64,000 nucleotides of DNA, taken from a virus. Its lineage: Duplodnaviria > Caudoviricetes. Positions 1-64,000 of the stretch are shown one piece after another. The translations under genes and the position numbers were made by a program. Where the stretch lies: the IMG/VR virus record IMGVR_UViG_3300017912_001009, positions 25,816 to 89,815 of that record; one strand, 5' to 3'. The notes below the pieces were generated by a model. The model was not told the DNA's origin. It was given only the letters and a program-made list of their open reading frames with translations, and searched no databases. How positions within the stretch are numbered: the first letter of the stretch is position 1; every line of letters starts with the position of its first letter.

Positions 1-215
1 CCGCCCCAAAGAGAACTGAGTACATGCCATCCAACTTCATACAAATTGATTCCCCAAAGAGAGATGGCATGACCTACGAAGAAACTTGCAATAGATGCGA
101 ATGTTCCCCAAAGCCAAAACCTCGCTCTTAGAAACCACACATCAGCAGAGTGCGCTCTTTGTAAGTCATAGGCTAGAGTAGATTCATCCATTCCAAATAG
201 GATTTCACTTACCAT
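1..215 (-). CDS. Small predicted membrane protein, truncated at window start
   Basis: Manual translation from ATG at 215: MVSEILFGMDESTLAYDLQRAHSADVWFLRARFWLWGTFASIASFFVGHAISLWGINLYEVGWHVLSSLWG; hydrophobic C-terminal half; same strand as neighbours. Confidence 0.6.
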   Translation of the reverse strand, partial: MVSEILFGMDESTLAYDLQRAHSADVWFLRARFWLWGTFASIASFFVGHAISLWGINLYEVGWHVLSSLWG

Positions 216-220
216 CTAAA

Positions 221-649
221 TCACTCATTGAAACCTGTTAGGAAGGTAGGACTGACCGTTTGCACTTCCTGTGATGGCTGCATCACTGGAAGGTTTTGGT
301 CTCCGTATACTGTTGGTGTTGTACCAAACTGCTGTTGGAAGCCTCTGAATGACTCCCTAACTCTCTTACGGTTCTCCTCATCTCTTGCCTTTCTGTTCCA
401 ATAAGCGTTGATTTGTCGCTGAAGTAGAAAGTCCTCTATGTAGTCATTAATCATCAAATCGAACAATGCTTTCAATATGACAATGCCACCTACTGTGAGG
501 ACACCGAATATCATAGCCACTGGATAAGGGCCATAGGCATTTACGAATGTAGAACCGTATTGTGAGAAGAAGTACACATTGACTCCACTAACTGCTCCAA
601 CAAAAAGAACAGTCATTATTAGTCTAGTATCTGTATCTATGCTTGGCAT
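221..649 (-). CDS. Membrane protein with two N-terminal TM helices and a charged/Q-rich tail
   Basis: ORF track; start moved to ATG 649 behind AGGTGA RBS; hydrophobic segments LIMTVLFVGAVSGVNVYFF and PVAMIFGVLTVGGIVIL. Confidence 0.65.
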   Translation of the reverse strand: MPSIDTDTRLIMTVLFVGAVSGVNVYFFSQYGSTFVNAYGPYPVAMIFGVLTVGGIVILKALFDLMINDYIEDFLLQRQINAYWNRKARDEENRKRVRESFRGFQQQFGTTPTVYGDQNLPVMQPSQEVQTVSPTFLTGFNE

Positions 650-659
650 ATTAATCACC

Positions 660-956
660 TCAAGCAAAGTTCACAGAGACAGTTCCTGTGCCAGTAATCT
701 GAACATATATTCCGTTGGCTACAAGAACGCCATGTAGGTCTTGCTCAATGGTTTGAGCAGTGCCTCCTGCATGTAGAACTATTCGGGCAACCTCCTTCTT
801 GCCTGATGTTGTAGAGTTGTCACTGTCCCATATCTTGACAGTCATTAGAGCGTTAGCCGTTGATGTGGCATGAACGCTCATTATCTTAGCATGATGCTTT
901 ACTGCTACTGTGCTAGTAGAAAGAACTCCTGTGCTGTTGCAGGTGGGAGTTGACAT
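660..956 (-). CDS. Small beta-rich putative virion protein
   Basis: T/S/V/G-rich beta-strand pattern; in the operon downstream of MCP. Confidence 0.45.
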   Translation of the reverse strand: MSTPTCNSTGVLSTSTVAVKHHAKIMSVHATSTANALMTVKIWDSDNSTTSGKKEVARIVLHAGGTAQTIEQDLHGVLVANGIYVQITGTGTVSVNFA

Positions 957-1420
957 CACTCTGCCCCCGACATTCTCTCCACTAGGTCGGCTTTCTTGCC
1001 ATCAGTAGATAGTCCCTTTTCCTCAAGCATTTCTTTTAGTTGCTTCACTGTATATTTTGAGTAGTCAACAGCCTCTTCTTCAACCTCTTCAGGCTCTTCT
1101 TCTACGGGAGTCTCCTTAATCAGATTTGGAATGAAAGACTTCTTCTCAGAGGGGAATAGTGCAGTCCTTACTGCCTTTGCATCTCCCTCAAGGTTGAACT
1201 CTTTTTTGAGTAGGTTTAGGAGATACTCGTTGAGTCCGAGTATATCACCTGAGTCTGTTGAATCTAACTCAACAGTTAATCCGCTATCTCCTAGCATTCC
1301 TATTGCTATTCCTAACGGAACTTTTGTTTCTTCTTGCGCTGTTAATGCGTATGTTTGACCGCCTCTTCTCAAGATGAGAGGGCCAGTCGGTCTATGTCTA
1401 ACTAACTTTACTTTTGCCAT
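956..1420 (-). CDS. SAP/HeH-domain protein downstream of MCP
   Basis: C-terminal YSKYTVKQLKEMLEEKGLSTDGKKADLVERM matches the SAP domain pattern, preceded by an acidic linker. Confidence 0.75.
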   Translation of the reverse strand: MAKVKLVRHRPTGPLILRRGGQTYALTAQEETKVPLGIAIGMLGDSGLTVELDSTDSGDILGLNEYLLNLLKKEFNLEGDAKAVRTALFPSEKKSFIPNLIKETPVEEEPEEVEEEAVDYSKYTVKQLKEMLEEKGLSTDGKKADLVERMSGAE

Positions 1421-1444
1421 AATAACACCTTATTTTTTTTGTTG

Positions 1445-1482
1445 GTAGTAACCCCTGCCCTGTTACGGGCAGAGGCTACTAC
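1445..1482 (-). terminator. 16-bp RNA hairpin after the MCP/minor capsid genes (mRNA stabiliser or terminator)
   Basis: Minus strand GTAGTAGCCTCTGCCC-GTAACA-GGGCAGGGGTTACTAC pairs fully with two G-U pairs only on the minus strand; followed by an A-run, not a U-run. Confidence 0.6.
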
Positions 1483-1510
1483 TTTACGTTATCACTTAAT
1501 CATTGTTATT

Positions 1511-1846
1511 TCAAAGATTACCATAGACACGGACTCTCACCATGCCTTCATCCCCTGTACCTGATTGTTGTGCAGAACCAGTAGACAGGATAAGTTTGGC
1601 ACTTGTTCCTGACTCGTATGCCCCTGCTGTACTGATGACGGCTCTTGCACTGTGTCCAATCTCCTCTACACCTGTTACTAGAACGCAGTGTAGGGAAGAC
1701 AGACCCAATTCAGCAGCAGTCAGAGTTATTCCACCCTGAACGTATGCAGTTATGTTGACTATTGCATCAACCACATACTCGTCACCTGCAACCTTTGGGG
1801 CAGTTACGCCCTTATGGTCAGCAACTAGAGTAACTGTGTGTGCCAA
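1511..1846 (-). CDS. Putative capsid decoration/minor capsid protein
   Basis: 111 aa, beta-rich, immediately downstream of MCP with AGGTGA RBS; call is positional. Confidence 0.5.
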   Translation of the reverse strand: MAHTVTLVADHKGVTAPKVAGDEYVVDAIVNITAYVQGGITLTAAELGLSSLHCVLVTGVEEIGHSARAVISTAGAYESGTSAKLILSTGSAQQSGTGDEGMVRVRVYGNL

Positions 1847-1857
1847 CTCTAATCACC

Positions 1858-3219
1858 TCAAGCACTCTTGATGTTGGTTATCTTTCCTTGTCCCTTGAAG
1901 AACGAACATCCGGTTTCACCCATCGTTCGGTACATTCCTTGGTTCCCAAGTTTGCCAACACCGAATGGGTTTCCGCTAGTGATACCATCCTCAAAGTATT
2001 GAGTAGGCTTCATCACCGATAGCCACAGATGGTCTGTGTCTAGGATGAGTATGTCACTCAACTCGTTGGTTGTGTTGCTACCAGTAGATGGCATGTCCTT
2101 GGTTGGGATAATTGGGATGTCGTAGTATGTTGCAACTCTGAATCCAACTTCCTGTCCCTTAACTCCACGAACTCCGTTGTGGGTTGGAACAATCTCCTTC
2201 CTGTCCATGAACCTCTCTTGGCTTTGTAGCAAGTCAGCAAGGTGCTGAACAGTGTCGTAGCCAGTCAAGATAACTTTCGGGTTTCCGCCGTTCTGCCTGA
2301 TTCTCCTAATCATGTCGTTAAGCATGGTTAGAGTTAGAACTCTAGCATCGCCAGCAGCATATCCTGCACCGAAGTCAACCTCTGCATCCAAGAAGGAAGC
2401 AGTTCCAGTTGCAGCGTTGCTGCTGACGGAAACAGTTCGGGAAGTACCGAATAGTCTTACTACATCAGCGACTACTGCGGAGTTGTCTCCGTTGTTAGCA
2501 CCAGTGTCCAATAGGTTTGCGTTATACATAGCAGCAATCTCACCAGCAGAGGAAACTATCTTCATTAGAGATGTGTAGTTTCGCTCGATGGTTGTTGCAG
2601 TTCCGTCATCATACCTCTCAAGAGGCATAACTAGCATCTTGCTCTGAGTCTCTGCGTGTAGTTTACCCATGTCCTCTCTAACGATTGCACGAATGTCACC
2701 AACACCGTCATCAATAGCAGCAAGTTCCATACCAAGTTCCGAGAACTCAAACAAGTGAGCAATCGTCTTTGGACTGACGTATAGTTTCTCATACTGAGGT
2801 GCAATTGGTGGGATATCGTTTCCAGTTCCTAGAGTTGCGTTCTCACCAACACCACCAATCTTGTCTGCTCTTGGTGTGTCTGAACCTTCAGCACCAGTTC
2901 CGATTCCGAATGCAGAACCTGAGCCACCCTGCGCTCTGCTCTTTAGGACTCTCCATCCACTGGATGTGTAGGGTCTCTTTGCAAGCATAGCAAGAGGGTT
3001 AACCTCTTGGTTTAGCATAGACCATACTTTCTGTCCGTAGAGAACGTTGTATAGGTCTCCCAATCCACTAGCAGCAGAAAACGGGTTGCTTGCTGCATCG
3101 TGGGGCGTTCCGAAACCACCGACAACACCAGCAGCCTTTAGCAGAGCATTGCCCTGTGCGCCAGCATAGCCGTAGGTGGCTGCTTCTAAGTCTTTTACTG
3201 TGTTAATATATCCACTCAT
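1858..3219 (-). CDS. Major capsid protein (HK97 fold)
   Basis: 453 aa directly after protease/scaffold; GGNPKVILTGYDTVQHLADLL...YYDIPIIPTKDMP and C-terminal YRTMGETGC segments typical of HK97-type MCPs. Confidence 0.88.
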   Translation of the reverse strand: MSGYINTVKDLEAATYGYAGAQGNALLKAAGVVGGFGTPHDAASNPFSAASGLGDLYNVLYGQKVWSMLNQEVNPLAMLAKRPYTSSGWRVLKSRAQGGSGSAFGIGTGAEGSDTPRADKIGGVGENATLGTGNDIPPIAPQYEKLYVSPKTIAHLFEFSELGMELAAIDDGVGDIRAIVREDMGKLHAETQSKMLVMPLERYDDGTATTIERNYTSLMKIVSSAGEIAAMYNANLLDTGANNGDNSAVVADVVRLFGTSRTVSVSSNAATGTASFLDAEVDFGAGYAAGDARVLTLTMLNDMIRRIRQNGGNPKVILTGYDTVQHLADLLQSQERFMDRKEIVPTHNGVRGVKGQEVGFRVATYYDIPIIPTKDMPSTGSNTTNELSDILILDTDHLWLSVMKPTQYFEDGITSGNPFGVGKLGNQGMYRTMGETGCSFFKGQGKITNIKSA

Positions 3220-3220
3220 T

Positions 3221-4462
3221 TTAGTTCACCTTCCTTGCGAGGTTGTGTATGTCTCCCCATGACATCTCAGCAACTGCATCAGCAGTTGTTGGGAATCCTT
3301 CAGGTAGAGAGAAAGCGACTTCTGTTGCTTTCCTTATCTCATCATCCTTTGCAGTAAGGGACTTGCGTAGTTCTGCAAACTCCTCTTTGAGAGCGGCTAC
3401 TTCTGACGAAGCATCGTACTCTGCTCTCTCTGCGGCTGATTTCTTGACTTCAAGTTCAGCAGCGAATCTCTCAGCAAATTGCTTCGATAGGTTATCGTAA
3501 GCCATTGCCTCTAGTTGCTCTGCCTTGTAAGCCTCGTAAGCCTTCTCTACGTTCTCGGCACTAAGGTCGAGAGTTGTGAAGTCAGAACCCTCAAGACCCT
3601 TAGAGACTGATAGAGCAGCAGGTGCTGCAACTGGCTTTCCGTTTACTACAACGTTCTCGCCAGCCTCATAGTCTCTAGTTGAGTCTTCATCAAGAGCCTT
3701 CTCTTCCATATCCATGCTCTCAACTTCGTCTTCCTTCATAGACATTTTATCTTCATCCATGTCCATGCTCTCAACCTCTTCTTTTTCGGTCATCATTTTT
3801 GCATCTTCTTTCATTTCCATTGTTTCCAATTCATCTTCTTTTGCGACTGTTTCACCAGTGACTTCACGAACCTGCGTTAACAGACCGTTGAGTTCTTCCA
3901 ATGCTTTCGTCAATTTTTCCGTCATTTCTTTACCTCCTTTCGCTTTCAAAATGTCGAATTTCGCTTCAGGGTTTATTCCTTTTTCACATATAGTAACTTC
4001 ATGCAACTCCAAGTTGTCAATCTCGTTGTATTCCCCGTATTCCTCCGATTTTCTTTCTCTCTTTGATATCGCTTGTCCACCGATACTGAAGGAACGTAGT
4101 GTGCCTTTTCTGATTCCTCTGTTTATTTCCTTTGCCTTCTCTATGTCATCTCTCATCTTGATAACTACATAGAATCCGACACCATCTACACCTGTCTTGT
4201 GTAATGTACCATTGGAATCACGGTATTGCTCTATCACCTCTCCTACCTGAACGTTGGAATGATTTGACATGACGTTTCTGTAAGACTTCTCACTCATGAA
4301 ATCTTTAACGGCTTTTTCTAATGCTTCTAGTGTAATCAAGTCATTCTGCTTATCTACTATTTCGATGGATGCATATCCTCCGATTACTAGATTATCTGAC
4401 TTGAGAATAGTGAAATCACTAGAACTCTCTTGTCTAATCAATACCTCCTGTTCAGCAAACAC
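3221..4462 (-). CDS. Prohead protease (HK97/XkdF-like) fused to scaffold domain
   Basis: IGGYASIEIVDKQND, NHS (His), RSFSIGG (Ser), LHEVTICEKGINPEA; acidic coiled-coil C-terminus; adjacent to MCP. Confidence 0.88.
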   Translation of the reverse strand: MFAEQEVLIRQESSSDFTILKSDNLVIGGYASIEIVDKQNDLITLEALEKAVKDFMSEKSYRNVMSNHSNVQVGEVIEQYRDSNGTLHKTGVDGVGFYVVIKMRDDIEKAKEINRGIRKGTLRSFSIGGQAISKRERKSEEYGEYNEIDNLELHEVTICEKGINPEAKFDILKAKGGKEMTEKLTKALEELNGLLTQVREVTGETVAKEDELETMEMKEDAKMMTEKEEVESMDMDEDKMSMKEDEVESMDMEEKALDEDSTRDYEAGENVVVNGKPVAAPAALSVSKGLEGSDFTTLDLSAENVEKAYEAYKAEQLEAMAYDNLSKQFAERFAAELEVKKSAAERAEYDASSEVAALKEEFAELRKSLTAKDDEIRKATEVAFSLPEGFPTTADAVAEMSWGDIHNLARKVN

Positions 4463-4483
4463 TCACAGCACCTATTCCTTTTA

Positions 4484-4492
4484 CTATAAGAA
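4484..4492 (-). promoter_or_regulatory. TATA-like box upstream of the protease-MCP operon
   Basis: Minus strand CTTATAGTAAAA about 28 nt upstream of the GTG at 4462, consistent with archaeal TATA spacing. Confidence 0.35.
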
Positions 4493-4500
4493 GTAGGCGG

Positions 4501-7065
4501 TTATTCAGGTAGTTCTAAATTGCTAAACTTGTCCTTTGTAATATCGATGATACCTTCATCAGAAGAATCTTCTAACATGTCTTGCTTCTTACCAGTAAAG
4601 ACAATCCAAGACTTCTTTTCATCCAAAGGCACAACTCTGAAATGTATTCTAGTTTGGAACTTGTCTCCTTCCATTCTATATTCGTGATAGCCATCTCTTT
4701 GAACACCGAAGATAAGTTGACCACTATCTATTATCTTTGAACTGTCTATCTTCTCTGACACCTTTGCAGGATACTTACCTGACTTACCAAACAAGTCAAA
4801 GATGTCTTCAGGCTTCTCTATGTCAATTAACCAAGCCATTCTATTCTTATCTGTCTCAATCACAAAATCTAGATTACCATCTTCACGCTGTCTGACTTCA
4901 AACTCCCCTGCCAGTTCTTCATCCTCATCTTTTTCTATACTCTCAGGAGATATATCGAACTTGTTAGGAGAAAGGAAAACAAAAGCGTCTTGATTCTTCA
5001 TCCAAGATAGTAGATTCTTTGGTTTACCTTCAAAGATTTCATCATAAGCATCCTCTTCCGTAGCCCTAAGTTTCTCCTCTAGGTCATCAAACTCCATTGC
5101 TTTTTGATTCTCTTCTATTATCTTTCTAATCGCAACTCTGAGTTTGGACTTCCTTGACTTCATTAGTTTCTCTAGTTGTCCCTTCCACTCATCCATATTG
5201 TAGAGAGCATTCTTTTGCATTAGTGAATCGCCATCGAAACCATAGATTGTGAATCCCTCTAGTTCATGCTTGCAGATTATCTCTGCTTCACCATGAACAT
5301 AGTCTGTGACAAGATACTTTCTTATCTTCTTCTTGTTCTTTTTTTCTCTCTGTAATTCTGCAATGACAGTCAGGGGGTTTGCTAAGTCTGATGGTTTGAG
5401 GAAGGGATGCCTTGGCACTAGGGCTTTCTTCGTCTTAGTGGCTAGTTGCTCTAATGTCTCCAACTTATCTGACTCCTCTACTTCAGGCAACTCTATGACC
5501 TTAGCAGAGTAGAGGCTGAATCCCTTACCCTTCTTAGTAACCTCATCAACCTTGACACGAATGATATCTCCGATGTCAACCTCTACTTTGGTATTCAATG
5601 CCTTACCAACAGGGAGGTAGTTCTTATCATCAAGTTCAATTGTCTTCATCTCTCTTGTTTGTTCGGCAGTCAATGGGCCTATGCCCATAGTGTATGAATG
5701 CAAACCGCTTTTGGTCTTCTTGTCCTCTAGAACTATAACATCCAAGTCTACGAACTTCTTCCACTTAATCCACTTAGGGTTCTTCTTCCTGCCCATGTAG
5801 TATGTGGATTCAATGTCCTTGACAACAACTCCCTCTGAGGTTGGCATCTCCATTATCTTCTCTGCATACTCCCCAACTTCCTCCATAGAATCAGCGATTC
5901 TTGTATCCTTCTTGGAAGGGAAAGCCAACTCTTCAGAGGAATGCTGAGAGTATTGGTAGAACATTATGTTGATTCTTTCCCTCAGTGGTTCATCCATCAA
6001 GTCCTTCCCCTCATGCTTCATGACATCAAAGACATGCGCTCTGAGTTTCGTATCAGGTATTTTCTTCTTGAAGATGTGAGTTATCACACTTGCTCGATGA
6101 AGGGCATCCTTTCCTTGGAATAGGAGAAGTTCACCATCCAGTATGCAATCACCTATTCCTTTCTTCTCCATTCTTTCTACAATCTCAGGACACTTATCGG
6201 TAATATCCTTCTGATTGTAAGAGTATATCTTGATGTTATCCCCTGTCTTGTGAATCTGTATTCTCATTCCATCATACTTCTCTTGAACGACAAACTCCCC
6301 ACTCAATCCCTTGATGTCCTTCATGTCATCGAGTTCAAATATTCGATACATCGGCTTGTTCGGTATGATGAAATCTATCTCCTCTTTCTGCTCTTCTGAC
6401 TTGGCAATGTCAATCTCCTTCAGAGATTCCCATTTGTCCTCCGAGTAACTCTCATCGTATACTTCCTCTAGTAATTGCAGTGCTTCCTTGAACTTTCCTT
6501 GCACTCTCCTAGAGTCCTTATCATCACCGTAATGCTCGATGATATAGAGAGGTATGTCCTTCTCCTCTAAATCCAAACCCATGTATCCCTGTGTTATCTC
6601 ATCAGGTTTGAGTTTCGCCTCCTCCCATGCTTTCTTAGGCACAGGATTAGAATGGCTTCTCAATGCATAATGAACGAAGGCTGCAAATGTCGCCTTGTCA
6701 TCTAGTAGAACATCAAGAACCTTATCGCCTAGTTGCTCAGAGAATGGGTCTGCTGCTCCCTTTGATTCAAATCGCATTTTCTTTACGTCTTCGTACACCC
6801 TTCTTGCAAGAAGACTCTCTGCATCGAACACCTTGTCATCGAAGAGTTCCTTCTCTGTGATATGCTCTTTCAGTTGAGATGCAAACTCGCCTAGACCATC
6901 GTACTCTTCACGGATGGACTTGACGGTTTCCTTCCACTTCTTACCGTATTCCTTCGGGTTCTCCTTTGCAGATAGGTATGCATAACGCACCCTCTCAAAG
7001 AAATCTAGAACTCTTTTTGATAGAGCCTTAGTTTCCTTCTCAAAGGATACGCCTGATGTTGTCAT
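4501..7065 (-). CDS. lig: Head-module ATP-dependent DNA ligase with N-terminal extension and C-terminal degenerate LigD 3'-phosphoesterase-like domain
   Basis: Motifs QEKYDGMRIQIHK (I), ILDGEL (III), HVFDVM (IIIa), EGVVVK (IV), WIKWK (V), then OB fold; C-terminus FEVRQ..NLDFVIE..RMAWLI..IIDSG resembles PE domain. Confidence 0.85.
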   Translation of the reverse strand: MTTSGVSFEKETKALSKRVLDFFERVRYAYLSAKENPKEYGKKWKETVKSIREEYDGLGEFASQLKEHITEKELFDDKVFDAESLLARRVYEDVKKMRFESKGAADPFSEQLGDKVLDVLLDDKATFAAFVHYALRSHSNPVPKKAWEEAKLKPDEITQGYMGLDLEEKDIPLYIIEHYGDDKDSRRVQGKFKEALQLLEEVYDESYSEDKWESLKEIDIAKSEEQKEEIDFIIPNKPMYRIFELDDMKDIKGLSGEFVVQEKYDGMRIQIHKTGDNIKIYSYNQKDITDKCPEIVERMEKKGIGDCILDGELLLFQGKDALHRASVITHIFKKKIPDTKLRAHVFDVMKHEGKDLMDEPLRERINIMFYQYSQHSSEELAFPSKKDTRIADSMEEVGEYAEKIMEMPTSEGVVVKDIESTYYMGRKKNPKWIKWKKFVDLDVIVLEDKKTKSGLHSYTMGIGPLTAEQTREMKTIELDDKNYLPVGKALNTKVEVDIGDIIRVKVDEVTKKGKGFSLYSAKVIELPEVEESDKLETLEQLATKTKKALVPRHPFLKPSDLANPLTVIAELQREKKNKKKIRKYLVTDYVHGEAEIICKHELEGFTIYGFDGDSLMQKNALYNMDEWKGQLEKLMKSRKSKLRVAIRKIIEENQKAMEFDDLEEKLRATEEDAYDEIFEGKPKNLLSWMKNQDAFVFLSPNKFDISPESIEKDEDEELAGEFEVRQREDGNLDFVIETDKNRMAWLIDIEKPEDIFDLFGKSGKYPAKVSEKIDSSKIIDSGQLIFGVQRDGYHEYRMEGDKFQTRIHFRVVPLDEKKSWIVFTGKKQDMLEDSSDEGIIDITKDKFSNLELPE

Positions 7066-7071
7066 CCACCA

Positions 7072-7557
7072 TCAAAACCTTCGTGCCATAGGGGGTCTCT
7101 CAATATCTTTAGAGGGCAGTCCACTTGCTGTTAACGCATTGATTTTCTCAAGTTCTCTTGCTATGTTAGCAGAGATTCTCTTTGCCTCCGACCCTTCTTT
7201 TCCTCTGAGTGCGTCTGCTAATTCACTGAGGTTCTTATAGGATGCATTCAACTCCCCGCTCATCATATCTCTTGATTCTTGCTCTGCCATCACTTTTAGC
7301 ACGTTATCAACAGCAGCCAAAATGGATTTCTTCATAGTTCCATCATTGGTCTTATCCTCCTTGCCATCGATGTTGCTCAATTGAGGCATCTTCTCCTCAG
7401 AAGGATTCTTCTTGGGTTTCTTGACTTTTATCTCCTCTCCCATGACATCCTCATCAAGTTTCAATCTTCCAAGATGTCCTGCCTCTTGTAGAATTTCTTT
7501 GGCTTTCAGTATTGCTAGTTCAACTATTTTCTCTTCTTTCGTAACTCTCTCAGGCAT
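7072..7557 (-). CDS. Hypothetical head-module protein
   Basis: ORF track; charged and helical; contains ILKA and MKKS motifs. Confidence 0.6.
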   Translation of the reverse strand: MPERVTKEEKIVELAILKAKEILQEAGHLGRLKLDEDVMGEEIKVKKPKKNPSEEKMPQLSNIDGKEDKTNDGTMKKSILAAVDNVLKVMAEQESRDMMSGELNASYKNLSELADALRGKEGSEAKRISANIARELEKINALTASGLPSKDIERPPMARRF

Positions 7558-7562
7558 TCATC

Positions 7563-7787
7563 TCACCCCATTTTCTCCGTCATCTTGCGAATCTCATCCC
7601 AAGACATTTGACCACCATCAGGGACTTGTGTATTGCCCATTGCTGGTGTTGGAGTCTCACGAACAACGAAACCTGACTTCATCAGTATGTTGTCCTTGTT
7701 GTATACTGCTTGTTCCAAGGCGTTGACCTTGTTCACAAGTTCTTTCATTAATAGTAACATTTCATCTTTTTCTTCTTTTTTGCTCAT
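7563..7787 (-). CDS. Small coiled-coil protein ending in scaffold-like motif MSWDEIRKMTEKMG
   Basis: C-terminus resembles the protease-scaffold C-terminus MSWGDIHNLARKVN. Confidence 0.6.
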   Translation of the reverse strand: MSKKEEKDEMLLLMKELVNKVNALEQAVYNKDNILMKSGFVVRETPTPAMGNTQVPDGGQMSWDEIRKMTEKMG

Positions 7788-8260
7788 ACTTTTCCTTCTC
7801 CTTTTAATTTGAATACAAGTAAACCATCGTCTGCGAATATTGCTGCGTAGCCCATACCACCATATAGTTCCCTTGCCATTTCTTGTGCCTTCTTTTCTGT
7901 CATTTTCAAGTCAGTAAGTTTGACATCTGCATAATCCTCTTTCTTCTTACCTGCTTCTCTTATGATTGGGTCTATCTTTTCTCTGAATAGGTCAACGTAC
8001 TCATCCCTCGATAAATCATCATTAGCGTTATCCTTGAACTCTGACTCTCTAGGATTCCTTATTGGAGGTGCTTTCCTAATTGGTGCATCTAGGTATATTT
8101 TACTCATCTCCCTAGATTTCTTATTTCTAGCCCTAATCTGTGCTAGTAAGTCTGCCTCTTTATCCTCAGTCCTCTTAGCCGCTTCTTCGTCTTGTCCGGT
8201 AGAGGCTGTCGTTGTGACTCTTGCCATCTCATCTGACTTCAATGTATCAAACCAACTCAT
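7784..8260 (-). CDS. Tagged hypothetical protein (MSWFDTLK)
   Basis: ATG 8260 behind AGGTGA RBS. Confidence 0.65.
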   Translation of the reverse strand: MSWFDTLKSDEMARVTTTASTGQDEEAAKRTEDKEADLLAQIRARNKKSREMSKIYLDAPIRKAPPIRNPRESEFKDNANDDLSRDEYVDLFREKIDPIIREAGKKKEDYADVKLTDLKMTEKKAQEMARELYGGMGYAAIFADDGLLVFKLKGEGKV

Positions 8261-8265
8261 TTCAA

Positions 8266-8604
8266 TCACCTTGGTCTATTGCCTATTTTACCGCCTAGAA
8301 TTGTTTTGCCTTTGACTTTATTTAACAAAAGAGAAACAATACCTAATTTATCAGCCAACTCGTCTATCTTTTGTGTTTTCATATCACTAAGGGTATCATA
8401 TAATTCGTCTAATGATTCATCTTGACTTGCTGTAGATAAAATTCGTAGGGGTTTCATAGCAAGTGCAAGTTCATCTCTAAGATTAATCATCGCGCTTTCT
8501 CTTCTATCGTCATCTTGAAACTCCATTTGTAATCTAGTTTCTTCATCACTTGCGCTTTGAGGGATATACCCCTCTCCGTATTTCACTATATCTTCCCAAC
8601 TCAT
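8266..8604 (-). CDS. Tagged hypothetical protein (MSWEDIVK)
   Basis: ORF track; AGGTGA RBS. Confidence 0.65.
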   Translation of the reverse strand: MSWEDIVKYGEGYIPQSASDEETRLQMEFQDDDRRESAMINLRDELALAMKPLRILSTASQDESLDELYDTLSDMKTQKIDELADKLGIVSLLLNKVKGKTILGGKIGNRPR

Positions 8605-8675
8605 TCTAAATCACCTAACATTGGAAGGCTCATACCCTTATGCCACTCTACATCTTCAACGATTCTAAGTTTCAT
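8601..8675 (-). CDS. 24-aa micro-ORF MKLRIVEDVEWHKGMSLPMLGDLE
   Basis: Fills the gap exactly with ATGA overlaps at both ends and a purine-rich RBS. Confidence 0.4.
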   Translation of the reverse strand: MKLRIVEDVEWHKGMSLPMLGDLE

Positions 8676-9001
8676 TCCTTCTCCTCCTTGTCACCCTTTG
8701 GGTATGCTACGCTCCTGATTTGGTCATAAAGCGTTTGATAGTCTTTGCGAAGTTCAGCAGCACTTGCGAGTATGTCTAGGTTCTTCTCACGGAAGGACTT
8801 CATCTTCTTGGTGAGCAATTTATCTGTCTTGACTAAATCGAGGTCTTCCATCTCTTTGATGACTTCCTCTAACTTCGTCATTTCCTGTCCCATGTACTCA
8901 GTTGGTTGAGTTGACTGAAGAAGTTTCTTTATCTTCTTCTTCTGTTTTGGCTCTAGTTTCTCTAGAAACTCGGAGGCTTTCAGTATCTCCTGCCATGTCA
9001 T
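8672..9001 (-). CDS. Tagged coiled-coil protein (MTWQEILK)
   Basis: ORF track; GGAGG RBS. Confidence 0.65.
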   Translation of the reverse strand: MTWQEILKASEFLEKLEPKQKKKIKKLLQSTQPTEYMGQEMTKLEEVIKEMEDLDLVKTDKLLTKKMKSFREKNLDILASAAELRKDYQTLYDQIRSVAYPKGDKEEKE

Positions 9002-9022
9002 GTAGTTGCCTCCTGTGTATGC

Positions 9023-10120
9023 TCAGTTAATTTTAATTGCCCTCTTTTTGTCTTTTCCAAGGTCAAATTGATAGTTACCTACTGTGACTTTAACAAGTTG
9101 CTTCATCTTCTTTCTTGTTTTCTCCAACTCAATTACTTTGTCATCTTCTACTGCATTGTTTCTTAGATTTACAACATGCTCTAATATTTCTTCAATTTTA
9201 TCGATTAAGGCAGGTATCTGTCCTGTTATCTTACGATAACTATCAAAGGCATCTAATTGCTCTTCATAGATTTCTTTGCCCTCTAACGTATCTTCCATTT
9301 CTTCAGTAGTACCAAATATTGGAAACTCATCGCCAGCAACTTCTTCTCTCACTGTGAGTTGCCAGTTTTTATCTTCTTCATCAAGAGATTTATTCAGCGT
9401 GTTTTCCTGCTCGTCTTTTATTCTGTCTAAGGTGAGAAGAAGTTCTCTGAATTGCCTTAGCAACATGTTAGGGTCTTCACCTAATTCATCCACATCTATT
9501 CTCTCACTATCTCTCAACATTTCTACCAATCTATTCAGTTTGCCTCTCGTCATCTTCTTTCCGGTAAGTAGATTCCTTGGCATATCAGCAGCAGCCTCAA
9601 AGAATTCTCTTATTATCTCAAGAGACTCTTTGCCATTGTATTCCTTTTCTTCTTGACGATACTCGGCTGTATCTTCACTCATCTGTCTGAACTGTGATAG
9701 CAAACCCTCCTCGTCTTGCTCCATTGTGTCATACCCCTTGAAGAATAGAGCCAATATTTCATCAGGTGCAGTTTGCTTTAGAAGACTCTGATAGAAGTTG
9801 TCTATTTTTTGCTTGCTTGTGCTTCTAGGAAACAAGTACGATTTGACGAACTCTCTCATTGTTCCTCTCATATCTGAATCTGTGACATCACCTGTTCGGC
9901 TGAATGTCTCTAGAATCTCCTTCCACATCCTGACTGTCTTGGCGGTAGCAGTACGGCGTTTCTCATCTGCCTCTGCTACTTTCTTTCCTTCTTCGGCTTC
10001 TTGTTCTTTCTTTCTTTTCTTCTCTTCAACAAGTTGTATTCCAGTCGTGCCTTCCTCTTCTGAGGGGTCTATATCATCTTCTTTCTTAATACGCAAGATA
10101 TCCATGAAATCCTGCGCCAT
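9023..10120 (-). CDS. Acidic helical protein (MAQDFMDILRIKK, tag variant)
   Basis: ORF track; start moved to ATG 10120. Confidence 0.65.
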   Translation of the reverse strand: MAQDFMDILRIKKEDDIDPSEEEGTTGIQLVEEKKRKKEQEAEEGKKVAEADEKRRTATAKTVRMWKEILETFSRTGDVTDSDMRGTMREFVKSYLFPRSTSKQKIDNFYQSLLKQTAPDEILALFFKGYDTMEQDEEGLLSQFRQMSEDTAEYRQEEKEYNGKESLEIIREFFEAAADMPRNLLTGKKMTRGKLNRLVEMLRDSERIDVDELGEDPNMLLRQFRELLLTLDRIKDEQENTLNKSLDEEDKNWQLTVREEVAGDEFPIFGTTEEMEDTLEGKEIYEEQLDAFDSYRKITGQIPALIDKIEEILEHVVNLRNNAVEDDKVIELEKTRKKMKQLVKVTVGNYQFDLGKDKKRAIKIN

Positions 10121-10125
10121 CTGAA

Positions 10126-10356
10126 TCATCCCCAAGGGTTGTTTGGTGTTCTTGACCGCTTTTTCTTAGGTAGTAGGATTGCATCGGGAACATCTGCTGT
10201 ATCGGGTCTCTCCTTCTTCACAGCATTAGGGTCAACACCCCCAACAGAGAAGTCCCTGTTCTTCGTCACACTTCTACTGTGGTGAGCATATTGCTCTGCT
10301 CTTGCTTTCGCTAGTTCTCTTTCCAGTTCTCTTACTCCTTTCTTTTCTTCTGTCAT
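10126..10356 (-). CDS. Hypothetical protein
   Basis: ORF track; GGAGG RBS; coupled to neighbours. Confidence 0.55.
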   Translation of the reverse strand: MTEEKKGVRELERELAKARAEQYAHHSRSVTKNRDFSVGGVDPNAVKKERPDTADVPDAILLPKKKRSRTPNNPWG

Positions 10357-10607
10357 TTCTTTTCCTCCCTTAGTTGTCTCAAATCCTTTTCATCGATATC
10401 TCCATCTTTGTCTTTATCGAGTTTCTTCTGACCACCGTATAGTGTCTTTTCCATCTCCTCTTCTGCAACAGCCGGGTCAACCGGATGCTCTCTTGCTTCA
10501 TACATGTCCTTAGCAGGTTTGATTTTACCCTCTTCTGTATCCATCATATCACCACCAGCATCAGGCATCTCCATATCAGTTTGCTTAATTATGCTCCACC
10601 ATTCCAT
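10353..10607 (-). CDS. Tagged protein (MEWWSIIK) with EF-hand-like DKDKDGDIDEKD loop
   Basis: DxDxDGxID pattern near C-terminus. Confidence 0.6.
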   Translation of the reverse strand: MEWWSIIKQTDMEMPDAGGDMMDTEEGKIKPAKDMYEAREHPVDPAVAEEEMEKTLYGGQKKLDKDKDGDIDEKDLRQLREEKK

Positions 10608-10611
10608 TTTA

Positions 10612-11034
10612 TCACCATTTTACTTTGTTAGCCCAATACGCAGCAGAGGTCTTCCCACGCTTGATGTTCTTAGCATGACGAGCCTTGAACGAGGCTTGCT
10701 TCTTTTTTCTCTTTCCCTTTGGATTCTTCTCGGTTACTGTATCTGCACCTTGTTGTCCAAAGCGAATAGTCTTGACTTTCTTACCATCCTTGACAACCAC
10801 TATATGCGATTTAGTAGGATGCTTAGGAGTTCTCTTTGGTTTACTGAAACCACTCACACCTGCTCTCTTCAAAGCAGGGTGTTTCTCCCTCTTTAGTGTG
10901 TCAAACCAATCCATAGATTTCTTGTATCCTGAAGCATAAGCGGCGGCTGCTTGTCTCTCAGCATCCTTGCGATTGCGATAGACCTTGCCCTTCTTGCCCC
11001 ATTTGTATCCTCCTTTGACTTTACGAATCGGCAT
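10612..11034 (-). CDS. Basic two-module protein with internal tag MDWFDTLK; second module DUF5754-like
   Basis: KTIRFGQQG...SFKARH...SAAYWANKVKW resembles recalled DUF5754 consensus; not searched. Confidence 0.6.
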   Translation of the reverse strand: MPIRKVKGGYKWGKKGKVYRNRKDAERQAAAAYASGYKKSMDWFDTLKREKHPALKRAGVSGFSKPKRTPKHPTKSHIVVVKDGKKVKTIRFGQQGADTVTEKNPKGKRKKKQASFKARHAKNIKRGKTSAAYWANKVKW

Positions 11035-11039
11035 GATAA

Positions 11040-11312
11040 TCACTTCTGAGAGAACTTCCTTCCTGTTGGGACATGTTGCTTTCCTTTCTTACGACCCTTT
11101 CTTTTCTTTCTGTCTTGATAGTCCAATGTCTTCTTCGGGGTTCTTTTGTATGTGGCCTTTGGCATGTATCTCCCCTTTGTCTTGGAAGGTACTTTCTTCC
11201 CCTTCTCCTTTGCACGATGTTGCTCTTGGCTTCCCCACTCCTCATCTGTCCAAGTAGCCAAGTCCTGTTGTGTCTTCTTCTTGGCCTTGAGAGTTGCAAA
11301 CCAATCAGTCAC
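11040..11312 (-). CDS. Tagged basic protein (MTDWFATLK), resembles C-terminal half of DUF5872-like proteins
   Basis: GTG at 11312 behind AGGTGG; LATWTDEEWG..GRYMPK..KRKGRKKGKQHV. Confidence 0.6.
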   Translation of the reverse strand: MTDWFATLKAKKKTQQDLATWTDEEWGSQEQHRAKEKGKKVPSKTKGRYMPKATYKRTPKKTLDYQDRKKRKGRKKGKQHVPTGRKFSQK

Positions 11313-12105
11313 GGTAGCCACCACCTGCTTTCTTGTATCTCTGAGCAAGCAACTGTGCCTTCCTCGCTGACCACTTACCAGCAGGGCCACCTTTGCTACC
11401 TGCTTTGATTCTCTGAAACATCCTCTTTCTCATACCGGGCTTTGTGTAGTTTCCTGCTTGATTTACTTTGGACTTGCTTTTCCTTTTCTTGTGCAGGATG
11501 TCTTGCCACTTCTCAATCTTAGATTCAGATAGATATGCATCAGCAATCAGAAGCCCTGCTTTCTTTCCTACCTCTATATCGCTTGGATAGTGATTTCCCA
11601 TTTTCACCCTAGATAGTGATATCTTCTCTGCCATCTTGTTCAACTCCTCTTGCTTGTCGGGATACTGCTTTCCTAGAATTCTTGCTAAAGCATAAGCCTC
11701 TATTGCATGACCACTTGGGAAAGATGGACTGTCATCCGTATCGGTTGTGGATTCTATCTCATCAGAAATCTCGTAAGGTCTTGGTCTGCCGTACTTGACT
11801 TTCAGTTTGATGGTGTGGATATCGATATCCTCAATCAAATCCTCCCTGTCTTCCTTCTCTTCACCGACAATTTCCAACATCATCTCGATGTTATTTTGGT
11901 CTAAGTCCTCAATCTCATCCTCGTCAATCTTATTGTCCTTCATCATGGCGAGAACCTTTGGCAGTTCCTCTTCGTTATCAGGATGCTCGTATTCAGGGAA
12001 GTCTACCTTGAAGGATGGCTCAGACTCAAACAGTCTTCTCTTCTCCTCGGATAGATTCTCAGGAGTGAACTTTGATTCCTCTTTGATTGCGTCAAACCAA
12101 CTCAC
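11305..12105 (-). CDS. Tagged PAP2/vanadium-haloperoxidase-family phosphatase fused to a basic DUF5872-like module
   Basis: Three PAP2 motifs intact: KVKYGRPRP, SFPSGH, SRVKMGNHYPSD; second tag KWQDILHK precedes YTKPGMR..WSARKAQLLAQRYKKAGGGY. Confidence 0.8.
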   Translation of the reverse strand: MSWFDAIKEESKFTPENLSEEKRRLFESEPSFKVDFPEYEHPDNEEELPKVLAMMKDNKIDEDEIEDLDQNNIEMMLEIVGEEKEDREDLIEDIDIHTIKLKVKYGRPRPYEISDEIESTTDTDDSPSFPSGHAIEAYALARILGKQYPDKQEELNKMAEKISLSRVKMGNHYPSDIEVGKKAGLLIADAYLSESKIEKWQDILHKKRKSKSKVNQAGNYTKPGMRKRMFQRIKAGSKGGPAGKWSARKAQLLAQRYKKAGGGYRD

Positions 12106-12202
12106 TTCTCTCCCTCCAAGTATTTCCTTATTCTTTCATCTGTTTCTGCATTGAGTTTGTCTATCTCTTCCTTCCACTTCCTGACAAACTCAAGTATATC
12201 GC

Positions 12203-13834
12203 TCAACCTACTCTCCTCTCTGTCCGTGAATCAACATTCTGATTACCTGCTTCTGCTGGTAATCCTGTGAATCTCTTATCAGGGCCAGTTTCCATAGATG
12301 GTTTGTTTCTAGTTTCCCCACCGCCTTGACCACCCATCAAAGCCTGTTCTTGTAATTGTCCTAATTGACTTGCATCAATATCAGTTCCTGCGTATGGGTC
12401 AGTTTCGACCTCTTCTTCTGCTCCTTCCTGTGGTGGTGCTTCGGGTTTAGGGTCAGGCTTCTTGAAGGTGAATCTTCCCTCATCATCCATATCAACCTCA
12501 AACCCTAGATTCTTGATTGACGCTGCTACGTTAACCTCAATCTCTCTCTTTCGTAGTTTGGCAATCTCATCCTCTTCTTCTGAAGGTGGTAGTTTCAGTT
12601 GCCAGTCTGTGATTCCAAACTCCATAGTCATGAACGGGAAGACGTACTCATTCCAAATCGTCTGTGCCATTTCGACTGCTCTGTTGGTTACGAGTATCTG
12701 CATACCCTCGTTATTGAGACCACCACTTGCAGAGTTATCTGCCATGAAGATTTTACTTACTCCGTAGAAGGCAGCGATTCTATCTCTCAAGTCTTCCTTG
12801 ACTTGTATGTAGTCCATTTCCTTGAGACTATCCATGAACTTGACCCATTCAACTGCTCCTGTTTTTCCTTCACCCTCTATACCCATTACTGGAATGAAGT
12901 GAGGGTCTTGTTCCATCTTCTCTTTGACACCACGCCAAAAGGACTTCATCGATTCCATGTTTCTAGTTTGAACTGCTAGTATTCCTCTTGGCATTCTAGC
13001 CTTGGTATATGACGAGTTGACATAGTTTTCCATAGCAATGAGTGTGGTGATGTGATTCCACAGAGTCATTATCGGAGACTGGCCGTAGAGTCTTGATGGT
13101 GCATACTTGCTGAAGTGTAAAACTTCTCCATCGATGAAATACTGCTCCTTTCCATTTGCCCTGTTGACATAATGCACAGGATGCAACTCAGAGCCACACA
13201 TCTCACAGGAGTCAGTCATTGACTTGCTGATGAAGTTTCTATGATTCAAGCAAGTGAATCCCTCACTTCCTCTTTCACCATTCTCATCAGCGTATATGTG
13301 CATACTAACAGGGTCTCCACGATAGACTTCTTTGATTCGATGCATACGAATGTCGCCATTACCATCGACATAGTATTCCTTTACCATGATTAGATATGCA
13401 TCATCCATTATATTGAGGTCGTCTTCCATCTCCTTGAGAACATCAACGAACATCTGTTCTCCCTTGTTGACATACCCATCGAGTAATTTCTTGATGTACT
13501 TCAACTGATTTCTATCGGGTTTGAGTAGATTAGTGCTTCCACATTCAACGCACTCTGTTACTGCTTGTTTGTGTTCCTTTCCACAGTCACCACAGCGAGC
13601 GGTGAATTTCTCTTCCCAAACATACCCTCTTCTGAATATCTCGTTCTTCAACTGTGTGATGCATGTCCTAGCAATCACTGATTGATATGTGACATGGTAT
13701 ATTATCGGGGCTGTTATGAGATAGGATGTGTCTTTCTCTTGTATTCCCGGATTGTATATCGTTCTGTCTTGGGGCTTCGGTGTTGTTCTGCGTGTTAATC
13801 GCTGAAACAACGAGGGTCTTTTTTCTTCTACCAT
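12203..13834 (-). CDS. Portal protein with zinc-ribbon insertions
   Basis: 543 aa; EVLHFSKY..LYGQSPI portal motif; position between terminase and protease; CGDC/CVEC and CLNH/CEMC pairs. Confidence 0.85.
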   Translation of the reverse strand: MVEEKRPSLFQRLTRRTTPKPQDRTIYNPGIQEKDTSYLITAPIIYHVTYQSVIARTCITQLKNEIFRRGYVWEEKFTARCGDCGKEHKQAVTECVECGSTNLLKPDRNQLKYIKKLLDGYVNKGEQMFVDVLKEMEDDLNIMDDAYLIMVKEYYVDGNGDIRMHRIKEVYRGDPVSMHIYADENGERGSEGFTCLNHRNFISKSMTDSCEMCGSELHPVHYVNRANGKEQYFIDGEVLHFSKYAPSRLYGQSPIMTLWNHITTLIAMENYVNSSYTKARMPRGILAVQTRNMESMKSFWRGVKEKMEQDPHFIPVMGIEGEGKTGAVEWVKFMDSLKEMDYIQVKEDLRDRIAAFYGVSKIFMADNSASGGLNNEGMQILVTNRAVEMAQTIWNEYVFPFMTMEFGITDWQLKLPPSEEEDEIAKLRKREIEVNVAASIKNLGFEVDMDDEGRFTFKKPDPKPEAPPQEGAEEEVETDPYAGTDIDASQLGQLQEQALMGGQGGGETRNKPSMETGPDKRFTGLPAEAGNQNVDSRTERRVG

Positions 13835-13835
13835 T

Positions 13836-15173
13836 TTATTCTACCTCGTTCTTTACTATGGATTCCAACTTGTCCATTTCTATTGTCTTGTCATTGTCAT
13901 AATACTTCGCAACAGTGTCAATATCAATGTTGTATTTTGCGAAGTCGTAGTTCTTATCGTCTTTATGATTCTCATACTTCATGAGTTTGAAGAGTTCTTC
14001 CTTGCGAGCGTTATACCAAGATGCCTTTTTGTGGCTCTTCTTCATACGAAGCAACTCGACCAATATCTCTGCGTTCTTCTTCTTGAGTTTGAAGTAGGGC
14101 ATACACTTGCTTAGTATTTCATTAACGTCATTGCGAGAGTAGAAGTTCAATCTGTTGATTGGTTTGGTGTCCTGTGGTGATTTTTGGTCGAGGTGTAGTC
14201 TACCACAACCTAGTGACTTATGCATCTCTATCATGAAGGCTTTACCTCTGTCTCCGGTGGCGACCAAACCAACTCTAGGATTGTGGTTCTTGTCCATTGT
14301 GATATACCCATCTGAGTCGATGAAGGCAGCAGTGTAGGCATATATGTCCTTCTTTATCTCATCGCTCATCTTGTATAATGCACCATCTACGACTGTCACA
14401 TTAGCAGAACGTGCCATCTTGGATATCATAGATGGAGATGTCTTTCTGAAGAGATTGTTTGGTAGTCTCTCATGAACTTGCCTAGCAGAGATTCCTTGTT
14501 CCTCACTAACTAGTTTTACGATGTGTCTCTTAATGAGTTCCTTTGGCCCTATGTTGACTACATATTTTTTAATTGTAGAGTTTACTTCTCTCTTTGTGCT
14601 TGCCATCTCCTTTGTCAACCTAGCATACTCTTCACCATAGGCCATCCCATCTCTGTCTAGCCTTGCTTCCCAATATTTGCATAGGGTGTCAATTATATCC
14701 CTACGAGTCTGCTCATCATGAATCAAAGACAGTTTGATTATATTCTCCTCTGATAGAGTTAAGTCTTTCAACGCAGGTTTGTATTTTCTAATCCAATATA
14801 TCTTGTTTATATTTTCATCTAAGTGATTAGAGTATGCGTTGATTAGATTGTCTATTGATTTCGTGACTGCTATCTTTGGCTCTCCCTTCAGGGTTCTACG
14901 ATAGGTTCTCAACTCCTTTATCATGAGCGGGATGTCCCTTCCTTCTATCTCATATTTCTTCAATGAGTTGCTCATTGCCTTTCTAGCCTCTGATAGACCA
15001 ACGTTGTATTCCTTTGCAAATTTCTTCTCTATCTCAAAATGACTAGTTAGTGGTTGATTATCTAACCATTCACTTTTGAGTGACTCTGTGATTTCCTTCT
15101 GTCTCTCTTGGAGTTCCTCTTCTTGGTCAGCGAGTGCAGCCGCTTCCCTGAGTTTATCTCCTTTTTCTCCCAC
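13836..15173 (-). CDS. LAGLIDADG endonuclease-domain protein with helical N-terminus and HTH
   Basis: YTAAFIDSDGYI motif followed by typical beta-strands (PRVGLVAT, LGCGRL, NRLNFYS); ISARQVHERL HTH-like segment. Confidence 0.75.
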   Translation of the reverse strand: MGEKGDKLREAAALADQEEELQERQKEITESLKSEWLDNQPLTSHFEIEKKFAKEYNVGLSEARKAMSNSLKKYEIEGRDIPLMIKELRTYRRTLKGEPKIAVTKSIDNLINAYSNHLDENINKIYWIRKYKPALKDLTLSEENIIKLSLIHDEQTRRDIIDTLCKYWEARLDRDGMAYGEEYARLTKEMASTKREVNSTIKKYVVNIGPKELIKRHIVKLVSEEQGISARQVHERLPNNLFRKTSPSMISKMARSANVTVVDGALYKMSDEIKKDIYAYTAAFIDSDGYITMDKNHNPRVGLVATGDRGKAFMIEMHKSLGCGRLHLDQKSPQDTKPINRLNFYSRNDVNEILSKCMPYFKLKKKNAEILVELLRMKKSHKKASWYNARKEELFKLMKYENHKDDKNYDFAKYNIDIDTVAKYYDNDKTIEMDKLESIVKNEVE

Positions 15174-15182
15174 ATCTTCACC

Positions 15183-16619
15183 TCAAAAGTTGATACCCAT
15201 CACACCGGATACACTACGCCGAGTAGTGGTAGGTTCATCAAAGATGTCCAAGTCATCCAACAAAACAAACTGTTCTCCTGTTCCCTGAGCAGCAGCATTT
15301 GCCAATGCTAAACTCATCACTAAATCGTCATGTGCGCCGACTCCCTCAAACTTACCACTTGCAGTTATTGAGAACATCGATAGTTCCTCAATCAAAGCAC
15401 CAGTCAGTCTTCTACTTGCATTGTCACCATAAGGCATGATTATCTTCTGATTCTCTATGTTCATCTGAAGATTTAGAATTATCTCCTGTTTCTTCTTTCT
15501 AGTTGTGTTGAAGTCTCTGACATTCAAATCTGTCATATTCTTGAGTTCCTGTGTGAATGCCTTTGCGAATGTGTTAGTCTCAAATAGAATCTCTTCCGGC
15601 TCAAACACCTTGCCAATCAAACGTATCTTCTCTATGTTCTCTCTGAACTCTATGTTCTTGGCTCTGTCAACATGAACGATTGCCTTGTTCTTATTCTCAT
15701 CCACCTCTAAAACTGTGATTACGTTATAGTCACCATCGGTTGAGATAGCAGGGTCAACACCGACATAGTATTTGTAGCCCTTGTCTTTTCTATTTCCTAG
15801 TTTCAAAATGTAGTCCTTGTTCTTACACTTCTCGATAAACTCAGGATTGAAGAGAGCAGTTCCAGTGGAGATTGGAACACACAGATACTCTCTTGTAAAC
15901 TTCAGAGAACCTATCTCTGCCTTCCTCTGCATTAATGCATCGAAGTCCCAACGGTCAGGCCAAAGCGGTTCATTCAATGCATTAAGACATGGGTATTTCG
16001 TTACAGTGTATGCCTCGTTCTCTTCCAATTGTGCGAAGATATCAGTGTAGGTAAACGGTGTTCCAATCATCCTTAGTTTGGAAGTGTGATGCAAAGTCGG
16101 AATCATGTCACCGAAGAACCAATCTGTTACTCTCTGAATACCAGCGAGACTGAACTCCTTCAAGGGGTCGTCAATGATAATCTCCTGTGGGTGAAGACCA
16201 CGAATCTGAGAACCAACGGAACGCTCTAGAATCGCATTGCCGTTGGTAAGTTGAATGTTCCCGATTGCCCATCCACGACTAGGCTTGAATTGTTTCAACG
16301 CTGGATGGTTGAAGTATCTATCAATCTCCCTCATGTGAACAAGTGTCTGCTTTTGATTCGATGATATGTATAGCATCTGAAATGGAGGCTCTTGGAATAT
16401 GAGATTCCATACAACCCAACAATGCATGAAGACTGATTTTCCGTGGTCTCTGCTACAAACGATAACTGTCCTGTCTGTCTTCTCCATAGACTCTAGCCAC
16501 TCTTTCATGTATTCAGGATACATCATACCCAATACGTTCTGAAAGAAATATGGAAATGAGTTTCTAGATAATTCCATATCCATGCTAGATACGAAATCTA
16601 AGTTGTCTAGTTCAGGCAC
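15183..16619 (-). CDS. terL: Terminase large subunit
   Basis: SRDHGKS Walker A, IIIDDP Walker B, GVDPAIS and HDDLVMSLALA RNase H-like nuclease; probable GTG start at 16619 behind AGGTG. Confidence 0.93.
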   Translation of the reverse strand: MPELDNLDFVSSMDMELSRNSFPYFFQNVLGMMYPEYMKEWLESMEKTDRTVIVCSRDHGKSVFMHCWVVWNLIFQEPPFQMLYISSNQKQTLVHMREIDRYFNHPALKQFKPSRGWAIGNIQLTNGNAILERSVGSQIRGLHPQEIIIDDPLKEFSLAGIQRVTDWFFGDMIPTLHHTSKLRMIGTPFTYTDIFAQLEENEAYTVTKYPCLNALNEPLWPDRWDFDALMQRKAEIGSLKFTREYLCVPISTGTALFNPEFIEKCKNKDYILKLGNRKDKGYKYYVGVDPAISTDGDYNVITVLEVDENKNKAIVHVDRAKNIEFRENIEKIRLIGKVFEPEEILFETNTFAKAFTQELKNMTDLNVRDFNTTRKKKQEIILNLQMNIENQKIIMPYGDNASRRLTGALIEELSMFSITASGKFEGVGAHDDLVMSLALANAAAQGTGEQFVLLDDLDIFDEPTTTRRSVSGVMGINF

Positions 16620-17104
16620 TAGAAAACACCTCTCATTAGAATGAACCTCCAACCCAAGTTCTTCTTGATGCCCCAATCATCACCATACCTCTGTCGAAAC
16701 TTATCGACTAACTCTTCAGGTATTCCCATTAAGTCATCAGTTTGAAACTTCAGATTTCTATGCAAACCAACCCATGTTTGCTGTGGTATCTTCGTAGACC
16801 GAAGCCCTAGAATCTTAGGTTTACCTGCTAACTTGTCCATCCTATACTGCAAGAGTGCCTTCCAGTTTCCACCGCCTTTCGGTGCTTTTCTGTCTCTCGC
16901 CTTCAACCCGCCTAAGATACCATAGTCTCCCTTGTCACTGTATCCAGCAATACCAACAACCTCACCATCGTTTGTTCTGACAACCCAATTATCCAAGTCA
17001 TACCAAGAAGGAGCGTTTCTCACAAATGGGTCATCAGGGTTGTCCCTGTTCCACATGAAGATAGCATCTTGTTGGGATACTTCCTTGATTTGTATGTCTG
17101 CCAT
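16619..17104 (-). CDS. GNAT-like acetyltransferase
   Basis: WVVRTNDGEVVGIAGY..YGILGGLKAR..GGGNWKALL pattern; ATG 17104 behind AGGTGAGG. Confidence 0.5.
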   Translation of the reverse strand: MADIQIKEVSQQDAIFMWNRDNPDDPFVRNAPSWYDLDNWVVRTNDGEVVGIAGYSDKGDYGILGGLKARDRKAPKGGGNWKALLQYRMDKLAGKPKILGLRSTKIPQQTWVGLHRNLKFQTDDLMGIPEELVDKFRQRYGDDWGIKKNLGWRFILMRGVF

Positions 17105-17108
17105 TTCC

Positions 17109-19988
17109 TCACCTGAAGTTCGCTTTGAGGAAATAGACCCCCTCTTGTGGAATACCGTACTTAGTCCCAATATTACTCATTGAGTCTAGTTCCTTGACAA
17201 CCTTCTCTACTTCCATAGCAGACATGTCTACATTGTACTTGTCGTTCATCAGGTCTATCGCCTCTGAAACCGCATCGTAGTTTTCTATATTGGACATGCC
17301 ATAGTAAATCGGCTTTCCTAGCATCTTCCTGATTTCATCGTGAGCCTTGAGAATCAATGTCTGTTCCTCGGACTTCGTTATCTTCAAGTCCGTTTCTGCT
17401 TGTACTATGTTTCCAATCAGCCGTTCTGAACCCTTGACCTTATCCTTGTATGTCTCCTTATTGGATATGAGATGATTGAGAACTGCCTCAAATGGATATA
17501 CCTTGCTTGCCTCATAATCCTTAGCCCACTCGCTCGTTGGTTTCTTACTTCCTCCTAGCCCGAACTCTTTGGCATCCAAGCCTGACTCATCGAATATATT
17601 GTGCAAGAAGTTTCCAAACTCCACATTGACTGCATTGGTTATCTCACCGTCATAGATGTCATCTATCTCATCTGCTAGTTTCTTGGTTGTCTGCAATAAC
17701 TCATTTTGCTTTGACCCTACATTCAGGCCAGTCAGCAGTTGGGAGAAGTCTCGTATATTCTCTATTTGACCTAGACTCAGACTGAACTCATTGCTCTCCA
17801 TCCTTAGAAGTGCTATAAGAGGACTCACCTCTGCATTAGTCTCCATCGCTATGTTTTCAATAGGGCGACTACCAACCTTCTCAATAAACTCAAGTGGTAT
17901 GTCTGATGGTTTGAACTTACTCCTACTAGGCTCTATGTAGAAATTTACTATCGCTTTTATTAGGTCTTCAAACTTATCACCTATATTCAGTCTGTTCAGT
18001 TCCTTGATGTGAGTAAGCCCTGCTCCTGCTCTACCGAATGAGGCTCTAGGAGAACGTGCTTCTCTCATAGTCTCACCTTCCTTCGTTTTCCTCTCCTGTT
18101 GTCCAAGACCAACACTGCCAGCCTTTGAGCGTCTTTCAAAATCAGTGCCGAACTCTATGAACTCGTTGACTGTTTCCAAATACTTCTGAATTCTTTCGTG
18201 AACCTTAGCATCATCATCTGAAGTTCTACCTAGTTCCTTCATCACTGGAAGATACAATTCCCTTACCGAACCAACTTCCATTTGCTGCAAGTCCTTTATG
18301 TGACTCTCCAAGCGAGGTATCAAGTCACCCATATCGATGATAACAAGACCAGTCTTCATCCTTCTTTCGATTTCACGCAACTGCTTCTTTAACGATGCTC
18401 CTGCGACTAACGCTCCTGTGTCATCCCTCTCTGCTGCGTAGGCATATAGAGGGTCTACCTTTATCTTTGAGAATGAGTTTATCTTATCCTTCAACTCATC
18501 TTCACTATCTAAGTTCTCTAATTCGTCAACCATTGCACCATAGTCACTCATTGGTATTTCGTCTATGGTCTTCTTGTCTTCGTCAAGCATTGTGATATCT
18601 GCTTTTGGTAATTGTGCATTCTCTTTCAAGAACTCCATTAGAAGTGAGATGGCCTTGTCTTCTATGTTGGCTATGTCTTCAATCTCCACTCTTTCGTAAA
18701 GGGCAATGTAATTCAACTCCTCAACCTTGAAAGCAACAAACTCATCAAAGACCTTCTTCAACTCAGAAGAATACTCATCGCTGATTTGGTCAATGGCATC
18801 CTTGAAGGCATTGTGTGCTTCCTTGAAATCCTCAAACTCAGAGTTTATTTTCTTCCAATAGTTGTAGATTTCTTGTCTTCTCTTTCTGTCCTTGGTATCT
18901 ACTCTGCCCATTATCTCAGAAGCCCTTAGTGTGGAGATGCTATACCTTCCCTTGCCCTCTGTCTTCTTCTGCCCTAATTCCTTAAGCATCGTTTTGAATG
19001 GATACATGATAGGAATCAGATACTCAGGTATCGAAGTATCCAGAATCTTAATTGCTCTGTCGGTGTCCATTTTGTCGAAGCCCAATCTGATATTCTTCTT
19101 GACATAGTTCTCCCATGCTCTATTCCTAGTTAGTGTCCTTTTCGGACTGCGAAACTTATCGAAGTAAAACTTGACTATCTTCTCATCCAAGGGTTCTCCC
19201 CTTAGTCTGAACAACCCTAGTATGTCTAGCAAGTCCTTGTCCTGCTTGACATTGTTCACCACTTCAGAGGCAGTCATCTTGACTCTCTCTGAGTCACCTG
19301 CTTCCGACACTGCCTCAAACCCTAGAGTCATTACCTCCTCTAGAAGCGGCTTTCTCTTTCTTGCTGGAATCTGCTTGAAACTTGGGAACTTCTTTTCTAC
19401 CTCATCTGTGACATCCTCTAGAACTGCTCTAGGTTTCTTCGTTGTTCCATCTGCATTTAGAATGAGCCTACCTTGAAGGTTCTTCCCCCTCATTATCGCA
19501 ATGTCGCTAGAGCCTCTAGAGTTTGACTTACTCTGCAAGTAGACGTAAAGCACATCATCGGGGAAGGCTTTCATGTCACGCAGTTTCAACTTCTCGGTGA
19601 CTTTTCCTTTAGGTGCAGGGGCTTCTCCTATCTCCTGCTTGAGCCTAGCAATCGCCTCCTCCTTGTTGAACTTAGCAGGTACTGGCTCTTCTATCTCGAC
19701 TTCTTTTTCTTCAAACTCTCTAGTTTCAGGGTTATACTCGCTTCTCTTGACTTTCTTTTTCTTTTGAGTGTATTTCTCAACTCCCCTTCTCTTCAGTTCT
19801 GCTATGACTTCCTTATACGTCATCTCATCAGGATTCAGTCGCTCTGCAATTGTCGAGTCAGTAGTCTTAGGATTACCTTGCTCATCGAAGTGTTCAGCGT
19901 TCAACCTATCCATGTATGCTTCAAGAGCATCCTCGCCACCTTCCATGAGGAAAGAAAACGCCCTGTTCAAATCGACTTCGGGCTTCAT
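17109..19988 (-). CDS. Large helical hypothetical protein (about 960 aa), putative internal virion protein
   Basis: Long ORF in late module; N-terminal HeH/SAP-like MTYKEVIAELKRRGV; no enzyme motif seen. Confidence 0.7.
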   Translation of the reverse strand: MKPEVDLNRAFSFLMEGGEDALEAYMDRLNAEHFDEQGNPKTTDSTIAERLNPDEMTYKEVIAELKRRGVEKYTQKKKKVKRSEYNPETREFEEKEVEIEEPVPAKFNKEEAIARLKQEIGEAPAPKGKVTEKLKLRDMKAFPDDVLYVYLQSKSNSRGSSDIAIMRGKNLQGRLILNADGTTKKPRAVLEDVTDEVEKKFPSFKQIPARKRKPLLEEVMTLGFEAVSEAGDSERVKMTASEVVNNVKQDKDLLDILGLFRLRGEPLDEKIVKFYFDKFRSPKRTLTRNRAWENYVKKNIRLGFDKMDTDRAIKILDTSIPEYLIPIMYPFKTMLKELGQKKTEGKGRYSISTLRASEIMGRVDTKDRKRRQEIYNYWKKINSEFEDFKEAHNAFKDAIDQISDEYSSELKKVFDEFVAFKVEELNYIALYERVEIEDIANIEDKAISLLMEFLKENAQLPKADITMLDEDKKTIDEIPMSDYGAMVDELENLDSEDELKDKINSFSKIKVDPLYAYAAERDDTGALVAGASLKKQLREIERRMKTGLVIIDMGDLIPRLESHIKDLQQMEVGSVRELYLPVMKELGRTSDDDAKVHERIQKYLETVNEFIEFGTDFERRSKAGSVGLGQQERKTKEGETMREARSPRASFGRAGAGLTHIKELNRLNIGDKFEDLIKAIVNFYIEPSRSKFKPSDIPLEFIEKVGSRPIENIAMETNAEVSPLIALLRMESNEFSLSLGQIENIRDFSQLLTGLNVGSKQNELLQTTKKLADEIDDIYDGEITNAVNVEFGNFLHNIFDESGLDAKEFGLGGSKKPTSEWAKDYEASKVYPFEAVLNHLISNKETYKDKVKGSERLIGNIVQAETDLKITKSEEQTLILKAHDEIRKMLGKPIYYGMSNIENYDAVSEAIDLMNDKYNVDMSAMEVEKVVKELDSMSNIGTKYGIPQEGVYFLKANFR

Positions 19989-21841
19989 TGACCTACCCCC
20001 TGTGATATCTGAATCCAAATCGCAGGTTCTACAAAGCCGCCATCGGGACTAGGTATCTTAGTACCCATGACCTTGCCCTCTGCACTGATGTCCTTCATTC
20101 TATTCTTTACGTTGTCAAGGAATGCTCTCCTTACTTTAGGATACATTTCGATAACTAACTTCTTGAAATCTTCACTGCTTATACTTCCTTCTTTCAAATC
20201 CTCTTCATCTATCTCAGTCTCATACTCACCGAAGAACTCACTCAATCTCTTCAGTGTGATGATAATCTTATCCAGTGTCCCATCGTTTGCTGGATTCTTA
20301 GATGGGGTTAGATTGTCACTTATCGTATCTTCAAGAATAGACCAAGCATCAGAGTTCTTCTCCTCCACGAAATATCTGAGTTTGGGTTTGTCTAAATCGA
20401 GAGATTGCATTCTGTTTGTCTTTCTATTGAGTCTCATATTTTCTAAAGCACCAATAACATCATCGATGTCTCCGACCTCTTCCTCAATATCATCCATATT
20501 CTCAAACTTATCATTGATTCCTAGTTTCTTTATGGCTGCTGTGAAGTTCTTTGCGGAGTCATCCTCTAGTGCTTCGACCAACTCATTCCTTATCTCTTCG
20601 GTCATAGCGTTGCTTGTGTCACCCGATACCTCTGCCATCACTTCTTTGAATGCGGCATTCGCATCCTCGTCTGCCTTGATATCTGCAAACATTCTTCTCT
20701 TTGCTTGGTTGCCCTTTCTTGAGAGACTGTCATACTTGTTTCTGTTGTCTTCCCTGAGTTTGATTCTCTTTTCTTTCTCCTCATCGGACTCGCCTTTAGG
20801 CCCAAACCAATTCTCTATGTCTTCCTTGTACTTATCGTAAATGACGCTTATGCTTGGCTCGTCTATTATTTCGTCTATTATCTTCCGCAAGGCTCTTTCC
20901 TCTACGTTACTGCGCTTCTTGTAGGATGTCGGAATTGCAGATTGATTCAACTCTTCGTTTTCTAGTATGAATTCCAAGGCAGGTGACAGCACCCTAGTCC
21001 CGAACAATATCAGAGTCCCGGAGTCTGTGTTATCAGTGATGAACGCCCTCTTCTTATCTCTGACTGACGAGATGTTCATTATCTTCTTGATGTAGTCAAT
21101 CGCTATATCGTCACTGATGCTAGTCCCAATCTCTACTTGAGGCACACCACCTATCTTGAGAATCTTCTTGATTTCAACTAGTTCAGGATACTTGTCCTCT
21201 GCATCGCTTAGAATTGCTCTTCTCAGAGTCTTGTTCGTCTGTATGAATCTCCTCACTCTTTGGTTACTCGCATCTAACTTAGCAGCATACTTCTTCTTTC
21301 CTCTTCCTTGTAGGACTTTCAGGAGTTCTTCGTACTTCTTATTCTTGATGAAACTCTTTACATCAGCATCGAGATTGCCCCTGATGTTTCCTTGGCTGGT
21401 CTTCTTTGGTTTTATATCATTCAATCGAGCAATGACCTTATCGACATCATCCACAACTTCATCTTGTAACTTGAAATCTGTTCCTCCGATGTTCACGACT
21501 TCCCCTTGGAGGAGTTTCTTGGCTTTCTGAACATTCCTAATTGTGTAATTATCTAAACCGTCTTTCGTAAACTCCGCCCAAGTATCATCATTAGACGCTG
21601 CTTGCCAAATCTCAAACGTTGGTGTGCCTCGCTTTACTGGAAAGTCCTTCACTTCCTGTTTGCCGAAATCGAAGAGATTCGCATTCTTCGTCTTTGCAGA
21701 CTCCTTCTGTCTCTCTAACTTTCTTTTTCGGTCTCTGTGAAACTTCGCTCTCTTACCTGACTTGTCCCACGTTCCCATTACTGGCTTTTCAACTGGTTTA
21801 GGGCCAGTTTTCTTTTCCTTGAGAACGTCTTGCCAACTCAT
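19985..21841 (-). CDS. Large tagged protein (MSWQDVLK), putative internal virion protein
   Basis: ATG 21841 behind GGAGA RBS; charged and helical. Confidence 0.7.
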   Translation of the reverse strand: MSWQDVLKEKKTGPKPVEKPVMGTWDKSGKRAKFHRDRKRKLERQKESAKTKNANLFDFGKQEVKDFPVKRGTPTFEIWQAASNDDTWAEFTKDGLDNYTIRNVQKAKKLLQGEVVNIGGTDFKLQDEVVDDVDKVIARLNDIKPKKTSQGNIRGNLDADVKSFIKNKKYEELLKVLQGRGKKKYAAKLDASNQRVRRFIQTNKTLRRAILSDAEDKYPELVEIKKILKIGGVPQVEIGTSISDDIAIDYIKKIMNISSVRDKKRAFITDNTDSGTLILFGTRVLSPALEFILENEELNQSAIPTSYKKRSNVEERALRKIIDEIIDEPSISVIYDKYKEDIENWFGPKGESDEEKEKRIKLREDNRNKYDSLSRKGNQAKRRMFADIKADEDANAAFKEVMAEVSGDTSNAMTEEIRNELVEALEDDSAKNFTAAIKKLGINDKFENMDDIEEEVGDIDDVIGALENMRLNRKTNRMQSLDLDKPKLRYFVEEKNSDAWSILEDTISDNLTPSKNPANDGTLDKIIITLKRLSEFFGEYETEIDEEDLKEGSISSEDFKKLVIEMYPKVRRAFLDNVKNRMKDISAEGKVMGTKIPSPDGGFVEPAIWIQISQGVGQ

Positions 21842-22494
21842 TGTAACTTCTCCTGCATCTTGTCCCTTACATCCAACCAAACTTCAGGATGGTTCTGTGC
21901 TAGAACCTCCTTGATGACCTGCATCTGATGAACGATGATAGTGTCTTGCCTCTTATGCACCAGTTTGCCCTTGAATTCTAGCAAATACTTCAGAGACTCA
22001 CGAACTTCCTTCGCTAATTTCGTCAAAGAGTCGATATATTTCGGGTCTGTTGAGTCTTCAGCAAAAAGTGTATCAATTTTTTGCTCCAATCTCTGAACAT
22101 TCACACTCAGAGTCTCGATTTCGTCAACTTCTCTAGTTGCAATCAGGTTTGCAGCAGATTGTTGGACAATTGGCTGAAGATGTTTATCCATATGTCGCAT
22201 AACTTGAGCCTCAGAGCAGTTTAGCATCTTCCCGACTGCCGAAGGAGTCACTTCTCCGGCATGAAGTTCCGCTTCTATCTCATGTCTCATGGGACTTGTG
22301 CAGATATTGCAACTAGGATTGGCAGATTCCACATATCCGCCCATGTGATTCCTCTGATGCTTCGCTGTTGTGCCGCTTTTCCAGTTCATTTGTTGGTCGA
22401 GAGCGTCTGCTGTGTAATTCATGGCTTCCAAATCAGCCTCAAGTTGACTTCTATCCTCATGCATACACAAAGGACAACGCTTTCTCGTAATCAT
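21838..22494 (-). CDS. Terminase small subunit candidate (duplicated CxxC-HTH-HxxxH plus coiled coil)
   Basis: CPLC..HQRNH and CNIC..RHMDKH repeats enclosing HTHs, then oligomerisation-type helices; upstream of terL. Confidence 0.55.
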   Translation of the reverse strand: MITRKRCPLCMHEDRSQLEADLEAMNYTADALDQQMNWKSGTTAKHQRNHMGGYVESANPSCNICTSPMRHEIEAELHAGEVTPSAVGKMLNCSEAQVMRHMDKHLQPIVQQSAANLIATREVDEIETLSVNVQRLEQKIDTLFAEDSTDPKYIDSLTKLAKEVRESLKYLLEFKGKLVHKRQDTIIVHQMQVIKEVLAQNHPEVWLDVRDKMQEKLQ

Positions 22495-22593
22495 ACCCAC
22501 TCAAATCCAACAATTGGTGAAGCAATACGGGCAACAAGTACCCACTGCCATGTTCTCGACATTCACCTTTCTTATTCCTCTACACTTCATCTA

Positions 22594-23697
22594 TTACACC
22601 GCCTTGATAATTTCTCTCCAATCCGAAAAATCCTGCTTTTCTACCTTCTCTTCTGTTTTCTTGTTCTTGAAACCAGCGATTTCTGCCATGTTCCTAAGTT
22701 GCCTTCTTGAAATCGAGAGATAGACATTATCCAAATCTAATTTTACCTTAGACCCTAACCATGCCAGTAGTTTCTCAGACTCAGCATCTGATAACTTGAA
22801 TGATATCTTCGCTGTTTTGCTTTTTTCATCTATGAGTTCTTTGTGAACCTTCCTGTCAAGGAAGTTACCGCTTCTCTCAAACGTATAGGCCGGGTCTCTC
22901 ACTTTGCTATCGAACCAACTTTTGAATGCACTAAGATTCTCGTAGACCCATTTTGCCGCAACTCCCCTCTTTGCTCCTCTCTCTAGTTTCTCTAGGCGAA
23001 GAGGCTTCTGAGGAGTATTGATGAACTCTGCCTTTGGAATTGCCTCAGTGAACTCCTTGCACAATTGAAGCAAACTAGGATGCTTGAAATCTAAACCTCC
23101 ATCACCGAACAATGCTTGCCAAACAGGGGGTTTTGCCTTTCCTGCTTTCGTGTTGTAATAATGAGAGGGAACACGCTCAACTGTCCTGTCTTTATGCCTT
23201 CTCTGAAACTTCACATACTTAGGTGTCCTGAAATCACCGAAGATATCCCTTCTTCCTAGAATCTTTCCCTGTTGGTCATAAGATGTGATATCGTTGAATT
23301 TTATATTGGCTGGATTAACCTTGGAGGTTGGGCTATTCATTGCGTCTTGCAAGTAAGTCTGCAAATCTGCAACTGCTTGAATCTGTGCTGGTGTGAAGAA
23401 CCCCTTCTTACCTGCGTTTTTCGCCTTAGCGAGATACTGTTGTAGAGGAGACTCTGCTGGTTTCTTGCTACCATCGGCTTGCGCTCTTCCAACCTTGCCC
23501 ATGTTGCCGATGAACTCCAAGATGTTAGTGCTTGTCCTACCAGTATTCAACTTGAACTTTCCAGCCGCTCTCTCCCAAGCCACATACTCGTCAGAGAAAT
23601 TAGGTAGTGCGTCAGGGTTTTTAGGCTCTACCACCAATTCGGGGGTAATTTCTACTTGGGAAGTCTTCTTTTTTACGTTTCTTTTTCCCTTTACCAC
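22594..23697 (-). CDS. Hypothetical basic protein with C-terminal tag FSDWREIIKAV
   Basis: ORF track. Confidence 0.65.
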   Translation of the reverse strand: MVKGKRNVKKKTSQVEITPELVVEPKNPDALPNFSDEYVAWERAAGKFKLNTGRTSTNILEFIGNMGKVGRAQADGSKKPAESPLQQYLAKAKNAGKKGFFTPAQIQAVADLQTYLQDAMNSPTSKVNPANIKFNDITSYDQQGKILGRRDIFGDFRTPKYVKFQRRHKDRTVERVPSHYYNTKAGKAKPPVWQALFGDGGLDFKHPSLLQLCKEFTEAIPKAEFINTPQKPLRLEKLERGAKRGVAAKWVYENLSAFKSWFDSKVRDPAYTFERSGNFLDRKVHKELIDEKSKTAKISFKLSDAESEKLLAWLGSKVKLDLDNVYLSISRRQLRNMAEIAGFKNKKTEEKVEKQDFSDWREIIKAV

Positions 23698-23815
23698 GCT
23701 TCTTTCCTCCCCCGTAACTTATGTTGAACAACGCCTGTGTCCCGGAGGAGGTTGATGTAACTGCGCCCTCCGCTCGCAGGATATTAAACCAAGAAGATTC
23801 GTATGGTGATGACAC
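23621..23815 (-). CDS. Small basic tagged protein (SWFNILR)
   Basis: K-rich tail; overlaps next gene by 77 nt. Confidence 0.45.
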   Translation of the reverse strand: MSSPYESSWFNILRAEGAVTSTSSGTQALFNISYGGGKKRGKGKKKRKKEDFPSRNYPRIGGRA

Positions 23816-23880
23816 AACCTGAACCTCCTGAATATACTGTGGACAATAAACATTGTTCTAAAATCGTTTGGTTGACGAAT

Positions 23881-24417
23881 TTAGAATTGGCCTTGTACGA
23901 CACTCGACTGAGGCTTGTCTTCAATGAACCGTCTTGCTCTGTTATCCTTGAATCTAGTCATTGGATTGACTCTCCTAAGTGCGTTCATGAAACCGCCTCT
24001 TTGTTGCCTTGCTTGGAATTGTCTTGGGTCAGTCATTTTCTTTCCTTCAAATCTTGCAGTCTTAGGAATGCGAACAGTCATGTCCTTACCCATGAAAGAG
24101 CCTTTTGCCTCATAACCTGCCTTTCTGAAAACCTGCTGCAACTTTGCCTTGATTCTATTTGGGTCTCCTCCTAATCTTCTGATTTGGTCTCGACCAACAA
24201 CAAACGTGTCTCCTTGAGGGCCACTGTTAGCAGCATTGTTGTCAACTCTCAACTTGAACACTGGAAGTTGACCCATTTTTAGATTGCTTACTATGTTCGT
24301 AACGAATGGATTTATCTGCTTCTCTTGGAACTCCTCTATCTGAGCATTTATGGCTGCCTCATTTCCTTCTACACCAAACTTAGGCACTACCTTCAGAACC
24401 TCTGTCCAATCACTCAT
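23881..24417 (-). CDS. Tagged basic protein (MSDWTEVLK)
   Basis: ATG 24417. Confidence 0.65.
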   Translation of the reverse strand: MSDWTEVLKVVPKFGVEGNEAAINAQIEEFQEKQINPFVTNIVSNLKMGQLPVFKLRVDNNAANSGPQGDTFVVGRDQIRRLGGDPNRIKAKLQQVFRKAGYEAKGSFMGKDMTVRIPKTARFEGKKMTDPRQFQARQQRGGFMNALRRVNPMTRFKDNRARRFIEDKPQSSVVQGQF

Positions 24418-24443
24418 CGTTAATCCCATACCCCCTAAGTTAA

Positions 24444-24674
24444 TTATGATGTCGCTGCTGCATCAGAATAAAATCGCTTTTTGCACAAAGCACAAATCTC
24501 CCTTCCTTCAGGGTCTAAATCGCCTCTCATGAAATTCTTAGAGCCACACTTAGCACAAACCTTCTCTGCTTCTGCCTCTGTCTTAGGAACTTCAGGAGTT
24601 CTGCTTGCCATCCTGTCTCGCATTCGCATGTTGTATTCCAAAGGGTCGAGTTTTAGAACATCGAACCAACTCAT
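24444..24674 (-). CDS. Tagged zinc-finger protein (MSWFDVLK; CAKC..CALC)
   Basis: ATG 24674; two CxxC pairs. Confidence 0.65.
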   Translation of the reverse strand: MSWFDVLKLDPLEYNMRMRDRMASRTPEVPKTEAEAEKVCAKCGSKNFMRGDLDPEGREICALCKKRFYSDAAATS

Positions 24675-24679
24675 CTCAA

Positions 24680-24886
24680 TCACTTCGGTTCATGTGTGTA
24701 GATGTCTCCATCCTTGTGCATGAATATCTTGCCTTCCTTCTCCATGCTAGATAGAGCCTCTTTCAATTCATCCTCGTCAGCAAACTGCTTTAGGTTCTTC
24801 ATTCCCAAAGCACCACCTTCTTTCTCAATCTCCCGTAGAATTTTCGACTCAAGGGAATCTTCCTTTAGAATGTCTTTCCAACTCAT
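24680..24886 (-). CDS. Tagged winged-helix protein (MSWKDILK)
   Basis: KILREIEKEGGALGMKNL..LKEALSSMEKEGKIFMH wHTH pattern. Confidence 0.65.
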   Translation of the reverse strand: MSWKDILKEDSLESKILREIEKEGGALGMKNLKQFADEDELKEALSSMEKEGKIFMHKDGDIYTHEPK

Positions 24887-24947
24887 TTTCGATACACCTC
24901 TCCCTGATTGTATAACACATCGAAATCAAAAGAAGTGGTGTAAATCA

Positions 24948-25421
24948 TCAGTCGCATCTCCATAGTTCCTCATCTGAGATTAACTCATACTCGGACTCTA
25001 GCATGACATCCGACACATCGGCATACGATAATACTTCTGAATATCCAAGGGTCAGCAGGAAGCCAATTAACTCAGTTAGGTCTGTCTCTTCTATCGGTCT
25101 TAGAATCGCAATCTTAGGATAATGAGACAATCGTTGGTTTCTTCTATGTACCATCTCCTTCAGAATGCCATTCTTCCTATGTTTTGGTTTCACATAGTTG
25201 TTGCCTATGAAATACCAAGTTCCCATATCAGCAAATGAGGTGTGGGCCACAACTTCGTTATCTACGAACTTTCCAATAACGAATAGTCTCTCACAGATAT
25301 GCTCAGGATAACCCTTCTCCAAAGCAGTCAGGAATCCATCTCCCCACCGGGCCTGAATTTCGCTTTCTTTCAAAAAACCTGAGAACCATTCGCCCTTATC
25401 ATTGGTTTTAACAGGTAGCAA
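24948..25421 (-). CDS. GNAT-family acetyltransferase
   Basis: Motif A NYVKPKHRKNGI; preceding strands FVIGKF..EVVAHTSF. Confidence 0.7.
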   Translation of the reverse strand: MLPVKTNDKGEWFSGFLKESEIQARWGDGFLTALEKGYPEHICERLFVIGKFVDNEVVAHTSFADMGTWYFIGNNYVKPKHRKNGILKEMVHRRNQRLSHYPKIAILRPIEETDLTELIGFLLTLGYSEVLSYADVSDVMLESEYELISDEELWRCD

Positions 25422-25522
25422 TATGTTTATCCCCTTCTTTTTTCAAAAAATGGGCTGGAATTTTTTTGGCACTAGCAAATTATTTTTCCTCCTTTTCTTT
25501 CCATTCCCAAGATAAGACTTTA

Positions 25523-25744
25523 TCATTCGTCAGTTGTATAGTCTGTAAGCGTTGTTTGTCTGTATATCTTCTTATTTATTTCTTTAATTAACTCTGTAAC
25601 GCCCGATTTTATTAATTTCATTTTAATGTGTAAATCCTTTGGCAGCGTACCCGAATTTTGTAAATTGTCTATCTCTTTCACAATCTCTCTTTGTAACTTA
25701 CCTGCTTTTTCCAACATTTCTTTTAGGTGTTCATCATTGACCAT
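25523..25744 (-). CDS. Small coiled-coil protein with C-terminal PIP-box-like motif
   Basis: RQTTLTDY fits Q-x-x-L-x-x-aromatic. Confidence 0.55.
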   Translation of the reverse strand: MVNDEHLKEMLEKAGKLQREIVKEIDNLQNSGTLPKDLHIKMKLIKSGVTELIKEINKKIYRQTTLTDYTTDE

Positions 25745-25814
25745 AGCAGATAATCCGATAACCCCTCAGTAAATGAATATTAACTTTGAAGATTAAAAAA
25801 CAACAGGAAAAAAA

Positions 25815-25900
25815 TTTTGGCATATGGTTGGATAAAAAATTGTTAGCATATGGTAGTATAACTTTGTAAAGCGTAGCGATGCTACCTCAATAACTGAGGA
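25815..25900 (+). repeat. Inverted, degenerate copy of the promoter-cassette element
   Basis: CATATGGT at 25821 and 25847, then ACTTTG..AGCGTAGCG..CTACCTCA, colinear with the minus-strand copy at 27049-27090. Confidence 0.6.
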
Positions 25901-26071
25901 GTCAGGACAGTGACAGTTGTTGCATACTAGTTGCATTCATATCCGATTCATTGCGTAGAGTATATTCCGGCTTCATCTACGACTTATGACGCTGTGCGAA
26001 GTAGTTATGTCGAACTAACTGTTTGTCCATCATCCCCAATTGTTCCCTTAAGGGGTGGAGTGTGAATGAGC

Positions 26072-26100
26072 AGTTTTAATTCCTGCTCAGGAACTTCTAC
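26072..26100 (-). terminator. Hairpin downstream of 26103..26846
   Basis: GAGCAG-TTTTAATTC-CTGCTC 6-bp stem within this span, just past the stop codon; coordinates approximate. Confidence 0.4.
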
Positions 26101-26102
26101 GT

Positions 26103-26846
26103 TCACTCTTCTTCTGAAGAGGCTTTGTCTCTTGCTTCTCTCAGCATCTCAATGACTGAGGGCTTACATTCTGATGAGTGTTTAGCAACAACATCGAAGT
26201 TGCAAGAGATGATTGGTTCTTCTTCTGATGATTTATCGAATGTCTCCGAGTAGAATACACTCTCAAAGACAGATTGTATCTTCCCCATCAGTGGTGTGGG
26301 TAAGTCAACCAAATGCTGTTCAATAACATCAGCCTTCTGAACTCTCTCAGTTGTCCATTCAGCAGTAAATGTCAACTTACAAGTGTATGAGTATGCTGTA
26401 AAATCAACGAATAGTTTGACGTTTGCCTCTCCTACATCATTCTCAGAAACGATGTGGAACTTCTGAGAGTAAGAACCAAGATGATATGGAGCATCCAAGT
26501 AAAGGATTGTGCTTCCACGCCATTGTGGGTCAACAACTACTTCTGAGACTATCTCACTGACATCAGGCTCTTCATTAACTTCAATGCCTTGTGCTACTAG
26601 TTGGTTTATGACTGCTTGAGCATCGCTTCGATAGTTGAAGACCAATTCACCGTTATACATCACAACAGTATATTTGCTGTCAGTTTTTTCAACAGTCTCA
26701 GATTCATAGGATGGTATCTCAATATCCCAATTGTCCAAGTTGATTATGTTGTGCTTGAACAACTCAAGGTTAAGGAGTTCCTTCTCACTGCTGTTAAACC
26801 CGAATGGGTAAGATATCTCCACTGTTCTCTTGTGCCTCTGACTCAT
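26103..26846 (-). CDS. Hypothetical acidic protein
   Basis: ORF track; ATGA-coupled to upstream gene. Confidence 0.65.
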   Translation of the reverse strand: MSQRHKRTVEISYPFGFNSSEKELLNLELFKHNIINLDNWDIEIPSYESETVEKTDSKYTVVMYNGELVFNYRSDAQAVINQLVAQGIEVNEEPDVSEIVSEVVVDPQWRGSTILYLDAPYHLGSYSQKFHIVSENDVGEANVKLFVDFTAYSYTCKLTFTAEWTTERVQKADVIEQHLVDLPTPLMGKIQSVFESVFYSETFDKSSEEEPIISCNFDVVAKHSSECKPSVIEMLREARDKASSEEE

Positions 26847-27022
26847 TCAATCAACTCCTGTATGTTTGAGAGTCCTGCTCTCAACTCTGCTATCGCTAGG
26901 GATAAGTCATCACCACGAACCTTGAGGCTCTTGATGATAAGAACATGGTCAGAGCCTGATTTGGCATGACCAAGTTCCACTTCATAGGCGGGCATTTGTA
27001 TGGGTACTTGTTGGGCTTCCAT
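26843..27022 (-). CDS. Hypothetical protein, probably leaderless
   Basis: ATG 27022 lies 27 nt from the CATAAG box. Confidence 0.55.
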   Translation of the reverse strand: MEAQQVPIQMPAYEVELGHAKSGSDHVLIIKSLKVRGDDLSLAIAELRAGLSNIQELIE

Positions 27023-27141
27023 GCCCTTACAGATTATCATCACCTTATGAGGTAGTGACGCTGCGCTACGAAAGTTCCACTACCATATGGTTGTCATACT
27101 TTGGAATCTCGGACTACCTCAAAGACCGCAAAAAGCGGTCT
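27022..27141 (-). promoter_or_regulatory. Promoter cassette A: hairpin + palindrome + CATAAGGTGATG box
   Basis: Hairpin AGACCGC/GCGGTCT 27123-27141; AAAGT-N6-ACCATATGGT-N6-ACTTT centred 27082-27091; box from 27049; ATG at +27. Confidence 0.75.
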
Positions 27142-27177
27142 AAGAGTGCAGTCGCAGAGGTGCAGAGGGTCACTTAA

Positions 27178-27645
27178 TCAGTTATCCCCCTTGTGAGCCG
27201 ATACGAAGCCCGACTCAAGTTTGTTGATGAGAACATTCCTAATCATGTTCTCGTTGCTTCCCCATGTAGTGATAGGGACACCATCTTCCTTCTTTCCTGC
27301 GAAGGTTGTATGGTAGTTGTATGCGTCTTCATGGAAAGCACTCAATAGTACATCCATGTCAACCATTGAAGCCCAAAGTGCTTGGTCTTCAGCAGACAGT
27401 CTCGCAACGCCGGATGCTCGGCTTCCGCCTCTCCTTCCGTTTAGTGGGCTGTCTGAGTAATCTGCTAGTAAATCCTTGATGCTCTTGGATAGCCTAACTT
27501 GGTCTCTAGGGCTGTTAGTCCCTTTTGCAATCCATTTCTTTGCCATGTTCGCAGTGAACATGTCATCGGGGTCTTCCGATGCAGTCAATTGTTCAACGTA
27601 GTTAACTACGGTCTCGCTAAATTCATTCCAGTTTTCCAATGCCAT
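27178..27645 (-). CDS. Hypothetical protein
   Basis: ORF track; own GGAGA RBS after a hairpin 5' leader. Confidence 0.65.
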   Translation of the reverse strand: MALENWNEFSETVVNYVEQLTASEDPDDMFTANMAKKWIAKGTNSPRDQVRLSKSIKDLLADYSDSPLNGRRGGSRASGVARLSAEDQALWASMVDMDVLLSAFHEDAYNYHTTFAGKKEDGVPITTWGSNENMIRNVLINKLESGFVSAHKGDN

Positions 27646-27687
27646 TCTTTTTCATCTCCATTCAAGTGTGTCGCACCTCTACGACTA

Positions 27688-27804
27688 CAACCTTACCCTT
27701 ATTCATCACCTTATAGGGTAGCCGTGACGAAAGTTTGTCTACCATATGGTGTGAACTTTGTCTGAGACACCTCAAGGGGTAGAGAGGACAGCCCCGAAGG
27801 ACTG
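27688..27804 (-). promoter_or_regulatory. Promoter cassette B
   Basis: cUUCGg hairpin 27789-27804; ACCATATGGT 27741-27750; TATAAGGTGATG from 27715; predicted +1 G at 27688. Confidence 0.75.
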
Positions 27805-27897
27805 CCCCCTCATTCAAATAACTCAATAATGAGAGGCTTCTTTCTAATCTGCCGTTCTTAACCTGCCCATTATACTCAATTATTGAGCCTGTTGAGT

Positions 27898-28191
27898 TTA
27901 AAAATCTTGAATTATTATTGAGTTGTCGCATTCAATGACTTGTGTGTAATCTCTGAGGTCTTCAAGGTCTTCAAGGTCTTTACCGTATTCCTCGTTTATC
28001 TCCTTGAGGTCTTTGTATTCTGAGAAGTCACAACATAGAGCGATAACGTCAAACTCGATTTCTTCACCTATATCATCCTCTAACTCAATAAGATAATCAT
28101 AGAGACATTGAAGGCCGTTCCTGCTGAAGTTATCGGGGCGTATCTTCATGAATCCATCTATAAAATCGTATTCGGTTACATTCTGCTTCAT
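27898..28191 (-). CDS. Hypothetical acidic protein, probably leaderless
   Basis: ATG 28191 lies 27 nt from the box at 28218. Confidence 0.65.
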   Translation of the reverse strand: MKQNVTEYDFIDGFMKIRPDNFSRNGLQCLYDYLIELEDDIGEEIEFDVIALCCDFSEYKDLKEINEEYGKDLEDLEDLRDYTQVIECDNSIIIQDF

Positions 28192-28288
28192 GACCTTATG
28201 GTTTCACATCACCTTATGAGGTATGCTTCCGAAAGTATGCCTACCATATGGTGGGAACTTTGTAGCGTAGCGCACACCCCGAAGGGTG
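28191..28288 (-). promoter_or_regulatory. Promoter cassette C
   Basis: cUUCGg hairpin 28275-28288; ACCATATGGT 28243-28252; CATAAGGTGATG from 28218. Confidence 0.75.
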
Positions 28289-28295
28289 GCTTACG

Positions 28296-28619
28296 TCAAT
28301 CATCTAGAACATGAGGGTCATCAATTCCTTCGATGTATTCATCTACATTGATGGATACCCATCTAGACTTATTGCATTCATAACAAGTGAAATTAGCCTG
28401 AACATCATAGTATTCAGAAACCAATGTATCTCCTGCTTTCTTGGGTATGGCAAAAGCACCAAAGGCACCCTTTGGGATTGAGACAACAACTCTTGAGTTT
28501 TCTATGAAAATCTCTCCATGTAGACAACTGGCTTGTCTCTCTTCTGTTGCTAAATCAGAATAGTAATCTGCTAACATTTCAGCATCCTTCTCTGCTCGGT
28601 GGTCGAAGTCATCGCTCAT
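28296..28619 (-). CDS. Hypothetical protein (CYEC)
   Basis: ORF track; ATGA coupling. Confidence 0.55.
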   Translation of the reverse strand: MSDDFDHRAEKDAEMLADYYSDLATEERQASCLHGEIFIENSRVVVSIPKGAFGAFAIPKKAGDTLVSEYYDVQANFTCYECNKSRWVSINVDEYIEGIDDPHVLDD

Positions 28620-28879
28620 TCCTCTTCCTCCAGAAAATTGAAGTCATCATCTTGCCAACGCAGGTTCATGTGACCATTCTTCCAATTTACGCTTTCCAAA
28701 TCAGTCTCATTATCGAATTCGTGAACCGTGCCGTCCTTCATCTCGATGCACAAAGTAGCCCACTTGACCCACCAATCAACGATGTCCTCGCGGTTGATGT
28801 CATTGTCTATCCAAATCGTGTGATACAATGTGTATTCCATCGTGAGTGTTGTCGCATCTTTTGGTATTTTGCTAGTCAT
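28616..28879 (-). CDS. Hypothetical protein
   Basis: ORF track; ATGA coupling. Confidence 0.55.
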   Translation of the reverse strand: MTSKIPKDATTLTMEYTLYHTIWIDNDINREDIVDWWVKWATLCIEMKDGTVHEFDNETDLESVNWKNGHMNLRWQDDDFNFLEEEE

Positions 28880-29289
28880 GCTTCATCCCCCATTATTTCC
28901 TGTCTCATTGCTTTTGAAACTCTGCTAACGACATCCTCTTGACCACGCCTGAAAGACCAATCGTTGATGGGTATGACATCACAGTAAGAGTCTCCACTCA
29001 TCATTATTGATATAGTCTGTGAATTGCCATCCTTCTTGAAATCCATATTGGAATGCTCATGGTTCAATGCTTCGTATGCCATAGTCTCGTAATCGTCAAT
29101 CGCTATACCGCCTTGAATGAGACAGTTATCTCTTCCATCCCAGTATGGAAATAGAGAACCTATTGTAAAACCCTCTTCCTCAACCATTCTCCTGATGAAT
29201 TCCTTCAAGTTTCCACCAAACCTTGGATTGTAGTAAGGTCTGTCTTCATCATCCATTTCGTATTTAGCCCACTTGTGTCTATCACTCAT
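28876..29289 (-). CDS. Hypothetical protein, probably leaderless
   Basis: ATG 29289 (MSDRHKW) lies 27 nt from the box at 29316. Confidence 0.6.
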   Translation of the reverse strand: MSDRHKWAKYEMDDEDRPYYNPRFGGNLKEFIRRMVEEEGFTIGSLFPYWDGRDNCLIQGGIAIDDYETMAYEALNHEHSNMDFKKDGNSQTISIMMSGDSYCDVIPINDWSFRRGQEDVVSRVSKAMRQEIMGDEA

Positions 29290-29355
29290 ACCCTTCCCAT
29301 TTTTCATCACCTTATGAGGTTAGAGCGAGCAAAGTTGTCTAACCATATGGTTGTG
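29289..29355 (-). promoter_or_regulatory. Promoter cassette D
   Basis: ACCATATGGT 29342-29351; CATAAGGTGATG from 29316. Confidence 0.75.
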
Positions 29356-29416
29356 TTAAAATCAGACTTTACGCATAACAGTAGTTTTTGCGGTGGTCAG
29401 TATGGGTGGTGGACAG

Positions 29417-29446
29417 TTTATAAGGTGATGAATGCGGATAGGGTTG
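29417..29446 (+). promoter_or_regulatory. Divergent plus-strand copy of the core promoter box
   Basis: TTTATAAGGTGATG-N9-AGGGTT-G with predicted +1 at 29446. Confidence 0.65.
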
Positions 29447-29589
29447 ATTTGATTCAGTTGTGGTTTTTCATTGGCTGAGTCTTATTTGTGCAGTAGTTTC
29501 TATACCCGCTTTTATTCGACAATCGCTAGTTGTCCTTACTAATTACTACCGTAAACTACTATCACATCAAAGGGTATCAATCACATTCC

Positions 29590-29950
29590 CTATATGTATA
29601 TTATATCATATATGTCATATGGATATCTTATGACGTATGATGATATCACATATCGTAGTGTAATTACAACATTTCCTATATTCTCATATTTTATCGTATT
29701 TTATCATCGAGTGAGAAAATTGAAATGTGCGAAAACGTGCTGGAAATGTTGATTTTATTGAATATTATCATTTTATCATTATTATCATCATCTATACTAC
29801 TACTACTATGTTACATACTCTACTCTCTCTCTCCTATGGAGAGCGTGATAAAATTGAGAAAATGATAAAATAGGCGAAAAGTGCAACACTGCTCTAAAGT
29901 TGTATTTTCTCATTGGCTGATAATATATGATAATAAATGATAAAAACACA
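29590..29950. repeat. AT-rich region with inverted TTATCA/TGATAA arrays (origin or terminus candidate)
   Basis: TTATC(A/G) at 29691, 29701, 29765, 29773, 29782; TGATAA at 29846, 29863, 29918, 29928, 29938; lies at the strand switch. Confidence 0.55.
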
Positions 29951-29967
29951 AACAGGTTGGAAATAAC

Positions 29968-30288
29968 ATGACAGAAGAAAAGAGTAATTGGGGTGCGAAG
30001 ACACCAAGCAAAACAGAAGACGAAATGACAGACTCTCAGCGAAGGATTGCTGAAGTTTGCGAAGAAATGAAGACGATGCTTCTTCAGAAGAACAGACAGT
30101 ATGGAGATTCAGTGTTGAATCCCAAGAGGTTCTTCTCACAGGCATCGCAAGATGAGCAAATCAAAGTCAGAATCGATGACAAGTTGAACAGGCTTGTTCT
30201 CGGTAATGACTCACTAGAATCAGATGATGATATCATCAAGGACTTGATAGGATATCTGACTCTGCTCCTTGTTTACAGGAGTCAATAG
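29968..30288 (+). CDS. DUF1599/nucleotide-modification-associated domain 1 protein (MazG-like helical fold)
   Basis: LLQKNRQYGDS..VRIDDKLNRL..IKDLIGY pattern. Confidence 0.75.
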   Translation: MTEEKSNWGAKTPSKTEDEMTDSQRRIAEVCEEMKTMLLQKNRQYGDSVLNPKRFFSQASQDEQIKVRIDDKLNRLVLGNDSLESDDDIIKDLIGYLTLLLVYRSQ

Positions 30289-30294
30289 TAAACA

Positions 30295-30800
30295 TAACAC
30301 ACTCCATCAACGTTCGTAGAACCAAGAAACTCTTAGCGGGGTTTCGGTGAACGTGGAGACTTCAGGGGTTTCCGAAGTAAAAAACGAGAAAGATACTAGG
30401 GTTATGATAGAAGCAAAGAACGTCAAATCTAGCGATGAGATTAGTAGTTGTGGAAAACGGGTTCGTTCGATGAGACTTGGTTCACAGTTCCAAGTCGTGG
30501 AACAATCGAGTGGCTTTGCGCTATAAAAAATAAAGCAGGTTAATCCGGTCTAGTAAATAATATTGGCAATGTGTTCTACCATATTGCAGTTCCCTACCCG
30601 TTGGTACAGGCACAGGACTGACTCGTTTCCCCTTTACATTCAAACATCGGTTTACTGCGGTAAAAAAAGCGAATCAATAGCAGTGATGGGATTCATCTCC
30701 CCCATGCTTTTATCCGATATCACGCTCCAAGTCGGTTTGAGTCCGACAAGAGCAGAGTTTTACTACGAGTAAAAAAGACAAACGTGCTTGGCTAATCAGT
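30295..30800 (+). ncRNA. Candidate structured non-coding RNA or leader
   Basis: No convincing ORF; at least seven stems, several needing G-U pairs on the plus strand. Confidence 0.4.
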
Positions 30801-30873
30801 CGTGTGGTTGTAGTTGAGGCTGTGGCGGTCTCTGTCTTTCTCTGCGATTACATTCAATTAACAATAGGAGGAA

Positions 30874-31452
30874 ATGAAAATGAATATATTTACTTTAGAT
30901 GAAAGCCCAAGAAAGAGTGCAGAACTAATGTTGGATAAGCATGTAGTCAAGATGCCAACTGAGAGTTTGCAGATGTTGTTTACGATAGTTGACCATCTAG
31001 GTTTGGAAGCAGGTTGGAGACCTGTGATGTTGAATCATCCATCTACCATTTGGGCTAGAGAGACACGACAGAACTTCCAGTGGTTGCGTGAGCATACCTA
31101 TGCATTGTGTCATGAGTATACTCACAGGTATGGTAGGATTCACAAGGTCGAAGTCCTGATGAATCAGTATTCGACACAGATGGATGAGGCAGAGATGCTT
31201 CTTCCTGATGATGGTCTTACACCGTTCGCTATTGCTATCTCTCCTCACATGGAGTGTAGGAAGGCAGATGGTTTTGATGAGATGACAACTATCGAGAAGT
31301 ATCGACAATACTATCTTGATGACAAGTGGCGATTCGCTGCTTGGACTAAGAGAAAAGAACCGGAGTGGTGGCCGGAAGACCACTACCTAAACAAGTCCTT
31401 TGAATATGAACAAGAGGCAAATGCCTTGCTAACGAGGTTGGGATTAATATGA
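30874..31452 (+). CDS. denV: Pyrimidine-dimer DNA glycosylase (T4 endonuclease V-like family)
   Basis: MNIFTLDESP..DKHVVKMPTESLQML..NHPSTIWAR..YRQYY pattern. Confidence 0.8.
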   Translation: MKMNIFTLDESPRKSAELMLDKHVVKMPTESLQMLFTIVDHLGLEAGWRPVMLNHPSTIWARETRQNFQWLREHTYALCHEYTHRYGRIHKVEVLMNQYSTQMDEAEMLLPDDGLTPFAIAISPHMECRKADGFDEMTTIEKYRQYYLDDKWRFAAWTKRKEPEWWPEDHYLNKSFEYEQEANALLTRLGLI

Positions 31453-31615
31453 GTATAATTAGGGTAATGAGAGGAAAGGAAGATTGTGGTGTTTGTCACG
31501 GAACTGGAACGGCAGTTTTACAAACCGCAGATGGGGAGAAAGAACCTGTCCCTTGTCTGTGTAGGTGTGAGCCTGACTATGGTGAGTGGCTGGCAATGCA
31601 TGGAATTGAAGAAGA

Positions 31616-31906
31616 ATGAAAGGGCATATCAGATTCACTAATGGTATTGTATCTGTTCAAGAGATGCAAGCGTTTACTTGGCGACCATTAGATGAGGATG
31701 ACCCTTTGATGGATAGATTCAGGAATAAGGAACACGGTCATATTGAGCGTTTCTTTAGCATCCTGATATTCCTTCGTGGTGGTCAGAAGTTTATGACTGC
31801 CACAACACAGAACAACTTGAATGATATGATAAAGAGGTTCAAGCATTTGAATAAAGGTGTAATGTATGAATATAATAATGAAAATATGGGGGCGGAAAGC
31901 CCTTGA
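31616..31906 (+). CDS. Hypothetical protein
   Basis: ORF track. Confidence 0.5.
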   Translation: MKGHIRFTNGIVSVQEMQAFTWRPLDEDDPLMDRFRNKEHGHIERFFSILIFLRGGQKFMTATTQNNLNDMIKRFKHLNKGVMYEYNNENMGAESP

Positions 31907-32180
31907 AGACGAGTATAATGATTTGACCAACTGTACTCTCGATGTCACTAAGATGTATTATGGTGAAACATATGAGAGTATCATAGACTTGGCAGGAACG
32001 CCAAGCATTAACTTTCTTCTGAGAAAGGAACGTATCTACGAAGAGATACTGAAGAAGAAGAGAGTAGAAAGAATCTTGATGGCAATCGTCAATCTAATTG
32101 GTAAAACTACCATGTCGATTGGTGGTTTCCTTCAAGCGTTGATTCCCAAAGACGAATTTGATGGGAGGTATAGTAAATGA
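31866..32180 (+). CDS. Hypothetical protein
   Basis: ORF track. Confidence 0.5.
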   Translation: MNIIMKIWGRKALEDEYNDLTNCTLDVTKMYYGETYESIIDLAGTPSINFLLRKERIYEEILKKKRVERILMAIVNLIGKTTMSIGGFLQALIPKDEFDGRYSK

Positions 32181-32349
32181 AAGAAGTAATGGAAATAATG
32201 AAGATAAAAATGAAAGATATGAAAGACGCAGTGTTCGGTAAGAGGCCGGACATCATGAAAGACCCTGCACACTGGCGAAGAGTGTTTTGGAGGGCTAGTC
32301 ATGAGAAGTCTCTACGAATGTTAGAAGAGACCGAAAGACAAGGATATGA

Positions 32350-32607
32350 GTGGTGATGAAAATGGATACAGTAGAATTTAGATTAGTGAATGACCCGACA
32401 ATGCCACCGATAATCATAACGATGGATGAGAACGATATGCCGAAAGTGGTTCTGAATGCAGAACACAGAGTTTGGCTATCACTGCATCGTAAGACCATTG
32501 GTGGTTGTGCAGAAGCACTGTTTGGAAAGATAAACGAACTTCTCTCTGCCTTACTAGCAGAACAGAGAGGTTATGAATTAATGGATAGAACTGATGAGCA
32601 TGAGTAA
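32350..32607 (+). CDS. Hypothetical protein
   Basis: ORF track. Confidence 0.55.
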   Translation: MVMKMDTVEFRLVNDPTMPPIIITMDENDMPKVVLNAEHRVWLSLHRKTIGGCAEALFGKINELLSALLAEQRGYELMDRTDEHE

Positions 32608-32715
32608 AGAGATTGGAAGATGTGCAGGTTGTGGAAGGATGGGAGTTCTGTGGAAGTCCTTCACTGGAAGGGGTGTCTTCTGCAAAGCATGTTCCAAGAA
32701 AGAGTATGTAGGTGA

Positions 32716-33870
32716 GTGAAAATGGATATACCAAGAGAAGCAATAGAATTGACAATGGAAAGAGAAGACTACGTTACAGCGAAGAGAGAACTAGGAAATG
32801 GTAGGTGGGATAGGAAACTGAGGGAGAACATGGTTGCTCTTTCAGTTGCTGATAACTACGATGAAGCAAAGCATGAGTGGATTGCAACAGGGGAAGTTTG
32901 GTGGCAAGGGATTGGGACTCCAAGACCTGATTGGGCATTGGACCATCCTAACAAGTGCTTGTGTGAGCATCACATAGTTTACCACTTTGAGATTCACAAT
33001 ACCGAGACTGATGTTAGAGAGTGTGTTGGTTCAGACCACATCAACTCGTACATGATTCTCAGGGCTATTGTTGAAGAGACAGGCATGAGTGAAGATGCGA
33101 TTACTGAAGACATGATTCAAGAATGGATTGATGTTAGGGTAGCCGCTCTAATCAAGGATGCTTGGTGGAGACATAATGGTGAAGACTTTGAGAAGGCATT
33201 CAACGAGGTTAAGGAACTTGATTTGAGAATTAACGTTCGTAGAACTGGCAAGAAGGTGTATGACCAATCTCTAGGGATTGCGGTTGATGAGACCAAGATT
33301 CGCAAGAAAGGTAGAGGCACTCCCGGCACAAGAGAGTACGAGATGGCTTCTATCGTTTGGAGATGGAATCATCCTGATAACCCGAAGGCTCAGATTAACA
33401 CAAGGGGATATCCCAACGACAAACTGCTGACAGACTTGGATATCTTTCACATATTGATAGACAGACACAAGGCTACTGTCGCAGCAGAGGATGAAGCGAT
33501 GGAGTCTCAGAAGTTGAAGAACGAAGAGTATCGAAAGCAGATTTCAATCAGGAACAGTGTCCTTCGTGAGAAGAAGGAACATGAGTTCCGTGAGTCCTGT
33601 GAGTATTTCGACATTCCAGTATTCTCCTCTGACATGGGTATCAATCAATGGGAGAAGAGGTTCTTGACTGACATGGAAAGCAGAGTAATCAGGCGGAGAG
33701 AACTGTCACCACGACAAGTTTCTAAATTGAAGACCATAATCAGTCGCTACAATGATAAGCCAACTGAACGTCAGGTGAATTACCTGCGCTCATTGGGCTA
33801 CGAAGGTAATACTGAGGGGTTGACGAAGGGAGAGGTCTCTAAGTTGATTGATGAACAAAAGGAGGTATGA
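32716..33870 (+). CDS. Hypothetical protein with metal-binding CLCEH..VGSDH motif and small C-terminal helical domain
   Basis: CLCEHHIVYHFEIHN..CVGSDHI; PTERQVNYLRSLG..LTKGEVSKLID. Confidence 0.6.
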   Translation: MKMDIPREAIELTMEREDYVTAKRELGNGRWDRKLRENMVALSVADNYDEAKHEWIATGEVWWQGIGTPRPDWALDHPNKCLCEHHIVYHFEIHNTETDVRECVGSDHINSYMILRAIVEETGMSEDAITEDMIQEWIDVRVAALIKDAWWRHNGEDFEKAFNEVKELDLRINVRRTGKKVYDQSLGIAVDETKIRKKGRGTPGTREYEMASIVWRWNHPDNPKAQINTRGYPNDKLLTDLDIFHILIDRHKATVAAEDEAMESQKLKNEEYRKQISIRNSVLREKKEHEFRESCEYFDIPVFSSDMGINQWEKRFLTDMESRVIRRRELSPRQVSKLKTIISRYNDKPTERQVNYLRSLGYEGNTEGLTKGEVSKLIDEQKEV

Positions 33871-34070
33871 AAATGACAAAGAAAAGTGAAAAGAAAGAAA
33901 CGAAAGAAGAAACGCCTGTGGTTGATGAGAAGGATGCAAGAATTGCAGACCTCACCACTCAACTACAACAGGTGATGCAGGTAGCAAACAACCATATTGC
34001 TCTCTGCAAAGAATATGAAAAGACAATCGCTATTCTGTCCGGTAGAATCCGGGCTTTGAATGGTGATTAA
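33867..34070 (+). CDS. Small coiled-coil protein
   Basis: ORF track. Confidence 0.55.
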   Translation: MKMTKKSEKKETKEETPVVDEKDARIADLTTQLQQVMQVANNHIALCKEYEKTIAILSGRIRALNGD

Positions 34071-34096
34071 AACTGAATGAAAAAAACAAAGGAGAA

Positions 34097-34303
34097 ATGA
34101 AAATGAAATTGATAATACAGAATGAAACAGGCCATACAACAATGGAAGTGAACGCATCAGGCGTTATCGAGCAGATAAACGACCACCCTACACATTGGGT
34201 GATTGTTGATGACGTTATGGTGATGAGGGAGAACATCCCTGATGTTGATTGGGAAACCGTCAATGAAGTTAGGCTGATGGAAGAAGTCGTAGGCGGCTAC
34301 TGA
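34097..34303 (+). CDS. Ubiquitin-like (ThiS/MoaD/SAMP beta-grasp) protein ending VVGG-Y
   Basis: 68 aa; beta-beta-alpha-beta-beta pattern (KLIIQN, HTTMEV, helix, WVIVDDVMV, EVRLM) and diglycine one residue before the stop. Confidence 0.7.
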   Translation: MKMKLIIQNETGHTTMEVNASGVIEQINDHPTHWVIVDDVMVMRENIPDVDWETVNEVRLMEEVVGGY

Positions 34304-34387
34304 ATCGGTCTTAGATAGTCTTAGCAGTAGTTAGATTGACTGCCGAGTGGGTGCAATGCCCATCTTAAACTCAAAGGAGATGAACAT

Positions 34388-36289
34388 ATGGAAATACAAC
34401 AAGAAATACTATCAGATATCACTGTGCATATGAAGTATGCAAAGTGGAAAGAAGCAGAACAAAGAAAAGAAACATGGGAGGAGATTTGCAACAGAAACAG
34501 GCAAATGCACCTCGACACAATAGCAAGGAGAGAACTTACACAATCAAGCAATGCTCTTGGGAAGGATGTACTCATTGAGAGAATCAATGATGTCTATGAC
34601 AACTACGTTATCCCGAAGAAGGTACTACCTTCAATGAGGTCAATGCAGTTTGCAGGAAAGCCAATTGAACTATCGCCTAATCGTGTTTACAATTGTGCTT
34701 ACATGCCTATTGACCACTATCTGTCGTTCTCAGAAGCAATGTTCCTATTGCTAGGAGGCACAGGTGTTGGCTACTCGGTTCAAAGACATCATGTAGAGAA
34801 GTTGCCTGAGATTAGACTACCTAACCCAAAGAGAACTTACAGACATCTAGTTGCTGATTCCATCGAAGGATGGGCAGATGCAGTCAAGGTTTTGTTTGAG
34901 TCTTACATTGGTAAGAGAGCAACAACAGTCAGATTCGACTATTCAGACATCAGACCAAAAGGTGCGTTGTTGAAGACTAGTGGTGGTAAAGCACCCGGCC
35001 CTCAACCACTTAGAGAATGTCTAGTTAAGGTGGAAGGTATTCTTGCTAACAAAGACAATGGAGACAAACTAACTACACTGGAAGCACACGATATTGTTTG
35101 TTATATTGCAGACGCAGTATTAGCAGGTGGCATTCGTAGAGCAGCACTAATTAGTTTGTTCAGTGCTGATGATGATGACATGATAACATCGAAGTCAGGA
35201 CACTTTTGGGAGAAGAATCCACAGAGAGCAAGAGCAAACAACTCAGTGGTTCTACTACGTCACAGAATCAAGAGGGACTTCTTCAACAATCTATGGAAGA
35301 GAGTTCAAGACTCAGGTTCAGGAGAACCGGGTTTCTACTTCACGAATGACAAGGATTGGGGAACTAACCCTTGTTGTGAGATAGCACTTAGACCATATCA
35401 GTTCTGTAACTTGACAGAAGTGAATGTGTCTGATGTTAGGACACAGAAGGAACTCAATGCTAGAGTTAACGCTGCAACCTTCTTAGGAACACTACAAGCA
35501 TCCTATACAGACTTCCACTATCTAAGGGAAGTTTGGAAGAAGACATCTGAGAAAGATGCCCTGTTAGGGGTTTCAATGACAGGCATTGCAAGTGGAGCAG
35601 TATTGAATCTAGACTTAGAGGCGGCTGCTGAGAAAGCAAGAAGCGTGAATGGAGTGATTTCAAATGCTCTAGGTATTAACACAGCAGCGAGAATTACTTG
35701 TGTCAAACCTGCTGGAACTACTAGTCTAGTTATGGGAACATCATCAGGCATTCATGCTTGGTGGTCTCAATACTACATCAGGAGAATCAGAGTGTTGAAG
35801 ACTGAATCAATCTACAACTATCTGATAACCAAGTTCCCTGATTTGGTTGAGGATGACTATCACAATCCTAATCAGGCCATTATCTCAATTCCTCAGAAGA
35901 CTCCCGATGGAACTTCAATAACGAGAGAGGAAACAGCATTAGAGATGTTGGAGCGAGTTAAGAGAGTATCAGTTGATTGGGTTGTAACAGGACACAATAG
36001 AGGAGTTAACACTCACAACGTTTCTGCAACAGTCAACATCCGTGAGGATGAATGGGATGATGTGAGAAACTGGATGTGGAAGAACAGAGACTTCTACAAT
36101 GGTCTTTCTGTTCTACCGTTCGATGGTGGTGTCTACAAGCAAGCACCACACGAACCGATAAGCAAGAAGCAATACGAAACTATGCTCAAACTTCTGACTG
36201 AAATTGATTTGACTGAAGTTATTGAGTTAGAGGACAACACCGACTTGCAAGGAGAACTTGCTTGTGCAGGTGGAGTCTGTGAAATATGA
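34388..36289 (+). CDS. nrdJ: Class II (B12-dependent, monomeric RTPR-type) ribonucleotide reductase
   Basis: PSMRSMQFAG, YNCAY, TNPCCEI, CNLTEVN, VKPAGT, C-terminal CAGGVC. Confidence 0.93.
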   Translation: MEIQQEILSDITVHMKYAKWKEAEQRKETWEEICNRNRQMHLDTIARRELTQSSNALGKDVLIERINDVYDNYVIPKKVLPSMRSMQFAGKPIELSPNRVYNCAYMPIDHYLSFSEAMFLLLGGTGVGYSVQRHHVEKLPEIRLPNPKRTYRHLVADSIEGWADAVKVLFESYIGKRATTVRFDYSDIRPKGALLKTSGGKAPGPQPLRECLVKVEGILANKDNGDKLTTLEAHDIVCYIADAVLAGGIRRAALISLFSADDDDMITSKSGHFWEKNPQRARANNSVVLLRHRIKRDFFNNLWKRVQDSGSGEPGFYFTNDKDWGTNPCCEIALRPYQFCNLTEVNVSDVRTQKELNARVNAATFLGTLQASYTDFHYLREVWKKTSEKDALLGVSMTGIASGAVLNLDLEAAAEKARSVNGVISNALGINTAARITCVKPAGTTSLVMGTSSGIHAWWSQYYIRRIRVLKTESIYNYLITKFPDLVEDDYHNPNQAIISIPQKTPDGTSITREETALEMLERVKRVSVDWVVTGHNRGVNTHNVSATVNIREDEWDDVRNWMWKNRDFYNGLSVLPFDGGVYKQAPHEPISKKQYETMLKLLTEIDLTEVIELEDNTDLQGELACAGGVCEI

Positions 36290-36567
36290 ATAGAGAACAA
36301 ATTCTAGCAATAGAAGATGAGGTCATCGATGGGATGACTAACGCTGGTGCTAAAGAGAGTCTCTCTGCTCTATACAAGAGGACTAGGAAAGATGGGAGAA
36401 GATATCCATCAACCCTAGTTCTCAACAGAATCAGATACTATATGCGTTTAGGATATAGTAATTTAACAACAGAGGAATTGGAATCCCTGTATGATAAGAA
36501 AATGTATTATGAAAGAAATGGTGATATAAATGAAAATAAAGATGATTTTACCCACAGTAAGAAGTGA
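36286..36567 (+). CDS. Hypothetical protein
   Basis: ORF track. Confidence 0.5.
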   Translation: MNREQILAIEDEVIDGMTNAGAKESLSALYKRTRKDGRRYPSTLVLNRIRYYMRLGYSNLTTEELESLYDKKMYYERNGDINENKDDFTHSKK

Positions 36568-37753
36568 CAGAGAAAGAGTAACACAGAGTAGTTCATTCTT
36601 GTGTAAAACAAATAGAGTGTTTAGGGGCTTCAATAGAAGCCGAAATCAATTCGGTGAGATTGAGATGAACATGGGCTATTCTTCAAACAGTAAGAGAAAG
36701 TTCCATGAGAATGTGTATTGGAACACGTTCGCACAGAACATGTATTCTGTATTTGTTCAGAATCATAGTGTCAGTAAGTCAAACGAGATGACTTGGATTA
36801 CCTTCCGATATTACAACGGTGATTCAAGCATTATGCTGAGAAAGGATGGTAATTCTCTATACATGAATGGTGTCAAGAAGAATCAAGTCGATGTTGCTAT
36901 GGCTCTTGCCAAGATAATAGGATTCGGTGCTATCAATCGATGTGCTGATGCTATGGATAACTACATCGATAGAAATGTCACATACTCGTCAAACATACTC
37001 TACTCATTGGAGAACAGAACACCGTATTGGTTGTTTGAAGATGGAAGAAAGGTGCAAGTCAAGATAAACACATCTCTGATAGGTAGAGATGAAGTTGCCT
37101 TTGAGATATCTGAGAACATTTGGGGTTCTCTTTCTCTCGATGAGGCAAACACCTTCATTGACTGTTACAGAAACAAGGCAAAGAGGTCAAAGAAGTGGGC
37201 AAATATCAGTCCATCCAATCTTTGGTTCAATATGTTTGGCACACATGCTACTGATTCACAGGAGCAGTTGATGAAAGCATGGTTGATGCAGAACAGAACA
37301 GATTGGATTGTTGAGGAAAGAGCATTCAAACTATTGAAGGAAATGGATGAGAAAGACCAGTATACTCTTGTGGACACAAGGAAGTTGTTGAAACATGCAG
37401 ATGGTGGTATTGAATTGAATGGACTATCAACACAACATAACTTTGCCATGCATGTTAGAGGAGAGTTGGGAGACTGGTTAGTTTACCCCAACAACAGAAC
37501 AACTGGTTCACAGAGATGCAGTGTTGTCTTCTTCAAGAAGATGAATTCGATTGACGGCCCTTTCTGTATTGATGATGTCAATGGAAAGAACGTCATGGGA
37601 GACCAAATTGCAACAAGAGCAACATTGGTATTCAATGACAGGGTGGGAACAAAGATAGTGAGAACATTGCACTCTGTCAGCCCAACTGGTTTCAGAGTAC
37701 CAAATAACATCTTGAGAAACAGTAGATTCACGGAGGAGATAACATGGAAGTAG
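36530..37753 (+). CDS. Hypothetical protein; C-terminal domain possibly E2/UBC-like
   Basis: YP...SVVFFKK..DGPFCIDD..helix loosely parallels UBC YP..PKVRF.TK..G.ICLD; weak resemblance. Confidence 0.5.
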   Translation: MKIKMILPTVRSDRERVTQSSSFLCKTNRVFRGFNRSRNQFGEIEMNMGYSSNSKRKFHENVYWNTFAQNMYSVFVQNHSVSKSNEMTWITFRYYNGDSSIMLRKDGNSLYMNGVKKNQVDVAMALAKIIGFGAINRCADAMDNYIDRNVTYSSNILYSLENRTPYWLFEDGRKVQVKINTSLIGRDEVAFEISENIWGSLSLDEANTFIDCYRNKAKRSKKWANISPSNLWFNMFGTHATDSQEQLMKAWLMQNRTDWIVEERAFKLLKEMDEKDQYTLVDTRKLLKHADGGIELNGLSTQHNFAMHVRGELGDWLVYPNNRTTGSQRCSVVFFKKMNSIDGPFCIDDVNGKNVMGDQIATRATLVFNDRVGTKIVRTLHSVSPTGFRVPNNILRNSRFTEEITWK

Positions 37754-38631
37754 CGATGAAATGTCCTGAATGCTCTGAGTATGACTGGTCATTCGATGAC
37801 TCCTTGGGAGAGAACGTTTGTGACCACTGTGGGTTAGTTCATGTTGTAAGACCGTTTGAGGAGACAACTAGAAAGGCAGACACTTACGAAGTGTCATCAC
37901 ATCTAGGCTCTATGATTATCGAGAGGAACTCAAACTACAAAACAGGACAACTGCATAGAATGAAGAAACATCACATGTTTGCAGCGATGTTATCTGAAAC
38001 TGATAGGAGAACGATTACTCTATGTAACATGATTCTATCTAATTACAGTGTAAGCAAATCAATTAGAAACAATGTAGGTGTGTATCTAAGGTCATTAAAT
38101 GCAGAGCATGTATTCAGAGGATGTAGTGTAGAACACAGGGCTGCTGCACTCTCCTTCTATATTCTAAAAGAGAGTAACATACCAATGAATATCAGAACGC
38201 ATAGTAAGTATTCTATGGTTGACAGTAAGTACATCTCTCGTTGGGCAAAGAGAATAGCAAGACACTTCAGAAAGTCATATGTGTTTTCTCAAGAGAATGT
38301 GATGGGTAATGCAATAGGTATCATAGACAGATTAGGAGTTACCCCTGAAGGTTATCGACCTGATGCTCTTACCATGATTCAGTATCTTGAGACCTTCTAT
38401 AAGGAGCGTGACATTCGTTTCTCCCCTAACAAGATGGTCGCTGCTCTTTGGCTAGTATCAAGGATGGGGAAATACAACATAACACAGAAGGATTTAGTGA
38501 AGTCTTCAGGCAACACTTCGTCTGAAATTGGAATAAGAGAGCAGATAAGAGAAATGCAACGAACGTTTAACTTGACGAGGAATGAGTTGTATTCGTTGTC
38601 TGTGCATGATTTCGTATCAGGAGCGTATTAA
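37744..38631 (+). CDS. tfb: Viral TFIIB/TFB homologue
   Basis: N-terminal CPEC..GENVCDHCGLV zinc ribbon, B-reader-like segment, two cyclin-like repeats (RGCSVEHRAAALSF; FSPNKMVAALWLV..ITQKDLV). Confidence 0.8.
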   Translation: MEVAMKCPECSEYDWSFDDSLGENVCDHCGLVHVVRPFEETTRKADTYEVSSHLGSMIIERNSNYKTGQLHRMKKHHMFAAMLSETDRRTITLCNMILSNYSVSKSIRNNVGVYLRSLNAEHVFRGCSVEHRAAALSFYILKESNIPMNIRTHSKYSMVDSKYISRWAKRIARHFRKSYVFSQENVMGNAIGIIDRLGVTPEGYRPDALTMIQYLETFYKERDIRFSPNKMVAALWLVSRMGKYNITQKDLVKSSGNTSSEIGIREQIREMQRTFNLTRNELYSLSVHDFVSGAY

Positions 38632-38632
38632 G

Positions 38633-38875
38633 ATGGAAGATTTGATTGAAACACTAAAGAGAATGCAATACCACTTCAGTAAGTTTATTGAAGAGTATGA
38701 AAGTCTACCACAGTTGAAGAATGTTGTCAGAAGAACTGTGTTAGAAGACGCAATCTCCGTTGTCGGAGCGACAATGGATGGAATAACAAACGAGATAGTT
38801 GATGCTTGGCATCTCTATCAACAACAACAAATAGACAACAATGTAATAGATATAGGTGATAAGAATGATGAATAG
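38633..38875 (+). CDS. Hypothetical protein
   Basis: ORF track; start moved to MEDLIE. Confidence 0.5.
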   Translation: MEDLIETLKRMQYHFSKFIEEYESLPQLKNVVRRTVLEDAISVVGATMDGITNEIVDAWHLYQQQQIDNNVIDIGDKNDE

Positions 38876-39461
38876 GAAAGTAATGATAATTGGTGCAGGA
38901 GGAATAGGTAGTTTTCTAACTCAGTTCCTCCAAAGACTAGGATATAGATTAACAGTGTATGATGATGACTCAGTTGAGAGGAAGAACTTGGGTTATCAGA
39001 ACTTCACTAATGGTGACATTGGTGAGAACAAGGCAATGACCCTATCTGATAGAGTATGGGACACTGCTTTTCGTGGAACAGTCGCTGATGAACCCTACAA
39101 GGTTCTAACTGCAAAGCAATTACAGGGTTATGACTTGGTGGTGTGCTGTGCAGACAACCTTGCTGTGAGGCGTTTGTTGTATCAGCAGGGGTTTGGTGCA
39201 GATGCTAAGTTGAAGTGGCTAGATTTGCGAGCGCAGGGGCGAAATGCCCTATTGCTATCCTATCTCTCTGACCCCTTGAAGGGTAACAGACTAGCAGAGG
39301 GAGCAGAGGGTTCTTTCTCATGCCAAGCAACATCTTGGGATGGGAGTGCAAGAGACATAGACTGTATGAATATTGTAATTGCTGCAACAGCAGTTCAGTG
39401 GATACAGAAGTGGTTCAACGACAACGATGATGTCAAAGACATGATGGTGTTGAACATATGA
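38865..39461 (+). CDS. E1/ThiF-family adenylating enzyme
   Basis: IIGAGGIG, YDDDSVERKNLGYQ, GENKA, VCCADNLAVRR, WLDLR, SFSC (candidate catalytic Cys). Confidence 0.88.
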   Translation: MMNRKVMIIGAGGIGSFLTQFLQRLGYRLTVYDDDSVERKNLGYQNFTNGDIGENKAMTLSDRVWDTAFRGTVADEPYKVLTAKQLQGYDLVVCCADNLAVRRLLYQQGFGADAKLKWLDLRAQGRNALLLSYLSDPLKGNRLAEGAEGSFSCQATSWDGSARDIDCMNIVIAATAVQWIQKWFNDNDDVKDMMVLNI

Positions 39462-39621
39462 AAGAATGTGATTGTGAAGAGTGTTCCTGTCATTATCCGC
39501 TTGAGACCTTTCTAGGTCAAGCGAGTAGTGCAGGAGTACCTCTTCCACTCAAAGAAGCAAGAATAATTTGCGGTAGATGTAAACAGAATCTATCGTGTAG
39601 TGAATGTAGAGGTGAAGATGA

Positions 39622-39852
39622 ATGAGAGCGAGTTCAAAAATACACGTTGAATATGAAGTATTGAAATACATAATGGATAAGATAGACTTAACAGAATTAG
39701 AAGCAAGAATGTGTCCTACTGGAGACAAGGTAGCCGAGAAGAGATTCAAGGATGGTGCTGATACAGTATCTAACTTGGTTAACAATATGATACTCAGAAG
39801 ACTGCATAGGTTGCCTAACACACATCCTGCATACAAGGAGAAGGCAGAATGA
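39622..39852 (+). CDS. Hypothetical protein
   Basis: ORF track. Confidence 0.5.
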   Translation: MRASSKIHVEYEVLKYIMDKIDLTELEARMCPTGDKVAEKRFKDGADTVSNLVNNMILRRLHRLPNTHPAYKEKAE

Positions 39853-40148
39853 TTCACTTCCGAATCCTAGACAAGACTCTCTGTGGTGCTGCCTACAAAG
39901 AGCCTAGTGAGAAAGCAGCAAAAGATGGTAGGTTATGTGATGACTGCATCCAAGTGATGTGGAAGGAACAATACAGAAGGAATGTTCTCAGAGTAAAGCA
40001 GCCTACACAACCAAAGGTCAGTTTAACTGAGAAATGGGAAAAGGCTTGGGAAGAAACTAACAAGAAAGAGGTTGTAGTCGAGCAACCTAGATTGTCTCCA
40101 CCGAGACCAATCAAATCACTTCGACATTACATGAAGGTGAAAGCATGA
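39849..40148 (+). CDS. Hypothetical protein with Cys/His cluster
   Basis: H..TLCG..LCDDC. Confidence 0.5.
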   Translation: MIHFRILDKTLCGAAYKEPSEKAAKDGRLCDDCIQVMWKEQYRRNVLRVKQPTQPKVSLTEKWEKAWEETNKKEVVVEQPRLSPPRPIKSLRHYMKVKA

Positions 40149-40384
40149 CAGAAGATGCAAATATAGAAGACATAAGCGAAGAAGACATAGGACACATATT
40201 GTCAATAATAGCGACAGATGGATATTACAAACAGGCAGAGATAGTCAAGGTGACTTGCCCTGTTTGTGGTGAGCAGTTCTTAGGAACGAAAAGACATGCT
40301 GGTGGGTTCATAGCAGGACACAGAGCATATCATGAGTTTGAGAACGAGCAGGATATGAGAGTAGAACAAATGGGAGGAATATGA
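40145..40384 (+). CDS. C2H2-type zinc-finger protein
   Basis: CPVCGEQF..GH..YH. Confidence 0.55.
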   Translation: MTEDANIEDISEEDIGHILSIIATDGYYKQAEIVKVTCPVCGEQFLGTKRHAGGFIAGHRAYHEFENEQDMRVEQMGGI

Positions 40385-40944
40385 AAATGAAAACAAATGA
40401 AACAGAATATGAAGATGGTAAGATAGAAGGCTTAGAGGTAAAGGATGAGAATTGGATTGAGGATATTAAAACTGTATTTCAATCGATACAGTTTGTTTAT
40501 CCATTTCCCGACCCACAAACAGAGGCATTCTTTACGGTTATTTGGAATAAATCACTTAATGCATTCGATTCACCTAGAGAGGTACAGGTGATTGTTGATG
40601 CTAAGGATGACCTCTATTGCAGTGTAGGTACATTTGGGTTTGTAAGTTTCAAGAACCAAGATGGACAACTGGATGGTATGAAGTTACCATTGAAGTGTTG
40701 GATACACACACATCCGTTTGGTCGAGCATTCTTCAGTGGCACTGATTGGAAAACAATCAAGTCATGGAAAGGAATGATGCAGAGTGCAACAGTTCTTGGA
40801 GATAACCAGTTCATCTCCTATGATTGTAATAGCGAGATTGCGAAGCAAGTTCAGTATGGGTTGTATCAACAACACCCTGAGACAGACGATAAGCCTGAGT
40901 GGGTAAAAGCAGCAGAAAGTGTATTGGATGGTGAGGAAGAATGA
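40381..40944 (+). CDS. JAB/MPN+ (JAMM) metalloprotease
   Basis: Complete JAMM motif: upstream Glu (PREV) and HTH-PFGRAFF-S-GT-D (HxH-x7-S-x2-D). Confidence 0.88.
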   Translation: MKMKTNETEYEDGKIEGLEVKDENWIEDIKTVFQSIQFVYPFPDPQTEAFFTVIWNKSLNAFDSPREVQVIVDAKDDLYCSVGTFGFVSFKNQDGQLDGMKLPLKCWIHTHPFGRAFFSGTDWKTIKSWKGMMQSATVLGDNQFISYDCNSEIAKQVQYGLYQQHPETDDKPEWVKAAESVLDGEEE

Positions 40945-41105
40945 GTGACACAGACTGGATAATAATATCACAAGATGAAATAGATTACATTCTTAGTTGT
41001 ATGAGATATTTACAACCTCATACAGTAAATAGAAGAAAATTAGCAGAGAAAATTATGAGCCTACCTGCTGGTAGAAAGAGGCTACAAGTATGGGGGTATG
41101 ATTGA

Positions 41106-41465
41106 ATGATTGACACAGAAAAGTTATGGAAGACGTATTGCGGAATAGCAGATGCTCATGGGTTAGAGTCCTTCATGGAATGTGAAGCAATGGGTTCTGC
41201 TCCTGTTACTCTTACGATGAGAGCGAGTCTGAACAGGCAGAGACATGCTATGGTGTATTGGGTTGAACTACCTGATGATAAAGCAGAGCAGATGCATGAA
41301 GCAATCAGACAAGCACAAGAAGATGGAGATTGGCATGAACCTCTTCTTCTTTTGAAGAACCCTGACTTCACAGAGACTGTATCCTTTGAGGATTCAATGA
41401 AGAGAAGTTGGGACATGCTTCCCGATGGTAGACTAGACCCTTATTGGGAAGGAGAAGAAGAGTAG
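41106..41465 (+). CDS. Hypothetical protein
   Basis: ORF track. Confidence 0.55.
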   Translation: MIDTEKLWKTYCGIADAHGLESFMECEAMGSAPVTLTMRASLNRQRHAMVYWVELPDDKAEQMHEAIRQAQEDGDWHEPLLLLKNPDFTETVSFEDSMKRSWDMLPDGRLDPYWEGEEE

Positions 41466-41502
41466 TATTTGTTGAAGTATAAATACTCTCATAATTATAA
41501 TA

Positions 41503-42300
41503 ATGGTGATTAAAATGAAATATTGGGCATTTGAGATAAAAGAAGGAAAAGACATACTGATTAATTGTAAGGACATCGAGAGTGTTTGTCTCTTAGGTGA
41601 ACACACGAAATATGACATTTACTCAGGTCTAGCCATAGAAGGAACATCACAGGATAACGTATCTTTGTTGAAGACTGAGGTTATTCAATCTAAGAATACT
41701 AAGAAAAATGTTAGCAAGAAAAAGAGAACCAAGAAAAATGCAGTTCCTGTTAGACCGGAAATCAGAGCAGGAGGAAGAACAAGACCGGTTCATGTTCCTG
41801 TCTCTGCCGAACAGAGGTTTGCCAACAAACTCGCTAGGGAGACTGCAACCGGGAGAACAGTAGAAGTGGTTGATAAAGACTTAGGAGGAGTCAAGTTTAC
41901 TGTTATCAGACATGTAGATGGTTCGCTGTTTCTCTTACAAGAAGAAGGCACGAAAAACGAGTATTGGGCAAAGTGGAAGATGAAGGATGACCTGTGGATA
42001 ATATGGAATGACAACTATGGAGAAGAGACTGATGACCATCACAATGCTGGTAATGAAAATGCTGAAGGCGCACATCGTTCATCGTGTTGCTATACAGTGA
42101 ACAGAAGAAGACTGGCAAACGTACCTTACTGTCTAGCATGTAAGGATGACAGTCCCACACAGAGAACTAACAGGAGAATTGCAAATGGTGGCCCTGAAGC
42201 CAATCTAATCTTCGATGAGAATGGTCAGTTAACAACGGCATGGACACAGAAAGCAAAGGAGATATACCTCAACAGATTAAGAGAAGAGGAGGAAAAATGA
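41503..42300 (+). CDS. Hypothetical protein with C-terminal Cys cluster
   Basis: ORF track; SCC..YCLAC. Confidence 0.55.
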   Translation: MVIKMKYWAFEIKEGKDILINCKDIESVCLLGEHTKYDIYSGLAIEGTSQDNVSLLKTEVIQSKNTKKNVSKKKRTKKNAVPVRPEIRAGGRTRPVHVPVSAEQRFANKLARETATGRTVEVVDKDLGGVKFTVIRHVDGSLFLLQEEGTKNEYWAKWKMKDDLWIIWNDNYGEETDDHHNAGNENAEGAHRSSCCYTVNRRRLANVPYCLACKDDSPTQRTNRRIANGGPEANLIFDENGQLTTAWTQKAKEIYLNRLREEEEK

Positions 42301-42531
42301 ATGAAAGATAAGTATTACAAATTAACAACAGAATCAGGAATGACGACATTGAACATGGCTGATGTATCAGCATACTCTGTGGTAGAAACACCACAGGGTA
42401 TGTTGAAGAAGGCTATTTATGATGTGGAGATACACTTGAAGAGTGGAACAATCTTCACTACTATTATGACAGAAGCAGAGATGATTGTTTGGGAGGATGT
42501 GTTCTTCCCTAAGTCGGTGGTGAAAGAATGA
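42301..42531 (+). CDS. Hypothetical protein
   Basis: ORF track. Confidence 0.55.
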   Translation: MKDKYYKLTTESGMTTLNMADVSAYSVVETPQGMLKKAIYDVEIHLKSGTIFTTIMTEAEMIVWEDVFFPKSVVKE

Positions 42532-42738
42532 AGAGGTATGATAGACATGAAAGGGCAATCGAGAGAAAACTAGATGAGATACTTGAATTGCTTAAGATAC
42601 AGACAAAGGTGCTAACTGGTTTGGCATTTACAGAAATGATGGAGGATGAACAATGAGACAAACAAGATTAACGGAATTTGGATTTATAGGATTTGGACTT
42701 AGGCAGACTAAACTAGAAGAGTTTGGATTTTCCTTTGA

Positions 42739-43260
42739 GTGAAGCAACTTATTTATCCTTCCTGCACTTGCGAGAGGATGATTGCGATGACGAACAGCAT
42801 GAACAAACTATTGACGCTTATGATAGTCGGTGCTTTCCTAGCAGGATGTACCGAAGCATTGCCTGACCCTCCATCTGAAGAGTTTGAAGGTCAGGTTAGT
42901 AATAAAGAATGGACAACATTAACTGGTGACTTCACTCTTGTTATGGATAACACCACGAACGAGACTCTGATTTACGCACCGACTATTTGGTTGGATGTGA
43001 ATACAAGTTATGGAGCGATAGAACTTCAGTCGTTCAAGTATAATATAACACATCTATCTTTTGAGGTGATAAACAACTCGGTTATATTCAACAATTACAG
43101 TTGGGTAAATATGCAAGGCTACTTGGTTCAAGAAGACAAGTATTGGTCAAGCGGCTTTGCTCCTGAGTTCGGTAATGCTACCCTGCACTTTGCAGCCTTC
43201 CCATTCGATGTCACAGTTGAGTATGAAGTAATTTACAGAGTGTGGGATGGCAGAGAATGA
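42739..43260 (+). CDS. Predicted lipoprotein
   Basis: Signal peptide MNKLLTLMIVGAFLAGC with lipobox LAGC; N-x-T/S sequons. Confidence 0.65.
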   Translation: MKQLIYPSCTCERMIAMTNSMNKLLTLMIVGAFLAGCTEALPDPPSEEFEGQVSNKEWTTLTGDFTLVMDNTTNETLIYAPTIWLDVNTSYGAIELQSFKYNITHLSFEVINNSVIFNNYSWVNMQGYLVQEDKYWSSGFAPEFGNATLHFAAFPFDVTVEYEVIYRVWDGRE

Positions 43261-43655
43261 AGAAGGCTGTGACTATTCGCTTTCCTGCTCCGCTTCCTGC
43301 GGAGATACCATGTCCAATTTGCGAAGGCAATAAATGTATAGTGTGTGATATGACAGGGAAGATAAAGGTCACAGTAGATGCAAAAGTACCCATACAGCGT
43401 CACTTGATTGTTCAGTATATCGCTGAACACATGGATGAGATTGCCAATGAACTAACACAGAAGTTTGGTCTAGTGCCTGATGTTCAGACAGAAGATATGT
43501 TTGAGGTTGAAGGTCGAACGTATGAGTTAGTTAAGATTAGTAGTCTCGGTGGTGTTGTATGGGTAGCACACAGGATAGATGAACAAGAGTCTCCACGATA
43601 CTTTAAGTCGTGGAAGAACTTACAGCAGTTTAAGGGTGGTTGGCTTGAAGGGTGA
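43257..43655 (+). CDS. Zinc-finger protein (CPICEGNKCIVC)
   Basis: ORF track; start moved to MKKAV. Confidence 0.55.
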   Translation: MKKAVTIRFPAPLPAEIPCPICEGNKCIVCDMTGKIKVTVDAKVPIQRHLIVQYIAEHMDEIANELTQKFGLVPDVQTEDMFEVEGRTYELVKISSLGGVVWVAHRIDEQESPRYFKSWKNLQQFKGGWLEG

Positions 43656-43881
43656 AAAAATAATAGTAAGAGTCCCAAGAAACGGGAATGAAGAATTAAC
43701 AGTGAGAACAGGTAATTATTGGAATGTTGACATTGTTGACATTCGTTGGTATGCTAATGGAACACCAACAAAGAAAGGCGTTAGAATGAATATGGAAGAA
43801 ATGAAAGATGTCGCTAAGGCATTGAATAAGATAATTGAGAGGAATAAAAATGACAATGATACGAATGAGCAGGATGTGTGA
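43645..43881 (+). CDS. PC4-like ssDNA-binding/transcription coactivator protein
   Basis: VRTGNYWNVDIVDIRWY..PTKKGVRM matches PC4 pattern; start uncertain. Confidence 0.75.
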   Translation: MKGEKIIVRVPRNGNEELTVRTGNYWNVDIVDIRWYANGTPTKKGVRMNMEEMKDVAKALNKIIERNKNDNDTNEQDV

Positions 43882-45382
43882 ATCCTTAGAAGACAGAACA
43901 CCATCAGAAAAGAGACACAGAATTTGTGCTACCTTACCTCACTTTGAGGATAGAAAGGCAGCAATCAAGATACTTTCACTTGAGTATGAGATGAATAACA
44001 TAGGTGAGAAGAAAGCAATCAAATGGTTAGCAAACATCTTCGGTGTGTTTGAAGATGAGATATCAGATTCGGCCCACAATTGGATGGACTTGGGAGAAGG
44101 AATGAAAGAGTTCCTAAGTGCCAACAGACCTGATTCAAATTTCTCACTTTCAGATATGGTGAGACTGTTAGAACTGGATTGCTCTTCCATGAGCAACAGT
44201 GGAAGTTACGAGACTATCAGAGATGCGATAGGGAGAATGTCTGCCCTAGAGGTAAAGTGGTTTATCCGTTATTGGTTGAGGACACCTAGAAATGGAGTCA
44301 ACAAAAGCACTGTTGAAAAAGCCATGACTGACTACTATCAAAGAGATATCAAGAAGTATTCAGTAGGTCACTCATTGACTAACCTAGTTGATTATCTAGA
44401 GAATGATATAGAACCACCTGAGTTAGTGCATGGTAATTTCGTAAAGCCAATGCTTGCTAAGAAATACTTAGGTAAATTACCTGAGCAGTTTGTTATGGAT
44501 ATCAAGTATGACGGTAACAGGTATCAGATACACAAGAAGGATAATGATGTTATCATCTTCAATCGCAAAGGAAAGATTGCCACAGAGCAGTATGCTGATA
44601 TTGTAGCGATAGTTAGTGAATGGGAATCTAATGATTTCATATTAGATACTGAGATATATCCAATAACAAATGATGGAACTCCTGCTCCACATCAAACATT
44701 AGCAACTAGGGTTCATTCAAAGGATAAGCAACTAGCGATATCCAAATGTCCTGTTCAACTAGCGGTGTTTGATTGTCTTCTATATCAGGGACAATCAATA
44801 CTCAGTGACACATATGGTGACAGGCTAGAGTATCTAGAGACCATTGTTCCATCTGAGTATATTGCTCAAGCATTCAGACATGGCAATGTAGAGGCTGCTT
44901 ACAATGTAGCAATCAACGGTGGTTTTGAGGGTGTGATGATAAAGGACTTGAATGCACAATACGAATCCAAGAGAACAGTTGCACTATTGAAGTACAAACC
45001 GCCAAGAGTAGAACTTGATGTTGTCATAACATCAGGTGAATATGGAAAGGGAAAGAGAGCAGGTGTGATAGGAACATACGGTGTTAGTGTCAGAAATGGC
45101 TCGGACTATGTGAACATAGGAAAGGTTGGTAGTGGTATATCAGAGGAAGAGATGTATTCTTTGGATGCTCAACTGAAGCGAGTCGTTGATAGTTTCAATG
45201 GGGGAACTTATCACTTTCTACCTAGAATAGTGCTTGAGGTTACTTGTGACTTAATCAGTCAGAACCAAGATGGAACTTATGGCATGAGATTCCCAAGGAT
45301 AGTTAGAATAAGAGATGACAAGTTTCCTGCTGATTGCAATACTCTTGATGATGTAGAGGAATTGTGTAGCAACATATATTGA
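43850..45382 (+). CDS. lig: ATP-dependent DNA ligase (archaeal replicative type)
   Basis: DBD, IKYDGNRYQIHK, ILDTEI, FDCL, EGVMIK, LLKYK, RFPRIVRIRDDK. Confidence 0.93.
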   Translation: MTMIRMSRMCESLEDRTPSEKRHRICATLPHFEDRKAAIKILSLEYEMNNIGEKKAIKWLANIFGVFEDEISDSAHNWMDLGEGMKEFLSANRPDSNFSLSDMVRLLELDCSSMSNSGSYETIRDAIGRMSALEVKWFIRYWLRTPRNGVNKSTVEKAMTDYYQRDIKKYSVGHSLTNLVDYLENDIEPPELVHGNFVKPMLAKKYLGKLPEQFVMDIKYDGNRYQIHKKDNDVIIFNRKGKIATEQYADIVAIVSEWESNDFILDTEIYPITNDGTPAPHQTLATRVHSKDKQLAISKCPVQLAVFDCLLYQGQSILSDTYGDRLEYLETIVPSEYIAQAFRHGNVEAAYNVAINGGFEGVMIKDLNAQYESKRTVALLKYKPPRVELDVVITSGEYGKGKRAGVIGTYGVSVRNGSDYVNIGKVGSGISEEEMYSLDAQLKRVVDSFNGGTYHFLPRIVLEVTCDLISQNQDGTYGMRFPRIVRIRDDKFPADCNTLDDVEELCSNIY

Positions 45383-45403
45383 CTCCTGTGATGTCGCAGT
45401 GAC

Positions 45404-45799
45404 ATGTACGGCAGGGATGTACTGAATGGGATTCTAATCTCAATAGGCAACCCTGAAGTTAACATAGTCAACAGTAGTAAGTCAAAGTTAGGTTATCGTG
45501 TCAGACTAAGAGTTTGCATACGAGGTAAAGATACGTTCCTTTGGGGTATCAACCGTTCACTACTACAACATGAAATCGAGTCTAACTACAAGGACAGGGA
45601 ACATAGTGGAAGACCAAAGCCAATACTAGTTATCAGTGGGTTGGATAACCTAACTAGACTAGTAGAGATGATGGACAGCAGACTAATTACAAACAATGAT
45701 TGGGAGACATTCAACAAGTCTCTCAGAATGATAGCAGAGAAAGAACATCTGAGAGCCGAAGGACTTGAGAAGATACTCAAGATGAAGGGGCTTGTCTGA
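45404..45799 (+). CDS. Degenerate LAGLIDADG-fold protein
   Basis: LNGILISIG replaces the LAGLIDADG helix (no acidic residue); C-terminal EHLRAEGLEKILKMK typical of the family. Confidence 0.55.
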   Translation: MYGRDVLNGILISIGNPEVNIVNSSKSKLGYRVRLRVCIRGKDTFLWGINRSLLQHEIESNYKDREHSGRPKPILVISGLDNLTRLVEMMDSRLITNNDWETFNKSLRMIAEKEHLRAEGLEKILKMKGLV

Positions 45800-46110
45800 T
45801 GTTATGTCCGAGATGTAATCTCAGGGAAACAGAGGCATCTCTGTGTTCTGTTTGTATGTTGAAGGTTCAGATGAACAAGCCTCAACACACAACAGATGAT
45901 GAAATAACAAACTATCATGTTATGCAACGAATAAAGCAAGGTTGCCGAGAATGTGGTAGCCACTCCTTTGCTTATGAAGCAGGAGTGCAAGAAGAAAACG
46001 AACTAAAGTGGTATGTCATTTTAGTTGATTGTGGGGCTTGTGGAAAAGCCTACGAAGAAATAATGGAAGTGAGGGTAGATGAGCCTATTGAATATGCAGA
46101 ATCAGAATAG
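45799..46110 (+). CDS. Double zinc-ribbon protein
   Basis: CPRC..CSVC and CREC..CGAC. Confidence 0.6.
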   Translation: MLCPRCNLRETEASLCSVCMLKVQMNKPQHTTDDEITNYHVMQRIKQGCRECGSHSFAYEAGVQEENELKWYVILVDCGACGKAYEEIMEVRVDEPIEYAESE

Positions 46111-46930
46111 AACGATAATAATAGTTGGCAAAGATGGAACAGACAAGATGCAGAAAGCAATGAAACTTGTATCTGATGAGCCTATAATCAAGTATGCTAA
46201 TGAGTATGATGTAGAGGATAATTACAGTATACCTGCTGATGTAGGTATTATCATCAGAGAATGCAACTACAAACCGAATGTAGAACTAATCAGAAGAACC
46301 ATCTTGGAATATAGAGGACAAGTTGTTCTTACATCTATAAATCAGAAAGATGTGCCAAAGAAGTTGTTCAATCTATGTAAGTTGAAGCGTGGTAAGAAAG
46401 TAGAGTTCGATGAAATCAAAGAGTTAGCACCACGCTCTGATGCACCTCATAACTATGACACTGACATCTTTACCTTGGTGGGTGACTATCTCAGAAACCC
46501 TAACAGGGAATTGATAATGCAGAGTCTGAAAATTAGCAAACCAGCAGATATTCAATTCGTTTCTTGGTTAGCACCAAACATCCATCCAAACAAATTGATG
46601 TTCGTGGATGCTAAGGTCAAGAGAAGGTGGAGTTCAGATTACTTTTACGAAATGCTTGCTTATTCTCATGACGGGAGAATGCAAAGGAAAATGACACCAC
46701 CACAAAGAAAGGCATATTCTACAATACCGAAAATTTTGAGAAAGTTAAAAATGCGGCATTCTGATGTTTATCTTTTCAAAGACTTACTAAAAAACGCTGA
46801 TTTTAGAGAATATTGTAGAAAGACACTATCTTCCTCCGAAACTAGAACGTTAGGACTTGGAGAGAAAAAGAGAAGAACAAAGACAACACCAGTCACACCA
46901 ACTGTTGGATTATCGAGGTGGTTGGACTGA
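46079..46930 (+). CDS. Degenerate RFC large-subunit-like protein
   Basis: Eroded P-loop IIVGKDGTDK; next to RFC small; PIP-like C-terminus VGLSRWL. Confidence 0.55.
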   Translation: MSLLNMQNQNRTIIIVGKDGTDKMQKAMKLVSDEPIIKYANEYDVEDNYSIPADVGIIIRECNYKPNVELIRRTILEYRGQVVLTSINQKDVPKKLFNLCKLKRGKKVEFDEIKELAPRSDAPHNYDTDIFTLVGDYLRNPNRELIMQSLKISKPADIQFVSWLAPNIHPNKLMFVDAKVKRRWSSDYFYEMLAYSHDGRMQRKMTPPQRKAYSTIPKILRKLKMRHSDVYLFKDLLKNADFREYCRKTLSSSETRTLGLGEKKRRTKTTPVTPTVGLSRWLD

Positions 46931-47050
46931 GCGAATATCATTGCAAGTGTGATAAGAGCGGGTGGGATGCCTATGACTTCCATTACGGAAGATGTAAAAC
47001 TTGCAACAAGTGGATATCTGCTTATGATATCCTAAATGAATGGAATAAAA

Positions 47051-47977
47051 ATGGAGAGAATGAAAATGTTATGGACAGAGAAATACAGACCAAAGAGAAT
47101 TGCTGATGTAGTAGGACAATATAACTTCACGATAGATGCAGAGAGTTGGGTAGAGCAGAACAATATGCCCAATGTTCTATTATATGGAGTAGCAGGTGTT
47201 GGTAAGACGGCTGCGGGAATCGCTCTTGCTAATGATATGTTGAAGGAAGACAAAGACAACAACTTCTTTGAAATCAATGCATCAGATGACAGGAGACTAG
47301 AGACAGTCAGAAACCAAATCAAGGAGATTGCTTCAACGAAGAAGATTGGCAATGTCCCATTCAAGATTATACTTCTTGATGAGATGGATGGTATGACTAA
47401 GGATGCTCAGAATGCATTGAAGAGAATCATGGAGCGATTTGCTGAGAATGTTAGATTTATCATTACCTGCAACGAGCGACATAGAATCATACACCCGTTG
47501 CAGTCGAGATGTGCAAACTATTCGTTTCATAGATTGAAGCCTCAGTCTATGCATCTTCTTCTAACGAGAGTTTTGGAGAATGAGGAGATTACACATGTAA
47601 CCAGTGAAGAGTTGGAAACCTTCATAGACTCTTTACATGGAGACATGAGAAGAGGGCTTACTGAACTTCAGGCTGCTATCTACGGTAAGTCCTCACTACT
47701 GAATCAGATTGACAAGAATCTTGAACCCTATACTGAAATATTGCAAATGATTGATGATAATAACTATGAGAATTGTTTAGGAAAGGTGCATGGTTTGTTG
47801 TATAACTCAGTTGATATGAACACTATTTGTGTTAATCTACATGATGTTATCATCAAGACGGATATGCCAGCAGCCAAGAAGTTCAAAATGTTGAGGGTTG
47901 TCGGAGAGGCAGAGTGGAGGAGTAGCAATATGACTCCGAAGTTGCTTGCATCTTGGATGATAGGACAGATGATTTGA
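47051..47977 (+). CDS. rfcS: Replication factor C small subunit
   Basis: LWTEKYRP, GVAGVGKT, NASDDR, LLDEMD, SRC motif. Confidence 0.93.
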   Translation: MERMKMLWTEKYRPKRIADVVGQYNFTIDAESWVEQNNMPNVLLYGVAGVGKTAAGIALANDMLKEDKDNNFFEINASDDRRLETVRNQIKEIASTKKIGNVPFKIILLDEMDGMTKDAQNALKRIMERFAENVRFIITCNERHRIIHPLQSRCANYSFHRLKPQSMHLLLTRVLENEEITHVTSEELETFIDSLHGDMRRGLTELQAAIYGKSSLLNQIDKNLEPYTEILQMIDDNNYENCLGKVHGLLYNSVDMNTICVNLHDVIIKTDMPAAKKFKMLRVVGEAEWRSSNMTPKLLASWMIGQMI

Positions 47978-48062
47978 TGATTGAGTTCCTGATAGGTATA
48001 GTAATATTGAGACAGTTTTTGAGATGGTTAGATTCACCTAGAAGGAGATTTTAGAATGAGGT

Positions 48063-48323
48063 ATGAATATGAAAATGGATTTGAACAAAGACGGTGTAGT
48101 GGATATTGAAGATATCAAACATCTACTACTCCGGTATGAGATAATAGCGATAGGCGGTGCATTGCTGATTGTACTGCCAATATTAAACACGCTAGGTTAC
48201 ATCAGCGTAGATTCCAATTTCTTTTGGATATTGTGTGGCGTAGTCATGCTGACAGAAGGACTAGTGGAAATAAGACATGAAAGAAAGAGAATGAAAACAA
48301 AGGAGGAAAATAAAAATGAATGA
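48063..48323 (+). CDS. Small membrane protein with EF-hand-like loop
   Basis: DLNKDGVVDIED plus two TM helices. Confidence 0.6.
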   Translation: MNMKMDLNKDGVVDIEDIKHLLLRYEIIAIGGALLIVLPILNTLGYISVDSNFFWILCGVVMLTEGLVEIRHERKRMKTKEENKNE

Positions 48324-49545
48324 TGAAATAAGAAATGAAATTGAAAAAGCAGCAGAACTGCTAGGGATGTCCCTAGACGATGCGTTAGCGAGGTTTGAGG
48401 AAATCTGTTCCAAGAACAACGTTGACCCTGAAAAAGAGCCTTTACTGGCTCGTAGTCTTTGGCGACAGTTCTTTAGTAATTCTCGTAATGTAATGAAGAG
48501 ACAACAAACGCAACCAAGTGGACAAGACTCTAACAGTCTATACAGGAAAGCCTTCGGGTTCTTCGTAGCACTGAATGATGCTATCGATATGTCAGCAAGA
48601 AGTCGTGAAAGACTAACTAACGAGTATATGCGTGACAGCGATATGACTTACTCTCTTGGAAGAGTTGCCATCTTCACTGAAGATGGTGATGGATATGAAG
48701 CAAGAATGATGCGAGATGGTGAAGAGATTGTCAAGCACATGAAGAAGTTGCCTGAGAATAACGTAGAAGTTGACAGTGGTAGATTCATTGTGCCACTTGA
48801 CACTCGACAGGGTGACTGGAACAAGAACTATGGTAAGCCACAACCTGCATCTGAGTATCAGAGAAAGGGTGTGTTTGTAGGAGAAGTTGATGGTAAGATG
48901 GGTAAGTATTTCTTCTCATACAAGAAAGAACACTGTGTTAACTTTGAGCCTAAGACCTTTGAGTTTATTCACTTTGATGTGATACCAAACTCAAACAGAG
49001 AAGACTTGATTCATGGTGGAGCAAACCAAACTGTCGAGTCATTGGTCTACAATGTTGACTTAGCAGATGACTCTGAGATGAAGAGAGATGTATCTCAGAT
49101 AGTTATGTCTGATGCTATGATGGAATACTGTGGCAGTAATTACAGTCCATTGATTGCGTTGGACAAGTATCATCAAACTGCAAACAACAAAGCCAATTGG
49201 GATGACAGGTTTGTGTTTACCGATGGGACTGTCAACAGTATCAACGTAACACCAACAGCAAATGGAAACAGGATATTGAATCTTGATGACCTGAACACTG
49301 ACTTTGACTTTGATAATGACGGTTGGAGTGGTACTACCTGTTGGATTCCTGAGAATATACCAATTGACTTTGGCATAGGTTCACAGGTTCTCGTAGTTGG
49401 TCGAACATCTCAGGGTGTTGACCAAGACGGTAACATCCGACCTGTTAGCATCAACGTTGCTGGTCTTCATGTGATTAGTAGCAGAGGTGGAAGTGCTGAA
49501 GAAGTAGACTTCGTAGATGAGTCAGAAGACTGGTTCTTTGAGTAA
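48316..49545 (+). CDS. RPA-like OB-fold ssDNA-binding protein
   Basis: C-terminal OB pattern DGTVNSI..RILNLDD..TCWIP..VLVVGRT..INV; acidic tail; replication context. Confidence 0.6.
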   Translation: MNDEIRNEIEKAAELLGMSLDDALARFEEICSKNNVDPEKEPLLARSLWRQFFSNSRNVMKRQQTQPSGQDSNSLYRKAFGFFVALNDAIDMSARSRERLTNEYMRDSDMTYSLGRVAIFTEDGDGYEARMMRDGEEIVKHMKKLPENNVEVDSGRFIVPLDTRQGDWNKNYGKPQPASEYQRKGVFVGEVDGKMGKYFFSYKKEHCVNFEPKTFEFIHFDVIPNSNREDLIHGGANQTVESLVYNVDLADDSEMKRDVSQIVMSDAMMEYCGSNYSPLIALDKYHQTANNKANWDDRFVFTDGTVNSINVTPTANGNRILNLDDLNTDFDFDNDGWSGTTCWIPENIPIDFGIGSQVLVVGRTSQGVDQDGNIRPVSINVAGLHVISSRGGSAEEVDFVDESEDWFFE

Positions 49546-49559
49546 GGTAGGTGACGTAA

Positions 49560-49832
49560 ATGGAATACAGTATGAGTGCTGATTCCAATGGAGGTCTCGT
49601 CATTCATGGGAGGAGTTTCGCTTTTCTTATGGATGACGTAGACTTCCTAACTTGGAAGTACAATCCCGATACGGGAGACTATTGGACTAAGTTCCATTTC
49701 GTATCAAAGGATGTGAGGGTAAAGTTATCCCTCGTTGAACTTAACGACCTACTAGAACAATGGAAAGGGATTTCATTTAATCCTGATAATTATAAAAATG
49801 GTGATAGAAATGAGTTGGACAACAACAGATAA
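49560..49832 (+). CDS. Hypothetical protein
   Basis: ORF track. Confidence 0.5.
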   Translation: MEYSMSADSNGGLVIHGRSFAFLMDDVDFLTWKYNPDTGDYWTKFHFVSKDVRVKLSLVELNDLLEQWKGISFNPDNYKNGDRNELDNNR

Positions 49833-50673
49833 AACAAAAGCAGTAACAACGAACGAGTCTGCAAAGGGGCAGTATGCTCTCCGAAAGGAGGCAATGCTTC
49901 AGCAGATTAAGGAATCACAGGAGAACAACAAGTCGTTCCTGTGTCTTGGTATATGGGGAGAACCCAAATCCGCTAAGTCAGCAACAGCAATGGACATACT
50001 GACTGAAGAAGACATAAAGAATGGACTACATGTTCTAGTGTTTGATTTCGACAACAGAGCAATAGATGTGAAGCGTAACCACTATGACAACATCGAGAAT
50101 CTAATTGTCTACAATCCAATCGTCAGAAAGGATGGTAGTCTAGTAGACTTCGATGAAACGATGAACAATGCTAGAGCATTCTATGAGATGGCAAAAGAGT
50201 ATCTTGCTGAAAACAAGTTGAAGGCCGTCATCGTAGATGGAGCAGATAAACTCCTGACTGATGTATGTGAAACCAAGATGCGTGAGAAGCATGGTATGGA
50301 TGCTGATACAGTAATCAAGCAACCACCTTATGTTTGGGGAGATAGAAACACCCCTTACAAGAACTTCTTGCATAAGCAGATACTAGAGATGCCTTGTCAT
50401 CGAATAGTGATTGCTCACTCTAAGGACAAGTATGCGGGTAATCCAAACCCCGTTGGTGTAGAGGCTAACTGGCATTCTACAACAGAAGATATCTTCACTG
50501 CAACAGTGAGAATGTCGAGAGACATCAGGAAGAATGGTGCTACCTTTACCGCTATGGTTGAGGCAAGTGCTAGGAAGCCTGAGATGATTGGAAAGAGATT
50601 GAAGGTCTTAACCATTGAAGATGGTAAGGTGGACTGGATAGGCTTCCCTGAAATCAAAGCAGGAGAACTTTGA
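49810..50673 (+). CDS. RecA-like/AAA_24 (Sak4-like) ATPase
   Basis: GEPKSAKS P-loop, VFDFD, VIVDG Walker B, IVIAHSK. Confidence 0.7.
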   Translation: MSWTTTDKTKAVTTNESAKGQYALRKEAMLQQIKESQENNKSFLCLGIWGEPKSAKSATAMDILTEEDIKNGLHVLVFDFDNRAIDVKRNHYDNIENLIVYNPIVRKDGSLVDFDETMNNARAFYEMAKEYLAENKLKAVIVDGADKLLTDVCETKMREKHGMDADTVIKQPPYVWGDRNTPYKNFLHKQILEMPCHRIVIAHSKDKYAGNPNPVGVEANWHSTTEDIFTATVRMSRDIRKNGATFTAMVEASARKPEMIGKRLKVLTIEDGKVDWIGFPEIKAGEL

Positions 50674-50685
50674 TACAATGTAAAA

Positions 50686-50719
50686 GTAGGTGGGGTGGGT
50701 TAACGCCCATCCCATCTAC
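50686..50719 (+). terminator. 14-bp intergenic hairpin upstream of PCNA
   Basis: GTAGGTGGGGTGGG-TTAACG-CCCATCCCATCTAC with two G-U pairs on the plus strand. Confidence 0.55.
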
Positions 50720-50739
50720 CCAACGAAGGAGGAATAGAA

Positions 50740-51507
50740 ATGAAAATAGAAATAGCAAATAGAGTATTAACAAACGCAATAGAAGATGTATGGATGAAGG
50801 GTAAGTACCACAACGGAGACTCAGCAAAGAATAGTCAATTAACAGACTATGCAATGCTTGAACTCGTAGAGGATAACTTACTGAATATATACAACGCAGA
50901 CAACCAAACTATCTGTCGGGTCACTATTCCTATCTTACAAGATAGAGGACAAGACGCAAGCAATATGGTTGTTGTAGAGATAGATAAGATGCTGAAGTAT
51001 CTTAAGACATTTACAGGAGACAGTGTTCTGCTAGACGCAGATGACTTTATCCTATTACAAGATGAGGGTGGAGGAAAGAGAGCAAGTCTTCCTTTGGTCG
51101 TTAACCATCCAAATGCAACCATGATTGCTAGGATTCAAGGATATAGTATATCTCCTGAGAATCCAGTATTCAGTAGTGTGACATTTGAATCAATCATAAC
51201 AACAGGCTCTACTCTACTTGCTGATGCAATCAAGACCTGTGATGTCATCAACAATGCAAAGTATCTGTTGGATGCTAACGAGGAAGTCTTCACTATCTCA
51301 AGCAGAAGGTCTGACATTGACAAGGTGGATGTAGTAGTAGACACTGCATCTTCAAATGGTGAATCGGCAACAGTAGAGATTACTGGACAGTTCCACAAGT
51401 TCTTTCGTGGTTCTGTTGCAGTCACTATCTATCTCAAAGACGAGTCTCCTGTGATTTGGTCTAGTGGAGATAGAATACTAATCAAAGCCCCATACATTAC
51501 ACGGTGA
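50740..51507 (+). CDS. pcn: PCNA-like sliding clamp
   Basis: 255 aa, repeated alpha/beta clamp pattern, C-terminal ESPVIW..ILIKAP; between RFC and PolB. Confidence 0.75.
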   Translation: MKIEIANRVLTNAIEDVWMKGKYHNGDSAKNSQLTDYAMLELVEDNLLNIYNADNQTICRVTIPILQDRGQDASNMVVVEIDKMLKYLKTFTGDSVLLDADDFILLQDEGGGKRASLPLVVNHPNATMIARIQGYSISPENPVFSSVTFESIITTGSTLLADAIKTCDVINNAKYLLDANEEVFTISSRRSDIDKVDVVVDTASSNGESATVEITGQFHKFFRGSVAVTIYLKDESPVIWSSGDRILIKAPYITR

Positions 51508-51511
51508 TTAT

Positions 51512-53191
51512 ATGATAATAGCAAACACAAAAGATGGTATCTTTCTAAGATGGAGAGATGAAGAGAAGAAGGTTGTAGAGGAAGAGATTCCCTACGCCGA
51601 CTTCTCTCCATATTTCTTTGTAGAGGCTTCCAATGTCGTAGATGCTGATACTGAAAGTAAGGTCTTCTTGAAGGAAGGTTATCAGCAGAAAGAAAAGTTT
51701 CCCGCTACTATTACTTATGAAAGGGGTGATTGGGTTAATCTTCAAGGGGATTCACTGTTGAAGGTAACTTGGACACCACACAAAACGATGAAGTCCGATG
51801 CTAGAAATGTCACTAGTAAGGTTAGAGCATACTATCATGATAGGAACATTCCAACCTATGAAGCAGATGTTCAGCATCACTATCGTTATGCTGTTGATGA
51901 ATTAGATGAACTTCCTGAGTACAATCTAAGAAAGTGGTATTGGGATATGGAGTGGATGCAAGGCGGTGAGCATGATGGTGCTATTACTGCCATTGTCATT
52001 TACGATAACTATGATGATGAGTATTATACTTTGAGTTGGCTTCCTGATACGGATGAGACTGAGAGAACTGTTCTTGAGCGGTTCATGTTGATGTTGGTCG
52101 AGAAAGACCCTGACATGCTTATCTCTTGGTTCGGATGGAAGTTCGACTTGCCTAAGTTGATTGAGAGGCTAGACGCAAACAGGATAGACCCTCGATTGCT
52201 TTCTCCTGTTCACGAAGTAACAGGAGTTGAATGGAACATCAAGGAGAGAAAGAGAGTTCTGAAGACTAAGCAGATAGAGAACTACTCTCCAATAGCACAG
52301 CCAATCAAAGGCAGAATATGTGTGCCACTTGATTTGGCTTTTGAGAGACAATGGAACGATGCACAGAGAGGTACTCTACCATCTCTGTCACTAGACTATG
52401 TTTCAGAGTATGTCTTAGGAGAAAAGAAACTAGTTAGCGAGAAGTTTCCTGATAAGAATGAGTTCTTCAGGAGAGGATGGCAAGAAGACAATGAGACATA
52501 TCTAGAGTATGCCTTGAAAGACGTTGAGTTAATCAAGAGGATAGACGATGAGAACTTCACTACTGAAGCAATACTCTCGTTACAACGTTTACTGATTGCA
52601 CCATTTGACGCTTGCTTCTACGCTAGTAACATGGGTGGGATATACTTCATGAGAAATGCCTCATGGAAAGCACCTACGGGCAGGAAAGGAGACAGGGTAG
52701 AGTATGATGGGGCAATGGTCTATGACCCGCTCAGTGAAGGCACAAATGGTCTTCATTTGGGTGTTGCAGCATTTGACTTCGCAGGTCTGTATCCAAGTAT
52801 GATGATTGCAAGGAATATATCTTGGGAAACCAAGTCAGAAACACCAACAGAATTTGGTGTAAATCTAAGAACACCAAAGGACTTCTCTAGAGTTGAAGAC
52901 TATGACATGAGATATTACAACACAAATGAATTAGGACTACTACCCAAAGCAGTTCTAGAGTTGAAAGAACTGAGAAACGAATACAAAGTGAAAATGAAAG
53001 AAAGTGAAAGTAAAAGTGAATATGTAAAGTGGAACAATAACCAACTTGCTGTCAAGAGATTGATGGCATCCTTCTATGGTATCATTGCGTATCAGGGATT
53101 CGGTTGGGCTGATGTTGATTTGGCTGCTAGTATAACTGCTAGTGCTAGAGAAGCAATTCGTATTGCAGCATTCAAAGTGAGGGAGTTATAA
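51512..53191 (+). CDS. polB: Family B DNA polymerase, N-terminal part (exo, motifs A and B)
   Basis: WDMEW (ExoI), FDL (ExoII), YALKD (ExoIII), DFAGLYPS (A), KRLMASFYG (B); stops before motif C. Confidence 0.92.
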   Translation: MIIANTKDGIFLRWRDEEKKVVEEEIPYADFSPYFFVEASNVVDADTESKVFLKEGYQQKEKFPATITYERGDWVNLQGDSLLKVTWTPHKTMKSDARNVTSKVRAYYHDRNIPTYEADVQHHYRYAVDELDELPEYNLRKWYWDMEWMQGGEHDGAITAIVIYDNYDDEYYTLSWLPDTDETERTVLERFMLMLVEKDPDMLISWFGWKFDLPKLIERLDANRIDPRLLSPVHEVTGVEWNIKERKRVLKTKQIENYSPIAQPIKGRICVPLDLAFERQWNDAQRGTLPSLSLDYVSEYVLGEKKLVSEKFPDKNEFFRRGWQEDNETYLEYALKDVELIKRIDDENFTTEAILSLQRLLIAPFDACFYASNMGGIYFMRNASWKAPTGRKGDRVEYDGAMVYDPLSEGTNGLHLGVAAFDFAGLYPSMMIARNISWETKSETPTEFGVNLRTPKDFSRVEDYDMRYYNTNELGLLPKAVLELKELRNEYKVKMKESESKSEYVKWNNNQLAVKRLMASFYGIIAYQGFGWADVDLAASITASAREAIRIAAFKVREL

Positions 53192-53394
53192 TGCCAATTA
53201 AGAGTACAGATGTAGATTTTACGAAGGTAAGGATAAAGGAAGAGCCTAAGTCAGAGACTGAACTGAGAAAACAGGCGTTAAGTCAGATTCTCAAGGACAG
53301 TAGGCTTGCTATTAGAGTAACAGGTCGAGTTTTATTCGGTATTGTGTTTGTTTATGGTATTGTATCGATATTACAGGATGTGAACCTAATATGA
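53191..53394 (+). CDS. Small membrane protein inserted in split polB
   Basis: TAATG overlap; TM helix VLFGIVFVYGIVSIL. Confidence 0.6.
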   Translation: MPIKSTDVDFTKVRIKEEPKSETELRKQALSQILKDSRLAIRVTGRVLFGIVFVYGIVSILQDVNLI

Positions 53395-53507
53395 GTATAG
53401 AAGAATGGTCACAAGACAGATTTGCAACACTTGCACTTCTTAGAACTGTATTTGGCTTCGTGAAAGTGATTATTGCGACTATTATAGCAGTGGAGTTGTT
53501 AACATGA
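53391..53507 (+). CDS. 38-aa membrane micro-protein inserted in split polB
   Basis: Manual translation MSIEEWSQDRFATLALLRTVFGFVKVIIATIIAVELLT; ATGA overlaps at both ends. Confidence 0.55.
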   Translation: MSIEEWSQDRFATLALLRTVFGFVKVIIATIIAVELLT

Positions 53508-54442
53508 AGGTGGTTTACGGTCATACTGACTCAATTTACGTTGATATCGAGGATAACAGTATTGAAACTGCTGAGAAAACGCTGAAAATACTAAATGAGC
53601 ATGTTAGAGAAGCATTTCCTAACGTTATGGGACTGAAAGAACACCCCGTAACACTAGAGTTTGAGAAATACTTCCGAACTTTAGGTGTTGGAGCAACAAA
53701 GAACAGAAATGCAGGTCTAATTACTTGGAAAGACGGTGAATTTCTCGATGAAGAGGAGTTTGTGATGACAGGATTCACTGCAAAGAGGGTATCTTTGACA
53801 CAATTAGCCAAAGATGTCCAACTTTCTGTCCTAAACATGTGGGTAGAAGGTAAAACAGAACAAGAAATCGTTTCTTATCTGAATGACAAGTATAATTCTG
53901 TTATGAAAGGTAAGATTCCACTATCAGATGTTCTACAAAGAAGCAGATATCGTGAAGAGAGATTCAGATTGGTCTGCAAAGACTGTAATCCAAAGGCTAG
54001 GTTCGATAAGGGCTGGAATAACAAGTCAGTAAGTGTCTTTGACCTAATGGATAGCGGTGGCAAATGCTTTGATGACTTAGGTAGAGAAATGGAACACACT
54101 AATTTCGTAACTGTTGGTGGTAAGAGACCCACCTTTGCAGCAGGAGTCGAAGGAGTTCTGTTTAGTCATTCACAAGGTTATGAAAAGATAGAAGATACCT
54201 ATCTTTATCTTAGAGTTAAGAATTGTAGAGAACATTACCTACATCCTGTAACTAAGGAGTTTACTACTCCTAACTATGTATCTAGATTAACTGCTGATGA
54301 GTTTGGTGACTTTGACCCTGATTGGTCTCACTACGCAGAATCAGTGGTGAAGAAAGCAGAACCTATCTTCAGAGCAATGGGGTGGGATATCATGCAGATA
54401 AAGAAAGACACACAACAATCATCCTTGGAGGAATGGTTTTGA
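53504..54442 (+). CDS. polB: Family B DNA polymerase, C-terminal part (motif C, thumb, PIP box)
   Basis: MKVVYGHTDSIYV, LEFEK, KNRNAG, GFTAKR, terminal QSSLEEWF. Confidence 0.92.
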   Translation: MKVVYGHTDSIYVDIEDNSIETAEKTLKILNEHVREAFPNVMGLKEHPVTLEFEKYFRTLGVGATKNRNAGLITWKDGEFLDEEEFVMTGFTAKRVSLTQLAKDVQLSVLNMWVEGKTEQEIVSYLNDKYNSVMKGKIPLSDVLQRSRYREERFRLVCKDCNPKARFDKGWNNKSVSVFDLMDSGGKCFDDLGREMEHTNFVTVGGKRPTFAAGVEGVLFSHSQGYEKIEDTYLYLRVKNCREHYLHPVTKEFTTPNYVSRLTADEFGDFDPDWSHYAESVVKKAEPIFRAMGWDIMQIKKDTQQSSLEEWF

Positions 54443-54463
54443 AAATAAAGGAAGTGAAAATAA

Positions 54464-55330
54464 ATGAGTGAATATACATACCAATGGCAACCTGAAAACT
54501 ATGGACAAGAAGGAGAACCAATACTGAAGATATCGAAGTCTTCTCTCGGTTCTTATCAATGGTGTCCAAAGAGATATGAATTTCAGTATGTCGAGAAGAG
54601 ACCAATAGAAACAACAGAAGTGATGATTAAAGGAAGCATCATACACAATGCTAGAGAGGCGTTCTTCAATGCCTTTGATGTAAAGAAGGCAGAGAACCTA
54701 TCGCATGAGGAACTGGTCAACTATTGTATGAGCCTTCATCCAATTGATGACTACACTGAGATGTATGAGGCAATGTCCATCTTTGAAGCAAATAGATTCT
54801 TAGAATCAAAGGATGAAGGAACTACTGATGACTTCGTTCCTGTTGTTAATGAGATAATGCTAGATGCTAGGATTGAGATTGATAGGAATGAGAATCCTAA
54901 ATACGAACTATCTCAGAACTACACTGTTCACTTACAGGGAATCATCGATAGGATGTTCAAGGAAGGTGATAGATACATTCCTATGGAGTTAAAGACTGGT
55001 AGTTGGAAAGACTGGAAGAAGACTATGATGCGTAAGGAGATGGCCTTCTACAAGATTCTCTTTGAGAATACACCAAATGCAGAGTTAGAGGAGATGGGTA
55101 TTGACCCTAATTTACCAATCTCTCATTGGGGTTGGTACTATCCTGCTGCTAATTACATCTATGTTGAAGATGCCAAGAAGAGTAGCATGACTGCTGTGAG
55201 AAAAGGAATAGCAGAGATGATTCATTCCTATGAGACTGGTATCTTCCCAACTAAGTATTTTGCAAAGACATGTTCAAATTGCAGTTTCTTCGGCATATGT
55301 GATGCGGCTAATACTGAGAGTTGGTTCTGA
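54464..55330 (+). CDS. Cas4-like PD-(D/E)xK nuclease with Fe-S cysteines
   Basis: QWCPKR, GIIDRM..MELKTG, CSNCSFFGIC. Confidence 0.85.
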   Translation: MSEYTYQWQPENYGQEGEPILKISKSSLGSYQWCPKRYEFQYVEKRPIETTEVMIKGSIIHNAREAFFNAFDVKKAENLSHEELVNYCMSLHPIDDYTEMYEAMSIFEANRFLESKDEGTTDDFVPVVNEIMLDARIEIDRNENPKYELSQNYTVHLQGIIDRMFKEGDRYIPMELKTGSWKDWKKTMMRKEMAFYKILFENTPNAELEEMGIDPNLPISHWGWYYPAANYIYVEDAKKSSMTAVRKGIAEMIHSYETGIFPTKYFAKTCSNCSFFGICDAANTESWF

Positions 55331-55388
55331 TGAAGTGGGAAGATTACTACAAAGCGAAAGAAGAATATAAGAAAAGGAGAAAGAAAAA

Positions 55389-55763
55389 ATGATAGATAAA
55401 ATGGTAAAAGAAGAACTAAATCAAAAGGTATGGAGTTTCTCAGAGATTGCGAATGTATCTGATACAGTCAACAATCTAGCAGAGACATTGTATGAGAAAA
55501 TGCCTACAACTGATAAACTGAAAATGATTTGGGAGACTGATGTGTTTGCTGAAGAGAGAACACCATTCGGTCAGATATACATGAATACAGTAATGACAGA
55601 ATTAAGAATAAAAATAGCAGAAGTCGTAAGAGCAGAGTTGCTTGAAGCGAAAGTCTCGTTTAAGGAGGATAATAAAAATGAAAATGCCAAGAGAAGTGTG
55701 GGCCGGAAGTCATCTAAGAAACGCTCCACAAATGAAGAGAAGAGTAGTCAAGACGAAGAGTGA
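55389..55763 (+). CDS. Hypothetical protein
   Basis: ORF track. Confidence 0.5.
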   Translation: MIDKMVKEELNQKVWSFSEIANVSDTVNNLAETLYEKMPTTDKLKMIWETDVFAEERTPFGQIYMNTVMTELRIKIAEVVRAELLEAKVSFKEDNKNENAKRSVGRKSSKKRSTNEEKSSQDEE

Positions 55764-56688
55764 GTTTGTTAATTGGTTCAATTCCTTTAATGGGAAGATG
55801 AACTGCTATACGACAGTCTATGATTTTGAACACTTCAAGAATGAAGTAAAGATGGAAAACTCTGTTGTATTGGACAGAGCATTCCTAGATTTTGATGCTC
55901 ATGACGAACCATTGGAAGATGCTTATCGTGACCTTAAGAAAGTAGTAACTGAATTAGTCGCTGAAGATAACATCTTCAAAATGTATTTTAGTGGCAAGGG
56001 TTTCCATGTTTTTGTTTATGGAGAACCCGTTGATGATATCCGAAGCATTCAGCAGTATTATTCCAAAGTCAGTAATGGTGTGCCTACGCTTGATAGAACG
56101 GGTATCCAAACTAATAGGCTAAGGAGACTACCAAACTCAATGAACCTAAGTAGTTCAGACGAGAATGGTAATCCCTACTTCTGTATACCTCTGTTGGTTG
56201 AAGACTTAGAACTAGATTTAGGCTCTATCTTGGAAATGGCTAAGAAACCTAGAAAGATAGTATCTAACTATGGAAATAAATTAGTGGTCTTTCCTGAGAT
56301 GCAACCTATTGAACTAAGTGATATAGAGGTAGAGATACCTACTCCTGTTGGTAAGATTCCTATCCTTCCGTGTTTGCATAATGCGGTTATGGTTGAGAAC
56401 CCTAGTCATTACGCTAGAGTCTATCTTGTTCAATGGTATCGTGATTTACTGAGCATGGGTAATAGGAATCCTACTCCTGAGCAGAACAAACAAATCATAA
56501 CTAGCATAATGAATGAACTTGAGACAATAGCATCAAAGACCGATATATGGCTTGATTGGAATGCACCTACTACTGAGAGGTATGTTAGGGGAATAGTGGA
56601 CAAGGGGTATAACGCTCCTAGTTGTAGTAACGTGCTAATCCCCCAAGGCTTCTGTGTGGGAAAGTGTTGGAGGTATCACGATGGATAA
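55678..56688 (+). CDS. priS: Archaeo-eukaryotic primase, PriS fused to PriL-CTD-like Cys domain
   Basis: FLDFD, FSGKGFH, RLRRLPNS; C-terminal LPCL..HYAR..PSC..GFC..C. Confidence 0.85.
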   Translation: MKMPREVWAGSHLRNAPQMKRRVVKTKSEFVNWFNSFNGKMNCYTTVYDFEHFKNEVKMENSVVLDRAFLDFDAHDEPLEDAYRDLKKVVTELVAEDNIFKMYFSGKGFHVFVYGEPVDDIRSIQQYYSKVSNGVPTLDRTGIQTNRLRRLPNSMNLSSSDENGNPYFCIPLLVEDLELDLGSILEMAKKPRKIVSNYGNKLVVFPEMQPIELSDIEVEIPTPVGKIPILPCLHNAVMVENPSHYARVYLVQWYRDLLSMGNRNPTPEQNKQIITSIMNELETIASKTDIWLDWNAPTTERYVRGIVDKGYNAPSCSNVLIPQGFCVGKCWRYHDG

Positions 56689-57370
56689 ACTGAAGATTGA
56701 CAGTAGAGAGTCTTCAGAACTTTCTGACTTAGTGGAAACCTACTGTAAGGAGATGAACATACCATATGAGAAGGAATGGTTAGATATCGGAGACTATACC
56801 TTTGCTGATGTCTGCTTTGAAGCGAAGTCAACATTTGATTTTCTATCCTCTGTGATAAACAAGAGGCTTTGGAATCAATTGGATAACATGGATGCTAAGT
56901 TCATGAACAACGTTGTGATTGTATATGGTAGTTTCAACGATGCTTTGGAGAATCACTTGCATTATGTCAACAACAAGGCAGGACAGGCAAGGATGTTGAG
57001 AAACAAGTTTGATGGTGCGTTTGGTAAGATAATACTAGATACAGACGCTAACATCATTTGGGTATCATCTGCTAGACAAGCAGCGAGACTAATCGCTGTT
57101 GTCTGTAAGATGCATCCAATAGATAGAGAGATACACACTCCTAGCATAATCAGAAAGCGTATAGCGACTACTGATTTGAGAATAGATGTGCTATGCACAA
57201 TAAAGGGCATAAGCCCGAAGAAAGCAAAACTCCTGATAGAAAGGTTCGGCTCTATCATGGAGATAGGAGAGGCATCCATCGAGGAGATATGTGAATTAGA
57301 TGGGTTTGGAAATGTGATTGCCAAGAGGCTAATCGATGTGCTGAACAAAGAAGAAAAAATGGTGATATGA
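56681..57370 (+). CDS. ERCC4/XPF-family nuclease with HhH
   Basis: IDSRE, GDY, FEAKSTFDF; HhH IKGISPKKAK and LDGFG. Confidence 0.85.
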   Translation: MDKLKIDSRESSELSDLVETYCKEMNIPYEKEWLDIGDYTFADVCFEAKSTFDFLSSVINKRLWNQLDNMDAKFMNNVVIVYGSFNDALENHLHYVNNKAGQARMLRNKFDGAFGKIILDTDANIIWVSSARQAARLIAVVCKMHPIDREIHTPSIIRKRIATTDLRIDVLCTIKGISPKKAKLLIERFGSIMEIGEASIEEICELDGFGNVIAKRLIDVLNKEEKMVI

Positions 57371-58840
57371 ATGAGTAATGAAAATGATGAATATAATGAA
57401 GACCGACTATACTATGAAGGATTGAGTGAGAATGTAACTGCTCCAATAGAGAAGAAAAACAGTTTACCAAAGGTAGTAGAACAGTATGTGAAAGATGCAG
57501 CAGACATGTCAAAGTATAATGAGATACCAGCAGCGATTGGTTTCTTTGTTATCTTAGGCCAATTGTCAAAGGACATGGTTTCCATACCGAGTGGCACAAG
57601 AAGAGATGACACAAGAATACATTTCCTATGGATGCAGACTTCAGGAACAGGTAAAACCGAGATGTATAACTTCTTTGGGCCTATTGGCAAGGAAGCCATG
57701 CGTTTGATTAATGCTAAACATGGTACTACCTTTGATGTGTTTTCTGTTGATGATGCTACTGATGCTGCTTTAATTGGTTCTAATGAGAAGGAGAGAGTAG
57801 AGGTAGAAGATGAGAATGGAAACACATCTTGGGAAGAACAACTAGTTCAGATAGATGGAGGTTTAGAAGGAAGTGGTTTAATTGCTTATGACGAGTTTGA
57901 ATACTCAGGAGTCTTCAAGGCTTCTCAACATAAAGAGAATGTAATCATGTATCTAAACAAACTCATGAACACTCTGTATGGGGAGAACTGGATTATACAG
58001 AAGAAACTACGTCAAGGTGATATGATTGAATGCAGAAGCCAAAGAAGTCTGTACGCAACTACATACATCCCTAAGACTCTAACTAGCATAATAGCAGAGA
58101 AGGGAGTTATCCAAAGGACTCTAATCTACATCAGAGAAGTTCCACAGGAAATACAGGATGAATTGAGAGAAATGATTCTAGATGAGATAGGAACAATCAA
58201 ACCCAAGAATGCTCCTATTCAGAAACATGCAAACAACTTTGCTTTGATTTACGATGCACTGAAAGAGAGATATGAAGATGCAGGTAATGACCCACTTCAC
58301 ACCATCAGATTCGGTAGGGGATTCAATGATGCTCTGAAGAACGAATCGAATAAGATGAGAAACTATGTCTCAAGCAGTAGACCTGAAGTGTTTGAGATTG
58401 CTGGCAACTTCATCACAAGGTTGAATCAGACTATGACTAGGCTTGCAGTCTTGTGTTGCATTGCCGAAGCACCGAACATCAAGGATAAACAAAAGAGGTT
58501 TATTGTTACCGAAAGGCATGTACGGCAAGCCTCTTCGGTCATTCGACAATGCTATAAATCGCTGGTAACGTGGCTTGATGTAGCCTTGAAGGTGAAGGCA
58601 ACTGCTTTACATGAGAAAGTGAATGTTAATGCTTTTAGAATGGCGTACACTAAGTTGCTGAGAGAAGACGATGATGGTTGGGTGAATAAAGCACTATTGT
58701 TAGAAAAAGTAAGAAAAGATACTAAGAAGGGACAAGCAACCATATACAGACAGTTTAAGGAGATTTCAGATATGTTCGATAACAAGAAAATCGGAATACG
58801 AGCATATGTGAGAATGAAAAATAAGGAGGAAAAAGAATGA
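57371..58840 (+). CDS. mcm: MCM-like AAA+ helicase
   Basis: SGTGKT Walker A, YDEFE Walker B, arginine-finger region, RLAVL helix, C-terminal wHTH. Confidence 0.7.
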   Translation: MSNENDEYNEDRLYYEGLSENVTAPIEKKNSLPKVVEQYVKDAADMSKYNEIPAAIGFFVILGQLSKDMVSIPSGTRRDDTRIHFLWMQTSGTGKTEMYNFFGPIGKEAMRLINAKHGTTFDVFSVDDATDAALIGSNEKERVEVEDENGNTSWEEQLVQIDGGLEGSGLIAYDEFEYSGVFKASQHKENVIMYLNKLMNTLYGENWIIQKKLRQGDMIECRSQRSLYATTYIPKTLTSIIAEKGVIQRTLIYIREVPQEIQDELREMILDEIGTIKPKNAPIQKHANNFALIYDALKERYEDAGNDPLHTIRFGRGFNDALKNESNKMRNYVSSSRPEVFEIAGNFITRLNQTMTRLAVLCCIAEAPNIKDKQKRFIVTERHVRQASSVIRQCYKSLVTWLDVALKVKATALHEKVNVNAFRMAYTKLLREDDDGWVNKALLLEKVRKDTKKGQATIYRQFKEISDMFDNKKIGIRAYVRMKNKEEKE

Positions 58841-59088
58841 CAAAAAAAGATACATACGAACATCAATTCTTGGTGTTTCCAGTAAGTGATGGCCCAAAAA
58901 CGATAAATGAGTCCCTGAATACATATGGGAACGATGGATGGTATCTATCAACAATGATAACAGTTGGTGGTGGAGAACATCTAGTTGCATGGATGGTTAA
59001 ACCAAACCTAATCCAAGCACCGAATCCAAAAGAGGCTCAGGCTAAGAAACTTGCAAATCTTTGGACAGGGGAAAGTGGTGACGAGTGA
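58837..59088 (+). CDS. Small DUF4177-like protein
   Basis: YEHQF..LNTYGNDGWYL pattern. Confidence 0.5.
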   Translation: MTKKDTYEHQFLVFPVSDGPKTINESLNTYGNDGWYLSTMITVGGGEHLVAWMVKPNLIQAPNPKEAQAKKLANLWTGESGDE

Positions 59089-59678
59089 ACGTCTTAGCCC
59101 TTGACATTGAGACAAAGAACTACTCACATGAAATAGGTGGGTGGGGAAACACGCATATGTTTCAAGTGTCTACTGTATGCACATGGGATGGCAATACAGG
59201 AACGGTGTATATTGACGAGCCAATCTCTTCGATACGAAAATCAAATGTCGTAGTCAAACCACTCTCTGAGTTGAAGTTTGATTTAGATGCACATCGACAG
59301 AATGATGGTGTTCTTCTAGGACACAATATTGTTTCTTTCGATTTAGCAGTATTGAAGAATGCTATGGACATCTACTGCATTAAGGAATACCTAGATAAGA
59401 AAGCCTACATCGATACCAGTAGAATATTGAACAAGGAATATGGTGAAAGATACAGCCTTTCCAATCTTGTGCATCACACATTAGGTGCTGAGAAGTTAAT
59501 GGAAAGTGCTGATGCTCCTATGGTTTGGAAAGACGGTAGATACACTGAAGTAGCAGATTACTGTCTCAAGGACTGCGAGTTAGTCTATGACCTGTGGGTA
59601 TACGGCAAAGAAAACAGCATAGTAAAGGGTTTTTCCATAGAAGAAGAAAAAGCAAAAGAATTGGAGGTGAAGTGGTAG
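59085..59678 (+). CDS. DEDD/RNase H-like 3'-5' exonuclease
   Basis: LDIET, GHNIVSFDL, YCLKDC. Confidence 0.8.
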   Translation: MNVLALDIETKNYSHEIGGWGNTHMFQVSTVCTWDGNTGTVYIDEPISSIRKSNVVVKPLSELKFDLDAHRQNDGVLLGHNIVSFDLAVLKNAMDIYCIKEYLDKKAYIDTSRILNKEYGERYSLSNLVHHTLGAEKLMESADAPMVWKDGRYTEVADYCLKDCELVYDLWVYGKENSIVKGFSIEEEKAKELEVKW

Positions 59679-59980
59679 ATGAGTCCTTGGGAATGGTTTG
59701 GATGGATTGTCTTCGTCATCATTATTTCTCTTTTATTCTTCGCTGCGTTTGGTAACAGTAAATACACTGAATCCACCATCGAAGAGTACATGGAGAATCT
59801 AATTGAAGACGAACGTGGTCGCAGTGGCACTGGCTAAGATATGCTTTCAATGTTCTAGGGAAACTATTCCTAGAAGAATAGAGGGCAGAGTCGTTGGCTC
59901 TTCTGAGACTTTGCACATATGGCAGTGCAGAGAATGTAAAGCGTTGTGGTCTAGTAATTAATTTTACTAGGCCACTTCGC

Positions 59981-60000
59981 CTTTTTTTTGGCTTTTTTTC
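59981..60000 (+). terminator. Oligo-T tracts ending the replication operon
   Basis: CTTTTTTTTGGCTTTTTTTC; archaeal-type T-rich terminator candidate. Confidence 0.5.
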
Positions 60001-60433
60001 GGCCAAAATCCGACCAACAGCAACGCACTTAAAGTCGGAATTTATTTTTACTTCCTAGTGTGTAAAGTAAACTATATGATTCTTGTAGATGACCGAATAA
60101 TAAAAGACGTAATAAATGCTGAAATAGAAATCAACCTTATGCCATTAGCAATAGGGATATTATTTCTCAACTTTGCTTTTATAGCATATCTAAAATGGGG
60201 TGCTTAGAATGAGTAAATCAAACAGTGCTATGTTTCTACGATGCCTAGAAGAGATGTTCAAAGAATGGGATGATGAATGATTATATGGGAACTGTGTCGT
60301 GGGCTGTGGTGTTGGAGTAGGTTCAGACCATGAAAAGTGAGTTCGACTTAGGCGTATGTATCACTTGTGAATGGATTAGACCAATCGTGTTTTCAAAACA
60401 AGGGTGCTTCTGCACTTATTGCGGGGCGTATGT

Positions 60434-60748
60434 ATGAGTTGGTTCGACACAGTAAAAGCACCTCGTATCCCAAGAAAGAAAGGACAAAGAAGAAACTCAA
60501 AGAAGCATTCTGATTTGTATACTGATGAGAATCCAAAGGGAACTATTCACGGATTAGGATTCAAGGATGAGGAGACATCTAGAAAATCAGTAGCCAAGAT
60601 AAAAAGAAGCGATAGAAGCCACGCACATAAGACTCAGGCTGCAATAGCAATGGAGCAAAGAGCAAGAGAAATGGGTAAGACTAAGGAGGCAGCCATATAC
60701 AGAAAGTTCATCGAGCAGCAGAAGAAGAAAACGGAGGCTAAGAAATGA
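60434..60748 (+). CDS. Tagged basic protein (MSWFDTVK) outside the head module
   Basis: ATG 60434; K/R-rich. Confidence 0.65.
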   Translation: MSWFDTVKAPRIPRKKGQRRNSKKHSDLYTDENPKGTIHGLGFKDEETSRKSVAKIKRSDRSHAHKTQAAIAMEQRAREMGKTKEAAIYRKFIEQQKKKTEAKK

Positions 60749-61029
60749 AACAGTGGCTAATCAGGAAACTAATTGCATTGATGGGAAACACCTACGTTTG
60801 GCTAGATAAGAAACTAGACCATCCTGAAGGGCCAGTTCTTGGTTTGGAGATTGATGATGACTTCGCTAAGATGAGTAGGTATGAGTTGTGTTGTCACATT
60901 GAGGATAAGTTCGGGTTGGAAAGAGATTCCTTTTGGAAGTTAGAGTCAACTCAGAAGATTCGTTATTGTTGTCAGACTGCTAGGAACATCCTGACACCTA
61001 AGAAGAAAGGAAGAAAGAAGAAGGCTTAG
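60745..61029 (+). CDS. Hypothetical protein
   Basis: ORF track; ATGA coupling. Confidence 0.55.
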   Translation: MKQWLIRKLIALMGNTYVWLDKKLDHPEGPVLGLEIDDDFAKMSRYELCCHIEDKFGLERDSFWKLESTQKIRYCCQTARNILTPKKKGRKKKA

Positions 61030-61370
61030 TTCCCATTTAGTGTTCTACCCAATGGAGATTGTGGGTCTACGAACATTATACCCCTTGGATGATTCTGAAA
61101 GAAATCAGGTTGGTATGGCTGATACTTAGAGTATGAGTTAGGTGGAGTATTACCATATATTTGTTGTATTTCTTCAGGCCAATCAAGAAGTGCTTGTCTA
61201 TAATCTGCTAATTCCTGTTGTTCTGTTTGTGTTAATGCATTATACAACAAGGGTTTAGATTGATAATAGTCTACATACATCTCTAACATTGAGTCTCTTG
61301 TTGACCTGACCTTCGCCATTGCTTCTTCCATGCTAATCGTTATTTCTTCTCCGTGTTCTCCTATTGCCAT
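61026..61370 (-). CDS. Tail-fibre assembly chaperone-like protein
   Basis: VRSTRDSML..ELADYRQALLDWP pattern; follows fibre gene. Confidence 0.65.
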   Translation of the reverse strand: MAIGEHGEEITISMEEAMAKVRSTRDSMLEMYVDYYQSKPLLYNALTQTEQQELADYRQALLDWPEEIQQIYGNTPPNSYSKYQPYQPDFFQNHPRGIMFVDPQSPLGRTLNGN

Positions 61371-61379
61371 TTAATCACC

Positions 61380-64000
61380 TCATGCTACTGTAAAGTATGC
61401 CGTCATCCTTGCAGGGCCGATTTGGGTATCTGTGAATCCACTCAGCCCAGTTGTTCTCAAGTTGAAAGTATCTCCTGCTGAGTACGATACTCCAGTTCCG
61501 CTAAGTGAAGAGAATGATTTTGTAAAGGCATTACCGCCTGTTCCACTTGCATTAAACGAGACAGTGGTAGTCGTTGATGCTCTGTTCTTGAACACCGTAA
61601 GTGTCTGATTGCTGGAATTGGTTTCTGAACCCTTATTTCCAAAGGTAAAATCCAATCTTGACAACGTGCAAGCAACGGGCAATGCAATACCAAAGTCAGA
61701 ACCGCTTGAGGACTTGGTAGTGTTTTGCGCTCCATTGCCGTATGAGAATTGATAACCATTAGCGTTACCGGCGGAGGCTGTGGATGTGATATAATCATCC
61801 GACTCTTCACCGAAAATAACGAAGGTATTGGTGTCTGAGCCACCACCACTTACTGTTGTAAAGGCTAATGTTCCATTACCATCGGTAGTTAGAACCTGTC
61901 CATCACTACCATCCGATGTGGGGAATGTGTATTCATCGTTGAACTTAATAGCACCAGTAGGTGCTATTCTTATTCTTTCAACAGCATTCTCATGTCCTGC
62001 TGAGTTTCCTGTTTTGAGAACTATTCCTGACCCTGAAGCGTTAGTTGCTGCTGAGTTAGCGATAATCAGTGTGTTATTGTCAGTTGCATCATCATGGAAG
62101 ACATCAGATGAATGCCCAATAGATGAGTGTGTTGTGCTTCCATCCAATACGAATTCCATGTACGGTTGGTCTAATTCACCTGAGTTGTCTGAATCTGCCC
62201 TCAGTGATAATACTGCATCTCCTGTTCCACCACTTACTACCAGTGTGCTACCATCCCAAGTAAGATTTGCTTCTGCATTCATTGCATCTGTGCCTGTTGC
62301 AGTTACAATTCTGTTATTTGCTCCATTAGCCATGAAGTCAGACACATCAACTGAGATTGCATCTGCTGCTACATCTATTCCAGTTCCTGCACCAATGTTG
62401 AGTGTTGCAGAACCAGTAGTTGCTCCACCAGTTAGACCGTTACCTGCTACAACTGCGGTGATATCTCCGCTTCCACCACCTACTCCTGCTATCTCTGAAT
62501 CGACATATGCTTTGATAGACTGTTGAGTTGCTAAAGCAGAATTGGAATCAGAAGCCATGTCATCCTCATCTAAAATAGAACTGAAAACTTGACCGTTAAG
62601 GCTGATTGAATTTGATGCGAGAATCTTTGTCGCAGTTAATGTATCAGTAGAAGGATTGTATCTGAAAGCACCATCTTTTGCTAATGTCCCATCACTTCTA
62701 AGGAATGGAATAGTATTGTTGGCATTCGTAGATTCATCAAGAGTGACTGTGACTGTTGCTGCATTACCTGTTGTATCCTGATTCAATGTACCGACTACCA
62801 AATCTATTGTACCGTCACCGTCTTGGTATGTTGCCGTTATACCTGTCTCAGTGTTACTAGAGAACATGCCTCCAACGATATCTTGTACTTGCTCATTAGA
62901 CAACTGCGTATCTGTGTTGGTGGTAAAAGTTAGGTTGTTCTGCATGTATGTCTGCAACACAGATGTATCCATTCTCTTTAGTGTTCCAGCATCACTTATG
63001 ACAAACTCATCCGTTGATGCAAGACCGCTCGTAAGTGCAGTCGCACCTGTGATATCTGAAACAGAGAAGTTCATGTCATCTGCAACTAGGTCTATTGTTC
63101 CATCACCATCCTGATACGTTGCCGATATTCTAGTTTCCGTGTTACTGCTAAACATAGCACCGACAATATCTTGAACCTGTTCAGTCGTCAATGTTGCAGT
63201 AATAAATCCTGAAGAACTATTATCATAATTTGACAAATCATTGTCTACTACTAGGTCAATTGTGCCATCGCCATCTTGATATGTAGCGGTAATCAGAGTC
63301 TCAGTATTTGATGAAAACATTCCTCCTGCAATATCTTGTACTTGTTCATTGGAAAGTTGCGTATTTGTGTTTGTTGTGAACGTTAGATTGTTCTGCATAT
63401 ATGTCTTCAATCTAGACATAGTAGCCTTCCTGTTTGTTCCACCAGCCCCGTTATCCACTATCATCAGGTCTGCATCAACTAGAGCCTCACCAATATCGGT
63501 CATACCATCGATATCAAGTCCCACAGTAACTGTATCAGTAGCACCTACGACTGTGGCAATACCATCACCGCCAGCAATGTCAAGGGTATTACCGTGAGCA
63601 ATTGTCTGATTGCTACCGGAATCACCTGTCAGTGTAAATGTGGTTAGTTGGTTTGTATTTGTATCGGTAGTCATATCATCTACAACTAGGTCTATCGTAC
63701 CGTCGCCATCTTGGTAAGTCGCAGTTATTCTTGTTTCAGTATTAGAACTAAACATGGCTCCGACTATATCCTGAACCTCTTCTGTTGTTAACTGTGTATC
63801 AGATAACTGACTAGTCAAAGCAACTGTTCCGGTAGCATCCGGTAGAGTGATTGTTCTATCAGCAGTAGGGTCAGTTATGGTTAGAGTTGTCTCGTTAGTA
63901 TCAGAGGTAGCACCCTCAAACACGATTGCATTTGCTGCTTCCATAGTCACAGTATCAACAGTCGTTGTTGTTCCAGCAACATTCAGGTTAGGCACAAGTA
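61380..64000 (-). CDS. Tail fibre/receptor-binding protein, 5'-truncated
   Basis: Frame open to window edge; T/D/G/S-rich; TITDPTADRTITLPDATGTVAL motif; four approx. 37-aa repeats. Confidence 0.85.
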   Translation of the reverse strand, partial: LVPNLNVAGTTTTVDTVTMEAANAIVFEGATSDTNETTLTITDPTADRTITLPDATGTVALTSQLSDTQLTTEEVQDIVGAMFSSNTETRITATYQDGDGTIDLVVDDMTTDTNTNQLTTFTLTGDSGSNQTIAHGNTLDIAGGDGIATVVGATDTVTVGLDIDGMTDIGEALVDADLMIVDNGAGGTNRKATMSRLKTYMQNNLTFTTNTNTQLSNEQVQDIAGGMFSSNTETLITATYQDGDGTIDLVVDNDLSNYDNSSSGFITATLTTEQVQDIVGAMFSSNTETRISATYQDGDGTIDLVADDMNFSVSDITGATALTSGLASTDEFVISDAGTLKRMDTSVLQTYMQNNLTFTTNTDTQLSNEQVQDIVGGMFSSNTETGITATYQDGDGTIDLVVGTLNQDTTGNAATVTVTLDESTNANNTIPFLRSDGTLAKDGAFRYNPSTDTLTATKILASNSISLNGQVFSSILDEDDMASDSNSALATQQSIKAYVDSEIAGVGGGSGDITAVVAGNGLTGGATTGSATLNIGAGTGIDVAADAISVDVSDFMANGANNRIVTATGTDAMNAEANLTWDGSTLVVSGGTGDAVLSLRADSDNSGELDQPYMEFVLDGSTTHSSIGHSSDVFHDDATDNNTLIIANSAATNASGSGIVLKTGNSAGHENAVERIRIAPTGAIKFNDEYTFPTSDGSDGQVLTTDGNGTLAFTTVSGGGSDTNTFVIFGEESDDYITSTASAGNANGYQFSYGNGAQNTTKSSSGSDFGIALPVACTLSRLDFTFGNKGSETNSSNQTLTVFKNRASTTTTVSFNASGTGGNAFTKSFSSLSGTGVSYSAGDTFNLRTTGLSGFTDTQIGPARMTAYFTVA

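What the first reader, a model, noticed from the sequence alone, without database searches (positions are those of the whole stretch)
34097..40944. Virus-encoded ubiquitin/SAMP-like conjugation system: Ubl(GG-Y) + E1 + JAMM, with possible E2
Seen within 7 kb on one strand: a 68-aa beta-grasp-like protein ending VVGG-Y-stop (GGC GGC, not RBS-derived); a ThiF/E1 enzyme with intact ATP motifs and a candidate catalytic Cys (SFSC); and a JAB protease with a complete JAMM motif. Known: JAMM proteases trim C-terminal extensions to expose GG and remove conjugates; E1 adenylates the GG terminus; haloarchaeal SAMP-UbaA-JAMM, CBASS Cap2/Cap3 and Bil are cellular systems of this type. The one-residue cap makes the Ubl dependent on the JAB, tying the genes functionally. 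No ThiG/MoaE-type sulfur acceptor is visible, which favours protein conjugation. Inference: the virus runs its own tagging pathway to redirect host proteolysis, modify viral proteins (RNR and TFB are interleaved) or counter Ubl-based defence. I do not recall a characterised case in an archaeal virus.
Basis: partly seen in the sequence, partly recalled or inferred. Interest (0 to 1): 0.92.

Follow-up and report, generated by a model that had tools for sequence, protein, structure and literature searches.

The report
Virus-encoded ubiquitin-like tagging module
This ocean virus of archaea (a magrovirus) carries its own small ubiquitin-like protein, the enzyme that activates it and a protease that trims or removes it; the same three-gene kit occurs as a tight operon in unrelated bacteriophages, so it is a real, widespread and so far undescribed viral system whose targets are unknown.

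Summary
The window lies in a roughly 90 kb magrovirus-like genome. It encodes three proteins.

- **Ubl:** 68 aa. It folds confidently as a beta-grasp (pLDDT 91).
- **E1:** a short ThiF-type enzyme with intact ATP and Mg motifs and an invariant S-C-Q cysteine.
- **Protease:** a complete, invariant JAMM motif.

All 53 related loci with enough flanking sequence carry all three genes.

Decisive new evidence comes from distant relatives of the E1. These include real bacteriophages with sigma-70 and PolA. There the genes form a contiguous operon, Ubl(GG-stop)-JAMM-E1, and that Ubl is homologous to the magrovirus Ubl (HHalign 98.3%, E 1.8e-14). The three genes are therefore one functional module, shared by viruses of two host domains.

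No E2 was found. The viral genome has no sulfur-acceptor enzyme, rhodanese, PAPS reductase or CysM. I favour E2-independent, SAMP-like protein conjugation (about 0.5) over a sulfur-carrier role (about 0.27). Sequence alone cannot decide between them.

Prior literature notes only E1-like genes in an Asgard archaeal virus and in Methanoperedens elements, not a self-contained triad. The neighbouring zinc-finger gene, which also ends in GG, is probably an RBS artefact. This scan had not noted the system before.

The parts
34097..34303 (+). Ubl: 68-aa beta-grasp protein ending VVGG-Y. It belongs to a new sequence family with signature GH[TD], [HK]W-x-[FY]-x-D and a terminal [VI]GG.
   Evidence: AF2 pLDDT 91 with topology bb-a-bb-a-b. 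Top Foldseek hits are all ubiquitin, ISG15 or SUMO, probability 0.97-0.99. VIA-align Z 5.0-5.6 to MoaD, Fubi, ISG15; lower to ThiS, CysO, SAMP1, TtuB. VGG invariant in 33 homologs. GG plus a 0-2 residue cap in 67 distinct sequences. Synonymous Gly codons. Homologous to the compact-operon Ubls (HHalign 98.3%, E 1.8e-14). No Pfam ThiS/MoaD hit. No sequence match to the PDB.
38856..39461 (+). Short E1-like adenylyltransferase, 201 aa. It has GAGGIGS, D36/D38, K59, D100-N101, R105, D123-x-R125 and an invariant S155-C156-Q157. It has no CxxC zinc pairs, no rhodanese domain and no E2 domain.
   Evidence: PF00899 at 66.4 bits. Profile against the PDB: Cap2 E1 domain 2.6e-10, then Uba1, MccB, Uba4, MoeB, UBA5. 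NCBIfam PRTRC_ThiF 58.8 bits and UbaA 44.1 bits, both below cutoff. PADLOC hits only the E1 part of Cap2 models. Invariant residues. 831 clusters at E<=1e-10 in the profile search; the listed full-length matches are mostly 180-210 aa.
40381..40944 (+). JAMM/MPN+ metalloprotease, 187 aa, with E48, H109-x-H111, S119 and D122.
   Evidence: Motif invariant in 14 orthologs. Profile hits AMSH-LP 7.4e-5, STAMBP, Sst2 and Rpn11-like. Below Pfam's cutoff as a single sequence. E1 and Ubl were present in every JAB-anchored locus with room upstream. In distant magrovirus lineages JAB directly follows E1.
40145..40384 (+). orf79: an accessory small zinc-finger-like protein (CxxC ... H ... HxxxH) whose stop overlaps the JAB start. 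It ends GG plus 1 residue. Whether it belongs to the system is uncertain.
   Evidence: 118 of 120 homologs end GG+1. The GG is mostly GGA GGA, 4-8 nt before the next ATG, so it is confounded with a Shine-Dalgarno sequence. AF2 pLDDT 76 gives helix, beta-hairpin(CxxC), long helix; it is not a beta-grasp. No significant PDB match. Absent from a sub-lineage that keeps the trio.
32716..33870 (+). Context: orf384, a conserved unknown found upstream of the Ubl in most of the loci examined, separated from it in this window by the small orf67 (33867-34070). Not shown to belong to the system.
   Evidence: Synteny. Invariant CLCxH..H..N..GSDHI and MASIVWRWNxP; the HPN is not conserved. No PDB or Pfam hit.
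36530..38631 (+). Context: orf407 (an unknown with a single invariant Cys in GPxCID) and a TFB-like transcription factor. Both always lie between the Ubl and E1 genes. Not shown to belong to the system.
   Evidence: Synteny in 53/53 loci. TFIIB zinc ribbon E 9.3e-6. orf407 has no Pfam, PDB or Atlas hit.

Best explanation
The three genes form one self-contained ubiquitin-like modification module with no E2, expressed with the virus's replication and transcription-takeover genes. Proposed steps follow. (1) The JAMM protease removes the 0-2 residue cap (Tyr in this virus) to expose Gly-Gly (inferred). (2) The short E1 binds ATP-Mg and adenylates the Ubl C-terminus; the motifs are shown, the activity is inferred. 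It probably then takes the Ubl onto its invariant S-C-Q cysteine as a thioester (inferred from position only). (3) As in archaeal SAMPylation, the activated Ubl is passed without an E2 to lysines of viral or host proteins (inferred; targets unknown). (4) The same JAMM protease reverses the mark (inferred). Phage relatives keep the JAMM gene although their Ubl has no cap, which points to deconjugation or adduct cleavage, and not precursor trimming, as its core job.
For: Each part passes its own test. The Ubl is a beta-grasp with an invariant GG selected at the protein level. The E1 has intact nucleotide and Mg motifs and a family-wide invariant SCQ. The JAMM motif is complete. The functional link rests on two results. 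First, 53/53 TFB-anchored loci with room carry all three genes, even at 23-27% TFB identity. Second, in independent lineages the three genes are contiguous, as Ubl(GG-stop)-JAMM-E1 in 17 loci; Prok-JAB scores above its 25-bit cutoff in all four tested, 25.3 to 48.7 bits. In those 28 loci, 24 of the 25 small ORFs ending in GG and all 17 JAMM-motif ORFs lie beside the E1. The Ubls of the two lineages are homologous (HHalign 98.3%, E 1.8e-14). Against a sulfur role: the 93%-complete genome has no TtuA/NcsA PP-loop, rhodanese, MoaE, ThiG, PAPS reductase, CysM-type PLP enzyme or Pfam ThiS, and the E1 has no rhodanese domain. The module sits beside the virus's own initiation factor, TFB here and sigma-70 in phage L235, and beside the polymerase genes. 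That placement fits a role in takeover or replication.
Against: No conjugate has been observed, and nothing in the sequence separates a modifier from a sulfur carrier. VIA-align ranks MoaD first (Z 5.6), tied with Fubi and ISG15. The host could supply a sulfurtransferase and an acceptor enzyme. The Arg of the canonical NLxRQ motif is Tyr throughout the family, so ATP handling may differ. Alignments to solved E1s stop before the SCQ motif, so equating it with the catalytic-loop Cys of MoeB, ThiF or UbaA rests on position alone. The E2 searches were uninformative because their controls were silent, and two conserved unknowns (orf384, orf407) could hide an unrecognised E2 or E3. The JAMM families of the two lineages align only over the motif. 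Co-occurrence within magroviruses is confounded by general synteny.
Confidence: 0.5

Rival explanations
1. Sulfur-carrier system. The E1 adenylates the Ubl, a host persulfide donor converts it to a thiocarboxylate, and that sulfur goes into a thio-modified tRNA, cofactor, cysteine-type metabolite or nucleotide during infection. The JAMM protease trims the cap or hydrolyses a Ubl-product adduct, as in CysO/Mec+ or QbsE/QbsD.
For: The Ubl is the size of ThiS or MoaD and structurally as close to MoaD, ThiS, CysO and TtuB as to ubiquitin. The E1's named sequence relatives include ThiF, MoeB and Uba4. Cellular ThiS/MoaD-JAB-E1 clusters linked to sulfur assimilation are documented (Iyer et al. 2006, PMC1779556). 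Capped GG carriers processed by JAMM are known (own knowledge: QbsE/QbsD). The module recurs near a class II ribonucleotide reductase in magroviruses, in phages L235-L244 and in crAss001. That hints at nucleotide or thiol chemistry.
Against: The viral genome has no acceptor enzyme, rhodanese, PAPS reductase or CysM. The E1 lacks a rhodanese domain and CxxC pairs. The Ubl is not a Pfam ThiS/MoaD member. The RNR is absent from distant magrovirus lineages that keep the trio, so that linkage is not obligatory.
Confidence: 0.27
2. Counter-defence or hijack. The viral E1 and JAMM act mainly on host Ubl pathways (SAMP/UbaA in archaea; Bil, CBASS Cap2/Cap3 or Bub in bacteria), for example by stripping host conjugates or diverting host Ubls. 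The viral Ubl would then be a decoy or competitor.
For: The E1's best solved match is the Cap2 E1 domain, and PADLOC matches are to CBASS E1-E2 models. The authors of the Nidhogg virus and Methanoperedens element papers proposed that element-borne E1s use host Ubls. The module occurs in viruses of both domains.
Against: The virus always carries its own Ubl, under strong purifying selection at the GG tail, and it is operonic with E1 and JAMM in phages. That is not expected if host Ubls were the substrates. The E1 matches to Cap2 cover only the generic adenylation core.
Confidence: 0.1
3. The three genes are functionally unrelated neighbours that merely share a conserved viral gene block.
For: Within magroviruses the RNR, TFB, orf384 and orf407 genes co-occur just as faithfully, and 4.5 kb separates the Ubl from the E1.
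Against: The contiguous Ubl-JAMM-E1 operon occurs in unrelated viruses with a homologous Ubl and E1, and the background is near zero. The three biochemical roles are complementary.
Confidence: 0.03

Closest known systems
Haloarchaeal SAMP-UbaA-HvJAMM1 (sampylation)
   Same: A small beta-grasp protein with C-terminal GG, a single MoeB/ThiF-type E1, no E2 and a JAMM isopeptidase. This is the best analogue for the mechanism (PMC4443979 and PMC4895103, listed).
   Different: It is cellular, not viral. The E1 here scores 44 bits against the UbaA model's cutoff of 450, is about 70 aa shorter and has no CxxC pairs. The Ubl has no sequence similarity to SAMPs. SAMPs also serve sulfur transfer; whether this Ubl does is unknown.
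Sulfur-carrier triads with a JAMM protease (CysO-MoeZ-Mec+; QbsE-QbsC-QbsD) and the ThiS/MoaD-JAB-E1 clusters of Iyer et al. 2006
   Same: The same three-part architecture. QbsE has a capped GG removed by a JAMM protease (own knowledge). The cluster type is listed in PMC1779556.
   Different: Those clusters sit with CysM, sulfate-assimilation or siderophore genes. None of these is in the viral genome.
CBASS Cap2/Cap3 and BilABCD/Bub bacterial ubiquitination-like defence systems
   Same: An E1 adenylation core (best PDB hit Cap2), a JAMM DUB that pre-processes or removes the modifier, and a capped Ubl in Bil (PMC10557695).
   Different: Those are host defence systems with an E2 domain or protein. 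No E2 is seen here, the E1 is half the size, and the system is carried by the virus itself.
Lambda/T1 tail-assembly Ubl (TAPI) plus JAB-NlpC/P60 (TAPK)
   Same: A virus-encoded Ubl with a C-terminal Gly next to a JAB protease (PMC1779556).
   Different: That pair has no E1, lies in the tail module and uses fused domains. The present module lies in the replication and transcription block and includes an E1.
E1-like genes of the Asgard virus Nidhogg and of Methanoperedens jumbo extrachromosomal elements
   Same: ThiF/E1-like genes carried by archaeal viruses or elements. The short-E1 family found here also occurs on Methanoperedens-labelled contigs.
   Different: Only the E1 was reported, and the authors proposed that it uses host Ubls. 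Neither paper contains the word JAB, and the passages I read describe no element-borne Ubl.
Adjacent JAB-like plus ThiF-like genes in cultured phages (crAss001 gp77/gp76; Salmonella phage Arash gp247c/gp246c)
   Same: A JAMM motif of the same ...FFSGTD type directly upstream of an E1-like gene. In crAss001 the pair lies in the replication module near a B12-dependent RNR.
   Different: Both proteins are about twice as long. The E1s lack SCQ. No GG-tailed Ubl was seen beside them. They are annotated only as 'thiamine biosynthesis', 'metalloprotease' or 'structural' proteins.

Membership tests
ThiF/MoeB/E1 adenylyltransferase superfamily (PF00899) | Score above the curated Pfam cutoff | tested here: met
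   66.4 bits against 28.1. The phage relative L235 aligns over 22-209 of 238 profile positions.
ThiF/MoeB/E1 adenylyltransferase superfamily (PF00899) | Gly-rich nucleotide loop, ribose-binding Asp, Lys, and the Asp-Asn Mg site | tested here: met
   GAGGIGS, D36/D38, K59 and D100-N101 are invariant. The Arg of NLxRQ is replaced by Tyr.
ThiF/MoeB/E1 adenylyltransferase superfamily (PF00899) | Catalytic-loop cysteine (MoeB C187, ThiF C184, UbaA C188; own knowledge) | tested here: inconclusive
   An invariant S-C-Q lies 56 residues after the Mg-binding Asp, which is similar spacing. Alignments to solved E1s end before it, and no E1 model was made.
ThiF/MoeB/E1 adenylyltransferase superfamily (PF00899) | Two CxxC zinc-binding pairs (MoeB/ThiF/UbaA type) | tested here: not met
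   The Cys residues are at 97, 98, 156 and 170 only, with no CxxC. This feature is not universal in the superfamily.
JAMM/MPN+ metalloproteases | E...HxH-x7-S-xx-D zinc and catalytic motif | tested here: met
   E48, H109, H111, S119 and D122 are invariant. The profile hits AMSH-LP at 7.4e-5.
JAMM/MPN+ metalloproteases | Score above the Pfam Prok-JAB (PF14464) cutoff | tested here: not met
   The window protein scores 17.5 against 25 bits. The JAMM proteins of the compact phage operons do pass, at 48.7 and 48.2 bits.
Beta-grasp ubiquitin-like modifiers and sulfur carriers | Beta-grasp fold | tested here: met
   AF2 pLDDT 91 with topology bb-a-bb-a-b. The top 15 Foldseek hits are ubiquitin-type proteins and nearly all the rest are beta-grasp domains. 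VIA Z 5.0-5.6 over 59-66 of 68 residues. The Z is modest, as expected for 68 aa.
Beta-grasp ubiquitin-like modifiers and sulfur carriers | Conserved C-terminal Gly-Gly on a flexible tail | tested here: met
   Invariant in 33, 67 and 15 sequences respectively. The tail has lower pLDDT.
ThiS/MoaD family (PF02597) | Sequence match to the family model | tested here: not met
   No hit at E<=0.1. The profiles hit no ThiS, MoaD, SAMP or ubiquitin chain in the PDB.
SAMP/UbaA-type E2-independent conjugation | Absence of an E2 and formation of isopeptide conjugates | not testable with these tools
   No E2 family was found among the neighbours. The whole-genome E2 searches had silent controls. Detecting conjugates needs biochemistry.
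SAMP/UbaA-type E2-independent conjugation | E1 meets the NCBIfam UbaA equivalog cutoff | tested here: not met
   44.1 bits against 450.
CBASS Cap2/Cap3 or BilABCD | E2 domain or protein partnered with the E1 | tested here: not met
   PADLOC matches cover only the E1 portion of the E1-E2 models, about positions 300-480 of roughly 600. The E1 is 201 aa with no extra domain.
PRTRC (ParB-related, ThiF-related cassette) | ThiF protein above the TIGR03736 cutoff, with the other PRTRC proteins present | tested here: not met
   This is the best NCBIfam hit, but at 58.8 bits against 144.75. The Ubl, the JAB and the neighbours hit no PRTRC model.
Sulfur-carrier pathway (ThiS-ThiG, MoaD-MoaE, TtuB-TtuA, CysO-CysM) | Cognate sulfur-acceptor enzyme or rhodanese encoded with the carrier | tested here: not met
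   PF05690, PF02391, PF01171, PF00581, PF01507 and PF00291 are all absent from the 89.8 kb genome, with positive controls. The host could still supply them.

The most novel reading that the evidence does not exclude
A complete, E2-independent ubiquitin-like protein-conjugation system is encoded by viruses themselves. It is built on a previously unrecognised beta-grasp family and a minimal roughly 200-aa E1 with an S-C-Q active site. It is shared between bacteriophages and archaeal tailed viruses, and it is used during replication or transcription takeover to tag host or viral proteins. This would be the first virus-owned Ubl conjugation machinery outside eukaryotic viruses, and a mirror image of the host's Bil and CBASS Ubl defences.
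Probability: 0.4. Interest if true: 0.88.

Novelty: new variant of a known kind. Interest (0 to 1): 0.72.

Why it matters
Prokaryotic ubiquitin-like conjugation has recently emerged as a host weapon against phages (Bil, CBASS Cap2/Cap3, Bub). It is also a regulatory and proteolytic tag in archaea (SAMPs). A self-contained Ubl-E1-JAMM kit carried by viruses would show that viruses use the same chemistry. Here it is a fixed core feature of one of the most abundant groups of ocean archaeal viruses, and it is homologous to an operon in large bacteriophages. It offers a minimal three-protein system for studying E2-less Ubl transfer. It adds a new beta-grasp sequence family and a very small E1. It also gives a concrete entry point, through target identification, into how magroviruses take over uncultured Marine Group II archaea. 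If the system turns out to be a sulfur carrier, it would be a new kind of viral auxiliary metabolic module.

Tried and rejected
1. **orf79 (40145-40384) as a second GG-terminal modifier.** 118 of 120 homologs end GG+1. However, the GG is mostly GGAGGA just upstream of the next start codon. The fold is a bba zinc finger with only about 4 tail residues. It is missing from lineages that keep the trio. I consider it probably not a modifier. The weak local similarity to the Rad18 ubiquitin-binding zinc finger (E about 1.5) is only a lead.

2. **orf384 as the 'possible E2'.** This was prompted by its DHPNKC stretch. The HPN is not conserved, and there is no PDB or Pfam hit.

3. **orf407 as an E2-like protein.** It has a single invariant Cys in GPxCID. 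This remains open.

4. **All-or-none co-occurrence test within the clade.** It was not possible, because no TFB-anchored relative lacks the system.

6. **Mapping the SCQ Cys onto solved E1s by sequence.** The alignments stop too early.

7. **A cultured phage with the compact operon.** None is in GenBank phages. Only longer JAB+E1 pairs were found, in crAss001 and Arash.

8. **Literature.** No paper links magroviruses to ThiF, JAB or ubiquitin.

Full report
**What the window is.** The window is bases 25816-89815 of an 89.8 kb IMG/VR virus record that CheckV rates 93% complete. The minus-strand arm encodes an HK97-type capsid protein, a prohead protease, a portal and a terminase. The plus-strand arm encodes two ATP-dependent ligases, RFC, a split family-B DNA polymerase, a class II ribonucleotide reductase and a TFB-like factor. 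This matches the magroviruses of Marine Group II archaea. RNR was noted as a marker of magrovirus group B (PMC5434244). Earlier notes of this scan reached the same identification.

The Ubl ORF (34097-34303) ends VVGG-Y-stop with codons GGC GGC TAC TGA. It has no Pfam, NCBIfam or PDB sequence relative. The first search returned 39 homologs, and in the 33 aligned the VGG is invariant. AlphaFold2 on this alignment gives pLDDT 91 and the beta-grasp order of elements. All top Foldseek hits are ubiquitin, ISG15 or SUMO, at probability 0.97-0.99 and E from 4e-3. The Foldseek-independent search ranks MoaD, Fubi, ISG15, ThiS, CysO, SAMP1 and TtuB at Z 4.3-5.6. The fold is therefore a beta-grasp, but the fold alone cannot tell a modifier from a sulfur carrier.

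Across all related loci, 67 distinct Ubl sequences end in GG followed by 0 (3 sequences), 1 (36) or 2 (28) residues of almost any kind. In one lineage the tail reads GGGNQ, so counted from its first two glycines the cap is 3 residues. The two Gly codons vary synonymously, and no gene starts just downstream, so the GG is selected in the protein and is not an embedded ribosome-binding site.

The E1 (38856-39461) is a clear ThiF-family protein (66.4 bits). Its invariant residues are the Gly-rich loop, D36/D38, K59, D100-N101, R105 and S155-C156-Q157. Its best solved relatives are the E1 domain of CBASS Cap2, then Uba1, MccB, Uba4, MoeB and UBA5.

The JAB protein (40381-40944) falls below Pfam's cutoff as a single sequence. 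It nevertheless carries a complete and invariant JAMM motif, and its profile hits AMSH-type and Rpn11-like deubiquitinases.

**Are the three genes one system?** Within magroviruses the answer from co-occurrence alone is weak. All 21 E1-anchored loci, all JAB-anchored loci with room, and 53 of 53 TFB-anchored loci carry the trio. This holds even where the TFB is only 23-27% identical. But orf384, orf407 and the TFB co-occur equally well, so this mostly shows that the trio is a fixed core feature of the clade. In the most divergent lineages the RNR is absent and JAB directly follows E1.

The decisive evidence came from outside the clade. An exhaustive profile search shows that the E1 belongs to a large family: 831 clusters score at E<=1e-10, and the listed full-length matches are mostly 180-210 aa. 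Members at 27-38% identity keep the same invariant residues, including S-C-Q. These distant members lie on other viral contigs and on MAG contigs labelled as various archaea and some bacteria.

In 17 of 28 such loci the E1 is immediately preceded by a JAMM protease of 83-196 aa and by a protein of 69-88 aa that ends in GG-stop, or GGN in one locus. In L235 these lie at 7308-7565, 7567-7995 and 7995-8588. The JAMM proteins tested pass Pfam's Prok-JAB cutoff, at up to 48.7 bits. The small proteins are homologous to the magrovirus Ubl over their full length, with the GG in register (HHalign 98.3%, E 1.8e-14). In those 28 loci, 24 of the 25 small ORFs ending in GG and all 17 ORFs with a JAMM-type motif are the ones beside the E1.

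L235 is a bacteriophage: its neighbours are RecU, a class II RNR, a sigma-70 factor and a family-A polymerase. A homologous Ubl-JAMM-E1 module therefore sits next to the virus's own transcription initiation factor and replication genes in viruses of both bacteria and archaea.

**What it most likely does.** I favour an E2-independent conjugation cycle of the SAMP type: JAMM matures the capped precursor, E1 adenylates the GG and probably forms a thioester on C156, the Ubl is transferred to lysines, and JAMM reverses the mark. The reasons are these.

- The virus encodes its own modifier, activator and remover.
- Phage operons keep the JAMM although their Ubl has no cap, so trimming cannot be its only job.
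- The 93%-complete genome has no TtuA/NcsA, rhodanese, MoaE, ThiG, PAPS reductase, CysM-type enzyme or recognisable ThiS.

The main rival, a sulfur carrier, remains quite possible (about 0.27). The fold is as close to MoaD as to ubiquitin. Cellular ThiS/MoaD-JAB-E1 clusters exist. The host could supply donor and acceptor enzymes. The module recurs near RNR genes.

The equivalence of C156 with the catalytic-loop Cys of MoeB, ThiF or UbaA is inferred from spacing only, because alignments to solved E1s stop before it. No E2 was found, but the genome-wide E2 searches had silent controls. The two conserved unknowns could not be folded.

**Side findings.** orf79, which overlaps the JAB start, also ends GG plus one residue in 118 of 120 homologs. 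Three results argue that this GG largely reflects the downstream Shine-Dalgarno sequence: its codons, its zinc-finger-like fold and its absence from some lineages. Cultured phages crAss001 and Salmonella phage Arash carry a different, longer JAB-like plus ThiF-like gene pair with the same FFSGTD-type JAMM motif.

**Novelty.** Magrovirus papers do not mention ThiF, JAB or ubiquitin. E1-like genes alone were reported in the Helarchaeota virus Nidhogg and in Methanoperedens jumbo elements. In both cases the authors proposed that the E1 acts on host Ubls. Iyer et al. 2006 described the cellular and mobile-element clusters and the lambda tail Ubl+JAB pair. I found no description of a virus-encoded Ubl+E1+JAMM triad within the searchable library, which excludes most subscription-journal papers. 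I class it as a new variant of a known kind of system.

Noticed in passing
window 40145-40384: orf79 is a very conserved 79-aa protein with an invariant CxxC, GTKRHAGGF and GH...HE. It is predicted as a bba zinc finger, and 118 of 120 homologs end GG+1. The GG overlaps the RBS of the next gene. There are weak local matches to the Rad18 ubiquitin-binding zinc finger (E about 1.5), so it could be a Ubl reader or adaptor. Untested.
   Followed up: partly
window 32716-33870: orf384 is a conserved unknown found upstream of the Ubl gene in most of the loci examined, separated from it here by the small orf67. It has an invariant CLCxH..H..N..GSDHI (a possible metal or His-Me site) and MASIVWRWNxP. 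It has no Pfam or PDB relative.
   Followed up: partly
window 36530-37753: orf407 is a conserved unknown that always lies between the Ubl (or RNR) and the TFB. It has a single invariant Cys in a GPxCID context that faintly recalls an E2 active site. It has no Pfam, PDB or Atlas hit and was not folded.
   Followed up: partly
L235:2648-11706 compared with window 34097-54442: There is parallel synteny across host domains. In the phage the order is RNR ... Ubl-JAMM-E1 - sigma-70 - PolA. In the magrovirus it is Ubl - RNR - orf407 - TFB - E1 - JAB ... ligase/RFC/PolB. In both, the module sits beside the virus's own transcription initiation factor.
   Followed up: partly
L232:3259-5663 (crAss001 gp77/gp76); L356:2236-4514 (Salmonella phage Arash gp247c/gp246c): Cultured phages carry an adjacent pair: a roughly 410-aa protein with a JAMM motif (HSHN..(A/T)FFSGTD) and a 346-383-aa ThiF-like protein with an extra domain. 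They are annotated only as metalloprotease, thiamine biosynthesis or structural proteins. No GG-tailed Ubl was seen nearby.
   Followed up: partly
L324, L325, L326: Contigs with the full magrovirus gene set (Ubl, RNR, orf407, TFB, E1, JAB, orf79) are deposited in MAGs labelled Altibacter and Maricaulis, which are bacteria. This is probably viral contigs mis-binned into bacterial genomes.
   Followed up: no
L315:8600-8839, L319:9792-10142, L320:8586-8831: On contigs labelled Aenigmatarchaeota, Micrarchaeota and Planctomycetota, the short SCQ E1 is followed (directly in L315 and L320, about 1.2 kb downstream in L319) by a different 79-116-aa protein ending ...K-x-K-G-G. No JAMM was detected. This may be another Ubl subtype.
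   Followed up: no
window 40900-42300 and related loci: Many genes in this virus end in Glu-rich tails (GEEE, EEE), because the GAGGAG ribosome-binding site of the next, overlapping gene is read in frame. This is a caution for any reading of C-terminal motifs here.
   Followed up: partly
L184:8581-8739, L191:8504-8662, L204:8702-8863 and others: A conserved 52-56-aa ORF (starting around MKEKDPEY and ending YMM) lies directly upstream of orf407 in the divergent magrovirus lineages. Its function is unknown.
   Followed up: no
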